A stretch of DNA of 64,000 nt from Phycisphaerae bacterium (GCA_029260055.1 JAJDDX010000382.1:2562-66561), one strand, 5' to 3'. Shown: positions 1 through 64,000, counted from the first letter of the stretch. The notes: generated from the sequence alone by a model not told the origin. Numbers and translations: made by a program.

Positions 1-101
1 GGTGGCTCATCCCGCTCGTCATGGTGCTGCTGATCGTCGGGGTACTGCTCGTGTTCGCCAGCTCCTCACCCCTGGCGCCGTTCCTCTATCCGCTGTTCTG
101 A
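1..101 (+). CDS. 3' end of a membrane protein gene (partial, starts before the window)
   Basis: Frame 3 is open from nt 3 to TGA at 99-101. It encodes a hydrophobic helix (WLIPLVMVLLIVGVLLVFASSSPLAPFLYPLF). No family can be assigned. Confidence 0.3.
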   Translation, partial: WLIPLVMVLLIVGVLLVFASSSPLAPFLYPLF

Positions 102-114
102 CGAAGGCGACCGA

Positions 115-161
115 CGGGTGGCCCATCTCATGAGCGAAGCGGTGAGATGGGGGAGCCGATG
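115..161. repeat. GGGTGG-headed palindromic element, type C, copy 1
   Basis: Sequence is GGGTGGGCCCATCTCATGAGCGAAGCGGTGAGATGGGGGAGCCGATG, with arms CCCATCTCA (122-130) and TGAGATGGG (143-151). A near-identical copy lies at 1417-1462. Weaker similarity continues about 50 bp further in both copies. Confidence 0.8.
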
Positions 162-360
162 ATCGCTGCACAAGCGGGAAGGGTGCGATTCGCCCGCCTA
201 TCTCAGACGATCGCGCGGGTCCATGCGTGCGAATCGCTCATTCCGAACACCCCGTCCTTGCCGGCCGGATTATGTTCGTGCGAACTAGCGCGCGCCTCGC
301 AAACTCGGAAGGATCGGCGGGCAGATTGCCCGCTCTACCGGCCGCGCCGCATCCTGAACG

Positions 361-1002
361 CTATCGCCTCGGTGTTGGCTTCCGGCCGTGTCGTAGCAGG
401 TGCTCTGGCAGATCAGGCTCTTGCGTGGCGGGTCCTTGCACATCAGTTACGGGGGTATCGGTACCGCATTCAGAGCAGCGACCCGAAACATTGCCTGTCA
501 GGTCATAGCCGCAAGCACCGCAGGCGACTCCCCGCGTGCCTTTCCACCGCTTGCTGCCGGAACGAAGCCCGAAAAAGGTACCAGCCGATGCCGTGACTAC
601 ACAGTGGACCAAAGCTGCCAATGCCGCGGGATACGCCTCGCGGGGGGGGGCGGCGCCAGGGTACGTCAGCCCGACGAACGCCAGACACGGCGCCAAGTAG
701 ACGAATGGGTTCGCGAGGATCCACTGTACACCGAACCGGCCGGAACCTTGCCTGCGGCCAACAAGTAAGCCGGAAACATACCCCGAACAAGGCGGCAGAA
801 GGAGGGACATAGGGGCCGCAAAGCAGCCGCCCAGCCCCGTAGCGAGCCCGATGAGAATGAAGCTGAGGAGGGCCGTTCCAATCGCGGCCGTTACGCCGAT
901 GGCCACCGTCGTACGAAGTGCTACGGCGTCACCCGGGACCCCAACGATGCCCCCGACGCCCAAGTCGGGTTGCTGGTTTCTGCCCGGATTGCCTGGTTGC
1001 AT
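361..1002 (-). CDS. Multi-pass membrane protein with a C-terminal CxxC...CxxC zinc ribbon
   Basis: 213-aa ORF with several hydrophobic segments. It ends in CGACGYDLTGNVSGRCSECG, a zinc-ribbon pattern. The overlapping plus-strand ORFs look like composition artefacts. Confidence 0.5.
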   Translation of the reverse strand: MQPGNPGRNQQPDLGVGGIVGVPGDAVALRTTVAIGVTAAIGTALLSFILIGLATGLGGCFAAPMSLLLPPCSGYVSGLLVGRRQGSGRFGVQWILANPFVYLAPCLAFVGLTYPGAAPPREAYPAALAALVHCVVTASAGTFFGLRSGSKRWKGTRGVACGACGYDLTGNVSGRCSECGTDTPVTDVQGPATQEPDLPEHLLRHGRKPTPRR

Positions 1003-1416
1003 GCACTCGCTCCCGCGTTACCTCGTGCGGCAGGCCGGAAGCTAATTCAAGACTCCCGTGCAACTGCGTCTTTGATCAAGCTAAGGCCGCTTGCGGACAG
1101 TCATGGGACCTTGATCGTCCGCACAGTACGCCCAGCAGTATACACCAAAGCCAAGCGGCGGTGCCACGTACGGTGAAAGTGGGTAGGTAGGGCGTTTCGT
1201 CCGCCTCTCGCGGGCGCATGTGAGAGTCTGTGAAGCTGCATGGGCAGAGCCCCAGAGGGGCGGCGCGTTTGTAGCCCACGGCGTGAGCCGTGGGTTAGCG
1301 ATGCGGTGCGCGCCCCCAAGCCCCGGCAGGGGCGACACATTTGCCTGGGCCGCCTCGACCACAAGTCCCTTTCGGGCCTCTCCGGGAACACACGCGTCGC
1401 GCTCCGAGATGCCGTC

Positions 1417-1462
1417 GGGTGGCCCAACTCATGAGCGAAGCGGTGAGATGGGGGAGCCGATG
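1417..1462. repeat. GGGTGG-headed palindromic element, type C, copy 2
   Basis: Sequence is GGGTGGCCCAACTCATGAGCGAAGCGGTGAGATGGGGGAGCCGATG. It matches 115-161 apart from one indel and one substitution in the left arm. Confidence 0.8.
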
Positions 1463-1698
1463 CTCGTTGCATAATGGCCTCACCACTCGAATTCGCTTCC
1501 CGTATCCGCGCTCTGGGCGCCGTTCGCGATAGCCCTCGCGGCGAGGGGGCGGCACCTTCCATTCAGGCGCGACCCCGAAAGGTCGATAAACCTCACGGTA
1601 CGGCGCACCAATCCGAGTAGTTACCGGTGCGCGTGATTATCGGACGCCGATTGCGCCGCGAGAGCGGCCGCGGCGATGTCCCGTGAGGAATCAGCGCG

Positions 1699-2802
1699 TT
1701 GTCGGCCAAACCAACCAAGTTCCTGTGCGTATGCGGCGCTCGGCCGAACTTCATGAAGATTGCGCCGATCATGGACGCCCTGGCGCGCGTCGACGGCGCC
1801 GAAACACGGCTGATCCACACGGGCCAACATTACGACGAGCGCATGAGCCGGCTCTTCTTCGATGAACTCGGCATCCCCAAGCCGCACATCAATCTCGATG
1901 TCGGCAGCGGATCGCACGCCAGTCAAACCGCCGAGATCATGAAACGCTTCGAGGCTGTCTGCACCGAGTTCGAGCCGGACTGGGTCATCGTGGTGGGGGA
2001 TGTGAACGGGACGATGGCGGCCGCGATCACCGCCGTCAAACTCGGCAGGAAGGTCGCCCATGTCGAGGCCGGGCTCCGCAGCTTCGATCGCACGATGCCG
2101 GAAGAAGTCAACCGCATCCTCACCGATTCGATCAGCGACGTGCTGTTCGCGACCGAGCCCAGCGGGGTCGAGAACCTTCAGCGTGAAGGCATGACCAACG
2201 GCAAGGTACACCTCGTCGGCAACGTCATGGTCGATACGCTCCTGCGGCATAAGTCCGCTGCCGCCGCTTCGACGATCCTCACGACCGTCGGCGTGAGCGC
2301 GAAAGCCTACGCCCTCGCGACCCTCCATCGGCCGAGCAACGTCGATAACCGCGAGACGCTGGTGTCCATCCTCGATGCTCTCGACGTGATCGCTGCGGAC
2401 ATGCCCGTCGTACTGCCCGTTCATCCCCGCACGAAGGAGAAGATCGACGCGTTCGGGCTCGCGGCGCGCGTTGACGCTTCGGCGGGCCTACGCATGATCG
2501 AGCCTTTGGGCTATCTCGACTTCTTGAAGCTGATGGACAACGCAGCCATTGTGCTGACGGATTCGGGTGGTATACAAGAGGAGACGACGGTCTTGGGTGT
2601 GCCCTGTTTGACGCTCCGTGAGAACACCGAGCGGCCCATCACCATCACGCAGGGCACGAACCGTCTCACCGGATCCAGCACGAATCGAATTCTTGAGGCG
2701 TATTCTGAGATGCGCCGCGATCCTCCGGCCGCCTGCGTCGTAGATATGTGGGACGGCAGGGCGGCTGAGCGGATCGTGCAGACACTACTGAATTGCCGAT
2801 GA
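1699..2802 (+). CDS. wecB: UDP-N-acetylglucosamine 2-epimerase (non-hydrolysing)
   Basis: Family signatures GARPNFMKIAP, HTGQHYD, GSGSHA.QTA and VAHVEAGLRSFDRTMPEEVNR. TTG start is preceded by GAGGAA at 1685-1690. Confidence 0.9.
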   Translation: MSAKPTKFLCVCGARPNFMKIAPIMDALARVDGAETRLIHTGQHYDERMSRLFFDELGIPKPHINLDVGSGSHASQTAEIMKRFEAVCTEFEPDWVIVVGDVNGTMAAAITAVKLGRKVAHVEAGLRSFDRTMPEEVNRILTDSISDVLFATEPSGVENLQREGMTNGKVHLVGNVMVDTLLRHKSAAAASTILTTVGVSAKAYALATLHRPSNVDNRETLVSILDALDVIAADMPVVLPVHPRTKEKIDAFGLAARVDASAGLRMIEPLGYLDFLKLMDNAAIVLTDSGGIQEETTVLGVPCLTLRENTERPITITQGTNRLTGSSTNRILEAYSEMRRDPPAACVVDMWDGRAAERIVQTLLNCR

Positions 2803-2845
2803 TGCGACGGGCCCGCCAAGCCGGTCGCGGGCCGGGAGAAGATCA

Positions 2846-4177
2846 ATGCGAATCGCTGTGGTAGGTACCGGGTACGTAGGACTAGTCACGGGCCCCTGTT
2901 TCGCCGAGAGCGGGAACCGAGTCATCTGCGTTGACGTGGATGAGCGGAAGATCCAGATGCTCCGCAACGGGGAGATTCCGATCTACGAGCCGGGGCTCGA
3001 GGAGATCGTGAAGCGCAACGCAGCCGCCAACCGCCTCTTTTTCACGACCGATCTGCCCAAGGCGATCAAGGACTCGCGAATCATCTTCCTGGCCGTCGGT
3101 ACACCACCGGCGGCGGACGGCTCAGCCGATCTCAGCGCCATCCTCGACGTGGCCGGCACCATTGGCCGCGTGATGGACGACTACCGCATCATCGTGATGA
3201 AGAGCACCGTGCCGGTCGGTACGCACAAGAAGGTCATGGAGGCGATCGCGCAGAACACCGACCATCCATTCGATTACGTCAGCAACCCCGAGTTCCTGAA
3301 AGAAGGGGCGGCGATCGACGACTTTACCAAGCCCGACCGCGTGGTGATCGGCGCGACGAACCCGGCGGTCGTCATGGTAATGAAGGAACTCTACGGGGCT
3401 TTCATGCGGCGTAGCGAGCGGATCTACGTCATGGACCCGGCTTCCGCGGAAATGACGAAGTACGCCGCCAATGCCATGCTCGCCACGCGCATCTCCTTCA
3501 TGAACGAGATATCAAACCTATGTGACCGCTTCGGCGCCGACGTGGAGTTGGTTCGCCGGGGTATCGGGTCGGATACACGTATTGGCAACGCGTTTCTTTT
3601 CCCCGGCGTGGGCTACGGTGGATCGTGCTTCCCGAAGGACGTCAGCGCCCTGGTAAAGATGGGCGAGTCGGTCGACTTCCCCGCGAGCATTGTCGAGGCG
3701 GTGCAGGAGGTCAATCAGCGGCAGCGCCGCATCTTCGCCCAGCGCGTGATCGACCACTTCGGCGACGACTGCAAGGGCAAGACGTTGGCCGTCTGGGGTT
3801 TGGCCTTCAAGGCGCGTACGGATGACGTACGCGAGTCACCCGCGATTGCCGCGATCGAGATGTTCCTGGAAAAGGGCATGAAGATCCGTGCACACGACCC
3901 CGAGGCCATGGGGACCGCAGCCGCGGCGCTCAAAGAGACCGGGCGGAAGGTCGACATGTGCGAGGACGGCTACGACTGCCTCGACGGCGCCGACGCGCTG
4001 GTGATCTTCACCGACTGGGGCACGTTCCGTACGCCGGACTTCGACCTCATGGCCGAGCGAATGCCGAACAAGCTGATCTTCGACGGAAGGAACATGTACG
4101 ACCCGGTGCTGCTCGCCAAGCGCGGCTTCACCTATGCAAGCATCGGCCGACCGACCCTGGAACCGAACGGGGCATAG
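2846..4177 (+). CDS. ugd: UDP-glucose/UDP-sugar 6-dehydrogenase
   Basis: N-terminal Rossmann motif MRIAVVGTGYVGLVTG, then IPIYEPGLE and the catalytic GGSCFPKD motif. 443 aa. Confidence 0.9.
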   Translation: MRIAVVGTGYVGLVTGPCFAESGNRVICVDVDERKIQMLRNGEIPIYEPGLEEIVKRNAAANRLFFTTDLPKAIKDSRIIFLAVGTPPAADGSADLSAILDVAGTIGRVMDDYRIIVMKSTVPVGTHKKVMEAIAQNTDHPFDYVSNPEFLKEGAAIDDFTKPDRVVIGATNPAVVMVMKELYGAFMRRSERIYVMDPASAEMTKYAANAMLATRISFMNEISNLCDRFGADVELVRRGIGSDTRIGNAFLFPGVGYGGSCFPKDVSALVKMGESVDFPASIVEAVQEVNQRQRRIFAQRVIDHFGDDCKGKTLAVWGLAFKARTDDVRESPAIAAIEMFLEKGMKIRAHDPEAMGTAAAALKETGRKVDMCEDGYDCLDGADALVIFTDWGTFRTPDFDLMAERMPNKLIFDGRNMYDPVLLAKRGFTYASIGRPTLEPNGA

Positions 4178-4370
4178 ATCACGCTCGCCGTCAGACTGCC
4201 GTGAAGTTGCCTACTTCCTCCATTGTACCGGCGAGCCCGCACGACCGAACGGCGTCGCGGATTGCACTTACAGGCGATTCGCGGTGCAATCTCGAAACGA
4301 GACGCCGGGTGACGGCTCTCGATACGATCCCACCGCGCGGCTTGACGGTGTGTCGCGGAAGAGGCGCAAG

Positions 4371-5336
4371 ATGAAAGCACTGATCACGGGCGGCGCGGGG
4401 TTCATCGGGTCCCATCTGGCGGACCGCCTCATCTCAGACGGCCACCACGTCACTGCACTCGACGACCTGAGCACCGGAAGCCTGTTGAACCTGGAAGGCC
4501 TTCTGGAGCATGACCGCTTCCAACTCGTCATCGACGACGTGCGAAACTCCGAGACCGTCCACCTTCTGGTCGAACGGTGCGATGTCGTCTTCCACCTCGC
4601 AGCCGCCGTGGGCGTGCAGCTCATCGTCGATGAACCCGTCCACACGATAGAGACGAACATTCACGGCACCGAGGTCGTGATGAGCGTGGCCAACAAGTTC
4701 CGTAAAAAGCTGCTGCTCGCCTCGACGAGTGAGGTCTACGGCAAGAGCGAGAACGTGCCGTTCCGCGAGGACGACGATACGGTGCTGGGATCGACGCGTT
4801 TTTCGCGTTGGTCCTATGCCTGCTCCAAAGCGATCGACGAGTTCCTCGGGCTTGCCTATCACGATCAGTACGGACTCGAAGTCGTCGTGGCTCGGTTCTT
4901 CAACACGGTGGGACCCCGCCAGGCCGGGCAGTACGGCATGGTGATCCCGCGCTTTGTAGAGCGGGCGCTTCGCGGCGAGCCACTGCAAATATATGGCACC
5001 GGCGCGCAGAAGCGGTGCTTTGCCTACGTTGGCGACGTGGCGGATTGCGTACTGCGTCTGATGGACTGCCCGGCTGCCTGTGGCCGCGTGTTCAACATCG
5101 GCTCGACCGAAGAAGTTTCGATGGAACAGCTCGCCGACAAGATCATCGAGATGACCGGCGGCAAGAGTAAGAAGCAGTTCCTTTCATACGAGGAGGCGTA
5201 TGGTCGGCCGTTCGATGACATGATGCGCCGTGTACCGTGCCTCGACCGCGTGCGCGACGCCGTCGGGTTCGAGCCGAAGACTGATCTGACGAAGATCCTG
5301 GAAATGGTCATCGAGGAGAAGCGCAGCCGGCTTTGA
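4371..5336 (+). CDS. NAD-dependent nucleotide-sugar epimerase/dehydratase (extended SDR)
   Basis: MKALITGGAGFIGSH Rossmann motif, STSEVYG, and YACSK (the YxxxK catalytic motif). I moved the start to the ATG at 4371 because the 79 codons upstream in the ORF track have no SDR similarity. Confidence 0.85.
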   Translation: MKALITGGAGFIGSHLADRLISDGHHVTALDDLSTGSLLNLEGLLEHDRFQLVIDDVRNSETVHLLVERCDVVFHLAAAVGVQLIVDEPVHTIETNIHGTEVVMSVANKFRKKLLLASTSEVYGKSENVPFREDDDTVLGSTRFSRWSYACSKAIDEFLGLAYHDQYGLEVVVARFFNTVGPRQAGQYGMVIPRFVERALRGEPLQIYGTGAQKRCFAYVGDVADCVLRLMDCPAACGRVFNIGSTEEVSMEQLADKIIEMTGGKSKKQFLSYEEAYGRPFDDMMRRVPCLDRVRDAVGFEPKTDLTKILEMVIEEKRSRL

Positions 5337-5388
5337 GCGTCGACGGGGCGAGATCCCCATGGGTTGACGCTCGCCGCCGCTCGACGAC

Positions 5389-6066
5389 ATGGGCGACGAT
5401 TCCCCGACAATCTCGAACGCCCCGACCAACGCGCGCGCCAGTGCCGCGGTTCGGTTGATGCAACGTGACGACGCCCTAGCGGTCGCGCAGCAACATAGTC
5501 AGGGCATCACGGGCGGGTTCCTCAGCACGTTGGGCGATCGATTCCTGGCGCATCTCTACCGCGGGATCGCCTCGAACCCGCGCGGCTTCGTCTTCGTGGC
5601 CGTTGATGATGCCGGGCGGGTCGTCGGTTTCGTCGCTGGTGCCGACAGCGTCAGCCGCCTCTATCGGTCGGTTCTTCTTCGGCGTGGCTGGCTGCTCGCT
5701 GGTACCCTCATACGCCACTTCCTGCGCCCGAGTACCGTTCGGCGGATCATCGAGACCTTGCGTTACCCCAAGCAGGTGGAGGGCGACTCTCCAGAGCCGG
5801 AACTGCTCTCCATCGTGGTCGATCCGCAGTGGCGCGGCTCGGGTGTGGCGAGCCATCTCGTCGACGCCCTCGTGGCGGAATTCCGACGCCGGAGGTGCTC
5901 GCCGGTGAAGGTCATCGTCGGCGCGGGACTGGACCGAGCGAATGCGTTCTACGTGCGATACGGGTTCCGACTCGCCGGGTCGATCACCAGCCACGGCGAC
6001 AAAGCGAACGTATACACGATCGAGGTCGACGAAGGCGGCCCCGCGGGTGGCATGGGCAAGCCGTAG
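5389..6066 (+). CDS. GNAT-family N-acetyltransferase
   Basis: Acetyl-CoA binding region LLSIVVDPQWRGSGVASHLV and C-terminal AFYVRYGF. The last 5 codons and the stop lie inside the first copy of the hairpin repeat array. Confidence 0.75.
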   Translation: MGDDSPTISNAPTNARASAAVRLMQRDDALAVAQQHSQGITGGFLSTLGDRFLAHLYRGIASNPRGFVFVAVDDAGRVVGFVAGADSVSRLYRSVLLRRGWLLAGTLIRHFLRPSTVRRIIETLRYPKQVEGDSPEPELLSIVVDPQWRGSGVASHLVDALVAEFRRRRCSPVKVIVGAGLDRANAFYVRYGFRLAGSITSHGDKANVYTIEVDEGGPAGGMGKP

Positions 6067-6302
6067 CCTGCCCGAGTTTCGCAAAGGGTGGCATGGGCAA
6101 GCCCCGGCTTGCCCGTGCCCTACGGAAAGCGAGGGACGGGTGCCACGGACAAGCCTCAGCTTGTCCGTGCTGCGCGAAGGGCGAAAGACGGGTGGCATGG
6201 GCAAGCCTCAGCTTGCCCGTGTTGATACAAACTCGGAACTGGTGGACAAGCCACCAGTGGCACCCCGTGGGGTGGCATGAGCAAGCGCTAGCTTGCCCGT
6301 GT
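6045..6302. repeat. Tandem array of GGGTGG-headed hairpin elements (type A, 5 copies, plus one type B)
   Basis: GGGTGGCATGGGCAAGC-N4-GCTTGCCCGTG units begin near 6045, 6086, 6138, 6190 and 6270, with a period of about 52 bp. Linkers share GGAAAGCGA. A different hairpin, GGTGGACAAGCCACC, lies at 6241-6255. Copy 3 is CACGGACAAGC-CTCA-GCTTGTCCGTG, which carries paired changes that keep the stem. Confidence 0.85.
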
Positions 6303-6320
6303 CTTGCGGAAAGCGACGGC

Positions 6321-8225
6321 ATGTGTGGCATAGCGGGCATATTAGGGCACGCGGATTCTGATCGCCTCAGGGCGATGGCAGGCGCACTGTGCCACCGCGG
6401 CCCGGACGACGAGGGGTATTGGACCTCGCCCGACGGTGTCGTCGGACTAGCCCATCGCCGTCTGTCCATCATCGACCCCGAGTGCGGCCATCAGCCATTA
6501 GCCAATGAGGATGGGCAGGTCGTCACCGTCTTTAACGGTGCGATCTACAACTACCGCGAGTTGCGCGACGACCTGAGCAGCCGAGGCCACGTCTTTCGAA
6601 CGAGCAGCGACACCGAGACCATCGTTCATCTGTACGAAGAGGAAGGCGTCGACTTCGCCGCCAAGCTGCGCGGCATGTTCGCCATTGCATTGTGGGATGA
6701 ACGCGACCGGCAACTCGTGCTCGTGCGTGATCGTGTGGGGAAGAAGCCCCTCTATTACAGCGAAACGGCGAACGAGCTACTCTTCGCTTCCGAAATCAAG
6801 GCTATCGTAGCCGCCTTGGGCGGTGCGCCGGCGCTCGATGAGCAGGCATTGTCCGACTACCTGAGTTGGGGTGTGGTGCCGCAGCCGGCCACGATCTACC
6901 GTTCGATTCGATCCCTCATGCCGGGCGAGATGGCGGTCGTGCGTGATGGCCGCATCGTCCGGCGCAAGCGGTACTGGACGCAGCGCATGGAGCCGAAGGT
7001 CGCCGTCTCGCGCGAGGAGGCGGTGGAGAGGGCGGATGCGTGCCTGCAGGAGGCTGTCGCCCTGCGGCTTCGCTCGGACGTGCCGGTCGGCGCGTTCCTT
7101 TCGGGTGGAATCGACAGCGGCATCGTGACGGCGATGGCGGCGTCGCGTTACCCCGGCACGCTGACCACGGTGACCGTAGGGTTCGACGACGGCTCGTTCG
7201 ACGAGCGGCCGCTGGCGCGGCTCGTGGCTGATCGCTACGGCACGGAGCACCATGAGTTACTGGTGAAGCCCGATGTGGTCAACGATATCGAGACCATCGT
7301 CCGGGCGTACGATCAACCCTATGCCGACTCTTCCGCGATCCCCTCTTTCTACGTGGCTCGCGCCGCCAGGCAGTTCGTCAAGGTCGTGCTCAACGGCGAC
7401 GGCGGGGACGAGGTGTTCGCCGGCTACCGTCGTTACATCGCAGCGCGGCTGAGCGGGGTCCTTCAGGCGTTCGACGGAGAGGCTGATCGCACGGCTTGGA
7501 ACGTGTTGTCACGGTTGATGCCGATGCCACGGACGTTCCGGTCCGGATATGCTTTCGCGCACCGATTCGCGCGCGGCATGGCGCTTGATCCGGCGAGCCG
7601 CTTCATGGCATGGTCGCTCGACGGCTTCACCGAGGCGCGCAAACGCGAGCTGGCCGGGCGGAGCGCCTCGTGGCTCGATCGAGTCGAGTCGAGCGATCGG
7701 TTCGCGCAGGGCCTGCTGGGTGAACTTGCTACTGCAGGTCAGCTCGATCGCATGCTGGGGATCGACTTGGCCACCGTGCTGCCGTTCGACTTTCTGGTCA
7801 AGATGGATATTGCGTGCATGGCTCATGGGCTCGAGGCGCGGTCGCCGCTGTTGGATCAGGAACTCGTCGAAACCGTGTCGCGGTTCCCGGAAGCGATCAA
7901 ACTAGGCGGGACGGCGACCAAACCCATCCTGCGCGATCTGGCGGCTCGGTACGTGCCGGAGGCGGTGAGGGCGGCTCCCAAACGCGGCTTCGAAGTGCCG
8001 TTGCTGCGCTGGCTTCGCACCGACCTGCGCGGCCTCTCGCATGACGTGATCCTGTCGCGTGACGGGCTCCTGAGCCACTTGTTCGATCGCTCCGCACTCG
8101 AGCGATTCGTGAGATGCGAAGAAGGTCTAGACCCGGCGAGGTGGGCGCGTGGCGTCTGGACGCTGCTGACACTCGGCATGTGGGATCATGGCACTCGCAA
8201 GGTCGCCGCCGCACCGTTAGGATAG
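6321..8225 (+). CDS. asnB: Asparagine synthase (glutamine-hydrolysing)-like amidotransferase
   Basis: Starts MCGIAGILGH, the Ntn amidotransferase Cys2. Also has SDTE, SGGIDS (PP-loop) and LNGDGGDE motifs. The 164-codon upstream extension in the ORF track is the repeat array, not coding sequence. Confidence 0.85.
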   Translation: MCGIAGILGHADSDRLRAMAGALCHRGPDDEGYWTSPDGVVGLAHRRLSIIDPECGHQPLANEDGQVVTVFNGAIYNYRELRDDLSSRGHVFRTSSDTETIVHLYEEEGVDFAAKLRGMFAIALWDERDRQLVLVRDRVGKKPLYYSETANELLFASEIKAIVAALGGAPALDEQALSDYLSWGVVPQPATIYRSIRSLMPGEMAVVRDGRIVRRKRYWTQRMEPKVAVSREEAVERADACLQEAVALRLRSDVPVGAFLSGGIDSGIVTAMAASRYPGTLTTVTVGFDDGSFDERPLARLVADRYGTEHHELLVKPDVVNDIETIVRAYDQPYADSSAIPSFYVARAARQFVKVVLNGDGGDEVFAGYRRYIAARLSGVLQAFDGEADRTAWNVLSRLMPMPRTFRSGYAFAHRFARGMALDPASRFMAWSLDGFTEARKRELAGRSASWLDRVESSDRFAQGLLGELATAGQLDRMLGIDLATVLPFDFLVKMDIACMAHGLEARSPLLDQELVETVSRFPEAIKLGGTATKPILRDLAARYVPEAVRAAPKRGFEVPLLRWLRTDLRGLSHDVILSRDGLLSHLFDRSALERFVRCEEGLDPARWARGVWTLLTLGMWDHGTRKVAAAPLG

Positions 8226-8273
8226 GGCGGCGGGACGCACGAGGCGCCCGCCCCACGACGCGATGGAGGATGG

Positions 8274-9461
8274 GTGTTGCCCGAGACCACCGAATACGCC
8301 ACGCTCCCTGAGATCTTCGCCGCGTATTGGCCGATCCTGGCCGGCTCCTTCCTGGTTTCGTTGATCGCCACGCCGGTTTGCCGGTGGTTCGCCCTTCGCA
8401 AAGGCATCGTCGACCGCCCCGACGACTGGCTCAAGCCGCACAAGAAGCCCGTGCCCTACCTCGGAGGCCTCGCGGTCTTCCTCGGATGGGCAGCCGGCGT
8501 CGGGCTGGCGCTACTGATGTTCGAATCCGTCAAGGGAACGACGCCCGAGCCTCGCGGGGCACCGTCGCTGGATCACGGGATGATGATCGGCATTCTCGTG
8601 GCTGTCTCTGCCGCCATGCTGCTCGGCCTGTTCGACGATCTTCGCCTGGCTTCAGCCAAGTTCAAACTCGCCGCTCAGATTGCGATCGGCGTGTTTCTGA
8701 TCATCGTCGGCGTGGGACATGATTCGATCCTCATCGTGCTTCGCTCGCCGGGAATACGTATCTACGACATCGAACCCTGGCTCGTGGTCGCCTACTCCGT
8801 ACCGGTGACGCTGTTCATCACACTCGGTGCGTGCAATGCCACGAATCTGATCGACGGAATGGACGGTCTGTGTTCCGGCGTGCTCGGCATTATCGCAGCC
8901 GGGTTCCTGGTAATCGCCGTTCACCTCCACCTGTGGGGCGACTGGCATCCCTGGGACGTGCAGCGGGTGGTGCTTTCCCTCGCGATGTTGGGCGCGGCTC
9001 TCGGGTTCCTCCCCTTCAACCGCAACCCGGCGAAAATCTTCATGGGCGACGCCGGGTCGCTTGTGCTGGGGTTGAACGTGGCGATCCTGCTGCTGCTGTT
9101 TGCGAAACAAAGCGCCCTGCGCTGGCTGCTCGGCTCACTGATGGTCTTCGGCCTACCACTGGCTGACATGGTGCTGACGCTGGTGCGGCGGTGGCGAAGT
9201 CAGAGGCCCCTCATGCAGGGCGACCGAAGCCACTTCTACGACCAGTTGGTCGATCGCGGCCTTCCGGTGCGCAAGGTAGTGCGAATCAGCTACGCCCTTG
9301 CAGCCGCCTTCGCCCTGTTCGGTTGCGCGTCCATTGTTTTGAGGACGCGATATGTACTGCTGGTCTACTTCCTGGTCGGTGCGTCGCTCGCCATCGTGGT
9401 CAAACGCTTCAAGATGGTCCGCGCGGACGTGCCCGACGATCACGCCCCGCACGACGCGTAG
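8274..9461 (+). CDS. MraY/WecA-family polyprenyl-phosphate N-acetylhexosamine-1-phosphate transferase
   Basis: Polytopic membrane protein with the NATNLIDGMDGL and FMGDAGS motifs typical of WecA/TagO/MraY. GTG start. Confidence 0.8.
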   Translation: MLPETTEYATLPEIFAAYWPILAGSFLVSLIATPVCRWFALRKGIVDRPDDWLKPHKKPVPYLGGLAVFLGWAAGVGLALLMFESVKGTTPEPRGAPSLDHGMMIGILVAVSAAMLLGLFDDLRLASAKFKLAAQIAIGVFLIIVGVGHDSILIVLRSPGIRIYDIEPWLVVAYSVPVTLFITLGACNATNLIDGMDGLCSGVLGIIAAGFLVIAVHLHLWGDWHPWDVQRVVLSLAMLGAALGFLPFNRNPAKIFMGDAGSLVLGLNVAILLLLFAKQSALRWLLGSLMVFGLPLADMVLTLVRRWRSQRPLMQGDRSHFYDQLVDRGLPVRKVVRISYALAAAFALFGCASIVLRTRYVLLVYFLVGASLAIVVKRFKMVRADVPDDHAPHDA

Positions 9462-9466
9462 CCGCG

Positions 9467-10987
9467 TCAGCCGCCAACCCGCCGGTATAGGTCCCCCACG
9501 CGCTCCCAGGAGCCGCTCGGCAAGGGCGTTGAAGGGACGTCGGCGTTGAGCGGCACCAGCACGATGGGTCGCCCTTGTTCGATGGCCAGCCCGATCAACC
9601 CCGGCTTGGGCCTTGCGCGAACCTCGACCCACCTCGCCTCCGCGCGGAGCACACGGTAGCGCACCGCGAACGCAGCCATGCCGTCTTCGACGACGATTAG
9701 ACCTCGTTCACCCGCCAATTCGACCGCCTCTCGGCTCATCCGTTCGGCGGAACCATCAGCGATAGACCACGGTGAAAACAGATACACGTAGTCGTCGCGG
9801 TATGGCTTGTGGTGTTCATGGCCCTCGAGCACGTCGAAGTGCCGGCCGACAGCGGGCATGAGGACGTAAACCACGGGCGTAAGAGCGAGTGACGCGACCG
9901 CCGACCCCAAGAATACCGCGGCCTGTCGCTTCGTGTACTGCTCGACGATGCGGGCGACGCCGAGCCCGCCGAAGATCGCGAGGAAGAAGTACGACGGCAA
10001 GAAGAACGTGTACTGGTCGATGATCGAGTATCTCAGTGCAAACACGGCGTGGATGGCTAGTGCCGCGACCAAAACGCGTCGCGCGGCAACGGGCACGCCC
10101 GACGCGCGGACGCGCACCAAACCGTACCCCGCGGTCGGAAGAAACAGGTTCGGGAAGCTGAGCACCACGAAGGACAGGGACACCGCGATGAGGCCGCTCG
10201 AAGGGGACAAGTTCAGGACGTTGTCGGCGAATTTGTGGCCGAACAGTGCCGAGTGAAGCGTCGGCCCGAGTTCACCGCCCTGCAGCAACGCCAAGGCGAT
10301 CAAGCCGGCGTAGAGGCTCGCTCCGACGCACCAGACAGCCGCGCACCCGAGAACGTGCCTGACCCGAAGACGGTGCCTGGACACCAGCACGCAGGCGAGG
10401 ACGAAAAGGACGGGCGTCGTTAGCGCGCCGAGCATGTGGTTGGAAATCCCGAGTCCGTTGAACAGACATGCCAGCAGGAAGTACCGCGGGCGGTCCGTCG
10501 CGAGATACCTGATGACGCACCAGCATTCGGCGGAGAGTAACGCCGTCGTCAGGGTATAGGTCTCCGTGACGGTCGCCATCGACCAGAAGGTGTGGGCAAT
10601 CCCCAGCGAGGCGCAGGCGAACCACGCCGCCTTCCGGTGCCGCGTCAACGCCATGACGCAGCCGAAGGTGTTGGCGACGGTCACGGCAGCCGCAAAGGCG
10701 CTGATGAGCGTGATCGAAAAACACGGCTCGATAAACGGTAACCCGGCAAGTGCTCGTCCGATGAAATGGTGCAACGGGTGGCTCAGCGCCAGCCCGAGTG
10801 GATTCGTGGCTTCGCCCGTGACGATCCGAAGGATGTGATGACCGGAGTCCTGCCATTGGGCGCCGCGGTTGGCTGTGACGGCATACAGGGCAAGCGCCGC
10901 CACGAACACCGCGAGCCAGTCACGCCAAAGCGCAGGCGGTGAGCGCCGCGTATCTGGTGCTGGTGATGGCGCGGCGCTCTGAGGCAT
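9467..10987 (-). CDS. GT-C-type membrane glycosyltransferase-like protein (DUF2723/PMT_2-like, tentative)
   Basis: More than 10 predicted TM helices. The N-terminal segment YAVTANRGAQWQDSGHHI...LSHPLHH resembles the WDSGE...HPPG signature of DUF2723. I placed the start at the ATG at 10987, because the longer ORF would overlap the divergent HAD gene. Confidence 0.5.
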   Translation of the reverse strand: MPQSAAPSPAPDTRRSPPALWRDWLAVFVAALALYAVTANRGAQWQDSGHHILRIVTGEATNPLGLALSHPLHHFIGRALAGLPFIEPCFSITLISAFAAAVTVANTFGCVMALTRHRKAAWFACASLGIAHTFWSMATVTETYTLTTALLSAECWCVIRYLATDRPRYFLLACLFNGLGISNHMLGALTTPVLFVLACVLVSRHRLRVRHVLGCAAVWCVGASLYAGLIALALLQGGELGPTLHSALFGHKFADNVLNLSPSSGLIAVSLSFVVLSFPNLFLPTAGYGLVRVRASGVPVAARRVLVAALAIHAVFALRYSIIDQYTFFLPSYFFLAIFGGLGVARIVEQYTKRQAAVFLGSAVASLALTPVVYVLMPAVGRHFDVLEGHEHHKPYRDDYVYLFSPWSIADGSAERMSREAVELAGERGLIVVEDGMAAFAVRYRVLRAEARWVEVRARPKPGLIGLAIEQGRPIVLVPLNADVPSTPLPSGSWERVGDLYRRVGG

Positions 10988-11168
10988 CCCTGTCCTCGCC
11001 GGCGGCGTCCCGTAAGACCGTTGAACATCGCGAATCCGCGGCACACGATAAGCTACGGCATCCCGGGAGACAACAAAGAGCCTTGTGTTTACGGCGCGGG
11101 CCGCCAAACTGGCACCGAAGGCCTTAAGGAAAAGGCGAGACAACCGGTACGGTGGAGCGAGCGGATCG

Positions 11169-11846
11169 ATGGCGGACACACAGGTGATTGGCGTGATCTT
11201 CGACATGGACGGCGTGCTCGTTGACTCCGCGGATGCCCACTTCGAGAGTTGGATGTTGCTGGCGGCCGAGCGCGGGGTGTCGGTGACGCGCGAGCAGTTC
11301 GATGCTACGTTCGGCAGGCAGAACCGCGACATCATTCCGATCGTCTTTGGCGAGAGCCGCGATCGGGAGGTGGCCGCCATGTCGGACCGCAAGGAGGAAC
11401 TCTATCGCGACCTCGTGCGCACGCGCCCGCCGGTCGTGGATGGCTCCGTTCAGCTCGTACGCGGGCTCCATGACGCCGGGGCCATGCTCGCCGTCGGCTC
11501 GTCGGCGCCGCGAGCGAACATCGACCTGATTCTCGATTGCATGGGCGTGTCAGCGTTGATCTCGGCCGTCGTCAGCGCTGACGACGTCACGCGCGGCAAG
11601 CCCGATCCACAGGTATTTGCCGTCTGCTGTGAACGGCTCGGGCTCCCGCCGGCCCGCTGCGTCGTCGTCGAGGATGCCCCGGCAGGTACCCAGGCGGGCC
11701 GCGCTGCCGGAGCGAAGACGGTGGCGGTCCTGATCCACCACCGCGAGGCGGCGTTCGTGGGCGTCGACCTGGCAGTCCCCAGGCTCGCCGATTTGACCGT
11801 CGAGGACCTCGTCGCGCTGGCTGACGCGCCGCCCAAGTGTCGCTAG
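11169..11846 (+). CDS. HAD-superfamily hydrolase, beta-phosphoglucomutase-like
   Basis: Motif I is IFDMDGVLVDS, motif II is GSSAPR, and motifs III/IV are GKPDPQVF and VVEDAPAG. Confidence 0.8.
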   Translation: MADTQVIGVIFDMDGVLVDSADAHFESWMLLAAERGVSVTREQFDATFGRQNRDIIPIVFGESRDREVAAMSDRKEELYRDLVRTRPPVVDGSVQLVRGLHDAGAMLAVGSSAPRANIDLILDCMGVSALISAVVSADDVTRGKPDPQVFAVCCERLGLPPARCVVVEDAPAGTQAGRAAGAKTVAVLIHHREAAFVGVDLAVPRLADLTVEDLVALADAPPKCR

Positions 11847-12025
11847 TTGTCGATTCGGCCCGTAGATTTCTGGAGTTACCGATACCAGGGGACTACAATG
11901 AACCTGGTATGCTGGCGCGTAGACGTTCCCGAGGGGCGCCTTGCGTCCGGTATTACGGGCTTGTGGAACGCCTCTCCTTGGGCGGGGTCACCCGGATCGC
12001 CCCACCCAGTTCGAGCCAACCGCCC

Positions 12026-13255
12026 ATGCTTCGAAAACCTGAAATCAAGCTGTTCGTAGTGATCTTCGGCCTGACGACCGCTTTCTTGCTTTGCGCATTC
12101 CAGTTTGGCTTGATCGAGAGGATCGCCTACGACATTGAAAGTGGCCAACAACTCGCGATGCGTGAGTCGCTGGCGAAACTGCCGAATATGGCGGACTCGG
12201 CCGTCACCAACCGCGCGGTGGCGCGGCTGGCCATGCCGGCGGTGTTGAGCATTGAAACCGAGTTGCCGCCCGTCCTTGCCGCTGAACCCGGTGTCGGCGG
12301 AGCCAAGCATGATCTCGATTGGCTCCTCGGATCGGCCACCGACTTGCCGGCGTTCGCGGATGCCGAGCGGACCTATGGAAGTGACGGTCAGTCCGATTCG
12401 ACGGCACGGTCTCGCCGCGGAGTTGGCAGCGGTTTCATTTACGATGCATCGGGCGGCCTGGCTCTGACGAATGCCCACGTCATTGACGGCGCCGACACGG
12501 TACGTGTCCGCCTTGCTGACGGCCGCGAAGCCATGGGTACGGTACTCGGCGTCGATCACGATGCCGATCTCGCCGTCGTGCGCGTCAACTTGGCCTTCTT
12601 GCGCGAGCTGCCGTTCGGTGACAACGAATCGGTTGCCGTCGGGGACGAGGTTTTTGCGGTAGGCAACCCATTCGGCCTCCAGGGTACGGTCAGCAAGGGC
12701 ATCATCAGTGCCGTCGACCGGCGGAACGTAGCCGTGGGGGATGATCCGTACGAATCGCTGCTGCAGACCGACGCGGTGATCAGCCCGGGAAGCAGCGGGG
12801 GGCCGCTGCTGAACAAGCGCGGCGAGGTCATCGGCATCAACACCGCCAGGGCGACGAACACGGGGCGTTACGAGGGTGTCGGGTTTGCCATTCCCGCGGA
12901 CCGGGCACAGCGGATCGCCGCGGCGCTGGTCGATGGCCGTCCCGGTTTTCTTGGCGTGATCGTGGACAACGTGGCCGATCCGAAGATCGAAACGGACGTG
13001 CGTGCCGCCGGATGGAAGGATTCCTACGGGGTTTTCGTGCAGGAAATCGTGCCCGGCCTGGCCGCGGACAGAGCCGGCCTCAAGCCGCGCGACATCATCC
13101 TGGAACTCGAGACGGAGCGTGTCGGCACGACATGTGACTTAGGCCGCATGGTCGCGCTGCGTGAGCCCGGCACGCCCGTTAGCGTCAGGGTCTGGCGAGA
13201 CGGCGGGCCGGTGACGCTTCCCGTTCAGATTGGCGGTCGGACCGACTTGCAGTAG
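12026..13255 (+). CDS. HtrA/DegP-family serine protease with a PDZ domain
   Basis: His (TNAHVI), Asp (DLAV) and Ser (GSSGGPL) triad context, with a C-terminal PDZ-like region. The start is uncertain; I chose the ATG at 12026 before the TM helix. Confidence 0.8.
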   Translation: MLRKPEIKLFVVIFGLTTAFLLCAFQFGLIERIAYDIESGQQLAMRESLAKLPNMADSAVTNRAVARLAMPAVLSIETELPPVLAAEPGVGGAKHDLDWLLGSATDLPAFADAERTYGSDGQSDSTARSRRGVGSGFIYDASGGLALTNAHVIDGADTVRVRLADGREAMGTVLGVDHDADLAVVRVNLAFLRELPFGDNESVAVGDEVFAVGNPFGLQGTVSKGIISAVDRRNVAVGDDPYESLLQTDAVISPGSSGGPLLNKRGEVIGINTARATNTGRYEGVGFAIPADRAQRIAAALVDGRPGFLGVIVDNVADPKIETDVRAAGWKDSYGVFVQEIVPGLAADRAGLKPRDIILELETERVGTTCDLGRMVALREPGTPVSVRVWRDGGPVTLPVQIGGRTDLQ

Positions 13256-13309
13256 CGCACCGTCCGGGTGTGAGCCCCGCGCGGCTGTGTCTGGCGAAGC
13301 CGCGTGCGC

Positions 13310-13771
13310 TTAGCTCTCTCCGCCGACGTCGCGCCAGGTCGACAGATAGAAAAGCCGATCTTCCTCCGCCGTGTGTCGTCGGATCGTGGCGATAAGTTCC
13401 CGCACCTTCAGCACGAACACTTCGCCATCTTCCAGCGACCGGTCCGCCACGGACGCGGCGGTACGAATGATTCGATCGAGCGCGCCGAGAATCGCCGTGT
13501 GCTCGTCGGTCAAACGGCGGCGTTCCTCCGCGAACTCTGGTGACAGCGGCGCGGCATCCGGCGATGTGATCCAATCCCCGGCCTGATGGCTCCTGACGCG
13601 AGCGTGCAGACACGTGAGCTCGTCGCGAAGGGCATCGATGGCCGCGGCGTCGAGCGGCGCGTCGGCGGCAGCCCCATCGAGCTGCTCGTTGATGCGGACA
13701 AGCACGGAGGATATCGTCTCGCCGGGAGCTTGACGGTCCAGAGGGAGGCTTTCCGATGGTGTGGTTGACAT
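13310..13771 (-). CDS. Small helical protein, possibly a hemerythrin/HHE-type domain
   Basis: 153-aa ORF with spaced His/Glu pairs (LTDEHTAIL, RRHTAEEDRLFY). The functional assignment is weak. Confidence 0.4.
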   Translation of the reverse strand: MSTTPSESLPLDRQAPGETISSVLVRINEQLDGAAADAPLDAAAIDALRDELTCLHARVRSHQAGDWITSPDAAPLSPEFAEERRRLTDEHTAILGALDRIIRTAASVADRSLEDGEVFVLKVRELIATIRRHTAEEDRLFYLSTWRDVGGES

Positions 13772-13851
13772 CGTCTTCGCTCCTGAATACGAGTCGGACG
13801 TGGTGGCAGCATCCCGTTGCGGCTACGCGGGCTCCATCCTTGTAACCTACT

Positions 13852-13880
13852 ATACTAGTACAAAACGCGTCCTAATGCAA
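13852..13880 (-). promoter_or_regulatory. Candidate sigma70-type promoter for the 13310-13771 gene
   Basis: On the minus strand the sequence reads TTGCAT-N17-TAGTAT, in a local AT-rich patch about 80 nt upstream of the start codon. Confidence 0.35.
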
Positions 13881-14144
13881 GTTTGCGGCCCATGTGCCCG
13901 ATAACGCCGCCAAAAACGGACAAACACCCGTTTTCAGGTGTCACGACCCGTGCCGGAGTCGCCTGCGTCGATCCAACGCGGCCGTGCGGTCCCGGCGGCG
14001 ATGCGCGCGTGACCGGGCACGACCCGTTTGATCGCGAGCTGATGCGCGGCTAAGCTCGGCGCATGTGGCGGACATGCCTCTGGCACGTTCGGCTACCTGA
14101 GCCGGGCACTATTCACGGTATAGCGGGTATACGGAGAGCTACAC

Positions 14145-14495
14145 ATGGCCGGTAAGGTCGATTGGTACTATCACCGCAACGGGTGAACATCGTGCACCAA
14201 AGCGCAGGGGTTCCTTGCCAAGCACGACATCGGATCGAAAGAAACCGTCAGCGCGTCCGCCAAGCTCGGACGCGAGGATGCACTCGAGTTGGCCTCGAAT
14301 GCCTCCAGAGTCATCGTGGCCAAAGGGCGGAAGGTGACCACCTTCGATATGAAGAAGGAGCGACCCGACGATGCCACACTTCTGGCACATATGCTGGGTC
14401 CGACGGGCAACTTGCGCGCGCCGACCATCCGCAAGGGCAAGACCCTCCTGGTAGGCTTCGACGACGACACGTTTCGCGATGTCCTCCGCGTCTAG
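14145..14495 (+). CDS. ArsC/Spx/YffB-family thioredoxin-fold protein with an in-frame UGA (candidate selenocysteine, UxxC)
   Basis: ATG at 14145 is preceded by GGAGAG. The translation is MAGKVDWYYHRNG-[TGA 14184-14186]-TSCTKAQGFLAKHDI...LRAPTIRKGKTLLVGFDDDTFRDVL. The TGA sits where the family has the first Cys of its CxxC motif, and both flanks match the family in the same frame. Confidence 0.6.
14190..14227 (+). promoter_or_regulatory. SECIS-like stem-loop downstream of the in-frame UGA
   Basis: Lower stem UCGUGC/GCACGA (14190-14195 with 14222-14227). Upper stem GCAGGG/CCUUGC (14204-14209 with 14213-14218, including one G-U pair). Apical loop is GUU and starts 26 nt after the UGA. Confidence 0.4.
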
Positions 14496-14633
14496 GCGGT
14501 GCGGTCCAAAGAGGATCATGATCAGGCGTGCCCGGCGGGGCGCCGGTTGCTGTCTTCCGCGCCGGTGCCGCACCCCGCTTCTCGGCTCCACTTGCCGCCC
14601 CGCACTCGTTAACCAACTGCACTGACTCGACTT

Positions 14634-15254
14634 ATGAAGTCTCCCGCGAAAAAGTGTCGCCGAGGGTGGTTTTGTGTTTGCAATTCCAATAGCGGCCACG
14701 GTATTTGCGCCACCGTGCCGGCCAACGTCTATGTCGACTTGCTCGGTCTTGCCGGCGGCGTGCGGGGACTGGCGCTGAGCGGGACGCAGACGTTCGACCC
14801 GATCAACAGCCCGCTCCACGCGGGCATCGACGGAATCGATGACCTGGAAGACCTGACCGCTCAGTTGGCGTCCTACCAGAACGCCAACGGGTCATGGTAC
14901 TGGAACTCAGACCTTCCCGGGCCGGCCGCTAGCGACGAGGACACACAGGTTTCGGCTTACGCGGTGCTCGCCCTGGTGGAGGCCGGCCGATGGACCGCCG
15001 CCGACTACACCGGCGCCATCGCGGACGGCAAGGCGTGGCTGCTCTCGATGCAACTGCCGGATGAGGCGTTCCTGAGCTATCCCGGCGGTGACGAGAACAC
15101 CGAGGTCGAAGGCGAGGCGCTATCGGCGATTGCGGCCGAGGTCGGGGACCCGGTCGGCATCCCGACGGTGTCCGAGTGGGGCCTGGTCGTCATGACGTTG
15201 TTGGGCTTCGCGGTTTCTACGGTCTTCTTTGGGCGTCGACGCCGAACAGCCTGA
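14634..15254 (+). CDS. Prenyltransferase/terpene-cyclase-repeat protein with an IPTL-CTERM-like sorting signal (possibly N-terminally truncated)
   Basis: Has QNANGSWYW and AYAVLAL repeat motifs. The C-terminus is IPTVSEWGLVVMTLLGFAVSTVFFGRRRR (motif, TM helix, basic tail). There is no recognisable signal peptide at the N-terminus. Confidence 0.55.
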   Translation: MKSPAKKCRRGWFCVCNSNSGHGICATVPANVYVDLLGLAGGVRGLALSGTQTFDPINSPLHAGIDGIDDLEDLTAQLASYQNANGSWYWNSDLPGPAASDEDTQVSAYAVLALVEAGRWTAADYTGAIADGKAWLLSMQLPDEAFLSYPGGDENTEVEGEALSAIAAEVGDPVGIPTVSEWGLVVMTLLGFAVSTVFFGRRRRTA

Positions 15255-15340
15255 CCGCGGCCGCAGCCTGTTGGCCCATCCCGTACTCCATGGCAACCAC
15301 GGGTGGCGCTCGCTGATAAGCAGCCACTTCGATACGGCGG

Positions 15341-16675
15341 CTAGCGACCCTCATGGAGTTTCTCGGCCGGGTAGAAGTCGTATCTCTTTTGGTCGGCTGA
15401 GTAAGTCAAGTATTCCCATCGCGACAGTTCGAGAAGGTCGCTTCGCGCCGTGGCGTAGGACACCGCGAACGTGCTCTGATGCTCGGCGATCGTGAAGACC
15501 CGATCCGGGTTTCGGGCACCCTGCACCACCACCTCTTGCTGCCTGTGGTTCAACCTCTTGTCTGCCCTGATCAGCTTGCGTGCGTCTGACAGTTGACGTT
15601 GCTTCTCTCTCATGAAGTCGCGCAGTTCTTGTCTTGCTCGCTTGATGATCTTGGTCTTGTACATCAAGAAATACGTAATATCGAACTCGTCCGTTTCGCA
15701 GTACAGGTAGGCTCGTGCATACCTCGATGGGCCGCGAATGATGAGCCGGGAGATGGGCAGATACTCGAACAGCCAATACCCCTGCCGCAGCATGGACCAG
15801 TAGAAGAGCGCCCTTGCGGTCCGTCCGTTTCCGTCACAGAACGGGTGGTCAAAACCGAGTTGGAAGTGAAGCACGCACGCCCTGATCACCGGATGGACGA
15901 ATTCCTTGGTGTCCGTCGGCTGATTGGCGAATTCGCACAGCCGCTCGATTCGCTTTTCCAATTCGGATGCGGGAGGTGGCACGTGCATGACAGTGCCGTC
16001 CCGGTCGTCGATCACACTGATGTCGTCTTCGTCGCGCCGAAAGCGACCCACGCCATCATCCCCATCGAGCGTGTCCTTCGTCAGGATCTCCTGCAGCTCC
16101 AGCAGGAAGTCTCTGGACAGCGGGGTCGCTCTGTGCTCACGGACGAACAGGATGGCGTGATAGTTGTTCACGACCATGCGTTCACCCCTGGTCTTCGGCT
16201 TGCGTCCGGACCTTAGGAGTTTCTTGGCGTCCCGCCGCGTAGTCACGGCCCCCTCCAGCATGCTTGACGCAATGGCCTCTTCGCGCAGGGCACCGAGGAT
16301 GAACCGCTCGCGCTGATGATGCGCAAGCGGGGCCTCGTCGTCGGACAAAAGCCGTCCTGCCGTCTGCTGGTCGATCAGCATGAGTTCATGCTGAACTTGA
16401 TCAGGGACGTTGAATCGCAGTAGATGGTCGTCGCTTCCGACCAACGGGAGGAAGCCGTAGCGTGGCATCCGGCTCATTTTGACCATGAACCACGCGAGTT
16501 CGGCGTCCACGCCGGCGGAACGGGCCGTCATTTTCACAAGGTCCCAAGGCCAATAGCCTGCCTCGCACCTCCGGGTGTACTCCGCAGAATCCTGACTGCT
16601 TATGGCCTCATTTAGGTCAGCCGCGCGGCGGCTAATCAGATCGTTGAAAGGCGGCGGTTGCTTCGGAATCCTCAT
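15341..16675 (-). CDS. fic: Fic-family protein (AMPylase-type) with an internal inhibitory motif and a C-terminal winged-helix domain
   Basis: Canonical Fic motif HPFCDGNGRTARAL. An upstream SSMLEG matches the [ST]xxxE[GN] inhibitory helix. The C-terminal region is wHTH-like. Sampled stretches of the gene (15601-15720) are 45-48% GC, well below the flanks. Confidence 0.85.
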   Translation of the reverse strand: MRIPKQPPPFNDLISRRAADLNEAISSQDSAEYTRRCEAGYWPWDLVKMTARSAGVDAELAWFMVKMSRMPRYGFLPLVGSDDHLLRFNVPDQVQHELMLIDQQTAGRLLSDDEAPLAHHQRERFILGALREEAIASSMLEGAVTTRRDAKKLLRSGRKPKTRGERMVVNNYHAILFVREHRATPLSRDFLLELQEILTKDTLDGDDGVGRFRRDEDDISVIDDRDGTVMHVPPPASELEKRIERLCEFANQPTDTKEFVHPVIRACVLHFQLGFDHPFCDGNGRTARALFYWSMLRQGYWLFEYLPISRLIIRGPSRYARAYLYCETDEFDITYFLMYKTKIIKRARQELRDFMREKQRQLSDARKLIRADKRLNHRQQEVVVQGARNPDRVFTIAEHQSTFAVSYATARSDLLELSRWEYLTYSADQKRYDFYPAEKLHEGR

Positions 16676-16676
16676 T

Positions 16677-16707
16677 AATCTATCACTTTCTGTCGAATTG
16701 ATAGAAA
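16677..16707. promoter_or_regulatory. Operator-like inverted repeat 1 in the fic 5' UTR
   Basis: AATCTATCA-N13-TGATAGAAA. The second half-site matches the reverse complement of the first at 7 of 9 positions. It lies immediately upstream of the fic start codon. Confidence 0.5.
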
Positions 16708-16722
16708 ATGCCTAGCCGAGGA

Positions 16723-16751
16723 ACCATACCTCAATAATCTATCAATGTCAA
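16723..16751 (-). promoter_or_regulatory. Candidate fic promoter
   Basis: The minus strand reads TTGACA-N17-TATGGT. The -35 hexamer lies inside the spacer of inverted repeat 2. Confidence 0.45.
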
Positions 16752-16766
16752 GCAAACTGATAGATT
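16736..16766. promoter_or_regulatory. Operator-like inverted repeat 2 overlapping the fic -35 region
   Basis: AATCTATCA-N13-TGATAGATT, a perfect 9-bp inverted repeat with the same half-site and spacing as repeat 1. The two repeats are 59 bp apart centre to centre. Confidence 0.55.
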
Positions 16767-16892
16767 TGCGCTGTCGCAAAGTTATCGGACGGGTCGACCC
16801 CGGCCTGCGGAGCCGGCTGCAAACGGCCGAGCGCAAAGCGGCACTGGCTGCTTGTCACACCGCGCGAGACCGCGCAAGCTGCGGGCTGGGCA

Positions 16893-16911
16893 GGGGTGGA
16901 CACGCCACCCC
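16893..16911. repeat. Type B hairpin (GGGGTGGACACGCCACCCC)
   Basis: 7-bp stem GGGGTGG/CCACCCC. The core GGTGGACACGCCACC matches 6241-6255 (GGTGGACAAGCCACC) at 14 of 15 positions. Confidence 0.6.
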
Positions 16912-16935
16912 GGCCGGATTGGATCACTGATCGTC

Positions 16936-17553
16936 ATGACGCCAAGTGTCGGCAAGAAGAGTAAGCCGCCGCGAATCCCTCGGGGCGCGGGAGGCGGGGC
17001 CGGAAGCAGCCCGCGGAAGCCGGCGCGCAGGAACCCCCGCCGTGACGTGCTGCGATTCGTGCTAATCGTGGGTACGTCGATGGTGCTGTTCAACGTGCTC
17101 TTCTATGTCCGGCTAAGCGAGGACAGCGTGCTGGGGTCCTATCTCGCTCTGAACGCGCGTTTGTCAGCCGGTTTCGTGAACCTCTTCGGCGATCAGGCGA
17201 CCGTCACGGGCACGGCGATTCGCTCCGCCCGAGGGTCGTTGGAGGTCAGGCCCGGCTGCGATGGCATCCAGGCCTCGGCCTTCTTCATTTTCGCCGTGCT
17301 GGCCTCGCCCGCGCCACTGTCGCTGCTGGCGCGGATTCCGTCGATCCTGGCCGGGATGCTCCTGCTGCTCACGATCAATCTCGTTCGGATCATCAGTCTT
17401 TACTACACGCAGATTTACTTTCCGAGCGCTTTCGAGGTCATGCACGTGGAGGTCTGGCAGGCGGTCTTCATATTCCTGCCGATCGTGTTTTGGGTCGTTT
17501 GGCTGCGATGGGCACAGCGGGGGCGCGGACGCAAAGCCGATGTTGCCAAGTAG
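16936..17553 (+). CDS. Exosortase-family integral membrane transpeptidase (XrtH-like)
   Basis: About 205 aa and polytopic. Exosortase catalytic contexts are present: RPGCDGIQ (Cys), INLVRII (Asn..Arg) and EVMHVEVW (His). I chose the ATG at 16936 as the start. Confidence 0.65.
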   Translation: MTPSVGKKSKPPRIPRGAGGGAGSSPRKPARRNPRRDVLRFVLIVGTSMVLFNVLFYVRLSEDSVLGSYLALNARLSAGFVNLFGDQATVTGTAIRSARGSLEVRPGCDGIQASAFFIFAVLASPAPLSLLARIPSILAGMLLLLTINLVRIISLYYTQIYFPSAFEVMHVEVWQAVFIFLPIVFWVVWLRWAQRGRGRKADVAK

Positions 17554-18163
17554 ACACCTAGTCGGATTCGTCGTGCGGCTGGCAATCCTCTACGGCCTGC
17601 TGGCAGCGCCTTGGCCGGGCCTTCGCGAAGCGTACGCGCGCTTATACTGCGGTACGACCAACGCGCTTTTTGGCGCTTTCGGGGCAAAGGGCGTAGTGCA
17701 GCTCCGTTCGGTCGATAGCGGCGGCGGCAATATGGATTGTGAGATTTCCATTCGCAATCGCTCATCGTCGGTGGTCGGCACGACGCAGCACAGCGCCCGG
17801 ATTACCGGTTACTTGCCGATGGCCACGACCGTGGCGCTGGTCCTGGCCACGCCGCTGACTTGGCGGAGACGGCTGCGGGCGCTGGCGTGGAGCGTGTTCT
17901 GGATTACGCTCTTTATTCTCTTTCGCACGTGGCTCACCTTACTGTACTGGTTCTGTGCCGACGGCGCGTGGCACATCTACGAGCCTTCCGCGCTGTGGCG
18001 CGGCGTCATGAACACCGTATACGAGTTCACCGCGGTGGCGCCGACGTGCACGTTCCTCATCCCCGCACTGATCTGGATAGCTGTGGCGTTTCGTCGCGAG
18101 GCGGGCGGCGTCATCTCGTTGTGGCAGGGTGGGGAGTCGAATGAGGAAGCGACGGCGCGGTGA
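17540..18163 (+). CDS. Exosortase-associated membrane protein (function unknown)
   Basis: 207-aa product with several TM helices. Its ATG at 17540 overlaps the exosortase stop by 14 nt, which suggests translational coupling. The longer ORF-track version (from 17261) is an out-of-frame overlap with the exosortase. Confidence 0.5.
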   Translation: MLPSRHLVGFVVRLAILYGLLAAPWPGLREAYARLYCGTTNALFGAFGAKGVVQLRSVDSGGGNMDCEISIRNRSSSVVGTTQHSARITGYLPMATTVALVLATPLTWRRRLRALAWSVFWITLFILFRTWLTLLYWFCADGAWHIYEPSALWRGVMNTVYEFTAVAPTCTFLIPALIWIAVAFRREAGGVISLWQGGESNEEATAR

Positions 18164-18208
18164 TCCCGGAAGCTCGGCCGCGGCGAGGCGTGGTATGCGA
18201 GCGCCGGC

Positions 18209-20065
18209 TCATCTACGTCGCGTGATCAACCACTGACCGAAGCCTACGGCGAGGAGTGTCAGTATCGCGCCGACGCCGCCGATGCGGAATCGCCGGCCCA
18301 GCACGCCCGGGTCGAGGCGGGCGGAGCACGACACCAGCTCGATATGCGAGGCGTCCGCCTCATGGTGGCGGTGCTTGCTCAACCGTTGCCGCTGCTCTTC
18401 GGTATCGGCGAGGTCCTTACGAAGGCGCTCGATTTGCGTCTTGGCGAGGTCACGCTGGAGCATGGCGCGAAGGAACTCCTGCGAATCCACCGCAGTCAGG
18501 TTGAGTTTGGTTTGCATCGCCACGAGTTCGGCGACGGTCTCGTCGGACCGCGTCCTCAGTTCCCGGATGAACCGCTCCGCCTCGGTCAGTTCGCTCGTTC
18601 GCTGCTTCCGCGCATCTTGAACAGCCAGTTCCTGTAACCGTTCATCGATCCGGCGGATGCGCAGTTGCGATCGCCTTCGCAGGCCGCGCGCACCTTGCAG
18701 TGCCGCATCGAGCCGGAAGTTATGGGCCGGGTCGACGGCGCCGGCGGTGAACTCGAATCGGTGATGGCACCGTTCGAAGGCGTGGAAACCACGCGTCAGG
18801 TTGGAGAAGAAGACGTGGAACCGCGTCAGGTTGCTCGTCGTCTCCCCGAGCCTGCGCGTGCGGGCGCGCATGGCGGTCAGTCGTTTGCCCGCGTTGAAGA
18901 GGAAGTCGTTGAGCAAGGAGCGGGCTCGTGTATGAGCGTCGAGCAACTCCCCGGCGAGCGGATCCACCTCGATCTGCCTCAGTGTCGTGAACTCCTTGGT
19001 CCACGCCTGGACAAAAGCGGCGAGCAGGTCGGAATACTCCGATATGTCAGCGGCCAGGGCATTCAACGTGTCGCCCGGCAACCCCTCGAAAGAGGTGCCC
19101 CCCGAGGGCGATGCCGCGGCGGCGAAGTCGTCGCAGCTCGGTCGCAGGGCCTCGAGCAAGCTGCCCGATTTCTGCCACACGTTCAACAGGTGCAGCTTCA
19201 ACTCGGTCAGCTCGACCGTGAGCTCGCGCAAGTCCTGTTGCAGCGCGAGATCGGCCTGCAACGCGTCGTTTCGTTCGCGGCTCGAGACGACGCCGAAGGT
19301 CGGCTCCGGGGAGCTCTGAAGCTCCGCGGCTTTTGCGGCCACCTCATCGAGCCGTTCGCGCGACGTGCCGAAACTCGACTTCAGCGCGTTCCATTGAGCG
19401 AGAAGGTCGGCGTGGGCTTCGGTCGGGTCGATTTCGGGAAGTGCCGTTGCTGACCGGGCGAGCTGGTCCTCGAACTCCGCGAGTCGATCTTGCAGTTCGC
19501 TTCCTCGCTCGGACCAGGCGACCTCCGCGGCGCTCGGCGTCGTGCGTAACGCCGTGGCCGACGCATCGAGGGCGGCTTCATAGGATGCGGCGACCTGCTG
19601 GGCAGCGGCGAGGCCGGCCTGGCGTCCAGGTGTCCGCACCGTCAGCTCGATAGTCCGCGGGGCATGATGTTCGACGCGCCAAGTCGCTTCACGGGTACCG
19701 GGCTGCGATGTGCCCAAACGTCGTCCCGCCTGGATAGTAAGTTCCGTGCGGTAGTAGGCGAGGCGTTGCCGGGAAGGCTCGCCGATCAGTCGGAACTCCG
19801 CGGTGCAGAGATGCGCGGCGGGGATCGCGAAGGCCAGGATCGCGCCGATGATCGCTGCGGCGAATAGCGGGAACAGACGAACCAGGCGGGGAGGCCGGCC
19901 TCCGGAAGTCGTGGTCCCGGAGAACCCGTCCGCGGCTGCGGAGAGGTCCCGCAGCGCCGCAGCGCCGCGCGGCCCTCTGGCCATGGGGTTCTGGCGTGAG
20001 TCACCAGCGGCCCCGGAGCGGGCGTCAACGCCTTTGCCTGAGCTTGTTCCGGAGGAAGTAGACAT
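18209..20065 (-). CDS. Polysaccharide co-polymerase (Wzz/GumC)-like protein, tentative
   Basis: N-terminal TM helix (LFPLFAAAIIGAILAFAI), a long region rich in coiled-coil-like sequence, and a C-terminal TM helix plus basic tail (GVGAILTLLAVGFGQWLITRRR). The topology is typical of chain-length regulators. The start is uncertain. Confidence 0.4.
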   Translation of the reverse strand: MSTSSGTSSGKGVDARSGAAGDSRQNPMARGPRGAAALRDLSAAADGFSGTTTSGGRPPRLVRLFPLFAAAIIGAILAFAIPAAHLCTAEFRLIGEPSRQRLAYYRTELTIQAGRRLGTSQPGTREATWRVEHHAPRTIELTVRTPGRQAGLAAAQQVAASYEAALDASATALRTTPSAAEVAWSERGSELQDRLAEFEDQLARSATALPEIDPTEAHADLLAQWNALKSSFGTSRERLDEVAAKAAELQSSPEPTFGVVSSRERNDALQADLALQQDLRELTVELTELKLHLLNVWQKSGSLLEALRPSCDDFAAAASPSGGTSFEGLPGDTLNALAADISEYSDLLAAFVQAWTKEFTTLRQIEVDPLAGELLDAHTRARSLLNDFLFNAGKRLTAMRARTRRLGETTSNLTRFHVFFSNLTRGFHAFERCHHRFEFTAGAVDPAHNFRLDAALQGARGLRRRSQLRIRRIDERLQELAVQDARKQRTSELTEAERFIRELRTRSDETVAELVAMQTKLNLTAVDSQEFLRAMLQRDLAKTQIERLRKDLADTEEQRQRLSKHRHHEADASHIELVSCSARLDPGVLGRRFRIGGVGAILTLLAVGFGQWLITRRR

Positions 20066-20518
20066 CAGTTTGACAGGGTGACGGTCCGGGTAGCGGGTGC
20101 GTTCATGCCACTTCGGCCGAGCCGGCTGCGTTCCACGTCTGGGTTGGCTCCTGGGGCACGGTTGCGAATCGTGCGGACCACGTTGGTGGATTCACGAGAA
20201 TCACCCGAGCGACGTATCGTAGGGATGGTGTACACGGTGGACAAGTAGGACTGCGAAATCGGTTATCGGTGCGAGTGGAGGTTGCGGTTAAGATGGGTGG
20301 CGTACGGGGTAGGTCGAAGCATGGATGCTGGAATAAGGCCGCTGTGGCGTTAATCTCGGGTGCCGCTGGAGGGACTGCAGCGAAAGGCGGCGTTCGGTCG
20401 ACGATGCAGTGAGGCGGCGGCCGGTGCCATTCGGATCGTCGCGGAGCGGTGTTCGTCCGCGAGATTCGCAGTGCTGAAATCGTCGCGTAACGCGGTCGGA
20501 TGGTCCTGGTTTTTGCGT

Positions 20519-20546
20519 TTGACAAGGTTGGGCGGATGCGTATACT
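20519..20546 (+). promoter_or_regulatory. Strong sigma70-type promoter upstream of tRNA-Thr and tuf
   Basis: TTGACA-N16-TATACT. It is preceded by a T-rich stretch (GGTTTTTGCGTT) and followed by a GC-rich discriminator. It lies about 200 nt upstream of the tRNA. Confidence 0.55.
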
Positions 20547-20744
20547 TGCCCGGCTCTGGCTATGGGTTCGTTGGCGCTACTGGCGTAAGCGTCGGTGCGC
20601 CCGAGACTTCTAGTCGGCTGTTGGGAGAACCGGACCCGCGGGTCCGCGATCGAGTGAAGCGTGTCTGCCGGATCGCGGGCAAGCAGCCGCAACCCTGGCG
20701 GAGCCTTGCGCGTTGAGATCTCGCGGCGCTCGCCGTTTTGCGTT

Positions 20745-20817
20745 GCTGCTGTGGCTCAGTTGGTAGAGCACGTCCTTGGTAAGGACGAGGTCATGGGTTC
20801 GAGTCCCATCAGCAGCT
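20745..20817 (+). tRNA. tRNA-Thr (anticodon GGU)
   Basis: Hand-folded cloverleaf: acceptor GCTGCTG/CAGCAGC, anticodon stem CGTCC/GGACG, loop TTGGTAA, T-loop TTCGAGT. CCA is not encoded. Confidence 0.9.
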
Positions 20818-20967
20818 TTGCTACTGAAGCGAATGGCGAAGCCCCGGCATCGCGTGCCGGCGCTCTCCCGTAGTGCCGCGATGTCGACAAGGCCCGGTGG
20901 CTAGGCGGAATATTGGATTCTTAGGCTCGATAGTAATTGGCGTCGAGCGAGTGGAGGTACGGACCGG

Positions 20968-22170
20968 ATGGCTAAGGAAGTATTCGAGCGAACAAAGACG
21001 CACGTGAACGTCGGGACGATCGGCCACGTCGACCACGGCAAGACGACGCTGACCGCTGCGATCACCGCAGCGCAGGCTGCCAAGGGCCTGGCCAAGTTCC
21101 GGGGCTATGACGATGTCGCCAAGGCGTCGGAGTCGCAGGGACGGCGCGACTCGACGAAGATTCTCACCATCGCGACTTCGCATGTGGAGTACGAAAGCGA
21201 GAAGAGGCACTACGCGCATATCGACTGCCCTGGGCACGCCGACTATGTCAAGAACATGATCACCGGTGCCGCGCAGATGGACGGCGCGATCCTGGTCGTG
21301 TCGGCCGCCGACGGCCCGATGCCCCAGACCCGTGAGCACATCCTGCTCGCGCGTCAGGTGAACGTGCCTCACCTGGTCGTCTTCCTCAACAAAGTGGACC
21401 TGGTCGACGATGAGGAACTCTTGGATCTCGTCGAGCTGGAAGTCCGCGAGTTGATGACCAAGTACGGATTCGCCGGGGACGACATCTCGGTCGTACGAGG
21501 ATCGTCTCTGCCCGCGCTCAATGACCCGAAGGACGAAGAGAAGACCAAGTGTATTCAGGAGCTGATGGACGCACTGGATACCGACATTCCGGATCCCGAG
21601 CGTGACGTGGACCAGCCCTTCTTGATGTCCGTCGAGGACGTATTCAGCATCAAGGGGCGTGGCACGGTCGCGACGGGGCGCATCGAGCGCGGCAAGGTCG
21701 TGATGGGCGAGACGATCGAGATCGTCGGTCTCACCGATACCCAGAAGACGGTCTGCACGGGCGTCGAGATGTTCAACAAGACGTTGGACTCCGGCGAGGC
21801 CGGCGACAATGTCGGATGCCTGCTCCGCGGCGTCGACAAGGACAAGATCGAGCGTGGCCAGGTGCTTGCCGCACCGGGGTCGATCACGCCGCATACGAAA
21901 TTCGAGTCTCAGGTCTACGTGCTGACGCAGGAAGAGGGTGGGCGCCATACGCCGTTCTTTAACGGCTATCGTCCGCAATTCTACTTCCGTACGACGGACG
22001 TGACCGGTGCGCTGGAGCTTCAGGGTGCTGAGATGTGCATGCCCGGCGACAACGTCGAGATGGTCGTCACGCTGGGTAAGCCGATCGCGATGGAGCAGGG
22101 CCTGCGTTTCGCGGTTCGCGAGGGCGGCCGGACCGTCGGGTCGGGCGTGGTAATTAAGGTAATCGAATAG
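20968..22170 (+). CDS. tuf: Elongation factor Tu
   Basis: [18 protein letters not shown] and NKVD G-motifs. 400 aa. Confidence 0.98.
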
Positions 22171-22209
22171 CGGATTTGTCGCAGCGGCAACTGGCGGAAG
22201 TAAGAGACC

Positions 22210-22377
22210 ATGGCAAAAGCGGCAAAGCGCGAATACGTGTGGTTGCAGTGCAAGGAATGCAAGGACCTGAACTATCGCACGAGTGTGAATGTTCAGGGCG
22301 GTGTTCCGAAGCTTGAACTGTCGAAGTTCTGTAAGCGTGAGCGCAAGCGGACCACGCACAAGATCAAGCGGAAGTAA
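22210..22377 (+). CDS. rpmG: 50S ribosomal protein L33
   Basis: 55-aa ORF MAKAAKREYVWLQCKECKDLNYRTSVNVQGGVPKLELSKFCKRERKRTTHKIKRK. It is too short to appear in the ORF track. It occupies the canonical position between tuf and tRNA-Trp. Confidence 0.85.
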   Translation: MAKAAKREYVWLQCKECKDLNYRTSVNVQGGVPKLELSKFCKRERKRTTHKIKRK

Positions 22378-22411
22378 GTCCTGATCGTCGGTGGCGGTAG
22401 CTGCCTGCTTG

Positions 22412-22485
22412 AGGAGCGTAGCTCAATTTGGCAGAGCACCGGTTTCCAAAACCGGCGGTTGTGGGTTCGAGTCCCTCCGCTCCTG
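22412..22485 (+). tRNA. tRNA-Trp (anticodon CCA)
   Basis: Acceptor AGGAGCG/CGCTCCT, anticodon stem CCGGT/ACCGG, loop TTCCAAA. There is one U-U mismatch in the T stem. It occupies the canonical position before secE. Confidence 0.85.
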
Positions 22486-22580
22486 TCGGCGCCGTTGCCA
22501 TCGAGCCCCGCTTTGCGGCGGGGCGTGCCCGAGTTTGCCGCATGATACGATTCGTAACGCTTTGAAGTTAAGGCGAAGTG

Positions 22581-23096
22581 ATGAGCCAAGCTAATTCGAC
22601 CGTCGTACCTGACACCGAGAAGGGCAAGGGCGGTCCGCCCACTGGCGGTCGCGTGGCCACGGGTGGGCGCGACGGCGGTTCCGGTGGCGCGTTCAAGCAG
22701 TACAAGCCCGAGCAAGGCAAGTGGACGCGTCTCGGCACGTTCCTCGGGCTTTTGCTCCTGATCGCATGGGGCTCCTACTTCCTGTACGACCGTTTGCAGG
22801 TTTACGCGGACGGCCCTGAGGCGTGGCGATTGCTCGTGTCGACCGGGATACCGGCGGCCGTGCTCGTGTTGCTCGGCGCCGTGGCCTGGTGGCTGTCCTA
22901 TTCGAGCCGCAAGAGCAGCGACTTCATGATCGCGACCGAGGGCGAGATGAAGAAGGTAAGTTGGTCGACTCGCCGAGAAATCATCGGCTCGACGAAGGTC
23001 GTGATCCTGTTCACCGTGCTGCTGGCAACCACTCTTTTTGTGGTCGACCTGGGGCTCACGAGCCTGTTCAGGTGGATCGGCGTGCTTAAGGGATGA
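22581..23096 (+). CDS. secE: Preprotein translocase subunit SecE (with a long N-terminal extension)
   Basis: The C-terminal region KKVSWSTRREIIGSTKVVILFTVLLATTLFVVD is the conserved SecE helix. It sits in the canonical position before nusG. Confidence 0.85.
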   Translation: MSQANSTVVPDTEKGKGGPPTGGRVATGGRDGGSGGAFKQYKPEQGKWTRLGTFLGLLLLIAWGSYFLYDRLQVYADGPEAWRLLVSTGIPAAVLVLLGAVAWWLSYSSRKSSDFMIATEGEMKKVSWSTRREIIGSTKVVILFTVLLATTLFVVDLGLTSLFRWIGVLKG

Positions 23097-23704
23097 CCGA
23101 ATCGGACTCGACAACACCTGAGGCCCCTGAGTCCTCGGCGATGACCGCGGCGGGCATGAAGTGGTACGTCCTTCGCGTGGCGTCCAACAAAGAGGGGCAG
23201 GTCCGGGCGGCGCTCGAGCGCAAGGTGAAGATTGAAGGTCTCGAGGGTCGTGTCGGCCGAATCCTGATGCCGACCGTTCCCGAGAAGAAGATGAAGGCCG
23301 GCGTGCTGCGGGTGATGCAGCGCAAGCTCTACCCCGGTTATGTCTTCGTTGAGATGGCCTGCGAAGACGACGGGTCGGTCAACGAGAACGTGTGGTTCCT
23401 CGTGAAGGAGACCACGGGCGTGGGTGACTTTATCGGCTCGGACGGTAAGCCGACGAGCATGCCCGAGCACGAGGTCACTCAGATGCTGATGGCCACGGAG
23501 AAGGCCGAAGAAGAGCCGACCTTGTCGGGTTTGAACATCCACAAGGGCGACCAGGTGAAGGTCACGGACGGGGCTTTCGAGAGTTACGAGGGCGAGGTCG
23601 AGTCGGTGGACGAACGTCGTGGCATGGTCAGCGTGATCGTGTCGATCTTCGGTCGAATGACGCCGGTCGAAGTGGGCTACTGGCAGATCGAAAAAGTCGA
23701 ATAG
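23093..23704 (+). CDS. nusG: Transcription termination/antitermination factor NusG
   Basis: MKWYVLRVASNKE NGN-domain start and a C-terminal KOW region (GDQVKVTDGAFESYEGEV). Its ATG overlaps the secE stop. Confidence 0.95.
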   Translation: MTESDSTTPEAPESSAMTAAGMKWYVLRVASNKEGQVRAALERKVKIEGLEGRVGRILMPTVPEKKMKAGVLRVMQRKLYPGYVFVEMACEDDGSVNENVWFLVKETTGVGDFIGSDGKPTSMPEHEVTQMLMATEKAEEEPTLSGLNIHKGDQVKVTDGAFESYEGEVESVDERRGMVSVIVSIFGRMTPVEVGYWQIEKVE

Positions 23705-23767
23705 GCGGTCGACTCGCGCGAACGGGCGGCGCGGACCGCTTCATAACATTCAGCAGGTGGGCATACG

Positions 23768-24196
23768 GTGGCGAAAAAGGAAGCAACGGCGACGATCAGA
23801 CTGCAGGCTCCCGGGGGACAGGCTACGCCGGCTCCGCCGGTCGGCCCGGCGCTTGGTCAACACGGCGTCAACATCGGGCAGTTCGTACAGCAGTTCAACG
23901 CATCGACGCAGCAACTCAACGGCAAGCCCGTGACGGTCGTCATCAGCGTCTATGCGGATAAGTCGTTCACATACGAAGTCAAGAGCCCGCCGGCATCGGT
24001 GTTGCTCAAGGACGCCGCGAACGTCGCCAAGGGAAGCGGCGTGCCGCACAAGGAAAAGGTCGGCACCGTCACGCGGGAGCAACTCCGCAAGATTGCCGAG
24101 ACGAAGCTTCCCGACCTGAACTCGAACACGATCGAGGCCGCCGAGCGCGTCGTCGCCGGCACCGCCCGATCGATGGGTATTGACGTAGTTGACTGA
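23768..24196 (+). CDS. rplK: 50S ribosomal protein L11
   Basis: [16 protein letters not shown] motif. 142 aa. GTG start. Confidence 0.97.
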
Positions 24197-24231
24197 TCGC
24201 TCCGATGGCCGGAGCGCAAGGGGATACTCGG

Positions 24232-24960
24232 ATGGTTGCTCGTAGCGTTCTATATCGCAAGCAGGTCGAGAAGTTGGGGGAGGTTACGGAGCCACTCTCG
24301 ATCGAAGACGCTATTGCGAAGATCAAGGACATGGCTGGGATCAAGTCGGATCGCAGCTACAAGAACGGCCGCACACGCAAAGCGGTCGATCAAACGGTCG
24401 AACTCGTCATGCACCTCGGTATTGACGCTCGACAGGCGGACCAGATGCTGCGCGGCGCCATCTCCCTTCCCAAGGGCCTCGGAAAGGACCGCAAGGTCAT
24501 CGCGTTTTGCGACGGCCCACTGGTAGACGAGGCGAAGGCAGCCGGTGCCATCGAAGCGGGCGCCCAGGAACTGGTCGACAAGGTGACCAAGGGGTGGTTC
24601 GACTTTGACGTGGCCATCGCCCACCCGTCCATGATGGGCAAGGTCGGAAAGCTGGGGCGGGTGCTCGGGCCGCAGGGTAAGATGCCGACACCGAAGGCGG
24701 GCACCGTCACGCCCAACGTGGCTGCCACGGTCAAGGAGTTCTCGGCGGGCCGAATCGAGTTTCGCAACGACTCCGGGGGGAATATTCATCTGCCGGTCGG
24801 CAAGGTGGGCTTCCCGGCCGAGGACCTCAAGGAAAACATCGATTCGGTGATGAAACACATGATCAAACTGAAGCCCGCAGCCGCGAAAGGGACGTACGTC
24901 AAGCGCGTTTGTCTTACGGCGACGCGGACTCCGTCGGTACCTTTGGCGGTCGGAAGCTAG
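24232..24960 (+). CDS. rplA: 50S ribosomal protein L1
   Basis: L1-family sequence (VDQTVELVMHLGIDARQADQMLRG...). I prefer the ATG at 24232 because AAGGGGA lies 7 nt upstream. The ORF track starts at 24205. Confidence 0.93.
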   Translation: MVARSVLYRKQVEKLGEVTEPLSIEDAIAKIKDMAGIKSDRSYKNGRTRKAVDQTVELVMHLGIDARQADQMLRGAISLPKGLGKDRKVIAFCDGPLVDEAKAAGAIEAGAQELVDKVTKGWFDFDVAIAHPSMMGKVGKLGRVLGPQGKMPTPKAGTVTPNVAATVKEFSAGRIEFRNDSGGNIHLPVGKVGFPAEDLKENIDSVMKHMIKLKPAAAKGTYVKRVCLTATRTPSVPLAVGS

Positions 24961-25030
24961 CTGCGAGGCGGAAAGTCGATAGTCGGGCCGGAATTCGGCC
25001 TCTTACGAGACATGGAATCGGGATCAAGCC

Positions 25031-25543
25031 ATGAGCAAACCCGTTAAAGCAATGATCACCGCCGAGTTGCGGGGTCGTTATGAGGGCGTCGATAGCGCCT
25101 GCGTCGTGGACCTGACCGGCCTGGACGTACACTCACAGGAGTCGCTCCGACGCGCGCTTAGAGCCAAGTCGAGCCGAGTCGAGGTCGTGCGCAACAGTCT
25201 CGCACGAACGGCGTTCAAGGATACGCCGCTCGCGCCGCTCGCTGCGTCCTTCTCGGGGCCCTGCGCGCTGGTCACAGCCGGGGAGTCGCTGACCGACGTG
25301 GCGAAAGTGCTCGTCGAGTGCGCCAAGGAATTCGATCAGCTTACGCTCAAGGACGCGATTATCGAAGGCGACCCGGGCCTGGTGACCGTGGTCGAGCTCT
25401 CCAAGATGAAGGGGCGGACCGAACTGCTCGGCGATGTCGCGATGCTGGTTGCGTCGCCCGGCCGAGCGATCGCCGGTTGCCTCGGATCACCGCAGTCTCG
25501 AATCGCCGGTTGCCTCAAGGCCATCGTCGACAAGGCGGCATAG
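25031..25543 (+). CDS. rplJ: 50S ribosomal protein L10
   Basis: Position and similarity both fit. 170 aa, located between rplA and rplL. Confidence 0.9.
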   Translation: MSKPVKAMITAELRGRYEGVDSACVVDLTGLDVHSQESLRRALRAKSSRVEVVRNSLARTAFKDTPLAPLAASFSGPCALVTAGESLTDVAKVLVECAKEFDQLTLKDAIIEGDPGLVTVVELSKMKGRTELLGDVAMLVASPGRAIAGCLGSPQSRIAGCLKAIVDKAA

Positions 25544-25715
25544 GCATTTGGATCACATCCGGACGCCGCGAGGGTGGCTGTCCGGTGTTTTCGTTTAGAA
25601 GAGATTAACACGTTTCACGCCGACTGGTTCGCGTAACAGCGGATGAAATGGCCCGCAATGGGTGGGTCGCCTATCGGTGTGGCGATTTCGGGATTCCCCG
25701 AGGAGTGGTAGCAAG

Positions 25716-26114
25716 ATGGCTGAGGCCCCAGCGAAAGAGTTCAGTGCTGAGATTACAGAACTAGCGGATAAGCTCGTCGCTTTGACCGTCAAGGATGCCC
25801 AGGCGCTCGTGGATTGCCTCAAAGAGGTCCACGGGATCGAGCCGGCCGGCGGCGGCGTCGTGATGGCAGCCGGCGGCGGTGCCGCCGAGGTAGCCGAGGA
25901 GAAGACTACGTTCGACGTGGTCCTGGAAGGCTTTGGCGACAAGAAGATCCAGGTCATCAAGGTCGTCCGCTCGGTCACTTCCTTGGGGCTCAAGGAGGCC
26001 AAGGAACTCGTCGAGAGTTGCCCGAAGGCCATCAAGGAAGGCGTCTCGCAGGAAGACGCCGACAAGATCAAGGCGGAAATCGAGGCGGCTGGCGGCGCTG
26101 TCAGCATCAAGTAG
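25716..26114 (+). CDS. rplL: 50S ribosomal protein L7/L12
   Basis: C-terminal KIQVIKVVRSVTSLGLKEAKELVE...EDADKIKAEIEAAGG. The ATG at 25716 is preceded by AGGAGTGG. Confidence 0.97.
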   Translation: MAEAPAKEFSAEITELADKLVALTVKDAQALVDCLKEVHGIEPAGGGVVMAAGGGAAEVAEEKTTFDVVLEGFGDKKIQVIKVVRSVTSLGLKEAKELVESCPKAIKEGVSQEDADKIKAEIEAAGGAVSIK

Positions 26115-26143
26115 TCCGTACGATCAGCTTCGTATTCAACGGT

Positions 26144-26185
26144 CGCGTTCGGCGTCCACGCGGTGGTGCGTGGATGCCGAACGCG
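26144..26185 (+). terminator. rplL-rpoB intergenic stem-loop (attenuator-like)
   Basis: CGCGTTCGGCGTCCACGC-GGTGGT-GCGTGGATGCCGAACGCG forms an 18-bp stem with one G-U pair. It is followed only by TCTT, so it is not a canonical intrinsic terminator. Confidence 0.4.
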
Positions 26186-26405
26186 TCTTGAACGTCGGAA
26201 TATACGCCACGGGTCGCGGTTCCGACGTTACATACATGTCCGCCGCGAAGCGGGAACGACCGGCAATGTAGCGGGACAGCCGGTCCACCGGATGCTTCGC
26301 CGGCAGATCACGTTGTCCCCTGGCTTTGGAAAGATGCGGTCGGCGGCGGTACGTCCAGCGTGCGCCGTGTGGTCCGATTGAGCCGTCACCCTAAGGGACT
26401 TGCTG

Positions 26406-30179
<3,774 letters not shown>

Positions 30180-30231
30180 TTCTCGGTCCGCTTGGTGGCG
30201 CCCGGCGTGAGATGTATGGGAGGCCAACACG

Positions 30232-30732
30232 ATGTATAGCGACGTCGAATTCGAGACGGTCGACTCGTTGGAGCCGGGCGAGCTCATCGCCTTCTACGAA
30301 AAGCAGCACCATGAGATGACGCGCGTGCCGGACAAGCTCATGCGGATGATGGCCCGGACGTTCTGTGTCGTCACAGCCAGGCGCAATCGTGAGCTGATCG
30401 GTTTGGCACGAGGTGTGACGGACGGCGTGACGGGCCACCTGGCGGAGTGCAAGCTGGATCCTGCGTTTCAGGGACCGGGATGTGTGACGCACACGGACGG
30501 TCGCATCGAGCACGACGAAACGGGTATCGCGGGCGAAATGGCCCGACGCGTGATCACGGCGCTACTTACCGAGGGCGTCGAGCGAATCGACGTGCTCGCC
30601 TACGGTACGGAAGTCGATTTCTGCGAAGAACTCGGCTTCAAGACGCAACGCGGCGTAGTCGCGATGGAGCTTCGAGCCGAATCGTACGATCCGGCTTCGG
30701 GCTTGGCACGGAGCGAGGCTCACACGGTTTGA
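30232..30732 (+). CDS. Small GNAT-like acetyltransferase-fold protein inserted between rpoB and rpoC
   Basis: 166 aa. Has VVTARRNRELIGLARGVTDG (beta4-like), LDPAFQGPG...GIAGEMARRVI (an interrupted Q/RxxGxG/A region) and a terminal FCEELGFK. A sampled 60-nt window (30241-30300) is about 60% GC. Confidence 0.55.
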   Translation: MYSDVEFETVDSLEPGELIAFYEKQHHEMTRVPDKLMRMMARTFCVVTARRNRELIGLARGVTDGVTGHLAECKLDPAFQGPGCVTHTDGRIEHDETGIAGEMARRVITALLTEGVERIDVLAYGTEVDFCEELGFKTQRGVVAMELRAESYDPASGLARSEAHTV

Positions 30733-30830
30733 GTCGGACAGCGGTTCCGACGGGCTTTCGAGCCGGCGCCGATGCCGTGCTTCTGGGTTCTTAAGAGCAT
30801 CACTGGTTCCGAAAAGGGGACGCAAGGCCG

Positions 30831-35276
<4,446 letters not shown>

Positions 35277-35336
35277 AGCGCCGCCAGCGGGTCGCCGTGT
35301 CGGCCCGGCGGGCAGGCTTGATGCTAGAGGAAGACT

Positions 35337-35726
35337 ATGCCAACGATTAACCAACTGGTGCGTCACGGGCGCAAAAAAGTGGTCAAGAAGTCGAAGGTAC
35401 GCGACATGGAGCAGTGCCCGCAGCGGCGGGCCGTGTGTCTCATCGTCAAGACGCAGACACCGAAGAAGCCCAACTCCGCCCTGCGGAAGGTGGCGCGTGT
35501 CCGTCTGACCAACGGCAAGGAAGTGACCGCGTATATCCCCGGTATCGATCACAACTTGCAGGAGCACTCGATTGTCCTCGTGCGTGGAGGCCGAGTGCGG
35601 GACTTGCCCGGCGTGCGGTACCACGTGATCCGCGGAGCGCTCGATACATCCGGTGTCGAGGGCGACAAGGAAGGCCGGGCGCGAAATCAGAGCCGAAGCA
35701 AGTACGGCGTCAAGCGCCGTAAGTAA
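35337..35726 (+). CDS. rpsL: 30S ribosomal protein S12
   Basis: [12 protein letters not shown]...[16 protein letters not shown]. 129 aa. Confidence 0.98.
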
Positions 35727-35774
35727 CGTCGCAGCGCCGGGACGAGAAGCTCACACGGGGAGCAGAACGACCGC

Positions 35775-36338
35775 ATGGAGCGAGCAGAGGCCAAACTGGA
35801 AGCGGCGGCCGCGCGGGGCGACGCTCGATCGATAAGCACATGGCTGATCCGCGTGCTTGGCGGTTGTCTGCTGGTGGCGCTTGCCTCCCAGGTGCGCGTT
35901 CCGCTCCCGGGTACGCCGGTGCCATCCACCTTGCAGTTGCTGGCCGTCTTGTCGGTCGGTTTCTGGCTTCGCCCGAGCGAAGCGATCTCGGCCATGGTGC
36001 TCTATATCGGCCTCGGCAGCGCTGGGCTTCCGGTGTTTACAGCCGGTTCGCTGGGGCTGTGGGGTGTGACCGGCGGCTATATCGTGGGATTCCTTGCGGC
36101 CGCCGGGCTGATGAGTGTACTTGGCGGCGGCCTTCGAACCTCGTTCGGTCGGCTGCTGGCGATCGGTGCGGTCGGCACGGCGATCGTGTTCCTCTTCGGT
36201 GTGGCTTGGGGCGTGCTGTTTTGGGGCTCGGACCCGGTTACTGCGATCCGGCTGGGCGTGGCCCCGTTCGCTCTGAAAGCAGTCGTGGAATTACTCGCGG
36301 CGGCGGTAGCCGTCGTGGCTCTTCGTGGAGTTCGGTAG
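35775..36338 (+). CDS. bioY: BioY-family biotin transporter S-component inserted between rpsL and rpsG
   Basis: VRVPLPGTPVPSTLQLLAVL...LGSAGLPVFTAGS...GVTGGYIVGF matches the BioY signature (VPITLQ...GLPVF...PTGGYL.GF). 6 TM helices. Confidence 0.75.
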   Translation: MERAEAKLEAAAARGDARSISTWLIRVLGGCLLVALASQVRVPLPGTPVPSTLQLLAVLSVGFWLRPSEAISAMVLYIGLGSAGLPVFTAGSLGLWGVTGGYIVGFLAAAGLMSVLGGGLRTSFGRLLAIGAVGTAIVFLFGVAWGVLFWGSDPVTAIRLGVAPFALKAVVELLAAAVAVVALRGVR

Positions 36339-36455
36339 GCGGTCCGGCGATTGCCGAGATTGCGCCTTGCGGCTCCGCGATCTTAAGTTTTTGGGTTTCA
36401 GGCGGTCCCGGCGAGTTGGGACGCGCAAGCGACAGGTATCGGAAAGCAAGACGAG

Positions 36456-36932
36456 ATGGCATACAAGAAATTCACACATTCCGTAGCTCAGCTTCGACCT
36501 GACACGCGGTTCAACAGCAAGCTGGTGTCGAAGTTCATCAACGGGATCATGCTGGACGGCAAAAAGGCGACCGCGACGCGCGTGTTCTACAACGCGATGG
36601 ATATCGTCGAGAAGCGGGTCAAGGACGTGCCTCCACTCGAGGTGTTCGAGGCGGCGATCAACAACGCCAAGCCGAACGTCGAGGTTCGCTCGAAGCGCGT
36701 GGGCGGTAGCAACTACCAGGTGCCCATGCCGGTCAATCGGAAGCGGCAGCAGTCGCTCGCCTTCCGTTGGATCCTCGACGCGGTCAGGAAGAAGGCCGGT
36801 AGGCCCCTGAGCGAAAGGCTCGCCCAGGAGATTTCGGACGCGTACCGCGGCGAGGGAGCCGCCGTGACCACGCGCGAGAACGTGCATCGCATGGCCGAAG
36901 CGAACAAGGCCTTCGCGCACTTCGCCTGGTAA
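36456..36932 (+). CDS. rpsG: 30S ribosomal protein S7
   Basis: Family similarity throughout ([15 protein letters not shown]...[16 protein letters not shown]). 158 aa. Confidence 0.97.
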
Positions 36933-37054
36933 TCGCAGCGGTCTTGGGATTGAAACACGAGCCCATCCGACTCAAGCGGATGGGCTCGCGGTCCAGATGG
37001 CGCTAGTCCCGGGGAACTCGATCCTCAGCGGGACGATGCACAATTGGCGTGCTC

Positions 37055-39124
<2,070 letters not shown>

Positions 39125-39251
39125 ATGGGGTGCCCGGCGGGCTCGCTACAACGCGGTCGACTTACGGTGGAACCACATGACGAGTGTTCGTGTCCTGACA
39201 GGCAAACCACAGTCGACGATGTGACTGGGCGGTGGGGAAGACCAGGGGCAG

Positions 39252-39689
39252 TCAGAACGCCAACATGAACTGATCTTCTTCCCCGTTGTACACGAAGAGG
39301 CATTGCCTGAGTACGTCTCTGCCGATCAGCGCTTGAATGCCTTGCATGCTAAGTTGAGATTCTATAACGGGCATCTCGCCCATCGTCATAGATATATCCG
39401 GATGGCTGAGTGTGATGCTGACATCGTATTGGGGGCGAAGCGTCGGCGTTCCCCCTGTAGATGGTGTGTGAATGGGCACTTGGCCGGTAGGGCTCAGCCC
39501 AAGAGACGAAAGAGCCTGCGAATCAACGCAGGTGCCGCTTGCGCCAGTATCGACCAAGCCTCGGATCTTTATCGGCTGCGGAACTTGCTGCTTGGCATCT
39601 TCGAGAGCCTCCCGCCTGGGGCGGCTGACGCCAACATACAACTCCACCATGGGGCCGTCTGACGAGACTGGCAGTGTCAGGTGTGGCAC
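39252..39689 (-). CDS. Retropepsin-like (clan AA) aspartic protease, 145 aa
   Basis: Catalytic LVDTGASGT motif and a downstream ALIGRDVL flap/dimer motif, in a size typical of homodimeric retropepsin-like proteins. The GTG start overlaps the upstream gene by 13 nt. An alternative ATG lies at 39650. Confidence 0.7.
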   Translation of the reverse strand: MPHLTLPVSSDGPMVELYVGVSRPRREALEDAKQQVPQPIKIRGLVDTGASGTCVDSQALSSLGLSPTGQVPIHTPSTGGTPTLRPQYDVSITLSHPDISMTMGEMPVIESQLSMQGIQALIGRDVLRQCLFVYNGEEDQFMLAF

Positions 39690-39913
39690 GTATCAAGTTC
39701 TCTCGTGAAGTACTGAATCTGGTCGACGGCTCGAATCTTCTTCACGAGGAATGGTTCCAGTTTGCATTTCTCGTAACCAGCTCTGATAGCATCGGAATAC
39801 GTGTCGAACACGCCAAGCACGTCCTGCTGATGGATCAAGACGTACTTTCCCTCGTCAGACAGCAGGTCTTCCAGGCTGTCTTTGTATACTTTCAGTTCTG
39901 CTTCAAGAGCCAT
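39677..39913 (-). CDS. Small (78 aa) uncharacterised partner protein of the protease
   Basis: MALEAELKVYKDSLEDLLSDEGKYVLIHQQDVLGVFDTYSDAIRAGYEKCKLEPFLVKKI... The ATG at 39913 is preceded by GAGGTG. From memory it resembles small DUF5678-like proteins; this was not verified. Confidence 0.6.
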   Translation of the reverse strand: MALEAELKVYKDSLEDLLSDEGKYVLIHQQDVLGVFDTYSDAIRAGYEKCKLEPFLVKKIRAVDQIQYFTRELDTCHT

Positions 39914-39951
39914 TTCACACCTCGCGCGCAAATACGCATGTCTACCCTAAT

Positions 39952-39980
39952 ATAGTACCGTATCGGAGCCCTGGCGGCAA
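39952..39980 (-). promoter_or_regulatory. Candidate promoter of the two-gene cassette
   Basis: The minus strand reads TTGCCG-N17-TACTAT within the AT-rich patch GGTACTATATTAGGGTAGA, about 40 nt upstream of the 39913 start. Confidence 0.3.
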
Positions 39981-40041
39981 GTCTGAACCGGGCAGATTCT
40001 CTCCGCCGGCTCGCGATCGCGGCACGCAGATTCTGTGCCCC

Positions 40042-40260
40042 GGCAGCATCGTGGCGGACATGAACGGCCGCAGGGCGGTGGTGCGTCAGACGGAGATCCG
40101 CGGGACTGATCGGGTGATTTCTGCCGACGTACCCCTCGCGGAGATGTTCGGCTACGTCACTCGGCTCCGGAGTCTGTCTCAGGGCCGTGCGACCTCGGCC
40201 ATGGCGCCCTCCCATTATGCGCGGGTTTCCCCGGAGGAAACGCGGGCTTTGGTGGGGTAG
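40042..40260 (+). pseudogene. Displaced fusA 3' fragment (direct repeat R; repeat similarity extends to about 40281)
   Basis: Encodes the last 72 residues of EF-G with only two amino-acid differences, both within the first 7 codons. There is no fusA homology upstream of 40042 and no ribosome-binding site. Confidence 0.85.
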
Positions 40261-40336
40261 GCGGGGTGCGCGGCGGTTTCGAACGCCGGCGGTCGGGTTG
40301 CGGCGCAAACACACCATAAATGTTGAAGAATTGCGG

Positions 40337-40364
40337 TTGACAGGCCTGGCGGAGCGTTTATCCT
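40337..40364 (+). promoter_or_regulatory. Candidate S10-operon promoter
   Basis: TTGACA-N16-TATCCT, preceded by an AT-rich UP-like stretch (CATAAATGTTGAAGAATT). About 65 nt upstream of rpsJ. Confidence 0.45.
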
Positions 40365-40427
40365 TGCCGGTCTGCCGTTTCGGGGAGCGAACGGCCTAGA
40401 ACTAACGTTTGCAGGGATAGAACACGG

Positions 40428-40739
40428 GTGAACAGCAAGGCGAGAATACGGATTCGCATGGAGGCGTACGACCCCCAGGCTCTCGACGCTTCGGCTCGGG
40501 AGATCGTGGAGCAGGCGAAGCGCACGAGTGCGAAGGTTCATGGGCCGATTCCGTTGCCTACCCGGATCGAGCGTTATACGGTGCTGCGTGGTCCGCACAT
40601 CGACAAGAAGTCGAGAGAGCAGTTTGAGATGCGGACGCACAAGCGGATCATTGACATCAGCGAGCCGACGGCTCGGACGGTTGAAGCGATCAACCGCATT
40701 CAGGTTCCCGCCGGTGTGTTCGTGAAGATAAAGACTTGA
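40428..40739 (+). CDS. rpsJ: 30S ribosomal protein S10
   Basis: [14 protein letters not shown]...GPIPLPT. 103 aa. GTG start. Confidence 0.96.
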
Positions 40740-40903
40740 GTATGGCGCGGTGGGTTTGAGTGCGGACACCGGCGTCGTTTCCGGCGTCGACTTCGTTTCA
40801 CTTTTCGCAAAACAATTAGCCGTGTGAGTAGCATCGCACGGGCACGAACAAGAGAGGCTCGCTTGGTCCGGACAACGGATACCGGCGAGAACAGGTTTCA
40901 GTC

Positions 40904-41554
40904 ATGAAGCCCGGAATCATTGGCAGGAAAGTGGGGATGACCCGCATTCTCGGCGAGCGTGGCTTGGTCGAGTCGGTGACGGTCATCAAGGCCGGCCCGT
41001 GTGTCGTCTTGCAAGTCAAGACGCACGACGTGGACGGCTATGACGCCGTGCAGCTCGGCTTCGAGGACTGCAAGCCGCACCGCTCCACCGTGCCGATGAT
41101 TGGCCACGCCGCCAAAGCGGGTGTGGGTCCCAAGCGGGCCATCCGCGAGATTCGCCTGGACGCTCCGGCGGAGCTTCAGGCCGGTGATGTCGTCACGGTC
41201 GAGCAGTTCACCGAGGCTGAGGTCGGTCACGTCGACGTGACGGGCACCACGAAGGGCTGCGGCTTTGCAGGTGTCATGAAGCGACACGGATTCGGCGGCA
41301 AGGAAGCGTCCCACGGCGTGGAACGCAAGCACCGCTCGGGTGGTAGTATCGGCGGGCACGCCAATACCGGTACCGGCCGCGGCATCAAGAAGGGCAAGAA
41401 AATGGCCGGTCAGATGGGCCACGTGCGGAGCACGATGAGTTCTCTGCGTTTGATCAAAGTTGACGCCACGAACGACCTGCTGCTGGTGCGCGGAAGCGTG
41501 CCGGGGCCGGCCGGTTCGTTGGTGATGATTCGGCAGGCGATGAAGAAGGGCTAG
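40904..41554 (+). CDS. rplC: 50S ribosomal protein L3
   Basis: GIIGRKVGMTRI start and family similarity. 216 aa. Confidence 0.97.
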   Translation: MKPGIIGRKVGMTRILGERGLVESVTVIKAGPCVVLQVKTHDVDGYDAVQLGFEDCKPHRSTVPMIGHAAKAGVGPKRAIREIRLDAPAELQAGDVVTVEQFTEAEVGHVDVTGTTKGCGFAGVMKRHGFGGKEASHGVERKHRSGGSIGGHANTGTGRGIKKGKKMAGQMGHVRSTMSSLRLIKVDATNDLLLVRGSVPGPAGSLVMIRQAMKKG

Positions 41555-41559
41555 CGTCC

Positions 41560-42210
41560 ATGATTGCGGTTCCGGTCTTCAATCCAAAAGGCGATCGCAC
41601 GGGGCAGATCGAGATCGATCCGACGCTGCTCGGTGGCGAGGTTCGTCCTCGGCTCATCAAGCAGGCGATCGTGGCCTTCTTGGATCACAGCCGTCAGGAC
41701 AGTGCTCGTACCAAGGGGCGGGCCGACAAAGAGGGCTCCACGCGAAAGCTGTTTCGGCAGAAGGGCACGGGTAACGCGCGTGCCGGTTCGATCCGCACGC
41801 CGGTTCGTCGCGGCGGTGGCCGGACGTTTGCCAAGCGTGGCCCGCGATCCACGAAGGTGTTGCCGAAGAAGATGCGGCGCCTCGCCCGCAACAGTGCGAT
41901 TCTCGCCAAGTTGCAGGCTGAAGAGGTGATGGTGCTCGACGGGTTCAATTGTGCCGAACCCAAGACCAAGCTGTTTGCTTCCATGCTCAAGGCTCTGGGC
42001 GCGGATCGCGGTTGCGTCGTGGCCTTCGCCGAGCCGGACACCAACGCTTATCTTTCGGGGCGGAACATTCCGGGCACGCGTGTGCGGCTCGTGGATGAGC
42101 TGTACGCCTACGAAGTTCTGCGGCACAACAAGCTTATTTTCACGAAGCCGGCTTTCGAGCGGCTGATCGGCAATCCGACTACGTTGCAGAGCACCGAGTC
42201 GGGCGAGTAG
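41560..42210 (+). CDS. rplD: 50S ribosomal protein L4
   Basis: RQKGTGNARAGSIRTP motif. 216 aa. Confidence 0.96.
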   Translation: MIAVPVFNPKGDRTGQIEIDPTLLGGEVRPRLIKQAIVAFLDHSRQDSARTKGRADKEGSTRKLFRQKGTGNARAGSIRTPVRRGGGRTFAKRGPRSTKVLPKKMRRLARNSAILAKLQAEEVMVLDGFNCAEPKTKLFASMLKALGADRGCVVAFAEPDTNAYLSGRNIPGTRVRLVDELYAYEVLRHNKLIFTKPAFERLIGNPTTLQSTESGE

Positions 42211-42225
42211 GGCGGAGCGGTTGCC

Positions 42226-42537
42226 ATGGATATGTACGCTGTAATCAAACGGCCACTCGTGACGGAGAAAGGGACTCACCAGTCTCAGCAGTCGCATGAT
42301 GCGACGGCCAGCCGTCCGGCGCGCGGCGGATCGTACGCCTTCGAGGTGCATCCGGACGCGTCCAAGCCGATGATCAAGCAGGCGATACAGAAGATTTACG
42401 GCGTGAAGGTCCAGTCGGTGCGGACGGCCAATCGTCAGGGCAAGAGTCGTCGCTATCGGTACAAGGTCGGTAAGACGCGTGCGTGGAAGAAGGCGGTTGT
42501 CGTCCTCGACGGTGACAGCCACATCGACCTCTTCTGA
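42226..42537 (+). CDS. rplW: 50S ribosomal protein L23
   Basis: VIKRPLVTEK start and operon position. Confidence 0.93.
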   Translation: MDMYAVIKRPLVTEKGTHQSQQSHDATASRPARGGSYAFEVHPDASKPMIKQAIQKIYGVKVQSVRTANRQGKSRRYRYKVGKTRAWKKAVVVLDGDSHIDLF

Positions 42538-42613
42538 TCGGCGGCGGGGTCGCAGGGTACATGGTGGGCGGTATTGCCGCCCGGTTCTTCCGGAATGTTC
42601 GTGAGCGCAATCG

Positions 42614-43483
42614 ATGGGCGTTAAAGTATATAAACCTACTTCGCCGGGGCGTCGAGCTTCGTCGGTCAACGACTTTGCCGAGTTGACGGACAAGCGGAAG
42701 CGGCCGGAGAAGTCGCTGTGCGAGCGGTTGTGTCGGACCGGCGGTCGGAATCACCACGGCCGTATCACGGCCAGGCACCGCGGCGGTGGCGCCAGACGGA
42801 TCTATCGACGAATCGACTTCAAGCGCTCCAAAGACGGCATCGTCGGTAAGGTCGTCGCGATCGAATACGATCCCAACCGGACGTGCCACATCGCGCTAAT
42901 CGAGTATGCCGACGGGGAAAAGCGCTACATCCTGGCTCCTGCGGGGTTGAAGGCCGGCGAAGAGATCGAAAGCGGCCCGGTGGTCGAGCCGAAGGTCGGC
43001 AACGCGATGCCGCTCAAGGGCATCCCGACCGGCCTGGACGTTCACAATGTCGAGTTGAACATCGGTCAGGGCGGTAAGTTCGCCCGCAGCGCCGGTGCTT
43101 CCGCCCGCTTGATGTCGCGAAGCGACTCGTGGGCGATTCTGGTCCTACCGTCGGGTGAGATGCGTGAAGTGCGTGTCGAGTGCCGTGCGACGATCGGCCA
43201 GATCGGAAACGTCGAGCATCAGAACCTTCGCTGGGGCAAGGCGGGGCGGATGCGTCACAAGGGGCGCAGGCCTCATGTGCGCGGCACAGCCAAGAACCCC
43301 GTGGCCCACCCGTTGGGCGGTGGTGAAGGTCGCAGCGGTGGCGGACGCCACCCCTGCAGCGCGACCGGAAAGTTGGCGAAGGGCGGGCGAACGCGCTCTC
43401 CGAACAAGATCACCAACAAGCGCATTTTGCGTCGTCGTAAGAGCAAACGCTACGGGCAGCTCGTGTTGCCCAAGAAGAAGTAG
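42614..43483 (+). CDS. rplB: 50S ribosomal protein L2
   Basis: KPTSPGRR near the start and the [13 protein letters not shown] motif. 289 aa. Confidence 0.97.
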
Positions 43484-43590
43484 AGAGTCAACAGCGGATC
43501 GCCCGCGGCGCCCAAGCCTTTGAGTGCTGGCGGTAAGCGGCGGTCGACGGCGAGTCTCGGTTTGCCGGCTCGCGTGTGGAAAGGGTCGAT

Positions 43591-43863
43591 ATGGCGCGAT
43601 CGCAGAAAAAAGGGCCAGCTGTCGACGAGAGGTTGTACCAGCGCGTCAGCGCGCGTGCTGATGCTCAGACCGGGATGCCGTTTCGCACCTGGTCGCGTGG
43701 ATGCACGATCGTGCCCGAGTTCGTCGGGCATCGTTTCGAGGTACACAACGGTAGGGCGTTTATTCAGGTATACGTGACGGATGAGATGGTCGGGCACAAG
43801 CTCGGTGAGTTCAGCCCGTCGCGGACCTTCCGCGGCCACGGTGCCGGCAAGAGGAAGAAGTAA
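43591..43863 (+). CDS. rpsS: 30S ribosomal protein S19
   Basis: [15 protein letters not shown]...HNGRAF. I prefer the ATG at 43591 because it follows GGAAAGGG. Confidence 0.95.
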
Positions 43864-43914
43864 GTCCGCCGATGGTAGGACGCCGGTTTTGACGCCGGCG
43901 GATAGTGATCAACG

Positions 43915-44256
43915 ATGAACGGTGAACGTGTTTGGATAGCCAGCCATCGATTCGCTCGGATCGCGCCGCGTAAGGCCAGGCTGATCGTAGACCTGATCCG
44001 CGGGCGGCGTTGCGACGAGGCAATGGAGCAGTTGCGGTTCAACAACCGGCGGGCGGCGTCGCTGATTCGCCTCGTGCTGAAGTCGGCGATGGTCAACGCG
44101 GACGAGCAGGAAGCCGACATGGGTCGCTTGTTCGTCAAGGTGGCGCGGGTCGACGGCGGGCCGTATCAGCGTCGTTGGCGTCCCAAGGACCGCGGGCGCG
44201 TCCATCCCATTGCGAAGCGGACGAGTCACATTGTGTTGACGGTGGCGGAAGGCTGA
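43915..44256 (+). CDS. rplV: 50S ribosomal protein L22
   Basis: ARIAPRKARLIVDLIRG motif. Confidence 0.95.
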   Translation: MNGERVWIASHRFARIAPRKARLIVDLIRGRRCDEAMEQLRFNNRRAASLIRLVLKSAMVNADEQEADMGRLFVKVARVDGGPYQRRWRPKDRGRVHPIAKRTSHIVLTVAEG

Positions 44257-44330
44257 TTCGGTGGTCGTGCCGGTCGTTTGAACCGGCGGCGCTTTGGCGG
44301 AAGAACGTGCCGGAGCTGTAGGAGTCGAAC

Positions 44331-45053
44331 GTGGGTCAGAAGATTCATCCACTCGGGTTTCGAATCGGTATCACCGAGGACTGGCGCTCGCGTTGGTTCG
44401 CGCCGAAGGCCGCCTATGCCGAGTTCCTGGTCGAAGACCAGCGGATTCGAAAGTTCGTCGACCTCAAGTTGAACAGGCAGCCTCCGTACGCGGCGGTCGC
44501 CAAAGTCGAGATCGAGCGTACGCGCGATCAGGTCAAGGTTCTGCTGCACACGGCCCGACCGGGATTGGTCATCGGCCCCAAGGGTGCGGAAGTGGACCGC
44601 CTCAAAGAGGCTCTCGAGGACCTGATCGAGCGGAAGATCAATCTGAACGTGGTCGAGATCAAGGTGCCTGACGCCAACGCGAAGCTCATCGCGGAGTCGG
44701 TGTCGGAGCAACTGAAGAAGCGTTCGGCCTTCCGTCGTGTGCTCAAGCAGCGGATCGACGCTGCGATGTCGACCGGCGTGAAGGGGATCAAGATTCAGTG
44801 CAAGGGGCGCCTCGGCGGGGCCGAAATGGCGCGGAGCCTGACGCAATTGCGCGGGTCGATTCCGCTTCATACGCTGCAGGCTCACATCGACTACGGGTTT
44901 GCGACGTGTCGCACCACGTACGGCGTGATCGGCATCAAGGTGTGGGTCTACCGCGGGCGGTACGGCGAGGAAGTCGACCTTGAAGATGTATCACGGGATC
45001 GCCGCGGTGGTGGCGGTCGCGATCGTGGCGCCCGGCGAGGCAAGCGAGGCTAG
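44331..45053 (+). CDS. rpsC: 30S ribosomal protein S3
   Basis: MGQKIHPLGFRIGI start and KH-domain region. 240 aa. Confidence 0.97.
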   Translation: MGQKIHPLGFRIGITEDWRSRWFAPKAAYAEFLVEDQRIRKFVDLKLNRQPPYAAVAKVEIERTRDQVKVLLHTARPGLVIGPKGAEVDRLKEALEDLIERKINLNVVEIKVPDANAKLIAESVSEQLKKRSAFRRVLKQRIDAAMSTGVKGIKIQCKGRLGGAEMARSLTQLRGSIPLHTLQAHIDYGFATCRTTYGVIGIKVWVYRGRYGEEVDLEDVSRDRRGGGGRDRGARRGKRG

Positions 45054-45102
45054 ACCGAGCGATTAACGGGCCTGCAAGAGCGGGTCGCGGAGAGTTGTAT
45101 CC

Positions 45103-45522
45103 ATGGCGATGATGCCCAAACGCGTGAAGTGGCGCAAGAGCCAGCGCGGGAAGATCCGCGGGGTCGCGCAGCGCGGTAATAAGGTGGCGTTTGGCGAGTA
45201 CGGCCTCCAGGTGCTTTCGGGCGGCTGGATTACGGCCCGTCAGATCGAGGCGGGCCGTGTGGCGGCGACGCACTTCCTCCGTCGCGAGGGTCGCGTTTAT
45301 GTGCGGATTTTCCCGCACAAGCCGGTGTCAGCCAAGCCGCTGGAAACACGCATGGGTAAGGGCAAGGCGGAGCCGGCGTATTGGGTCGCCTGCGTGCGTG
45401 AAGGGGCGGTCATCTATGAGATCGGTGGCGTCGAGGAAGAGATCGCACGTGGAGCGCTGATGCGCGTGGCCAATAAGATGCCGTATCGGTGTCGCTTCGT
45501 GAAGCGGCGTCACGGCTTGTAG
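45103..45522 (+). CDS. rplP: 50S ribosomal protein L16
   Basis: MPKRVKWRKSQRG start. 139 aa. Confidence 0.97.
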   Translation: MAMMPKRVKWRKSQRGKIRGVAQRGNKVAFGEYGLQVLSGGWITARQIEAGRVAATHFLRREGRVYVRIFPHKPVSAKPLETRMGKGKAEPAYWVACVREGAVIYEIGGVEEEIARGALMRVANKMPYRCRFVKRRHGL

Positions 45523-45546
45523 GGCCAGGGTGGAAGGACCGAACGC

Positions 45547-45747
45547 ATGAAGGTCAGTGAGATACGCGGGATGAAGAGCGAGGAGCTGCGGGTCGAGCTT
45601 GAGCAGTTTCGTCGCCACCTGTTTGATCTTCGCGCCCAGGCGGTGACGGAGAAACTGGAGAATCCTCATCAGGTGACGCATGCGAGGCGGGACATTGCCC
45701 GTGTGCTGACCGTGCTCCGCGAACGAGGCGAGGAAGTCCACGTTTGA
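45547..45747 (+). CDS. rpmC: 50S ribosomal protein L29
   Basis: EIRGMKSEELRVELEQFRRHLFDLR. 66 aa. Confidence 0.93.
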   Translation: MKVSEIRGMKSEELRVELEQFRRHLFDLRAQAVTEKLENPHQVTHARRDIARVLTVLRERGEEVHV

Positions 45748-45825
45748 TAACTGTTGATGTGCCGGGCGGGCTGCCGGCGCCGAGCTATCCGGCGGCTGCC
45801 GGGAGCGAAAGGGACTGTGAAGACC

Positions 45826-46110
45826 ATGACCGACACTACCGTCGAGAACAAGACTGCGGCCTCGCGCGGGAAGCGTGCGGAACGCGTCGGCACGGTGGTT
45901 TCCGACAAGGGCGCGAAGACCATCAAGGTCAGGTACGACTTTACGGCGAAGCACCCTAAGTACGGCAAGTACATTCGGCGGTCTACCACCTTGTACGCCC
46001 ACGACGAGAAGAATGAAGCGAAGGCCGGCGACATCGTCGAGGTGGTCGCGTGCCGGCGGATGTCCAAGACTAAGTTCTGGCGTCTGGCACGGATTGTCCG
46101 GTCGGACTAA
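45826..46110 (+). CDS. rpsQ: 30S ribosomal protein S17
   Basis: RVGTVVSDKGAKTIKV...HPKYGKY...YAHDE...GDIVEV. ATG at 45826. Confidence 0.93.
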   Translation: MTDTTVENKTAASRGKRAERVGTVVSDKGAKTIKVRYDFTAKHPKYGKYIRRSTTLYAHDEKNEAKAGDIVEVVACRRMSKTKFWRLARIVRSD

Positions 46111-46162
46111 CGAGTTTGACGAGGCCGGCTCGGGTCGCCCTTGAAGCAGCGGGAATCGCACG

Positions 46163-46579
46163 ATGATTCAAAGACAGACGATGGTCGATGTCGCGGACAA
46201 CACGGGCGCTAAGGCCGCGATGGTGATCAACGTATACAAGGGCAGCACGGCCAGCCGCGGTAAGAAGCGTCTGAAGCGGGCGAAAGTCGGGGACATTGTC
46301 CTGGTGACCGTCAAGAAGTCGCTGCCTAACAGCGACTTTTCGGGCGGATCCGACCGGAAGGACCGCTCGAAGCGTCGCAAGGCGAAGGCCGTCGTGGTGC
46401 GTACTAAGTACCCGACGCGGCGCCGTGACGGGAGTTACGTGAGGTTCGATAGCAACGCGGTCGTTCTTCTCGATGACAAGAACGAGCCTCGCGGTACGCG
46501 GATTTTCGGCGCCGTGGCGAGAGAGCTTCGTGAAATGAATTTCATGAAGATCGTCTCGCTTGCGGAAGAGGTGGTCTGA
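46163..46579 (+). CDS. rplN: 50S ribosomal protein L14 (with an internal basic insertion)
   Basis: [17 protein letters not shown] start and C-terminal [12 protein letters not shown]. About 15 residues longer than the E. coli protein as I recall it. Confidence 0.95.
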
Positions 46580-46648
46580 CCGCCCGGTGCGTCTTGGCGC
46601 TCGAAACGAGTGCGACGCGCGTTGTGCGGCCTGACGGCGAGACGAAAG

Positions 46649-47008
46649 ATGGCGAAACACATTCGCAGAAACGATACGGTGGAGGTGATCGCCGGCGATC
46701 ACCGTGGCGCGCGCGGCAAGGTGCTTCGTCTCGACTGGGACCGTGGCATGGTGGTCGTCGAGGGCGTCAACATGGTGTACCGGCACGTGCGTCCCACGCG
46801 GCGGAATCCGCAGGGCGGGCGCGTGCAGAAGGAAGCGCCGATTCATATATCGAACGTGCTTCCGTACGACCCGGGCAGCGGCAAGGGTGTCCGTGTCCAC
46901 TTTAGTGTAGACCTGGACGGCGACGGTAGGGTGGTGTCGAAGGAGCGGGTTAACGCCGCCGGCACGACGCTGCATGCGTTGACCAGAGCTGAGCGATCGA
47001 AGGACTAA
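46649..47008 (+). CDS. rplX: 50S ribosomal protein L24
   Basis: [29 protein letters not shown] motif. ATG at 46649. Confidence 0.93.
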
Positions 47009-47046
47009 TCGCGGAGCGGGTAATGCGCATCGCGGAGTGACGGGAT

Positions 47047-47604
47047 ATGGCCAGGCTACAAGACCGATACCGAGACGAGATTCAGCCGCAGCTTCGAGAG
47101 GAGCTCGGCGGCTTGAACCCGATGGCGATTCCGCGCTTGAGCAAGGTTGTGCTGTCGATGGGAACGGGTTCGCCGACCGTCGACCGCAACCGGGGAGGGA
47201 TCGCCGCCGGTGACTTGGCGACGATCGCCGGGCAGAAGCCGGAGATGCGACGGGCGAAGAAAAGCGTCTCGAACTTCAAGACGCGCGACGGCTACGAAGT
47301 CGGGTGTCGGGTGACCCTTCGGGGACGCCGGATGTATGAGTTCGTGGACCGGCTGATCAACGCGGCGATTCCGCGTCTTCGCGACTTCCGCGGGCTGAAC
47401 CCCAAGAGCTTCGACGGGTCGGGGAACTATTCGATGGGCATTCCGGACCAATCGATCTTTCCCGAGATCGATCCCGCGAAAATGACGTACAACCAGGGAC
47501 TGAACGTGACGTTTGTCACCACGGCGGAAAGCGATGCGGACGGCTGGGCGCTGCTCACGAAGCTCGGCATGCCGTTTCGAAAGACAGAAGAGCGGGGCAA
47601 CTGA
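47047..47604 (+). CDS. rplE: 50S ribosomal protein L5
   Basis: Family similarity and operon position. 185 aa. Confidence 0.96.
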
Positions 47605-47789
47605 TGGCGACGAAGGCGTGGATCAACAAGGCTGAGAAGGAACCGAAGTACCAGTGCCGTCACGTACGGCGCTGCAAGTTGTGCGGCAGGAGCCGCGCGG
47701 TGTACCGCAAGTTCCAGGTTTGCCGACTCTGTTTCCGAAGTTTGGCCCACGAGGGCATGATTCCCGGCGTTCGTAAGGCGAGTTGGTAG
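47604..47789 (+). CDS. rpsN: 30S ribosomal protein S14, zinc-binding short type (Z)
   Basis: 61 aa with CxxC...CxxC (CKLCGR...CRLCFR). The ATG overlaps the rplE stop by 1 nt. Confidence 0.93.
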
Positions 47790-47842
47790 CGCGCTGAGTC
47801 AGTTCGGCGCACAAAGCGGGCTCGTACGGAAGGTTCATTGGA

Positions 47843-48238
47843 ATGTGGTCTGATCCGATCGCGGACATGTTAACGCGGATACGCAATGCCGCGGGCGTGC
47901 GGCGCAAACAGGTTGGGATTCCGTCTTCCAAGCTGAAAGTCGGTATTGCGCGCGTGCTGCGCGACGAGGGATACATCAACGGCTTTGATGTCGTCGAGGA
48001 CACCAGGCAGGGTGTGCTTCGAATCGACTTGAAGTACGGCGTGCGCGGTGAAGACGTGATCCATAAGATCGAACGCGTCTCTCGCGGCTCCAAGCGTGTG
48101 TACCGGAAGGTCGATGATATACCGCGCGTGCTGGACGGTTTGGGCATCGCCATTGTGTCGACGAGTCAGGGTGTGCTGAGCGATCGCGTGTGCCGAGAGA
48201 AGAATGTAGGCGGCGAGCTTATTTGTACGGTGTACTGA
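47843..48238 (+). CDS. rpsH: 30S ribosomal protein S8
   Basis: DPIADMLTRIRNA motif. 131 aa. Confidence 0.96.
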   Translation: MWSDPIADMLTRIRNAAGVRRKQVGIPSSKLKVGIARVLRDEGYINGFDVVEDTRQGVLRIDLKYGVRGEDVIHKIERVSRGSKRVYRKVDDIPRVLDGLGIAIVSTSQGVLSDRVCREKNVGGELICTVY

Positions 48239-48302
48239 TTCGGCATCGGCCCCGCCGAAGAGGCGGGACGCCGGCTGTCGCGATGGGTTTGGGAAGCGTC
48301 GA

Positions 48303-48899
48303 ATGTCACGAGTAGGGAAAAACCCGGTTCCGGTACCCTCGGGCGTCACGGTGAAGATCGTCCACCGCGAAGTCAGTGTCACCGGCCCCAAGGGAACCTT
48401 GGTCTGGTGTCACCCGGACACCGCGAAGGTCGTTCATGACGAGGCGGCCAAGGCCATCACGGTGGAGCGCCTCGGCGACCACAAACAGAGCCGAGCCAAT
48501 CACGGACTCACGCGTGCGTTGATCGCGAACATGGTCAAAGGTGTGACCGACGGGTTCGAACGCAAGCTGAAAGTGTTCGGCACCGGTTATAACTGCAAGC
48601 TTCAGGGGCGAACGCTGCACCTGAACGTGGGATTCATGGGGCGTCGGCGCGGCATCGGATCGCAGTTCGAGCTTCAGGTTCCCGAAGGTGTCGAGGTCGT
48701 GGTCGAGCGCGAGGCCGCTCGAGGCGACACGGAGCCGGCCGAACTCGTCGTGCGGGGTGTCGACAAGCAGAAGGTCGGCCAGTTTGCCGCCGAGATCAGG
48801 TCACTCCGGAAGAGTGAGCCCTACAAGGGTAAAGGTATTCGCTACGACGACGAAACGGTCAAGCGGAAGCAGGGCAAGGCTCTGACCAGCGGTGGGTAG
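48303..48899 (+). CDS. rplF: 50S ribosomal protein L6
   Basis: MSRVGKNPVPVPSGV start. 198 aa. Confidence 0.95.
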   Translation: MSRVGKNPVPVPSGVTVKIVHREVSVTGPKGTLVWCHPDTAKVVHDEAAKAITVERLGDHKQSRANHGLTRALIANMVKGVTDGFERKLKVFGTGYNCKLQGRTLHLNVGFMGRRRGIGSQFELQVPEGVEVVVEREAARGDTEPAELVVRGVDKQKVGQFAAEIRSLRKSEPYKGKGIRYDDETVKRKQGKALTSGG

Positions 48900-48948
48900 A
48901 AGACACGGCGTCAGCGCTTCGCGCGCTCGCGAAGGATAGATTGGTACG

Positions 48949-49317
48949 ATGGAAGCCTGTCGAATCAAAGTCAAAAGGCGACTGCGGCGGAAACGCGGCA
49001 TTCGCAAACACGTACGCGGTACCGCTCAGCGGCCTCGGTTGTCCGTGTTCAGAAGTGCCAAGCACATCTACGCCCAGATCATCGATGATGACCAGGGCGT
49101 GACGATTTGTGCGGCGAGCACGCGTGGGACGGATCTGGTCGGCGAGTGCAAGAACGGCGGTAACGTCGCGGCCGCGAAAATCGTGGGTGCGGCGCTCGCT
49201 GCGCAGGCCAAGGCCAAGAACGTGGAAGCAGTGTGCTTCGACCGGAACGGTTTCCGTTTCCACGGCCGAATCAAGGGATTGGCTGACGCCGCCCGCGAGG
49301 GTGGGTTGAAGTTCTAG
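48949..49317 (+). CDS. rplR: 50S ribosomal protein L18
   Basis: [20 protein letters not shown] motif. 122 aa. Confidence 0.95.
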
Positions 49318-49366
49318 TTGGATACGTCTGCGGCGTGGCCGCGGCGGTGATGCAAACGAGAGGCGA

Positions 49367-49870
49367 TTGATGGCTGCTCCAATACCTGCTGACACCGACG
49401 ATCAGGGCCTAAGTGACGTTGTCATTCGGATTTACCGTTGTGCTACGGTGGTTCGCGGTGGTCGGCGTTTCAGTTTCGGTAGTCTGGTCGTCGTGGGTGA
49501 CCGCAACGGTCAGGTCGGTATCGGATACGGCAAGGCGAAGGAAGTGCCCTCGTCGGTCGACAAAGGCAAGAAGATCGCCACACGCGCTATGACGAAGATC
49601 AAGCTCGCCGGTGGCACCCTCCCGCATCGCGTGGTGGGGCGGTACGGCGCGAGCAAGGTGGTCATGGTCCCGGCTTCGCCGGGTACCGGCGTGATCGCCG
49701 GCGGAAGCGTTCGGGCTGTGTTGGAACTTGCCGGCGTGAAGGACGTGCTCACGAAGAGCTACGGATCGAATACACCGAAGAACCTCGTGAGAGCGACGTT
49801 CGACGGATTGATGCAACTGGTCACTCGTGAGGAGATCGAACGCTTGCGCGGCGTCAAAATCGCGGGGTAG
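49367..49870 (+). CDS. rpsE: 30S ribosomal protein S5
   Basis: VVRGGRRFSF...GDRNGQVGIGYGKA motif. 167 aa. Confidence 0.96.
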   Translation: MMAAPIPADTDDQGLSDVVIRIYRCATVVRGGRRFSFGSLVVVGDRNGQVGIGYGKAKEVPSSVDKGKKIATRAMTKIKLAGGTLPHRVVGRYGASKVVMVPASPGTGVIAGGSVRAVLELAGVKDVLTKSYGSNTPKNLVRATFDGLMQLVTREEIERLRGVKIAG

Positions 49871-49879
49871 ATCGTGGCC

Positions 49880-50326
49880 ATGAATATTACAGAGATAACG
49901 AAACTCGCGGGACGGAACAAGCGTAGCAAGCGCGTCGGACGTGGACACGGCGGCGGCAACGGCAAGACCTGTGGCCGCGGCCACAAGGGGGCCGGCAGCC
50001 GCGCGGGCTCCAAGGGATTCTCGCTGAGTGAAGGCGGGCAGATGCCCACGTTCCGCCGACTTCCGAAGCGTGGCTTCAGCAACGCCAAGTTCACGACGCG
50101 TTACAGCGTGGTGAACATCGCTTCCCTGGAGACGCGATTCGACGCCGGCGCGCACGTGACGCCTCAGGCCCTGGAGGCGACCGGCCTGATCCGCAACCTG
50201 CGGTTGCCGGTCAAGATCCTGGGTAACGGCGAGATGACGAAGAAGCTGACGGTGGATGCGGCCAAGTTCAGCGAAACGGCTCGCAAGAAGATCGAGGCGG
50301 CCGGTGGTGAGGCCCGGGTCCGCTAG
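49880..50326 (+). CDS. rplO: 50S ribosomal protein L15
   Basis: RVGRGHGGGNGKTCGRGHKG motif. Follows rpsE directly, with no rpmD between them. The start could also be the GTG at 49874. Confidence 0.94.
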   Translation: MNITEITKLAGRNKRSKRVGRGHGGGNGKTCGRGHKGAGSRAGSKGFSLSEGGQMPTFRRLPKRGFSNAKFTTRYSVVNIASLETRFDAGAHVTPQALEATGLIRNLRLPVKILGNGEMTKKLTVDAAKFSETARKKIEAAGGEARVR

Positions 50327-50368
50327 ATGAGGCGTGCCCCGTGCCTAATGGGGCGGATTGAGTAGCCA

Positions 50369-51733
50369 ATGTTCTCGACCTTCATCAATATATTCAAGAT
50401 TCCGGAACTGAGGAACAAGATCCTCTTTACCCTCGGGATGCTGTGCATTTACAGGGTCGGCTTTTGCGTGCCGGTTCCCGGGATCGACCAGATCAAGATG
50501 ACCGCGAATATGGGCGGGTCCGGTCCGCTCGGCGATCTGGTCGAGTACTTCCAACTCTTTACGGGCGGAAACCTCAGCCAGAGCACGATCTTCGGCCTCG
50601 GCATCATGCCCTACATCACCGCATCGATTATCTTCCAGCTTCTAGTCACCGTGATCCCGTCTCTCGAGAAGCTCTCGCAGGAGGGTGACACGGGGCGCAG
50701 GAAGATCACCGAATACACTCGTTACGCGACGGTGTTGATCTGCCTGGTCAACGCCTTGTTCTGGATGAAGTATCTTTCGAGCCAGGGCTTCGTGTTCCCG
50801 CAATTCCAGGGCGACTTCTTCGGGCTGTCGTTCACGTACCTGATCATGTCGCTGCTCATGCTCACGACGGGAACCGTCTTTTTGATGTGGCTCGGTGAGC
50901 AGATCGACGAGTACGGCATCGGCAACGGGATATCGCTCATCATCATGGCCGGTATTGTCGTTGGCATGCCCAACGCCGTGGTGACGGTCTACTCGACCTT
51001 CAGCTTCAAAGGGGCGTCGACTTCGGGTGGGATGGATCCCACGAAGGTGATCCTCCTGCTCGCGATGTTCGTGTCCGTGGTCGCCGGGTCGATTCTGATC
51101 ACCCAGGGGCAGCGCCGGATTCCGATCCAGCAGGCGAAGCAGACGCGTGGTCGTCGGGTGTTCGGTGGTCAGCGTCATTACCTGCCGCTTCGGGTGAACC
51201 ATGGCGGTGTCATGCCGATCATCTTCGCGAGTTCGATGCTGATTTTCCCGGGTATGATCTTCGGTTGGCTCTATGGCATGTGGCCGAACTTCGTCTTGGG
51301 CTTCCTGTATGACTCGTTCCGTTCGGGCGAGTTCCTTTACGTACTCACGTACATCTTCGCGATCTATTTCTTCGCGTACTTCTGGACGACGGTCCAATTC
51401 CGCCCCAAGGAAATGGCCAACAACTTGCGTGATTACGGCAGCTTTATTCCCGGTCTTCGCCCGGGCAAGAGGACGGCCGACTACCTCGAGCGCGTCATGG
51501 GGCGCATCACCTACGTCGGCGCCGCTTTTCTAGCGTTGATTGCGATTATCCCGACACTGGTCAGCCAGTCGCTCGGGATTCCTTTTTCGGTGTCGGCGTT
51601 CCTTGGCGGTACCGGTTTGCTGATTGTGGTCAGCGTCCAACTCGATCTGGTTCAGCGGATCGAGGCGAACCTGATCATGAGGAATTACAAGGGCTTCCTC
51701 GGAAGCGAGGGGCCGATCAAGGGTTCGCGATAG
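50369..51733 (+). CDS. secY: Preprotein translocase subunit SecY
   Basis: 10-TM protein with the FTLGMLCIYRVG and GIMPYITASII motifs. 454 aa. Confidence 0.97.
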   Translation: MFSTFINIFKIPELRNKILFTLGMLCIYRVGFCVPVPGIDQIKMTANMGGSGPLGDLVEYFQLFTGGNLSQSTIFGLGIMPYITASIIFQLLVTVIPSLEKLSQEGDTGRRKITEYTRYATVLICLVNALFWMKYLSSQGFVFPQFQGDFFGLSFTYLIMSLLMLTTGTVFLMWLGEQIDEYGIGNGISLIIMAGIVVGMPNAVVTVYSTFSFKGASTSGGMDPTKVILLLAMFVSVVAGSILITQGQRRIPIQQAKQTRGRRVFGGQRHYLPLRVNHGGVMPIIFASSMLIFPGMIFGWLYGMWPNFVLGFLYDSFRSGEFLYVLTYIFAIYFFAYFWTTVQFRPKEMANNLRDYGSFIPGLRPGKRTADYLERVMGRITYVGAAFLALIAIIPTLVSQSLGIPFSVSAFLGGTGLLIVVSVQLDLVQRIEANLIMRNYKGFLGSEGPIKGSR

Positions 51734-51740
51734 GACCCCG

Positions 51741-52574
51741 ATGGGGCACCTTGTGCCCCGGCGGATGAAAGCACGGCGCGTGACGCGACAGCGTGGCATT
51801 ATTCTCAAGAGCACGCGCGAGATCGAGTTGATGCGCGGGGCAAGCCGCGTGGTGCATGCCGTGCTGAGCCGGATGAAGGAACTCGTCGCACCCGGTGTGA
51901 CGACGGCCGAATTGAACACGGAAGCCGAGCGGGTGATCGCCGAAGCCGGCGGCATCGCGCTTTTCAAGGGTGTCGAGAACCCGCAAGCGGAGTTTCCGTT
52001 TCCGGCTGCCCTGTGTACGAGCGTGAACGAGACGTTGGTCCATGGGCTACCGGACGATCGCAAGCTGCTCGAAGGCGACATCGTCAGCATCGATTGCGGC
52101 GTGCAGCTTTCGGGGTACTGCGGCGACTCGGCCACGACGATTGCGGTCGGCGAGGTCTCGGACGAGGTTCGGACGCTCATGAGCGTCACGCAGCGGGCCC
52201 TCGATCTCGCGATCGAGATGATGCGGCCCGGTCGGCTGTGGAGTGAGATTGCCGCTCCGATGCAGGAACTCGTGGAAGCCGAAGAGCTCTCGGTCGTGAG
52301 GGACTTCGTCGGTCACGGGATCGGCCGCGAGATGCACGAAGAGCCGAAAGTCCCGAATTACTGGGACGGCCGGCAGACATGGATGGATTTCGAGTTGTTG
52401 CCGGGGATGGTGCTCGCGATTGAGCCCATGGTTAACCTCGGCACGCGCCGCGTGGACTACGACGGGCCCGGACGATGGGGCGTCGTGACCAAAGACGGCA
52501 AGTACGCCGCTCACTACGAGCACACGATCGCCGTCGTTGACGGCGGCTGCGACGTGCTTACGGACGGCAGGTAG
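51741..52574 (+). CDS. map: Type I methionine aminopeptidase
   Basis: Pita-bread fold motifs (GDIVSIDCG, FVGHGIG, EPMV, EHT). The start is uncertain; an alternative ATG lies at 51765. Confidence 0.92.
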   Translation: MGHLVPRRMKARRVTRQRGIILKSTREIELMRGASRVVHAVLSRMKELVAPGVTTAELNTEAERVIAEAGGIALFKGVENPQAEFPFPAALCTSVNETLVHGLPDDRKLLEGDIVSIDCGVQLSGYCGDSATTIAVGEVSDEVRTLMSVTQRALDLAIEMMRPGRLWSEIAAPMQELVEAEELSVVRDFVGHGIGREMHEEPKVPNYWDGRQTWMDFELLPGMVLAIEPMVNLGTRRVDYDGPGRWGVVTKDGKYAAHYEHTIAVVDGGCDVLTDGR

Positions 52575-52625
52575 CTCGGCATTGGGCCAAAGCCGACGCC
52601 GGGCGAAGCTTTACGAGGTAGTCAG

Positions 52626-52739
52626 ATGAAGGTTAGAGCGAGCGTTCGGCGGATGTGCGAGAACTGCAAGGTTGTCCGTCGCAAGGGCGTAGTACGCGTG
52701 ATTTGCACGAACCCCCGACATAAGCAACGTCAGGGCTAA
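52626..52739 (+). CDS. rpmJ: 50S ribosomal protein L36
   Basis: 37-aa [40 protein letters not shown]. Too short for the ORF track. Confidence 0.9.
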
Positions 52740-52750
52740 GGAGCTATTCG

Positions 52751-53134
52751 ATGCCACGTATTGCTGGTGTGGACATTCCGAACGACAAGCGCATCGAGTT
52801 CTCTCTACGCTATATTTTCGGCGTGGGCCCGAAGATCGCGATCGACGTGCTGAAGGAAGCGCAGATCGAGGTGGGCACGAAGGCGAAGGACCTGACGGAG
52901 GAGGAGGTCGCGCGCATCGCGGCCGTCATCGACCGGAACTATCAGGTCGAGGGTCAACTCCGTCGGATGGTCCAGTCGAACATTGCCAGGCTCAAGGACA
53001 TTCGGTGCTATCGCGGGATGCGGCATCGTGCCCATCTGCCGGTTCGCGGGCAGCGCACGCGGACGAACGCTCGGACGCGTAAGGGCCCGAAGAAGACCGT
53101 GGCCGGTAAGAAGGGCGTCAAGGAAGCGCGGTAA
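52751..53134 (+). CDS. rpsM: 30S ribosomal protein S13
   Basis: [14 protein letters not shown] start. 127 aa. Confidence 0.97.
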
Positions 53135-53159
53135 CACTCAACCGTAACGGAGCTGCTAG

Positions 53160-53543
53160 GTGGCAAAACGAGGCGGAAAACGCAAGATCCGGCGCAATGT
53201 GGCCCGAGGGATCGCGCACATCAAGGCGAGTTTCAACAACACGCTGGTGACGATCACGGACATGAACGGCGACGTGCTATGCCGGGCGTCGGCGGGCACG
53301 GTGGGTTTCAAGGGCACGCGGAAGAGCACGCCCTTCGCCGCTCAGCGGGCGGTCGAGCAGGCCGCGTCGGCTGCGAAGAAAGTGGGGATGGTCGAAATCG
53401 AAGTGCGGGTCAAGGGTCCGGGCTCCGGTCGCGACTCGGCGATCACCGCTCTGCAAGCGGCGGGGCTGAGGATTCATTCGATCGAAGATGTCACTCCGTT
53501 GCCGCACAACGGATGTCGTCCCGCGAAGAAGCGGCGGGTGTAG
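53160..53543 (+). CDS. rpsK: 30S ribosomal protein S11
   Basis: [18 protein letters not shown] motif. GTG start. Confidence 0.96.
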
Positions 53544-53617
53544 TGTTGGCCGCACGAGTTTAATCGGCGTTGCTTTGAAGCGTGACGCGCTTCGTTGGAT
53601 GAGATTGGAAAGGGATC

Positions 53618-54247
53618 ATGGGACGTTACATCGGACCTGCTTGTCGTCTTTGTCGTCGCGAGGGCATCAAACTGATGCTCAAGGGCGTACGTTGCGAGAC
53701 CGCGAAGTGCGCGATGGAGCGCCAGTGGCGGGCGCAGCCTCCGGGCATGCACTCGTGGCGACGCCGCAAGGCGAGCGACTACGGCATTCGCTTGCGCGAA
53801 AAACAGAAAGTCAAACGGTACTACGGCGTGCTCGAGCGTCAGTTCCTCATCTATTTCGGCATGGCGGAACGCTCGAAGGGCAACACCGGGGACACGCTGC
53901 TTAGCCTTCTCGAGCGGCGGCTGGATAACGTGGTCTGGAAACTCGGGTTCGCGCCGTCTCACCGGGGCGCCCGACAGACGATCACGCACGGGCACGTGTA
54001 CGTGAACGGTCGCAGGTTGAACCGGCCGAGCTACCTGATCAAGCAGGGCGATCGCGTCACGGTCAAGCCCTCGGAGCGTAGCCAGAAATTCATACGTGCA
54101 TCGGTCGGTGATCAGGGACCGTCGGTACAGCCCTGGTTACAGTTGGATGCGCAACGCCTCGAAGCGACGGTCGCGGCTCTGCCGACGCGCGAGGACGTTC
54201 AGATCCCGGTTGAAGAGCAGTTGATTATCGAGATGTGTAGCCGCTAG
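53618..54247 (+). CDS. rpsD: 30S ribosomal protein S4
   Basis: MGRYIGPACRLCRREG start. 209 aa. Confidence 0.96.
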   Translation: MGRYIGPACRLCRREGIKLMLKGVRCETAKCAMERQWRAQPPGMHSWRRRKASDYGIRLREKQKVKRYYGVLERQFLIYFGMAERSKGNTGDTLLSLLERRLDNVVWKLGFAPSHRGARQTITHGHVYVNGRRLNRPSYLIKQGDRVTVKPSERSQKFIRASVGDQGPSVQPWLQLDAQRLEATVAALPTREDVQIPVEEQLIIEMCSR

Positions 54248-54327
54248 GCACTGCGGATTTCGCGGTGCTAGTGGATTTCATACGCGGCTAGACGGATCCC
54301 GAACAACCCCGGTTGGAGATCAACCCG

Positions 54328-55464
54328 ATGCGCATCAGGTGGCGAGGATTGGAGTTGCCGGGCCGTGTCGTCCTGGACGAGGAAGCCAGCACCGACCGTT
54401 ATGGCCGGTTCACGGTGGAGCCGTTCGAGCAAGGATTCGGCACGACGATAGGGAACTCATTGCGGCGCGTGCTCCTTTCCAGTCTGGAAGGGGCTGCGGT
54501 GACCTCGGTCAAGATTGAGGGCGTGTCTCACGAGTTCGCCAGCATTGAGGGCGTGCTCGAAGATGTGACCGATATCTTTCTCAATATCAAAGGAATCGTA
54601 CTTCGAATTGATGCTGACGAGCCCACGACGACGATTTCGGTGAAGCGTGACAAGGCCGGCGAAATCAAGGCCGGTGATATTGTATGTGGTCCCCAGGTCA
54701 TGGTGATGGATCCGGACCACCACATTGCAACTTTGACGGCGGACATACCGTTCGAGTGCGAGATGACGGTCAAGACCGGGCGTGGTTACTCCACGGCGGC
54801 GGAGAACCGAAACCCGGAGCAGGAAATCGGCATTATTCCGATCGATTCCGTGTTCTCGCCGGTCCTTCGCGTCCGCTACCGCACCGAGTACATGCGGGTG
54901 GGGCAGCGCACGAACTACGATCGGTTGATCCTCGAAGTCTGGACGAACGGCACGGTGGAGCCGGAGGACGCGCTGGTCGAGGCCGGCATGATCCTGCGGA
55001 AGCACCTGAATCCGTTCGTGATGTACTACGAGTTGGGCAGTGAGAAAGCCGCGCCGATGCAGATGCCCGTTGATGACGGCGTGGGCGTGGACGCGGCGCT
55101 CGACGAACTCTTGAGCAAGCCGGTATCGATCCTGAATCTTTCGGTTCGTGCCAGCAACTGTCTCGAAGCCGCCAGAATCGTGGTGCTTCGGGAGCTGGTC
55201 ACGAGGACCGAGGCCGATCTTCTCCGTGTGCGAAGCTTCGGCAAGACCTCGCTCGATGAGGTCGAGGCGAAGCTGTCGGAGTTGAACCTGCGGCTCGGAA
55301 TGAGTGTGGATGAAATCGCCGGTCAAGCCAAGTCCAGCGATTTGATCGGCGACACGATGATGGGCGGCTCCGAAGGGGACGCCGCGTCGACGGACGAGCA
55401 GGGCGATGTGCCCCCCGTGACGAACGGTACCGGGCCGATGGAAGTCTACACGATGGGGGACTAG
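54328..55464 (+). CDS. rpoA: DNA-directed RNA polymerase subunit alpha
   Basis: NTD motifs (GNSLRRVLLSS) and CTD (LNLSVRASNCL). The ATG at 54328 lies 7 nt after GGAGAT. Confidence 0.96.
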   Translation: MRIRWRGLELPGRVVLDEEASTDRYGRFTVEPFEQGFGTTIGNSLRRVLLSSLEGAAVTSVKIEGVSHEFASIEGVLEDVTDIFLNIKGIVLRIDADEPTTTISVKRDKAGEIKAGDIVCGPQVMVMDPDHHIATLTADIPFECEMTVKTGRGYSTAAENRNPEQEIGIIPIDSVFSPVLRVRYRTEYMRVGQRTNYDRLILEVWTNGTVEPEDALVEAGMILRKHLNPFVMYYELGSEKAAPMQMPVDDGVGVDAALDELLSKPVSILNLSVRASNCLEAARIVVLRELVTRTEADLLRVRSFGKTSLDEVEAKLSELNLRLGMSVDEIAGQAKSSDLIGDTMMGGSEGDAASTDEQGDVPPVTNGTGPMEVYTMGD

Positions 55465-55508
55465 TGCGAAGCGCTGGGTGACCAGCGCGGCGACGAGCGA
55501 TCAAGGCC

Positions 55509-56210
55509 ATGAGACATCGTATACAACAAAAGAAGCTGAATCGGACGTCCGAGCACCGCAAGGCGCTGCATCGGAACCTGGCGCAGAGCATCATCGAGCA
55601 CGGCCGGGTGACGACCACGCTGGCCAAGGCTCGCGACATTCGTCCGTTTGTCGAACGCCTGATCACGCTCGCGGTCAAGACGCGCAAATGTGCCTCGTCC
55701 GACCCGGCTGCTTCCCTGCGCGCCAGACGTCAGATCAACCGGTTGCTCGGTGATCGTGGCATGATCTCGGCGGAGCACCGAGTGGCCTACGGTGACATGT
55801 CGGACGCCATGCGGGCCAAGACGATGCGCATGGCCAGCGGCCGGCGCCATCGCACCGGCGAGCCGCGGGGCCGGCTGGCATTCACCGCTGAAGCCGTCAC
55901 GCACCGTCTGATCGAGAAAGTCGCATCCGGCTACGAAGACCGTAGCGGCGGCTACACCCGTCTCATTCGCCTCGCGAAACGGCGCAAGGGCGACGATTCC
56001 GAGCTCGCGATGGTGCAGCTCATCGGGGACGAGGAAGTACCGACTTCGCTGACCAAGCCGAAGAAGTCCGCTCGCTCTCGCCGCGCCGACGCTCGCTACT
56101 CAGCCGCCATCAAAGCGGCCAAGGCACGCGGCAAGTCCGGGTCGGCGCCGAAGCCGGAAGCCACAGAGCAGGGCGATTCAGCCGAGCAGACGAAGAGCGA
56201 CGACGAATAG
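55509..56210 (+). CDS. rplQ: 50S ribosomal protein L17 (expanded, 233 aa)
   Basis: MRHRIQQKKLNRTSEHRKAL start and the GGYTRLIRL motif. Has an internal insertion and a long basic C-terminal tail. Confidence 0.93.
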   Translation: MRHRIQQKKLNRTSEHRKALHRNLAQSIIEHGRVTTTLAKARDIRPFVERLITLAVKTRKCASSDPAASLRARRQINRLLGDRGMISAEHRVAYGDMSDAMRAKTMRMASGRRHRTGEPRGRLAFTAEAVTHRLIEKVASGYEDRSGGYTRLIRLAKRRKGDDSELAMVQLIGDEEVPTSLTKPKKSARSRRADARYSAAIKAAKARGKSGSAPKPEATEQGDSAEQTKSDDE

Positions 56211-56297
56211 CACGTCGCGCCGCCGGTGCGTCGGGCGCATGATCTCGCCCGAAACCCGCACCGGCCGACACGTCAGTAAGTAGCTAGGAGGTGCGTG

Positions 56298-56732
56298 ATG
56301 CCGCGCGATCCTGACTGCATCTTCTGCAAGATCACCGCCGGGGATATCCCCTCCCACACGGTGTACGAAGATGAGGACGTCTTCGCGTTCCTCGACATCG
56401 GGCCCCTCGCCGAGGGGCATGTGCTGATCATCCCACGCGACCACCACAGTGAGTTGGCGGCGATGCCGGCGGAACTCTGCGCCAAGATAGCTTCACTTCT
56501 GCCCAGGCTGGGCCGCGCGGCGCTGGGCGTGACGGGCGCGGAAGGCTTCAACGTATTGGTCAACAACGGTGCCGCCGCAGGCCAAGTAGTCGGACACGTA
56601 CATTGGCACCTGATCCCGCGGCAAACCCGCGACGGCCTGGGCTACCGGTGGAACGCCGGCGAGTACGCGGAGGGGCGAGCTGCTCAGGTCGCGGATGCCT
56701 ACAAAGCGGCCCTGGCCTCCGCCGGACGCTGA
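56298..56732 (+). CDS. HIT-family (HinT-like) nucleotide hydrolase
   Basis: Histidine-triad motif GHVHWHLIP. AGGAGG lies 6 nt upstream of the ATG at 56298. Confidence 0.88.
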   Translation: MPRDPDCIFCKITAGDIPSHTVYEDEDVFAFLDIGPLAEGHVLIIPRDHHSELAAMPAELCAKIASLLPRLGRAALGVTGAEGFNVLVNNGAAAGQVVGHVHWHLIPRQTRDGLGYRWNAGEYAEGRAAQVADAYKAALASAGR

Positions 56733-56766
56733 CGCGGATCACTGCACGCTCTGTACCTACTGCCTT

Positions 56767-57189
56767 CTACTCACCCATAACCTGGACGATGATGCTGCGG
56801 GTGCGCGGCCGCGTGTCGAAGTCGATCAGGATGATCTGCTGCCACGTGCCGAGCGGCATTCGCTTGTCGACAAGCGGGACGGTCAGGCTGGGGCCCAGCA
56901 GCGACGCCCGTACGTGCGAATGGCCGTTGTCGTCGTGCCAGGTTTCCTCGTGCAGATAGCGCCCGGCCTCCGGTGCGATCCCCTCGAAGGCGGCGGATAG
57001 GTCGTGGTTGACCAGGCCCGGTTCGAACTCGGTCGTGGTGATGCCCGCCGTCGAGCCGACGACGAAGACGGTGACGGTGCCGCTGCTGATCCGGCCTGAG
57101 TCGAGGCAGGAGCCGACCTGTTCGGTGATGTTGAGCACCTGGCAGTTGCCGCGCGTCTCGATCTCGAATTGATGGGTCTCGGTGGCCAT
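56767..57189 (-). CDS. YjbQ/UPF0047-family protein (secondary thiamine-phosphate synthase-like)
   Basis: 140 aa. TVFVVGSTAGITTTE...DDNGHSHVRASLLGPS...LGTWQQIILIDFD is typical of the family. I placed the start at the ATG at 57189; the rest of the longer ORF is spurious. Confidence 0.8.
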   Translation of the reverse strand: MATETHQFEIETRGNCQVLNITEQVGSCLDSGRISSGTVTVFVVGSTAGITTTEFEPGLVNHDLSAAFEGIAPEAGRYLHEETWHDDNGHSHVRASLLGPSLTVPLVDKRMPLGTWQQIILIDFDTRPRTRSIIVQVMGE

Positions 57190-57277
57190 AGCGGGGAGTG
57201 TATCGCGGCCTGCGGCAGGCTGCCATTCGCGCCGCCCCCTTACGTATTTCGCTCGTCGAGCGTAGCATGGTGGCATC

Positions 57278-58429
57278 ATGGCTACACTCGAATACAGGAC
57301 AGCCGGGGAGTCGCACGGCAAGTCTCTGATCGCCCTGGTGGAAGGTATGCCGGCCGGTGTTGCCGTTGATGCGGATCTGATCGACGCGGAACTCGCGCGC
57401 CGGCAGGGGGGGTACGGCCGCGGCGGGCGCATGAAGATCGAGAAGGACGCCGTCACGTTCCTTTCCGGGCTGCGGAATGGCGTGACGATCGGTTCGCCGA
57501 TCGCCATGCAGATCGACAACCGCGATCATCGCATTGACGAAGCACCGCCCGTGACGCGCCCGCGGCCCGGCCACGCCGACCTGGCTGGTAGCCTGAAACA
57601 CGTCACCACGGATTGCCGCGAGACGCTGGAACGGGCCTCGGCACGCGAGACGGCTGCCAGGGTCGCGGCCGGGGCGCTCACGCGGAGCCTGCTCGGTGGA
57701 TTCGGGATCGAGGTGGTCGGTTACGTCGTGCGCATTCTGGATGTCGCCGGTGAGGCGCCGGCGGGGGGCACGGTCGACGAAATCCGCGCGGCCCGTGATG
57801 CCAACGAGGCCTACTGCTGCGATGCGGCTGCGGCCAAGGGCATGATCGCCGCGATCAAGAAGGCCAAGACGGACAAGGACACGCTCGGCGGAGTCGTCGA
57901 GGTTCAGGTCCGCGGGCTGCCGCCGGGATTGGGAAGCTGCATGCGGTGGCAGGACAAGCTGGACGGGCGGCTCATGCAGGCCGTCGGGTCGATCCAGGCG
58001 TTCAAGGGCGTCGAGATCGGCCTCGGTTTCGGTGCGGCCTCACGCCCGGGTAGCGCGGTCCACGACGAGATAGACTTTGATCCGTCGCAACGCGACGCGC
58101 CGTCGCTCGGCTTCACGCGGCGGTCCAACAATACCGGCGGGCTCGAAGGCGGCATGACCAACGGTGAGCCGATCGTGCTGCGTGCCGCCATGAAGCCGAT
58201 CAGCACGCTTCTACAAGGCCTGGATAGCGTGAACCTCGCCACCAAGCAGCCTGAGCGCTCGGACTACGAGCGGAGCGACGTGTGTGCCGTGCCGGCTGCC
58301 AGCGTCGTGGCGGAAAACGTGGTCGCGTTCGAGATCGCCCGCGAATTTGTCGCCAAGTTCGGCGGCGATACGCTGACCGAGGTGCGGGCTGCGTACGATT
58401 CATACCTGAGCGCCGCGCGGCAGCTCTAG
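57278..58429 (+). CDS. aroC: Chorismate synthase
   Basis: AGESHGKSL, RRQGGYGRGGRM and RPGHADL motifs. 383 aa. Confidence 0.95.
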   Translation: MATLEYRTAGESHGKSLIALVEGMPAGVAVDADLIDAELARRQGGYGRGGRMKIEKDAVTFLSGLRNGVTIGSPIAMQIDNRDHRIDEAPPVTRPRPGHADLAGSLKHVTTDCRETLERASARETAARVAAGALTRSLLGGFGIEVVGYVVRILDVAGEAPAGGTVDEIRAARDANEAYCCDAAAAKGMIAAIKKAKTDKDTLGGVVEVQVRGLPPGLGSCMRWQDKLDGRLMQAVGSIQAFKGVEIGLGFGAASRPGSAVHDEIDFDPSQRDAPSLGFTRRSNNTGGLEGGMTNGEPIVLRAAMKPISTLLQGLDSVNLATKQPERSDYERSDVCAVPAASVVAENVVAFEIAREFVAKFGGDTLTEVRAAYDSYLSAARQL

Positions 58430-58476
58430 AGCCGTGCTACCGTTAGATCGATGGGCCCCCGGGGATCCGACGCACC

Positions 58477-58508
58477 GGGTGGCATGGGCAAGCGACAGCT
58501 TGCCCGTG
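58477..58508 (+). repeat. GGGTGG-headed hairpin, type A (solo copy)
   Basis: GGGTGGCATGGGCAAGC-GACA-GCTTGCCCGTG. It is the same element as the units in the 6045-6302 array. Confidence 0.85.
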
Positions 58509-58525
58509 TCGTTCGATCGGCGTCC

Positions 58526-58552
58526 GGGTGGCCCACCTCCTCTGGAGGTGGG
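58526..58552 (+). repeat. GGGTGG-headed hairpin, type D
   Basis: GGGTGG followed by CCCACCTCC-TCT-GGAGGTGGG, a perfect 9-bp stem. Confidence 0.7.
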
Positions 58553-58620
58553 GAAGACGATGAGCGCCAGCCGCTGGCGACGGCAGGAGGACGGGCTGTC
58601 GAACGCCCGTCATCGCCTCC

Positions 58621-58647
58621 CCCATGTCCAAAGGACATGGGCCACCC
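58621..58647 (-). repeat. GGGTGG-headed hairpin, type E (inverted orientation)
   Basis: The plus strand reads CCCATGTCC-AAA-GGACATGGG-CCACCC. On the minus strand this is GGGTGG followed by a perfect 9-bp hairpin. Confidence 0.7.
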
Positions 58648-58718
58648 CTCGAAGGTCGTTTGGCAAACCGACGTTCGCCGGGGATAATGGCATCCTGATC
58701 GGGCGACGCCCGGTGAAA

Positions 58719-58802
58719 GCGGTTGTGGCGGAATTGGCAGACGCGCTAGATTTAGGATCTAGTTCCCGAAAGGGAGTGGAGGTTCGAGTCCTCTCAGCCG
58801 CA
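58719..58802 (+). tRNA. tRNA-Leu (anticodon UAG)
   Basis: Acceptor GCGGTTG/CAGCCGC (one G-U pair), anticodon stem CTAGA/TCTAG, loop TTTAGGA, a long variable arm, and T-loop TTCGAGT. Confidence 0.88.
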
Positions 58803-58850
58803 TTCGATTGACATTCCCTCTCGCCTCCAGCATCCGAAGGAGCGTACGCG

Positions 58851-60407
58851 ATGAATCGGTTTGACCTGCTGCCTTGTCTTCTCCGTAGGATTGCCCCCTG
58901 TCTTATCGGCTTGGTCCTGCTCGCCTCCACCGGATGCGCGTCACGATGGCCTTCGCCGGTCGAACGGTGTTTGAAGCTCGCCGGCGACAACCGTCCGCAA
59001 CTGGAGAAGGTACTGGAGCACTACGACGAACTCGGCGACGACCAGAAGCTCGAAGCGGCGCAGTTCCTCATCGCGAACATGGAAGGCCACGGATACAAAG
59101 TCGCGGCCCTTTACGACGAGGAGAAGAACGAGGTCCCGTTCGACGCGCTGGACTACAAGAGTCTGAAGGAGGCCGAGGCCGCCCTCGATAAGCTGGAGGC
59201 CGAGCACGGCACGCTCGACTTTGGCCGCAAGGAGTTCGTCCCCGACCTCGAGGCGATTCCGGCGGACTTCCTGATCGAGAACATCGATCTTGCGTTTGCG
59301 GCTTGGCGCGAAAGGCCTTGGGCGGCGGAGCTCTCTTTCGATACCTTCTGCGACTATCTGCTTCCCTATCGCGGCAGCAACGAGCCGCTCGAGCCGTGGC
59401 GTAGGAGCTGTATGGATCGTATTGCTCCGGCGCTATCAAAGCTTGACGCGTCGGCCGACATCAAGGCGGCTGCCAAGGTGGTCGGAGCGGAGGCGGGTAA
59501 GTGGGTACGCTTCTACGATCTGTACTACCTGCATCCGACCGATCAGGGCTACGCGGAGATGAACGAGACGCGTTACGGCCGCTGCGAGGACATTTCGAAC
59601 ATGATGGGCTACGCCTTTCGTGCCAACGCGGTCGTCTCGGTCAGTGACTACACGCCCTACTGGGCGGATCGTGACAACAACCACGCGTGGGAGGTGCTGC
59701 TGGACGCGGAGGGCCACGGGCGGGCCGGTCTGTCGAACCGCGCGGCGAAGATCTACCGCAAGATGTTCTCGGTGCAGCCTGCCGCGCTGGGGGCGATCAA
59801 AGGGGATGATGAGGAGGCGCCGCGCTGGCTGGCCGGCAAGACCTACAAGGACGTGACGACCGACTACATGGAGACGACGGACGTGACGGTTCGGCTGACG
59901 ACCGAGCAGCCGGCCGGGGCTCGTTTCGCCTACATCTGTGTCTTCAATGGTGGCGAGTGGCAGGCTATTCACTGGGGTTGGATCGAGGAGGGCCGGGTCA
60001 CATTCACGAAGATGGGGCGGGACATCGCGTACCTGCCGGCCTACTACGTGGACAAGGAGCTCATCCCGGCGGCTGATCCGTTCATTTTGTCGAAAGAGGG
60101 CGAGATCGTGCGGCTGAATGGGGCGGGGGATGAGAGCACGCGGATCGAGATGGCAGCGACGCGGCCGGAGACGCCGGACGCGGACAAGGGCATTTCGTTC
60201 CCGACGATCGTGGTGAAGCCGGGAGCGACGTATGAACTGTCCGTATGGGACGGCGGCTGGCTCTCGTTGGGCAAGGAGGTCGCGGGCGACAAGCCGGTGT
60301 CGTTCGGTTCGGTGCCGACGGGGCGATTGTATTGGTTGGTCGAGGAGGGTTCCCGCCGGTTGGAGCGGATCTTTACGGTAGAGGACGGGAAGCAGATCTT
60401 CTGGTAG
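58851..60407 (+). CDS. Transglutaminase-like cysteine peptidase-fold lipoprotein
   Basis: Lipobox LLASTGC. Core Cys/His context YGRCEDISNMMGYAFRANAV...NNHAWEVLLD. 518 aa. Confidence 0.6.
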   Translation: MNRFDLLPCLLRRIAPCLIGLVLLASTGCASRWPSPVERCLKLAGDNRPQLEKVLEHYDELGDDQKLEAAQFLIANMEGHGYKVAALYDEEKNEVPFDALDYKSLKEAEAALDKLEAEHGTLDFGRKEFVPDLEAIPADFLIENIDLAFAAWRERPWAAELSFDTFCDYLLPYRGSNEPLEPWRRSCMDRIAPALSKLDASADIKAAAKVVGAEAGKWVRFYDLYYLHPTDQGYAEMNETRYGRCEDISNMMGYAFRANAVVSVSDYTPYWADRDNNHAWEVLLDAEGHGRAGLSNRAAKIYRKMFSVQPAALGAIKGDDEEAPRWLAGKTYKDVTTDYMETTDVTVRLTTEQPAGARFAYICVFNGGEWQAIHWGWIEEGRVTFTKMGRDIAYLPAYYVDKELIPAADPFILSKEGEIVRLNGAGDESTRIEMAATRPETPDADKGISFPTIVVKPGATYELSVWDGGWLSLGKEVAGDKPVSFGSVPTGRLYWLVEEGSRRLERIFTVEDGKQIFW

Positions 60408-60481
60408 GGGGCGGGCTGATTGAAAGCGGCCTTGCCTTTCTGCTAGCATGGCGCTTGGCCGAAGGGGGCAATCTGAGCGGA

Positions 60482-62116
60482 ATGACGATGGGGCTTGGCT
60501 TGATTCACGACAGACGGAAACCCCGACGCGCGCTTACGGCACGAACCACCCCCCTCTTTCCCCCCTCGGTGAGGGGGGACGGCGCGAACGCGAACCTTCC
60601 GCCCCGGGGGCGACGAGGACCGCGAGCGGTTGCGGTTCTGATCACATTCGTGACTGCCGCGGCCGCGCTTTTCGGCACAGCCCACGCTGATCCACCGGCG
60701 GGGTACTACGACACCGTTGACGCTACCGACGCCGCTACGCTTCGGGCGACGCTACACGAGGTCATCGATGACCACACGCGGTTCCCCTACTCCTCCGGTT
60801 CGACCGATACGTGGGACGTGCTCGAAGCGGCTCAGGAGGACCCGGGCAACCCTGCCAACGTCATCGACGTGTACGGCAACAAGAGCATCGCGAAGTTCGG
60901 CGGCGGCAATGGGCCGTACAACCGCGAGCACAGTTGGCCCAAGTCGTACGGCTTCCCAGACGACCTGGTGAGCAACTACCCCTACACCGACTGCCACCAC
61001 CTCTTCCTTTGCGATACCGGCTACAACTCGGATCGCGGTAACAAGCCGTTCCGTATCTGCGATGCCGCCTGTACCGAGCGGCCAACCGACGCCAATAACG
61101 GCCAAGGCGGCGGTAGCGGGGTCTATCCCGGAAACTCGAACTGGTTTACCGGCAGCTTCGTCTCCGGCACGTGGGAGACGTGGATCGGCATGCGCGGCGA
61201 CATCGCCCGGGCACAGTTCTACATGGATGTGCGGTACGAGGGCGGCACCCATGGCGTCACCGGCCAGGCCGAGCCGGACCTCGTGCTCACGGACAATCAG
61301 ACGCTGATGGCCGCCGGCCAAACGGGCAACAATGAGCCGCTTGCCTACATGGGCGAGCTGTCGGTCCTGCTGCAATGGCATCTAGACGATCCCGTGGACG
61401 CGTTCGAACGTAACCGTAACGACGTGGTTGGCGGCTATCAGGGCAATCGAAACCCGTTCGTCGATCATCCCGAGTGGGTGGATTGCCTCTTCGGCACGGC
61501 CTGCGAGCCGGGCGGGACCGCGGGGGCCGCCTGGATCAACGAGATTCACTACGACAACACGGGGGCGGACGCGGATGAGGGTGTCGAGATCGCCGGGCCG
61601 GCTGGGCTCAGCCTGACGGGCTGGTCGCTCGTCGGCTACACCGGCAGCAATACGCTTCGATATGACACCGTGCTGCTGTCCGGCGTGCTGCCCGATCAGG
61701 AAAACGGCTTCGGCACGCTCTGGTTTTCGTTTCTCGGCCTGCAAAACGGGTCGCCCGACGGCCTCGCCCTGATCGACGCGGCGGGCGGGGTGGTGGAGTT
61801 TTTGAGCTACGAGGGCTCGTTTACAGCCGGGGACGGGCCTGCGGCCGGGCTTTCGTCCGTCGACATCGGCGTCTCCGAGCCGAACGACACGCCGGTGGAC
61901 ATGTCGTTGCAGTTGCGGGGGGTCGGCAATACCTCGGCCCAGTTCACCTGGACCTCTCCCGGCCCCCATACGCGTGGTGCGGTCAACAGCGATCAGTCGT
62001 TTGTTCCGGATGGGGGGGCGGGGGTCCCCGCGGTCTCCGCGTGGGGCGTGGTGGTGGCGTCGTTGCTGGTTGTGGCTGCCGCGGCGGTCGTATTCCGGCG
62101 CCAGCGCGTCCATTGA
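60482..62116 (+). CDS. Secreted endonuclease I-family nuclease with a lamin-tail-like domain and an IPTL-CTERM-like sorting signal
   Basis: Endonuclease I motifs NREHSWPKS and DCHHLFLCDTGYNSDRGNKPF. LTD-like INEIHYDNTGADADEGVEIAG. C-terminus VPAVSAWGVVVASLLVVAAAAVVFRRQR. I placed the start at the ATG at 60482. Confidence 0.65.
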   Translation: MTMGLGLIHDRRKPRRALTARTTPLFPPSVRGDGANANLPPRGRRGPRAVAVLITFVTAAAALFGTAHADPPAGYYDTVDATDAATLRATLHEVIDDHTRFPYSSGSTDTWDVLEAAQEDPGNPANVIDVYGNKSIAKFGGGNGPYNREHSWPKSYGFPDDLVSNYPYTDCHHLFLCDTGYNSDRGNKPFRICDAACTERPTDANNGQGGGSGVYPGNSNWFTGSFVSGTWETWIGMRGDIARAQFYMDVRYEGGTHGVTGQAEPDLVLTDNQTLMAAGQTGNNEPLAYMGELSVLLQWHLDDPVDAFERNRNDVVGGYQGNRNPFVDHPEWVDCLFGTACEPGGTAGAAWINEIHYDNTGADADEGVEIAGPAGLSLTGWSLVGYTGSNTLRYDTVLLSGVLPDQENGFGTLWFSFLGLQNGSPDGLALIDAAGGVVEFLSYEGSFTAGDGPAAGLSSVDIGVSEPNDTPVDMSLQLRGVGNTSAQFTWTSPGPHTRGAVNSDQSFVPDGGAGVPAVSAWGVVVASLLVVAAAAVVFRRQRVH

Positions 62117-62681
62117 CGAGCCAAGTCTGCCGGCCCCGAGCGAGCCACAAGTCTTTGCTACGACAAGAGTAAGGGCCGATGCTGCCACAATTGCTATCGG
62201 GGCTGCGCGTGGAGACACGCGAAGGCACGTCCGGACCCGCCCGCGACGGAGATTCTCCGGTAAACTCGCCATTTTTTACAGCGCGCGCAGCGAGTTTAGG
62301 CACTTATCTATGTAGCGGCTCCCCGTAAACCGCCTCTCCCAAGGCGGTGCGCAGGCTCCGTGGCTACGTGTCGGGGTCTTGCGCGGGGACCGCTTTTCCG
62401 TTATGCTACCGCTCTTCGCCCCTCTCATGGGGCCGGCCTGATGCCAAGCACGAGATCGGGGCTATTGCCTTGCCTCTGCGAACAGTCACGTCTTGCAGTT
62501 CACCGTTTGACGCAAGTCAGTGTACGTCCCGACACCGCCTCGTGGGCATTGGCTCATGTGCATTCATCGCCATCTGCAACTCACTGACGCGCGGTGGGTA
62601 TGACCGTATGACTTCTTCCCCGAGGCATCGACGATGCCTGAGGGTCTCGCGGAATCAACATCGACTTTGAAAGGAACAACG

Positions 62682-64000
62682 ATGAAAGGCAGGACGATCG
62701 TCGCGTTGGTCGTGCTTCTGTCATTGCCGCTATCCGGCATGACGGCGAGCGCGACAACGCCGAAGAGCATGCTGATTGCGGTACTCAGCGAGGAGATGGA
62801 TTACTCCATGGAGAACCTCGCGATGCCGGACGGCACGAAACCCTATTTCATGTCGTATACGATCACCGACACGGACAGGGTGTCGGTCGGAGCCGAACTC
62901 GGGGCACTGACGGATGAGGACGCGAACCACAACCGCTTGCTTGACGTGGACATTCGCGTGGGGGACTACGCGCTGGACAGCACGCACAAGATTCGCGGCG
63001 GGTTCATGGGGTTCGACCCGTCGGACTTCATGATGCGCCGTGCGACGCCGATCACGCTGTCGGGTGACCCGATCGCGCTGAAGCAGGCCGTCTGGCTCGC
63101 CACCGACCGCAAGTTCAAGGGGGCGGCCAAGAAGTTCCAGCGCGTCCAGACGAACCTCAAGACGAAGGTCGACGAGGAGGACAAGTCGGACGACTTCACG
63201 AAGGAAACGCCGGCCACGTTCGGTGAGCCGGAGGTGAAGTTGGGTATCGACCGCGAGGCGTGGGCCAAGCGTCTTCGCGACGTGTCGAACATGGCCCGCG
63301 ACTTCCCGCTGGTCTACAACTCGGGCGTGTCGCTCTCGGCCAAGGCCCAGAATATCTACTTCGTCAATAACGAGGGCAGCAAGATCCAGCACGGGCAGAA
63401 GTACCTGCGTATCTACATGTCGGCCGCCACGAAGGCCGAGGACGGGATGGAACTGTCGCAGTACCGCACGTTCAGCGCGGCCACCGAAGACGGCCTGCCG
63501 AGCGAGGAGCTACTCAAGAAGGAGTTCCAGAAGGTCATCGATAAGGTGCTGGCCCTGCGCGAGGCTCCGTTGGTCGAGCCCTACAGTGGTCCGGCGATTC
63601 TCATGAACCGCGCGAGTGCCGTCTTCTTCCACGAGATCTTCGGGCACCGCATCGAAGGGCACCGCCAGAAAGACGTCGAAGAGGGGCAGACCTTCACGAA
63701 GAAAGTCGGCAAGGAGATTCTCCCGACCTTCATCAGCGTACTCGACGACCCGACCTTGCCGAAGTTCGGCGACATCGACCTTCGCGGCTACTACAAGTTT
63801 GACGACGAGGGCGTGCCGGCAGAGAAGGTCACTCTGGTGGACAACGGCGTCCTCAAGACATTCTTGATGTCACGGTCGCCGGTGCAGGATTTCAAGAATT
63901 CGAACGGTCACGGCCGGCGCTCTCCGGGAAGCAAGATCGTCAGCCGGATGGGGAACACCATCATCAAGTCCACGAAGACGACGAGCTTCGAGAACTTGCG
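62682..64000 (+). CDS. TldD/PmbA-family metallopeptidase with a signal peptide (partial, runs off the window end)
   Basis: MKGRTIVALVVLLSLPLSGMTASA signal sequence. FFHEIFGHRIEGHRQ matches the TldD HExxGHxxE region. The frame stays open to nt 64000. It is absent from the ORF track because no stop codon is reached. Confidence 0.7.
   Translation, partial: MKGRTIVALVVLLSLPLSGMTASATTPKSMLIAVLSEEMDYSMENLAMPDGTKPYFMSYTITDTDRVSVGAELGALTDEDANHNRLLDVDIRVGDYALDSTHKIRGGFMGFDPSDFMMRRATPITLSGDPIALKQAVWLATDRKFKGAAKKFQRVQTNLKTKVDEEDKSDDFTKETPATFGEPEVKLGIDREAWAKRLRDVSNMARDFPLVYNSGVSLSAKAQNIYFVNNEGSKIQHGQKYLRIYMSAATKAEDGMELSQYRTFSAATEDGLPSEELLKKEFQKVIDKVLALREAPLVEPYSGPAILMNRASAVFFHEIFGHRIEGHRQKDVEEGQTFTKKVGKEILPTFISVLDDPTLPKFGDIDLRGYYKFDDEGVPAEKVTLVDNGVLKTFLMSRSPVQDFKNSNGHGRRSPGSKIVSRMGNTIIKSTKTTSFENL

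Follow-up and report, generated by a model that had tools for sequence, protein, structure and literature searches.

A very probable selenocysteine codon in a small ArsC-family (seleno)protein gene, marked by a conserved hairpin

Can a short gene that meets an in-frame TGA after its first 13 codons still give rise to a full-length protein? The question is raised by a locus in a 64,000-nt stretch of DNA (the window, by which we mean that whole stretch), where a mechanical list of open reading frames (ORFs) gives only a TTG-initiated tail of 68 aa at 14289-14495, just as a preliminary description of the locus had reported. That description placed the true start at an upstream ATG, assigned the product to the ArsC/Spx/YffB group of thioredoxin-fold proteins, and proposed that the TGA, falling on the first Cys of a CxxC motif, is read as selenocysteine (Sec) with the help of a stem-loop that follows it. 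From the comparison with relatives set out below, we consider it very probable that 14145-14495 encodes a protein of the NCBIfam family NF041106 in which UGA-14 is recoded as Sec by the standard bacterial route, by way of a hairpin inside the gene.

Gene structure and family membership

When the sequence was re-read and translated, the coordinates, the GGAGAG, the ATG at 14145, the TGA, the frame and the end of the gene were all found to be as first described (Table 1). The 13 codons from the ATG up to the TGA, MAGKVDWYYHRNG, are followed in the same frame by 102 codons, TSCTKAQGFLAKHDI...FRDVLRV, which lead up to a TAG at 14493-14495, making 116 codons when the UGA is counted. The earlier statement that ORF calling had missed the gene is true solely of naive ORF calling and not of annotation generally, because curated annotation models of the family exist. 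The correct annotation is one 116-codon coding sequence with a Sec exception in place of the 68-aa fragment, and this annotation fix is the chief practical value of the finding, which adds little biologically.

Table 1. Features of the ArsC-family (seleno)protein locus, in window coordinates
Feature	Position	Strand	Basis and remarks
Shine-Dalgarno-like GGAGAG	14133-14138	+	Read from the sequence; start codon 6 nt downstream
Complete ArsC-family (seleno)protein gene	14145-14495	+	Translation; NF041106; PF03960; 2303 database homologues
N-terminal 13 codons before the UGA, DWYYHRNG, predicted beta-strand 1	14145-14183	+	Protein-level constraint
In-frame UGA, inferred Sec codon, first position of UxxC (U14-T-S-C17)	14184-14186	+	Homologue alignment
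Conserved SECIS core, upper stem with apical GUU loop (14210-14212)	14202-14220	+	Pairing, covariation, covariance model
Full hairpin; lower stem 14190-14195/14222-14227 present here, without conservation	14190-14227	+	RNAfold minimum free energy structure

With Sec entered as Cys for protein profile scoring, the product scores 135 bits (E 1.4e-39; cutoff 85) with NF041106 (ArsC_rel_Se_1, 'ArsC family (seleno)protein'), and the match spans profile positions 1-107 of 107, which bears out the thioredoxin-fold assignment made at the outset. The match to Pfam ArsC (PF03960) is marginal, at 25.2 bits versus a gathering threshold of 24 (E 2e-5). The NCBI product name of NF041106 already reads '(seleno)protein', and several database matches bear that name. 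The window gene resembles the family in its full-length match, its size of ~116 aa, its UxxC motif and its character as a stand-alone small gene; Sec and Cys forms are mixed within this one family, and there is no substantive difference between it and the window gene.

The prediction of ArsC-like selenoproteins from bacterial genomes dates from 2006 (PMC1794560), and the GOS survey described both a family 'Arsenate reductase (ArsC) 1' with UxxS and a family 'Arsenate reductase 2 (cd03032)' with UxxC, the latter comprising 42 Sec and 238 Cys sequences (PMC2398784). A 2022 review includes 'Arsenate reductase-like protein, COG1393, UxxC' among the predicted families, outside the 16 that are experimentally verified (PMC9312934). 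The preliminary description was therefore correct in stating that surveys had predicted Sec-containing ArsC-like proteins. Matched by motif and domain labels, NF041106 is probably the same family as 'Arsenate reductase 2' of the GOS survey and the 'Arsenate reductase-like protein' of the review. We found no report in the literature of Sec incorporation or activity for any family member. The window gene is thus a further member of a selenoprotein family that has already been predicted and HMM-curated, and its novelty is low; the family itself is widespread, and Sec-dominant among the closest genome loci.

Conservation of the UGA codon and of the hairpin

A protein database search returned 2303 homologues. 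Among the top 120 of these, 43 are full-length proteins with CxxC (for example HRNGCTTC), with whose first Cys the window UGA aligns, and 74 are N-terminally truncated gene calls that start at or after the UGA position, which is the gene-caller behaviour expected on a selenoprotein gene. The remaining three full-length records in the top 120 have Ser (P0004 and P0106) or Trp (P0119) at the Sec/Cys position, and these may be translations under other genetic codes or true substitutions.

Among GTDB species-representative genomes a scan picked up 593 relatives, of which the best 80 loci were taken for analysis, the closest being 69% identical to the window protein. They come from Planctomycetota/Phycisphaerae, Acidobacteriota, Eisenbacteria, Myxococcota, Zixibacteria, Chloroflexota, KSB1, some Proteobacteria and others. 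A comparison of orthologues at the TGA had been proposed in the preliminary description, and it supports the placement of this codon at the first Cys of CxxC: at the position that corresponds to 14184-14186, 76 of these best 80 loci have TGA and the other 4 have TGC or TGT, with the reading frame intact on both sides of it in all 80. Three of the loci (L025, L034 and L079) are UxxS variants that keep the TGA and have Ser for the resolving Cys, which recalls the 'ArsC 1 UxxS' group of the GOS survey.

The DWYYHRxG motif before the TGA is kept at the protein level across relatives. Every one of the 77 Sec-form sequences has its W, Y and R, in spite of synonymous variation in the codons used for them (TAC/TAT; CGC/CGG/CGA/CGT/AGG), so that the first 13 codons must be translated in one frame with the remainder. 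Column heterozygosity of the upstream codons in the same 77 sequences is 0.21, 0.16 and 0.43 at positions 1, 2 and 3, so that third positions are the most variable and the N-terminal 13 codons prove to be conserved in orthologues, as the proposal of a single gene had implied. Judging from this alignment, the codons upstream of the UGA are under protein-level purifying selection.

In the window, RNAfold predicts a hairpin with a lower stem (14190-14195/14222-14227), an upper stem (14204-14209/14213-14218 plus the pair G14202-C14219) and a GUU loop, whose G14210 lies 26 nt from the U of the UGA (+27 with that U counted as 1). Its energy of -13.5 kcal/mol falls within the range of shuffled sequences (z = -0.68; 44 of 200 shuffles of this 63% G+C DNA fold equally well), and the hairpin is therefore by itself no evidence, its significance coming from the relatives alone. 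The 57 nt from the UGA onwards could be aligned without gaps in 77 Sec-form genes (76 loci and the window). In 73 of the 77 the UGA is followed, at constant spacing, by a stem of 6-8 bp whose apical loop contains G27-U28-U29, numbered from the U of the UGA as 1. Class 1 (54 sequences including the window; RNA GCGCAGGGGUUCCUUGCG, peptide AQGFLA) closes a GUU triloop with a helix of columns 19-26 and 30-37. Class 2 (19 sequences; RNA GCGUCCAAGUUYCUGGACGC, peptide ASKFLD) has a 7-bp stem shifted by 1 nt and the loop AGUUYC; its loci are L018, L030-L032, L035, L036, L039, L047, L050, L054, L060, L062, L064, L068-L070, L074, L076 and L077.

The upper helix of class 1 is paired in 92% of cells and has double-sided changes at 4 of its 8 pairs, so that the conserved hairpin looked for in orthologues is present and covaries. 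Pair 26/30 is G-C in 36, A-U in 16 and mismatched in 2 of the 54 class-1 sequences, the change of Gly GGG to Glu GAG being accompanied by a synonymous change of the partner, Phe TTC to TTT; pair 21/35 is G-C in 45, U-A in 7 and A-U in 1. The covariation score is greater than those of all 500 shuffles and of all slid registers, and two synonymous sites in the class-1 stem are frozen, with Leu encoded by CTT in 53 of 54 cases and Gly by GGG in 36 of 36. The lower helix is paired in just 55% of cells across relatives and is accordingly not counted in the conserved element. Of the stem-loop originally described at 14190-14227, then, the geometry, the GUU loop and the conserved upper stem stand, and the lower stem does not. 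The upper stem of the window has one C-C mismatch, at pair 20/36, a pair that is likewise absent in 8 of 54 class-1 relatives.

A covariance model of the UGA region, another of the checks suggested earlier, was built from the 53 other class-1 sequences with the window left out; its match to 14184-14225 scored 54.6 bits (E 8e-15), the second best in the 64 kb reaching 13.2 bits. This second match (17896-17936, minus strand) has no leading TGA and no comparable hairpin, lies antisense to the long plus-strand ORF 17261-18163, and was dismissed as chance. Rfam, searched over 14100-14320 with permissive thresholds, gave no SECIS family and two weak antisense chance matches (E at least 2).

Cys-form homologue genes served as the control set. 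In their QGFL-encoding subset (n = 7), the Gly codon is GGG in 3 of 7 (Fisher p = 3e-4) and the Leu codon CTT in 4 of 7 (p = 0.004), and the hairpins of these Cys forms are weaker than those of Sec forms, the medians being -8.9 and -11.2 kcal/mol, respectively (Mann-Whitney p = 0.004). A near-perfect SECIS-like hairpin, for example GCUCAGGGGUUCCUUGAG, is retained in three Cys forms (L084, L088 and L089) and is probably a 'fossil' SECIS that has outlasted a recent exchange of Sec for Cys; from other Cys forms the hairpin is gone. With its two registers, its frozen synonymous sites and the 'fossil' hairpins of the Cys forms, the comparative set is a ready SECIS model for the family. It is also a case of dual coding, in which the RNA stem limits the choice of helix-1 residues (AQGFLA or ASKFLD) and is in turn limited by it.

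Like the E. coli fdhF-type SECIS and the bSECISearch consensus, the element is a coding-sequence hairpin directly 3' of the UGA with an apical G/U at a fixed distance. In E. coli fdhF, the loop nucleotides G23 and U24 are the SelB determinants; the GU of the window SECIS, at +27/+28 versus +23/+24, lies 4 nt further downstream. The family also differs in having two registers (a GUU triloop on 7-8 bp, and AGUUYC on 7 bp) within one family, and has no Rfam model.

Sec machinery and the reading of the UGA codon

Searching the 64-kb window by tBLASTn with E. coli SelA, SelB and SelD found no selA, selB or selD, the sole match being an EF-Tu at 21010-22020 with the SelB query, and no tRNA-Sec is present among the three tRNAs there (Thr, Trp and Leu). 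For Planctomycetes, full sets of the genes for Sec insertion are on record (PMC4807772). Among the relatives, a Phycisphaerales MAG (L020) carries a tRNA-Sec at 6511-6605 on the minus strand, 3.4 kb from the ArsC-like gene (ARAGORN; Rfam 70.3 bits), and a Zixibacteria chromosome (L079) carries a selD at 2411-3439, ~6.6 kb from the ArsC-like gene and 40% identical to E. coli SelD. In the flanks of the 80 relatives searched, L060 gave a weak match to the selA query (E 5e-4, 26% identity over 118 aa). A 97-nt 'tRNA-Thr (agt)' called by ARAGORN directly after the ArsC-like gene of L031 (10355-10451) is repeat-like and without Rfam support, and is probably a false positive.

In the recoding that we propose, SelB-GTP with Sec-tRNA(Sec) would bind the GU in the apical loop of the coding-sequence hairpin just 3' of the UGA, this GU lying 26-28 nt from the U of the UGA, and would deliver Sec to the ribosome at UGA-14 in competition with release factor 2. 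That Sec is actually inserted at this codon is what we infer from the comparative record, and two other readings were weighed against it. The gene could be a pseudogene in which a Cys codon (TGC or TGT) has mutated to TGA, so that fragments or nothing would be made and the hairpin would be coincidental; TGA is one substitution away from either codon, the hairpin energy is unexceptional by its z score, and Sec machinery was not found in the 64-kb window. Such decay is exceedingly improbable, however, in view of a TGA that recurs with intact frames at 76 of the best 80 loci and in many phyla, of upstream codons that appear to be under purifying selection, and of a hairpin that covaries and is relaxed in Cys forms; all residues that are invariant in a 30-sequence alignment (A1) are also present in the window protein, which is so by construction. 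We hold it to be very improbable, too, that the UGA is read through without Sec by a near-cognate Trp or Cys tRNA, or is reassigned as in genetic codes 4 or 25. The Trp and Ser recorded at this position in P0119, P0004 and P0106 would fit such a reading, and the support for Sec here is comparative rather than chemical. Against it, TGA serves as an ordinary stop at the end of 14 of the window's 39 long ORFs, among them that of 1265 codons at 26382-30179, which excludes a genome-wide reassignment of UGA; the conserved hairpin, with its constant spacing from the UGA and its loop GU, bears the bacterial SECIS signature known from E. coli fdhF; and either tRNA-Sec (L020) or selD (L079) lies near the gene in relatives.

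Further selenoprotein candidates were sought by joining ORFs across TGA codons in the window with GC3 as the coding measure, and nothing convincing was found besides the codon at 14184, GC3 having no power to discriminate frames in this window.

Fold, function and gene neighbourhood

A PDB-sequence profile search placed Spx first (3l78, E 2e-7), followed by 2m46, a 'putative arsenate reductase', and YffB, and aligned the C/UxxC of the family with the CxxC of Spx (CTSCRKA). For the Cys homologue P0001, which is 65% identical to the window protein, the AlphaFold model has a pLDDT of 92.3, and Foldseek with this model gave Spx and YffB as the nearest solved structures, with ArsC-related structures also matched. 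The likeness of the model to Spx and YffB is loose (TM 0.5-0.58, rmsd 6-8 A; for the Spx structure 6gho, E 2.7e-4 and TM 0.55). The product of 14145-14495 is a 115-116-residue thioredoxin-fold protein on a distinct branch of the ArsC/Spx/YffB superfamily; it is not Spx, and no arsenate reductase activity is demonstrated for it. Its U14-x-x-C17 redox centre would lie at the N-terminus of helix 1, adjoining an invariant LRAP loop that we take to be the cis-Pro loop of the thioredoxin fold, and the protein would most likely alternate between selenol/thiol and selenenylsulfide forms, in the role of a small oxidoreductase or of a sensor of redox state. The biochemical function that we infer is that of a thioredoxin-fold selenol/thiol oxidoreductase.

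R773-type ArsC and YffB share with the window protein both PF03960 membership and a thioredoxin-like fold. R773 ArsC has a single catalytic Cys; unlike it, the window protein has a dithiol-type UxxC, a CxxC/UxxC motif of the Spx kind, and among solved structures Spx and YffB, not R773-type ArsC, stand closest to it. None of its 10 NCBIfam matches (E up to 1) is to an ArsC-named model, and no ars neighbours were found: an arsenic-resistance family is present in 0 of the 8 neighbouring ORFs scanned (which encode hemerythrin-like, IPTL-CTERM, HtrA, Fic, HAD and exosortase proteins) and is absent among the recurrent upstream-neighbour families of the relatives. A true arsenate reductase with Sec for its catalytic Cys is consequently unlikely, even though the Pfam ArsC match and the label that such sequences bear in the literature (PMC2398784, PMC9312934) both speak for one. 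The best matches in sequence (3l78) and in structure (6gho) would instead point to a redox-sensing transcription factor like Spx, which would bind the C-terminal domain of RNA polymerase alpha and carry a Sec-based switch. The superfamily fold is the same, UTSCTKA of the window protein aligns with CTSCRKA so that UxxC meets C10-x-x-C13 of Spx, and the conserved R-x-P loop is aligned too. Such a regulator nevertheless seems quite unlikely, with all scores below the curated Spx cutoffs (Spx/MgsR TIGR01617, 28.5 bits vs 75; Spx NF002459, 31.1 vs 123; Spx equivalogs together, 19-31 vs 123-159) and a structural match that is loose (TM ~0.55, rmsd 6-8 A). Spx is a CxxC redox-switch regulator of Bacillus subtilis and other Firmicutes, whereas the window protein very probably has Sec in place of Cys, and its family occurs in other phyla.

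As for what a selenol/thiol oxidoreductase might act on, no family-wide conserved gene neighbourhood was found across 81-87 loci, which leaves no substrate pointer from this side. The order HAD hydrolase, HtrA, hemerythrin-like (minus strand) and ArsC-like (plus strand) is common to the window and L001, L003, L006, L009 and L023, and this synteny places the window among Phycisphaerae-like planctomycetes. The divergent upstream gene of the window (13310-13771, minus strand) encodes a hemerythrin-HHE protein and is also found in four close relatives; the hemerythrin-linked loci are L001, L003, L006, L009 and, with the hemerythrin at ~3 kb, L023. The same position is taken by a 149-aa globin in eight other close relatives that include Sec and Cys forms (L002, L004, L010, L011, L085-L087 and L089). 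That this position can be filled from either of two unrelated families of O2/NO-binding proteins is a hint of a functional link in the planctomycete subset, not family-wide. No conserved intergenic motif common to the window and its hemerythrin-linked relatives was found. One tentative suggestion, which we regard as unlikely, is that in the Phycisphaerae/Planctomycetaceae subset the selenoprotein is the dedicated reductant of its O2/NO-binding neighbour, a partner in an O2/NO-stress module, or a Spx-like Sec regulator; if true, either role would be the first specific physiological role for the ArsC-like selenoprotein family.

Downstream of the gene, 14634-15254 (plus strand), 16852-17553 (plus strand) and 15341-16675 (minus strand) encode an IPTL-CTERM-like protein, an exosortase EpsH-like membrane protein and a Fic/DOC protein, the IPTL-CTERM sorting-signal match being weak (19.2 bits, just below the cutoff of 20.8). 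Elsewhere in the window, 1248-1294 on the minus strand matches the Rfam Acido-Lenti-1 sRNA (38.7 bits versus a gathering threshold of 37), and 20745-22485 holds a tRNA-Thr, an EF-Tu-like ORF and a tRNA-Trp in an ordinary housekeeping context. Further downstream of the EF-Tu-like ORF lie the long ORFs 26382-30179 and 30795-35276 (1493 codons), which we take, from their size and position, to be putative rpoB and rpoC.
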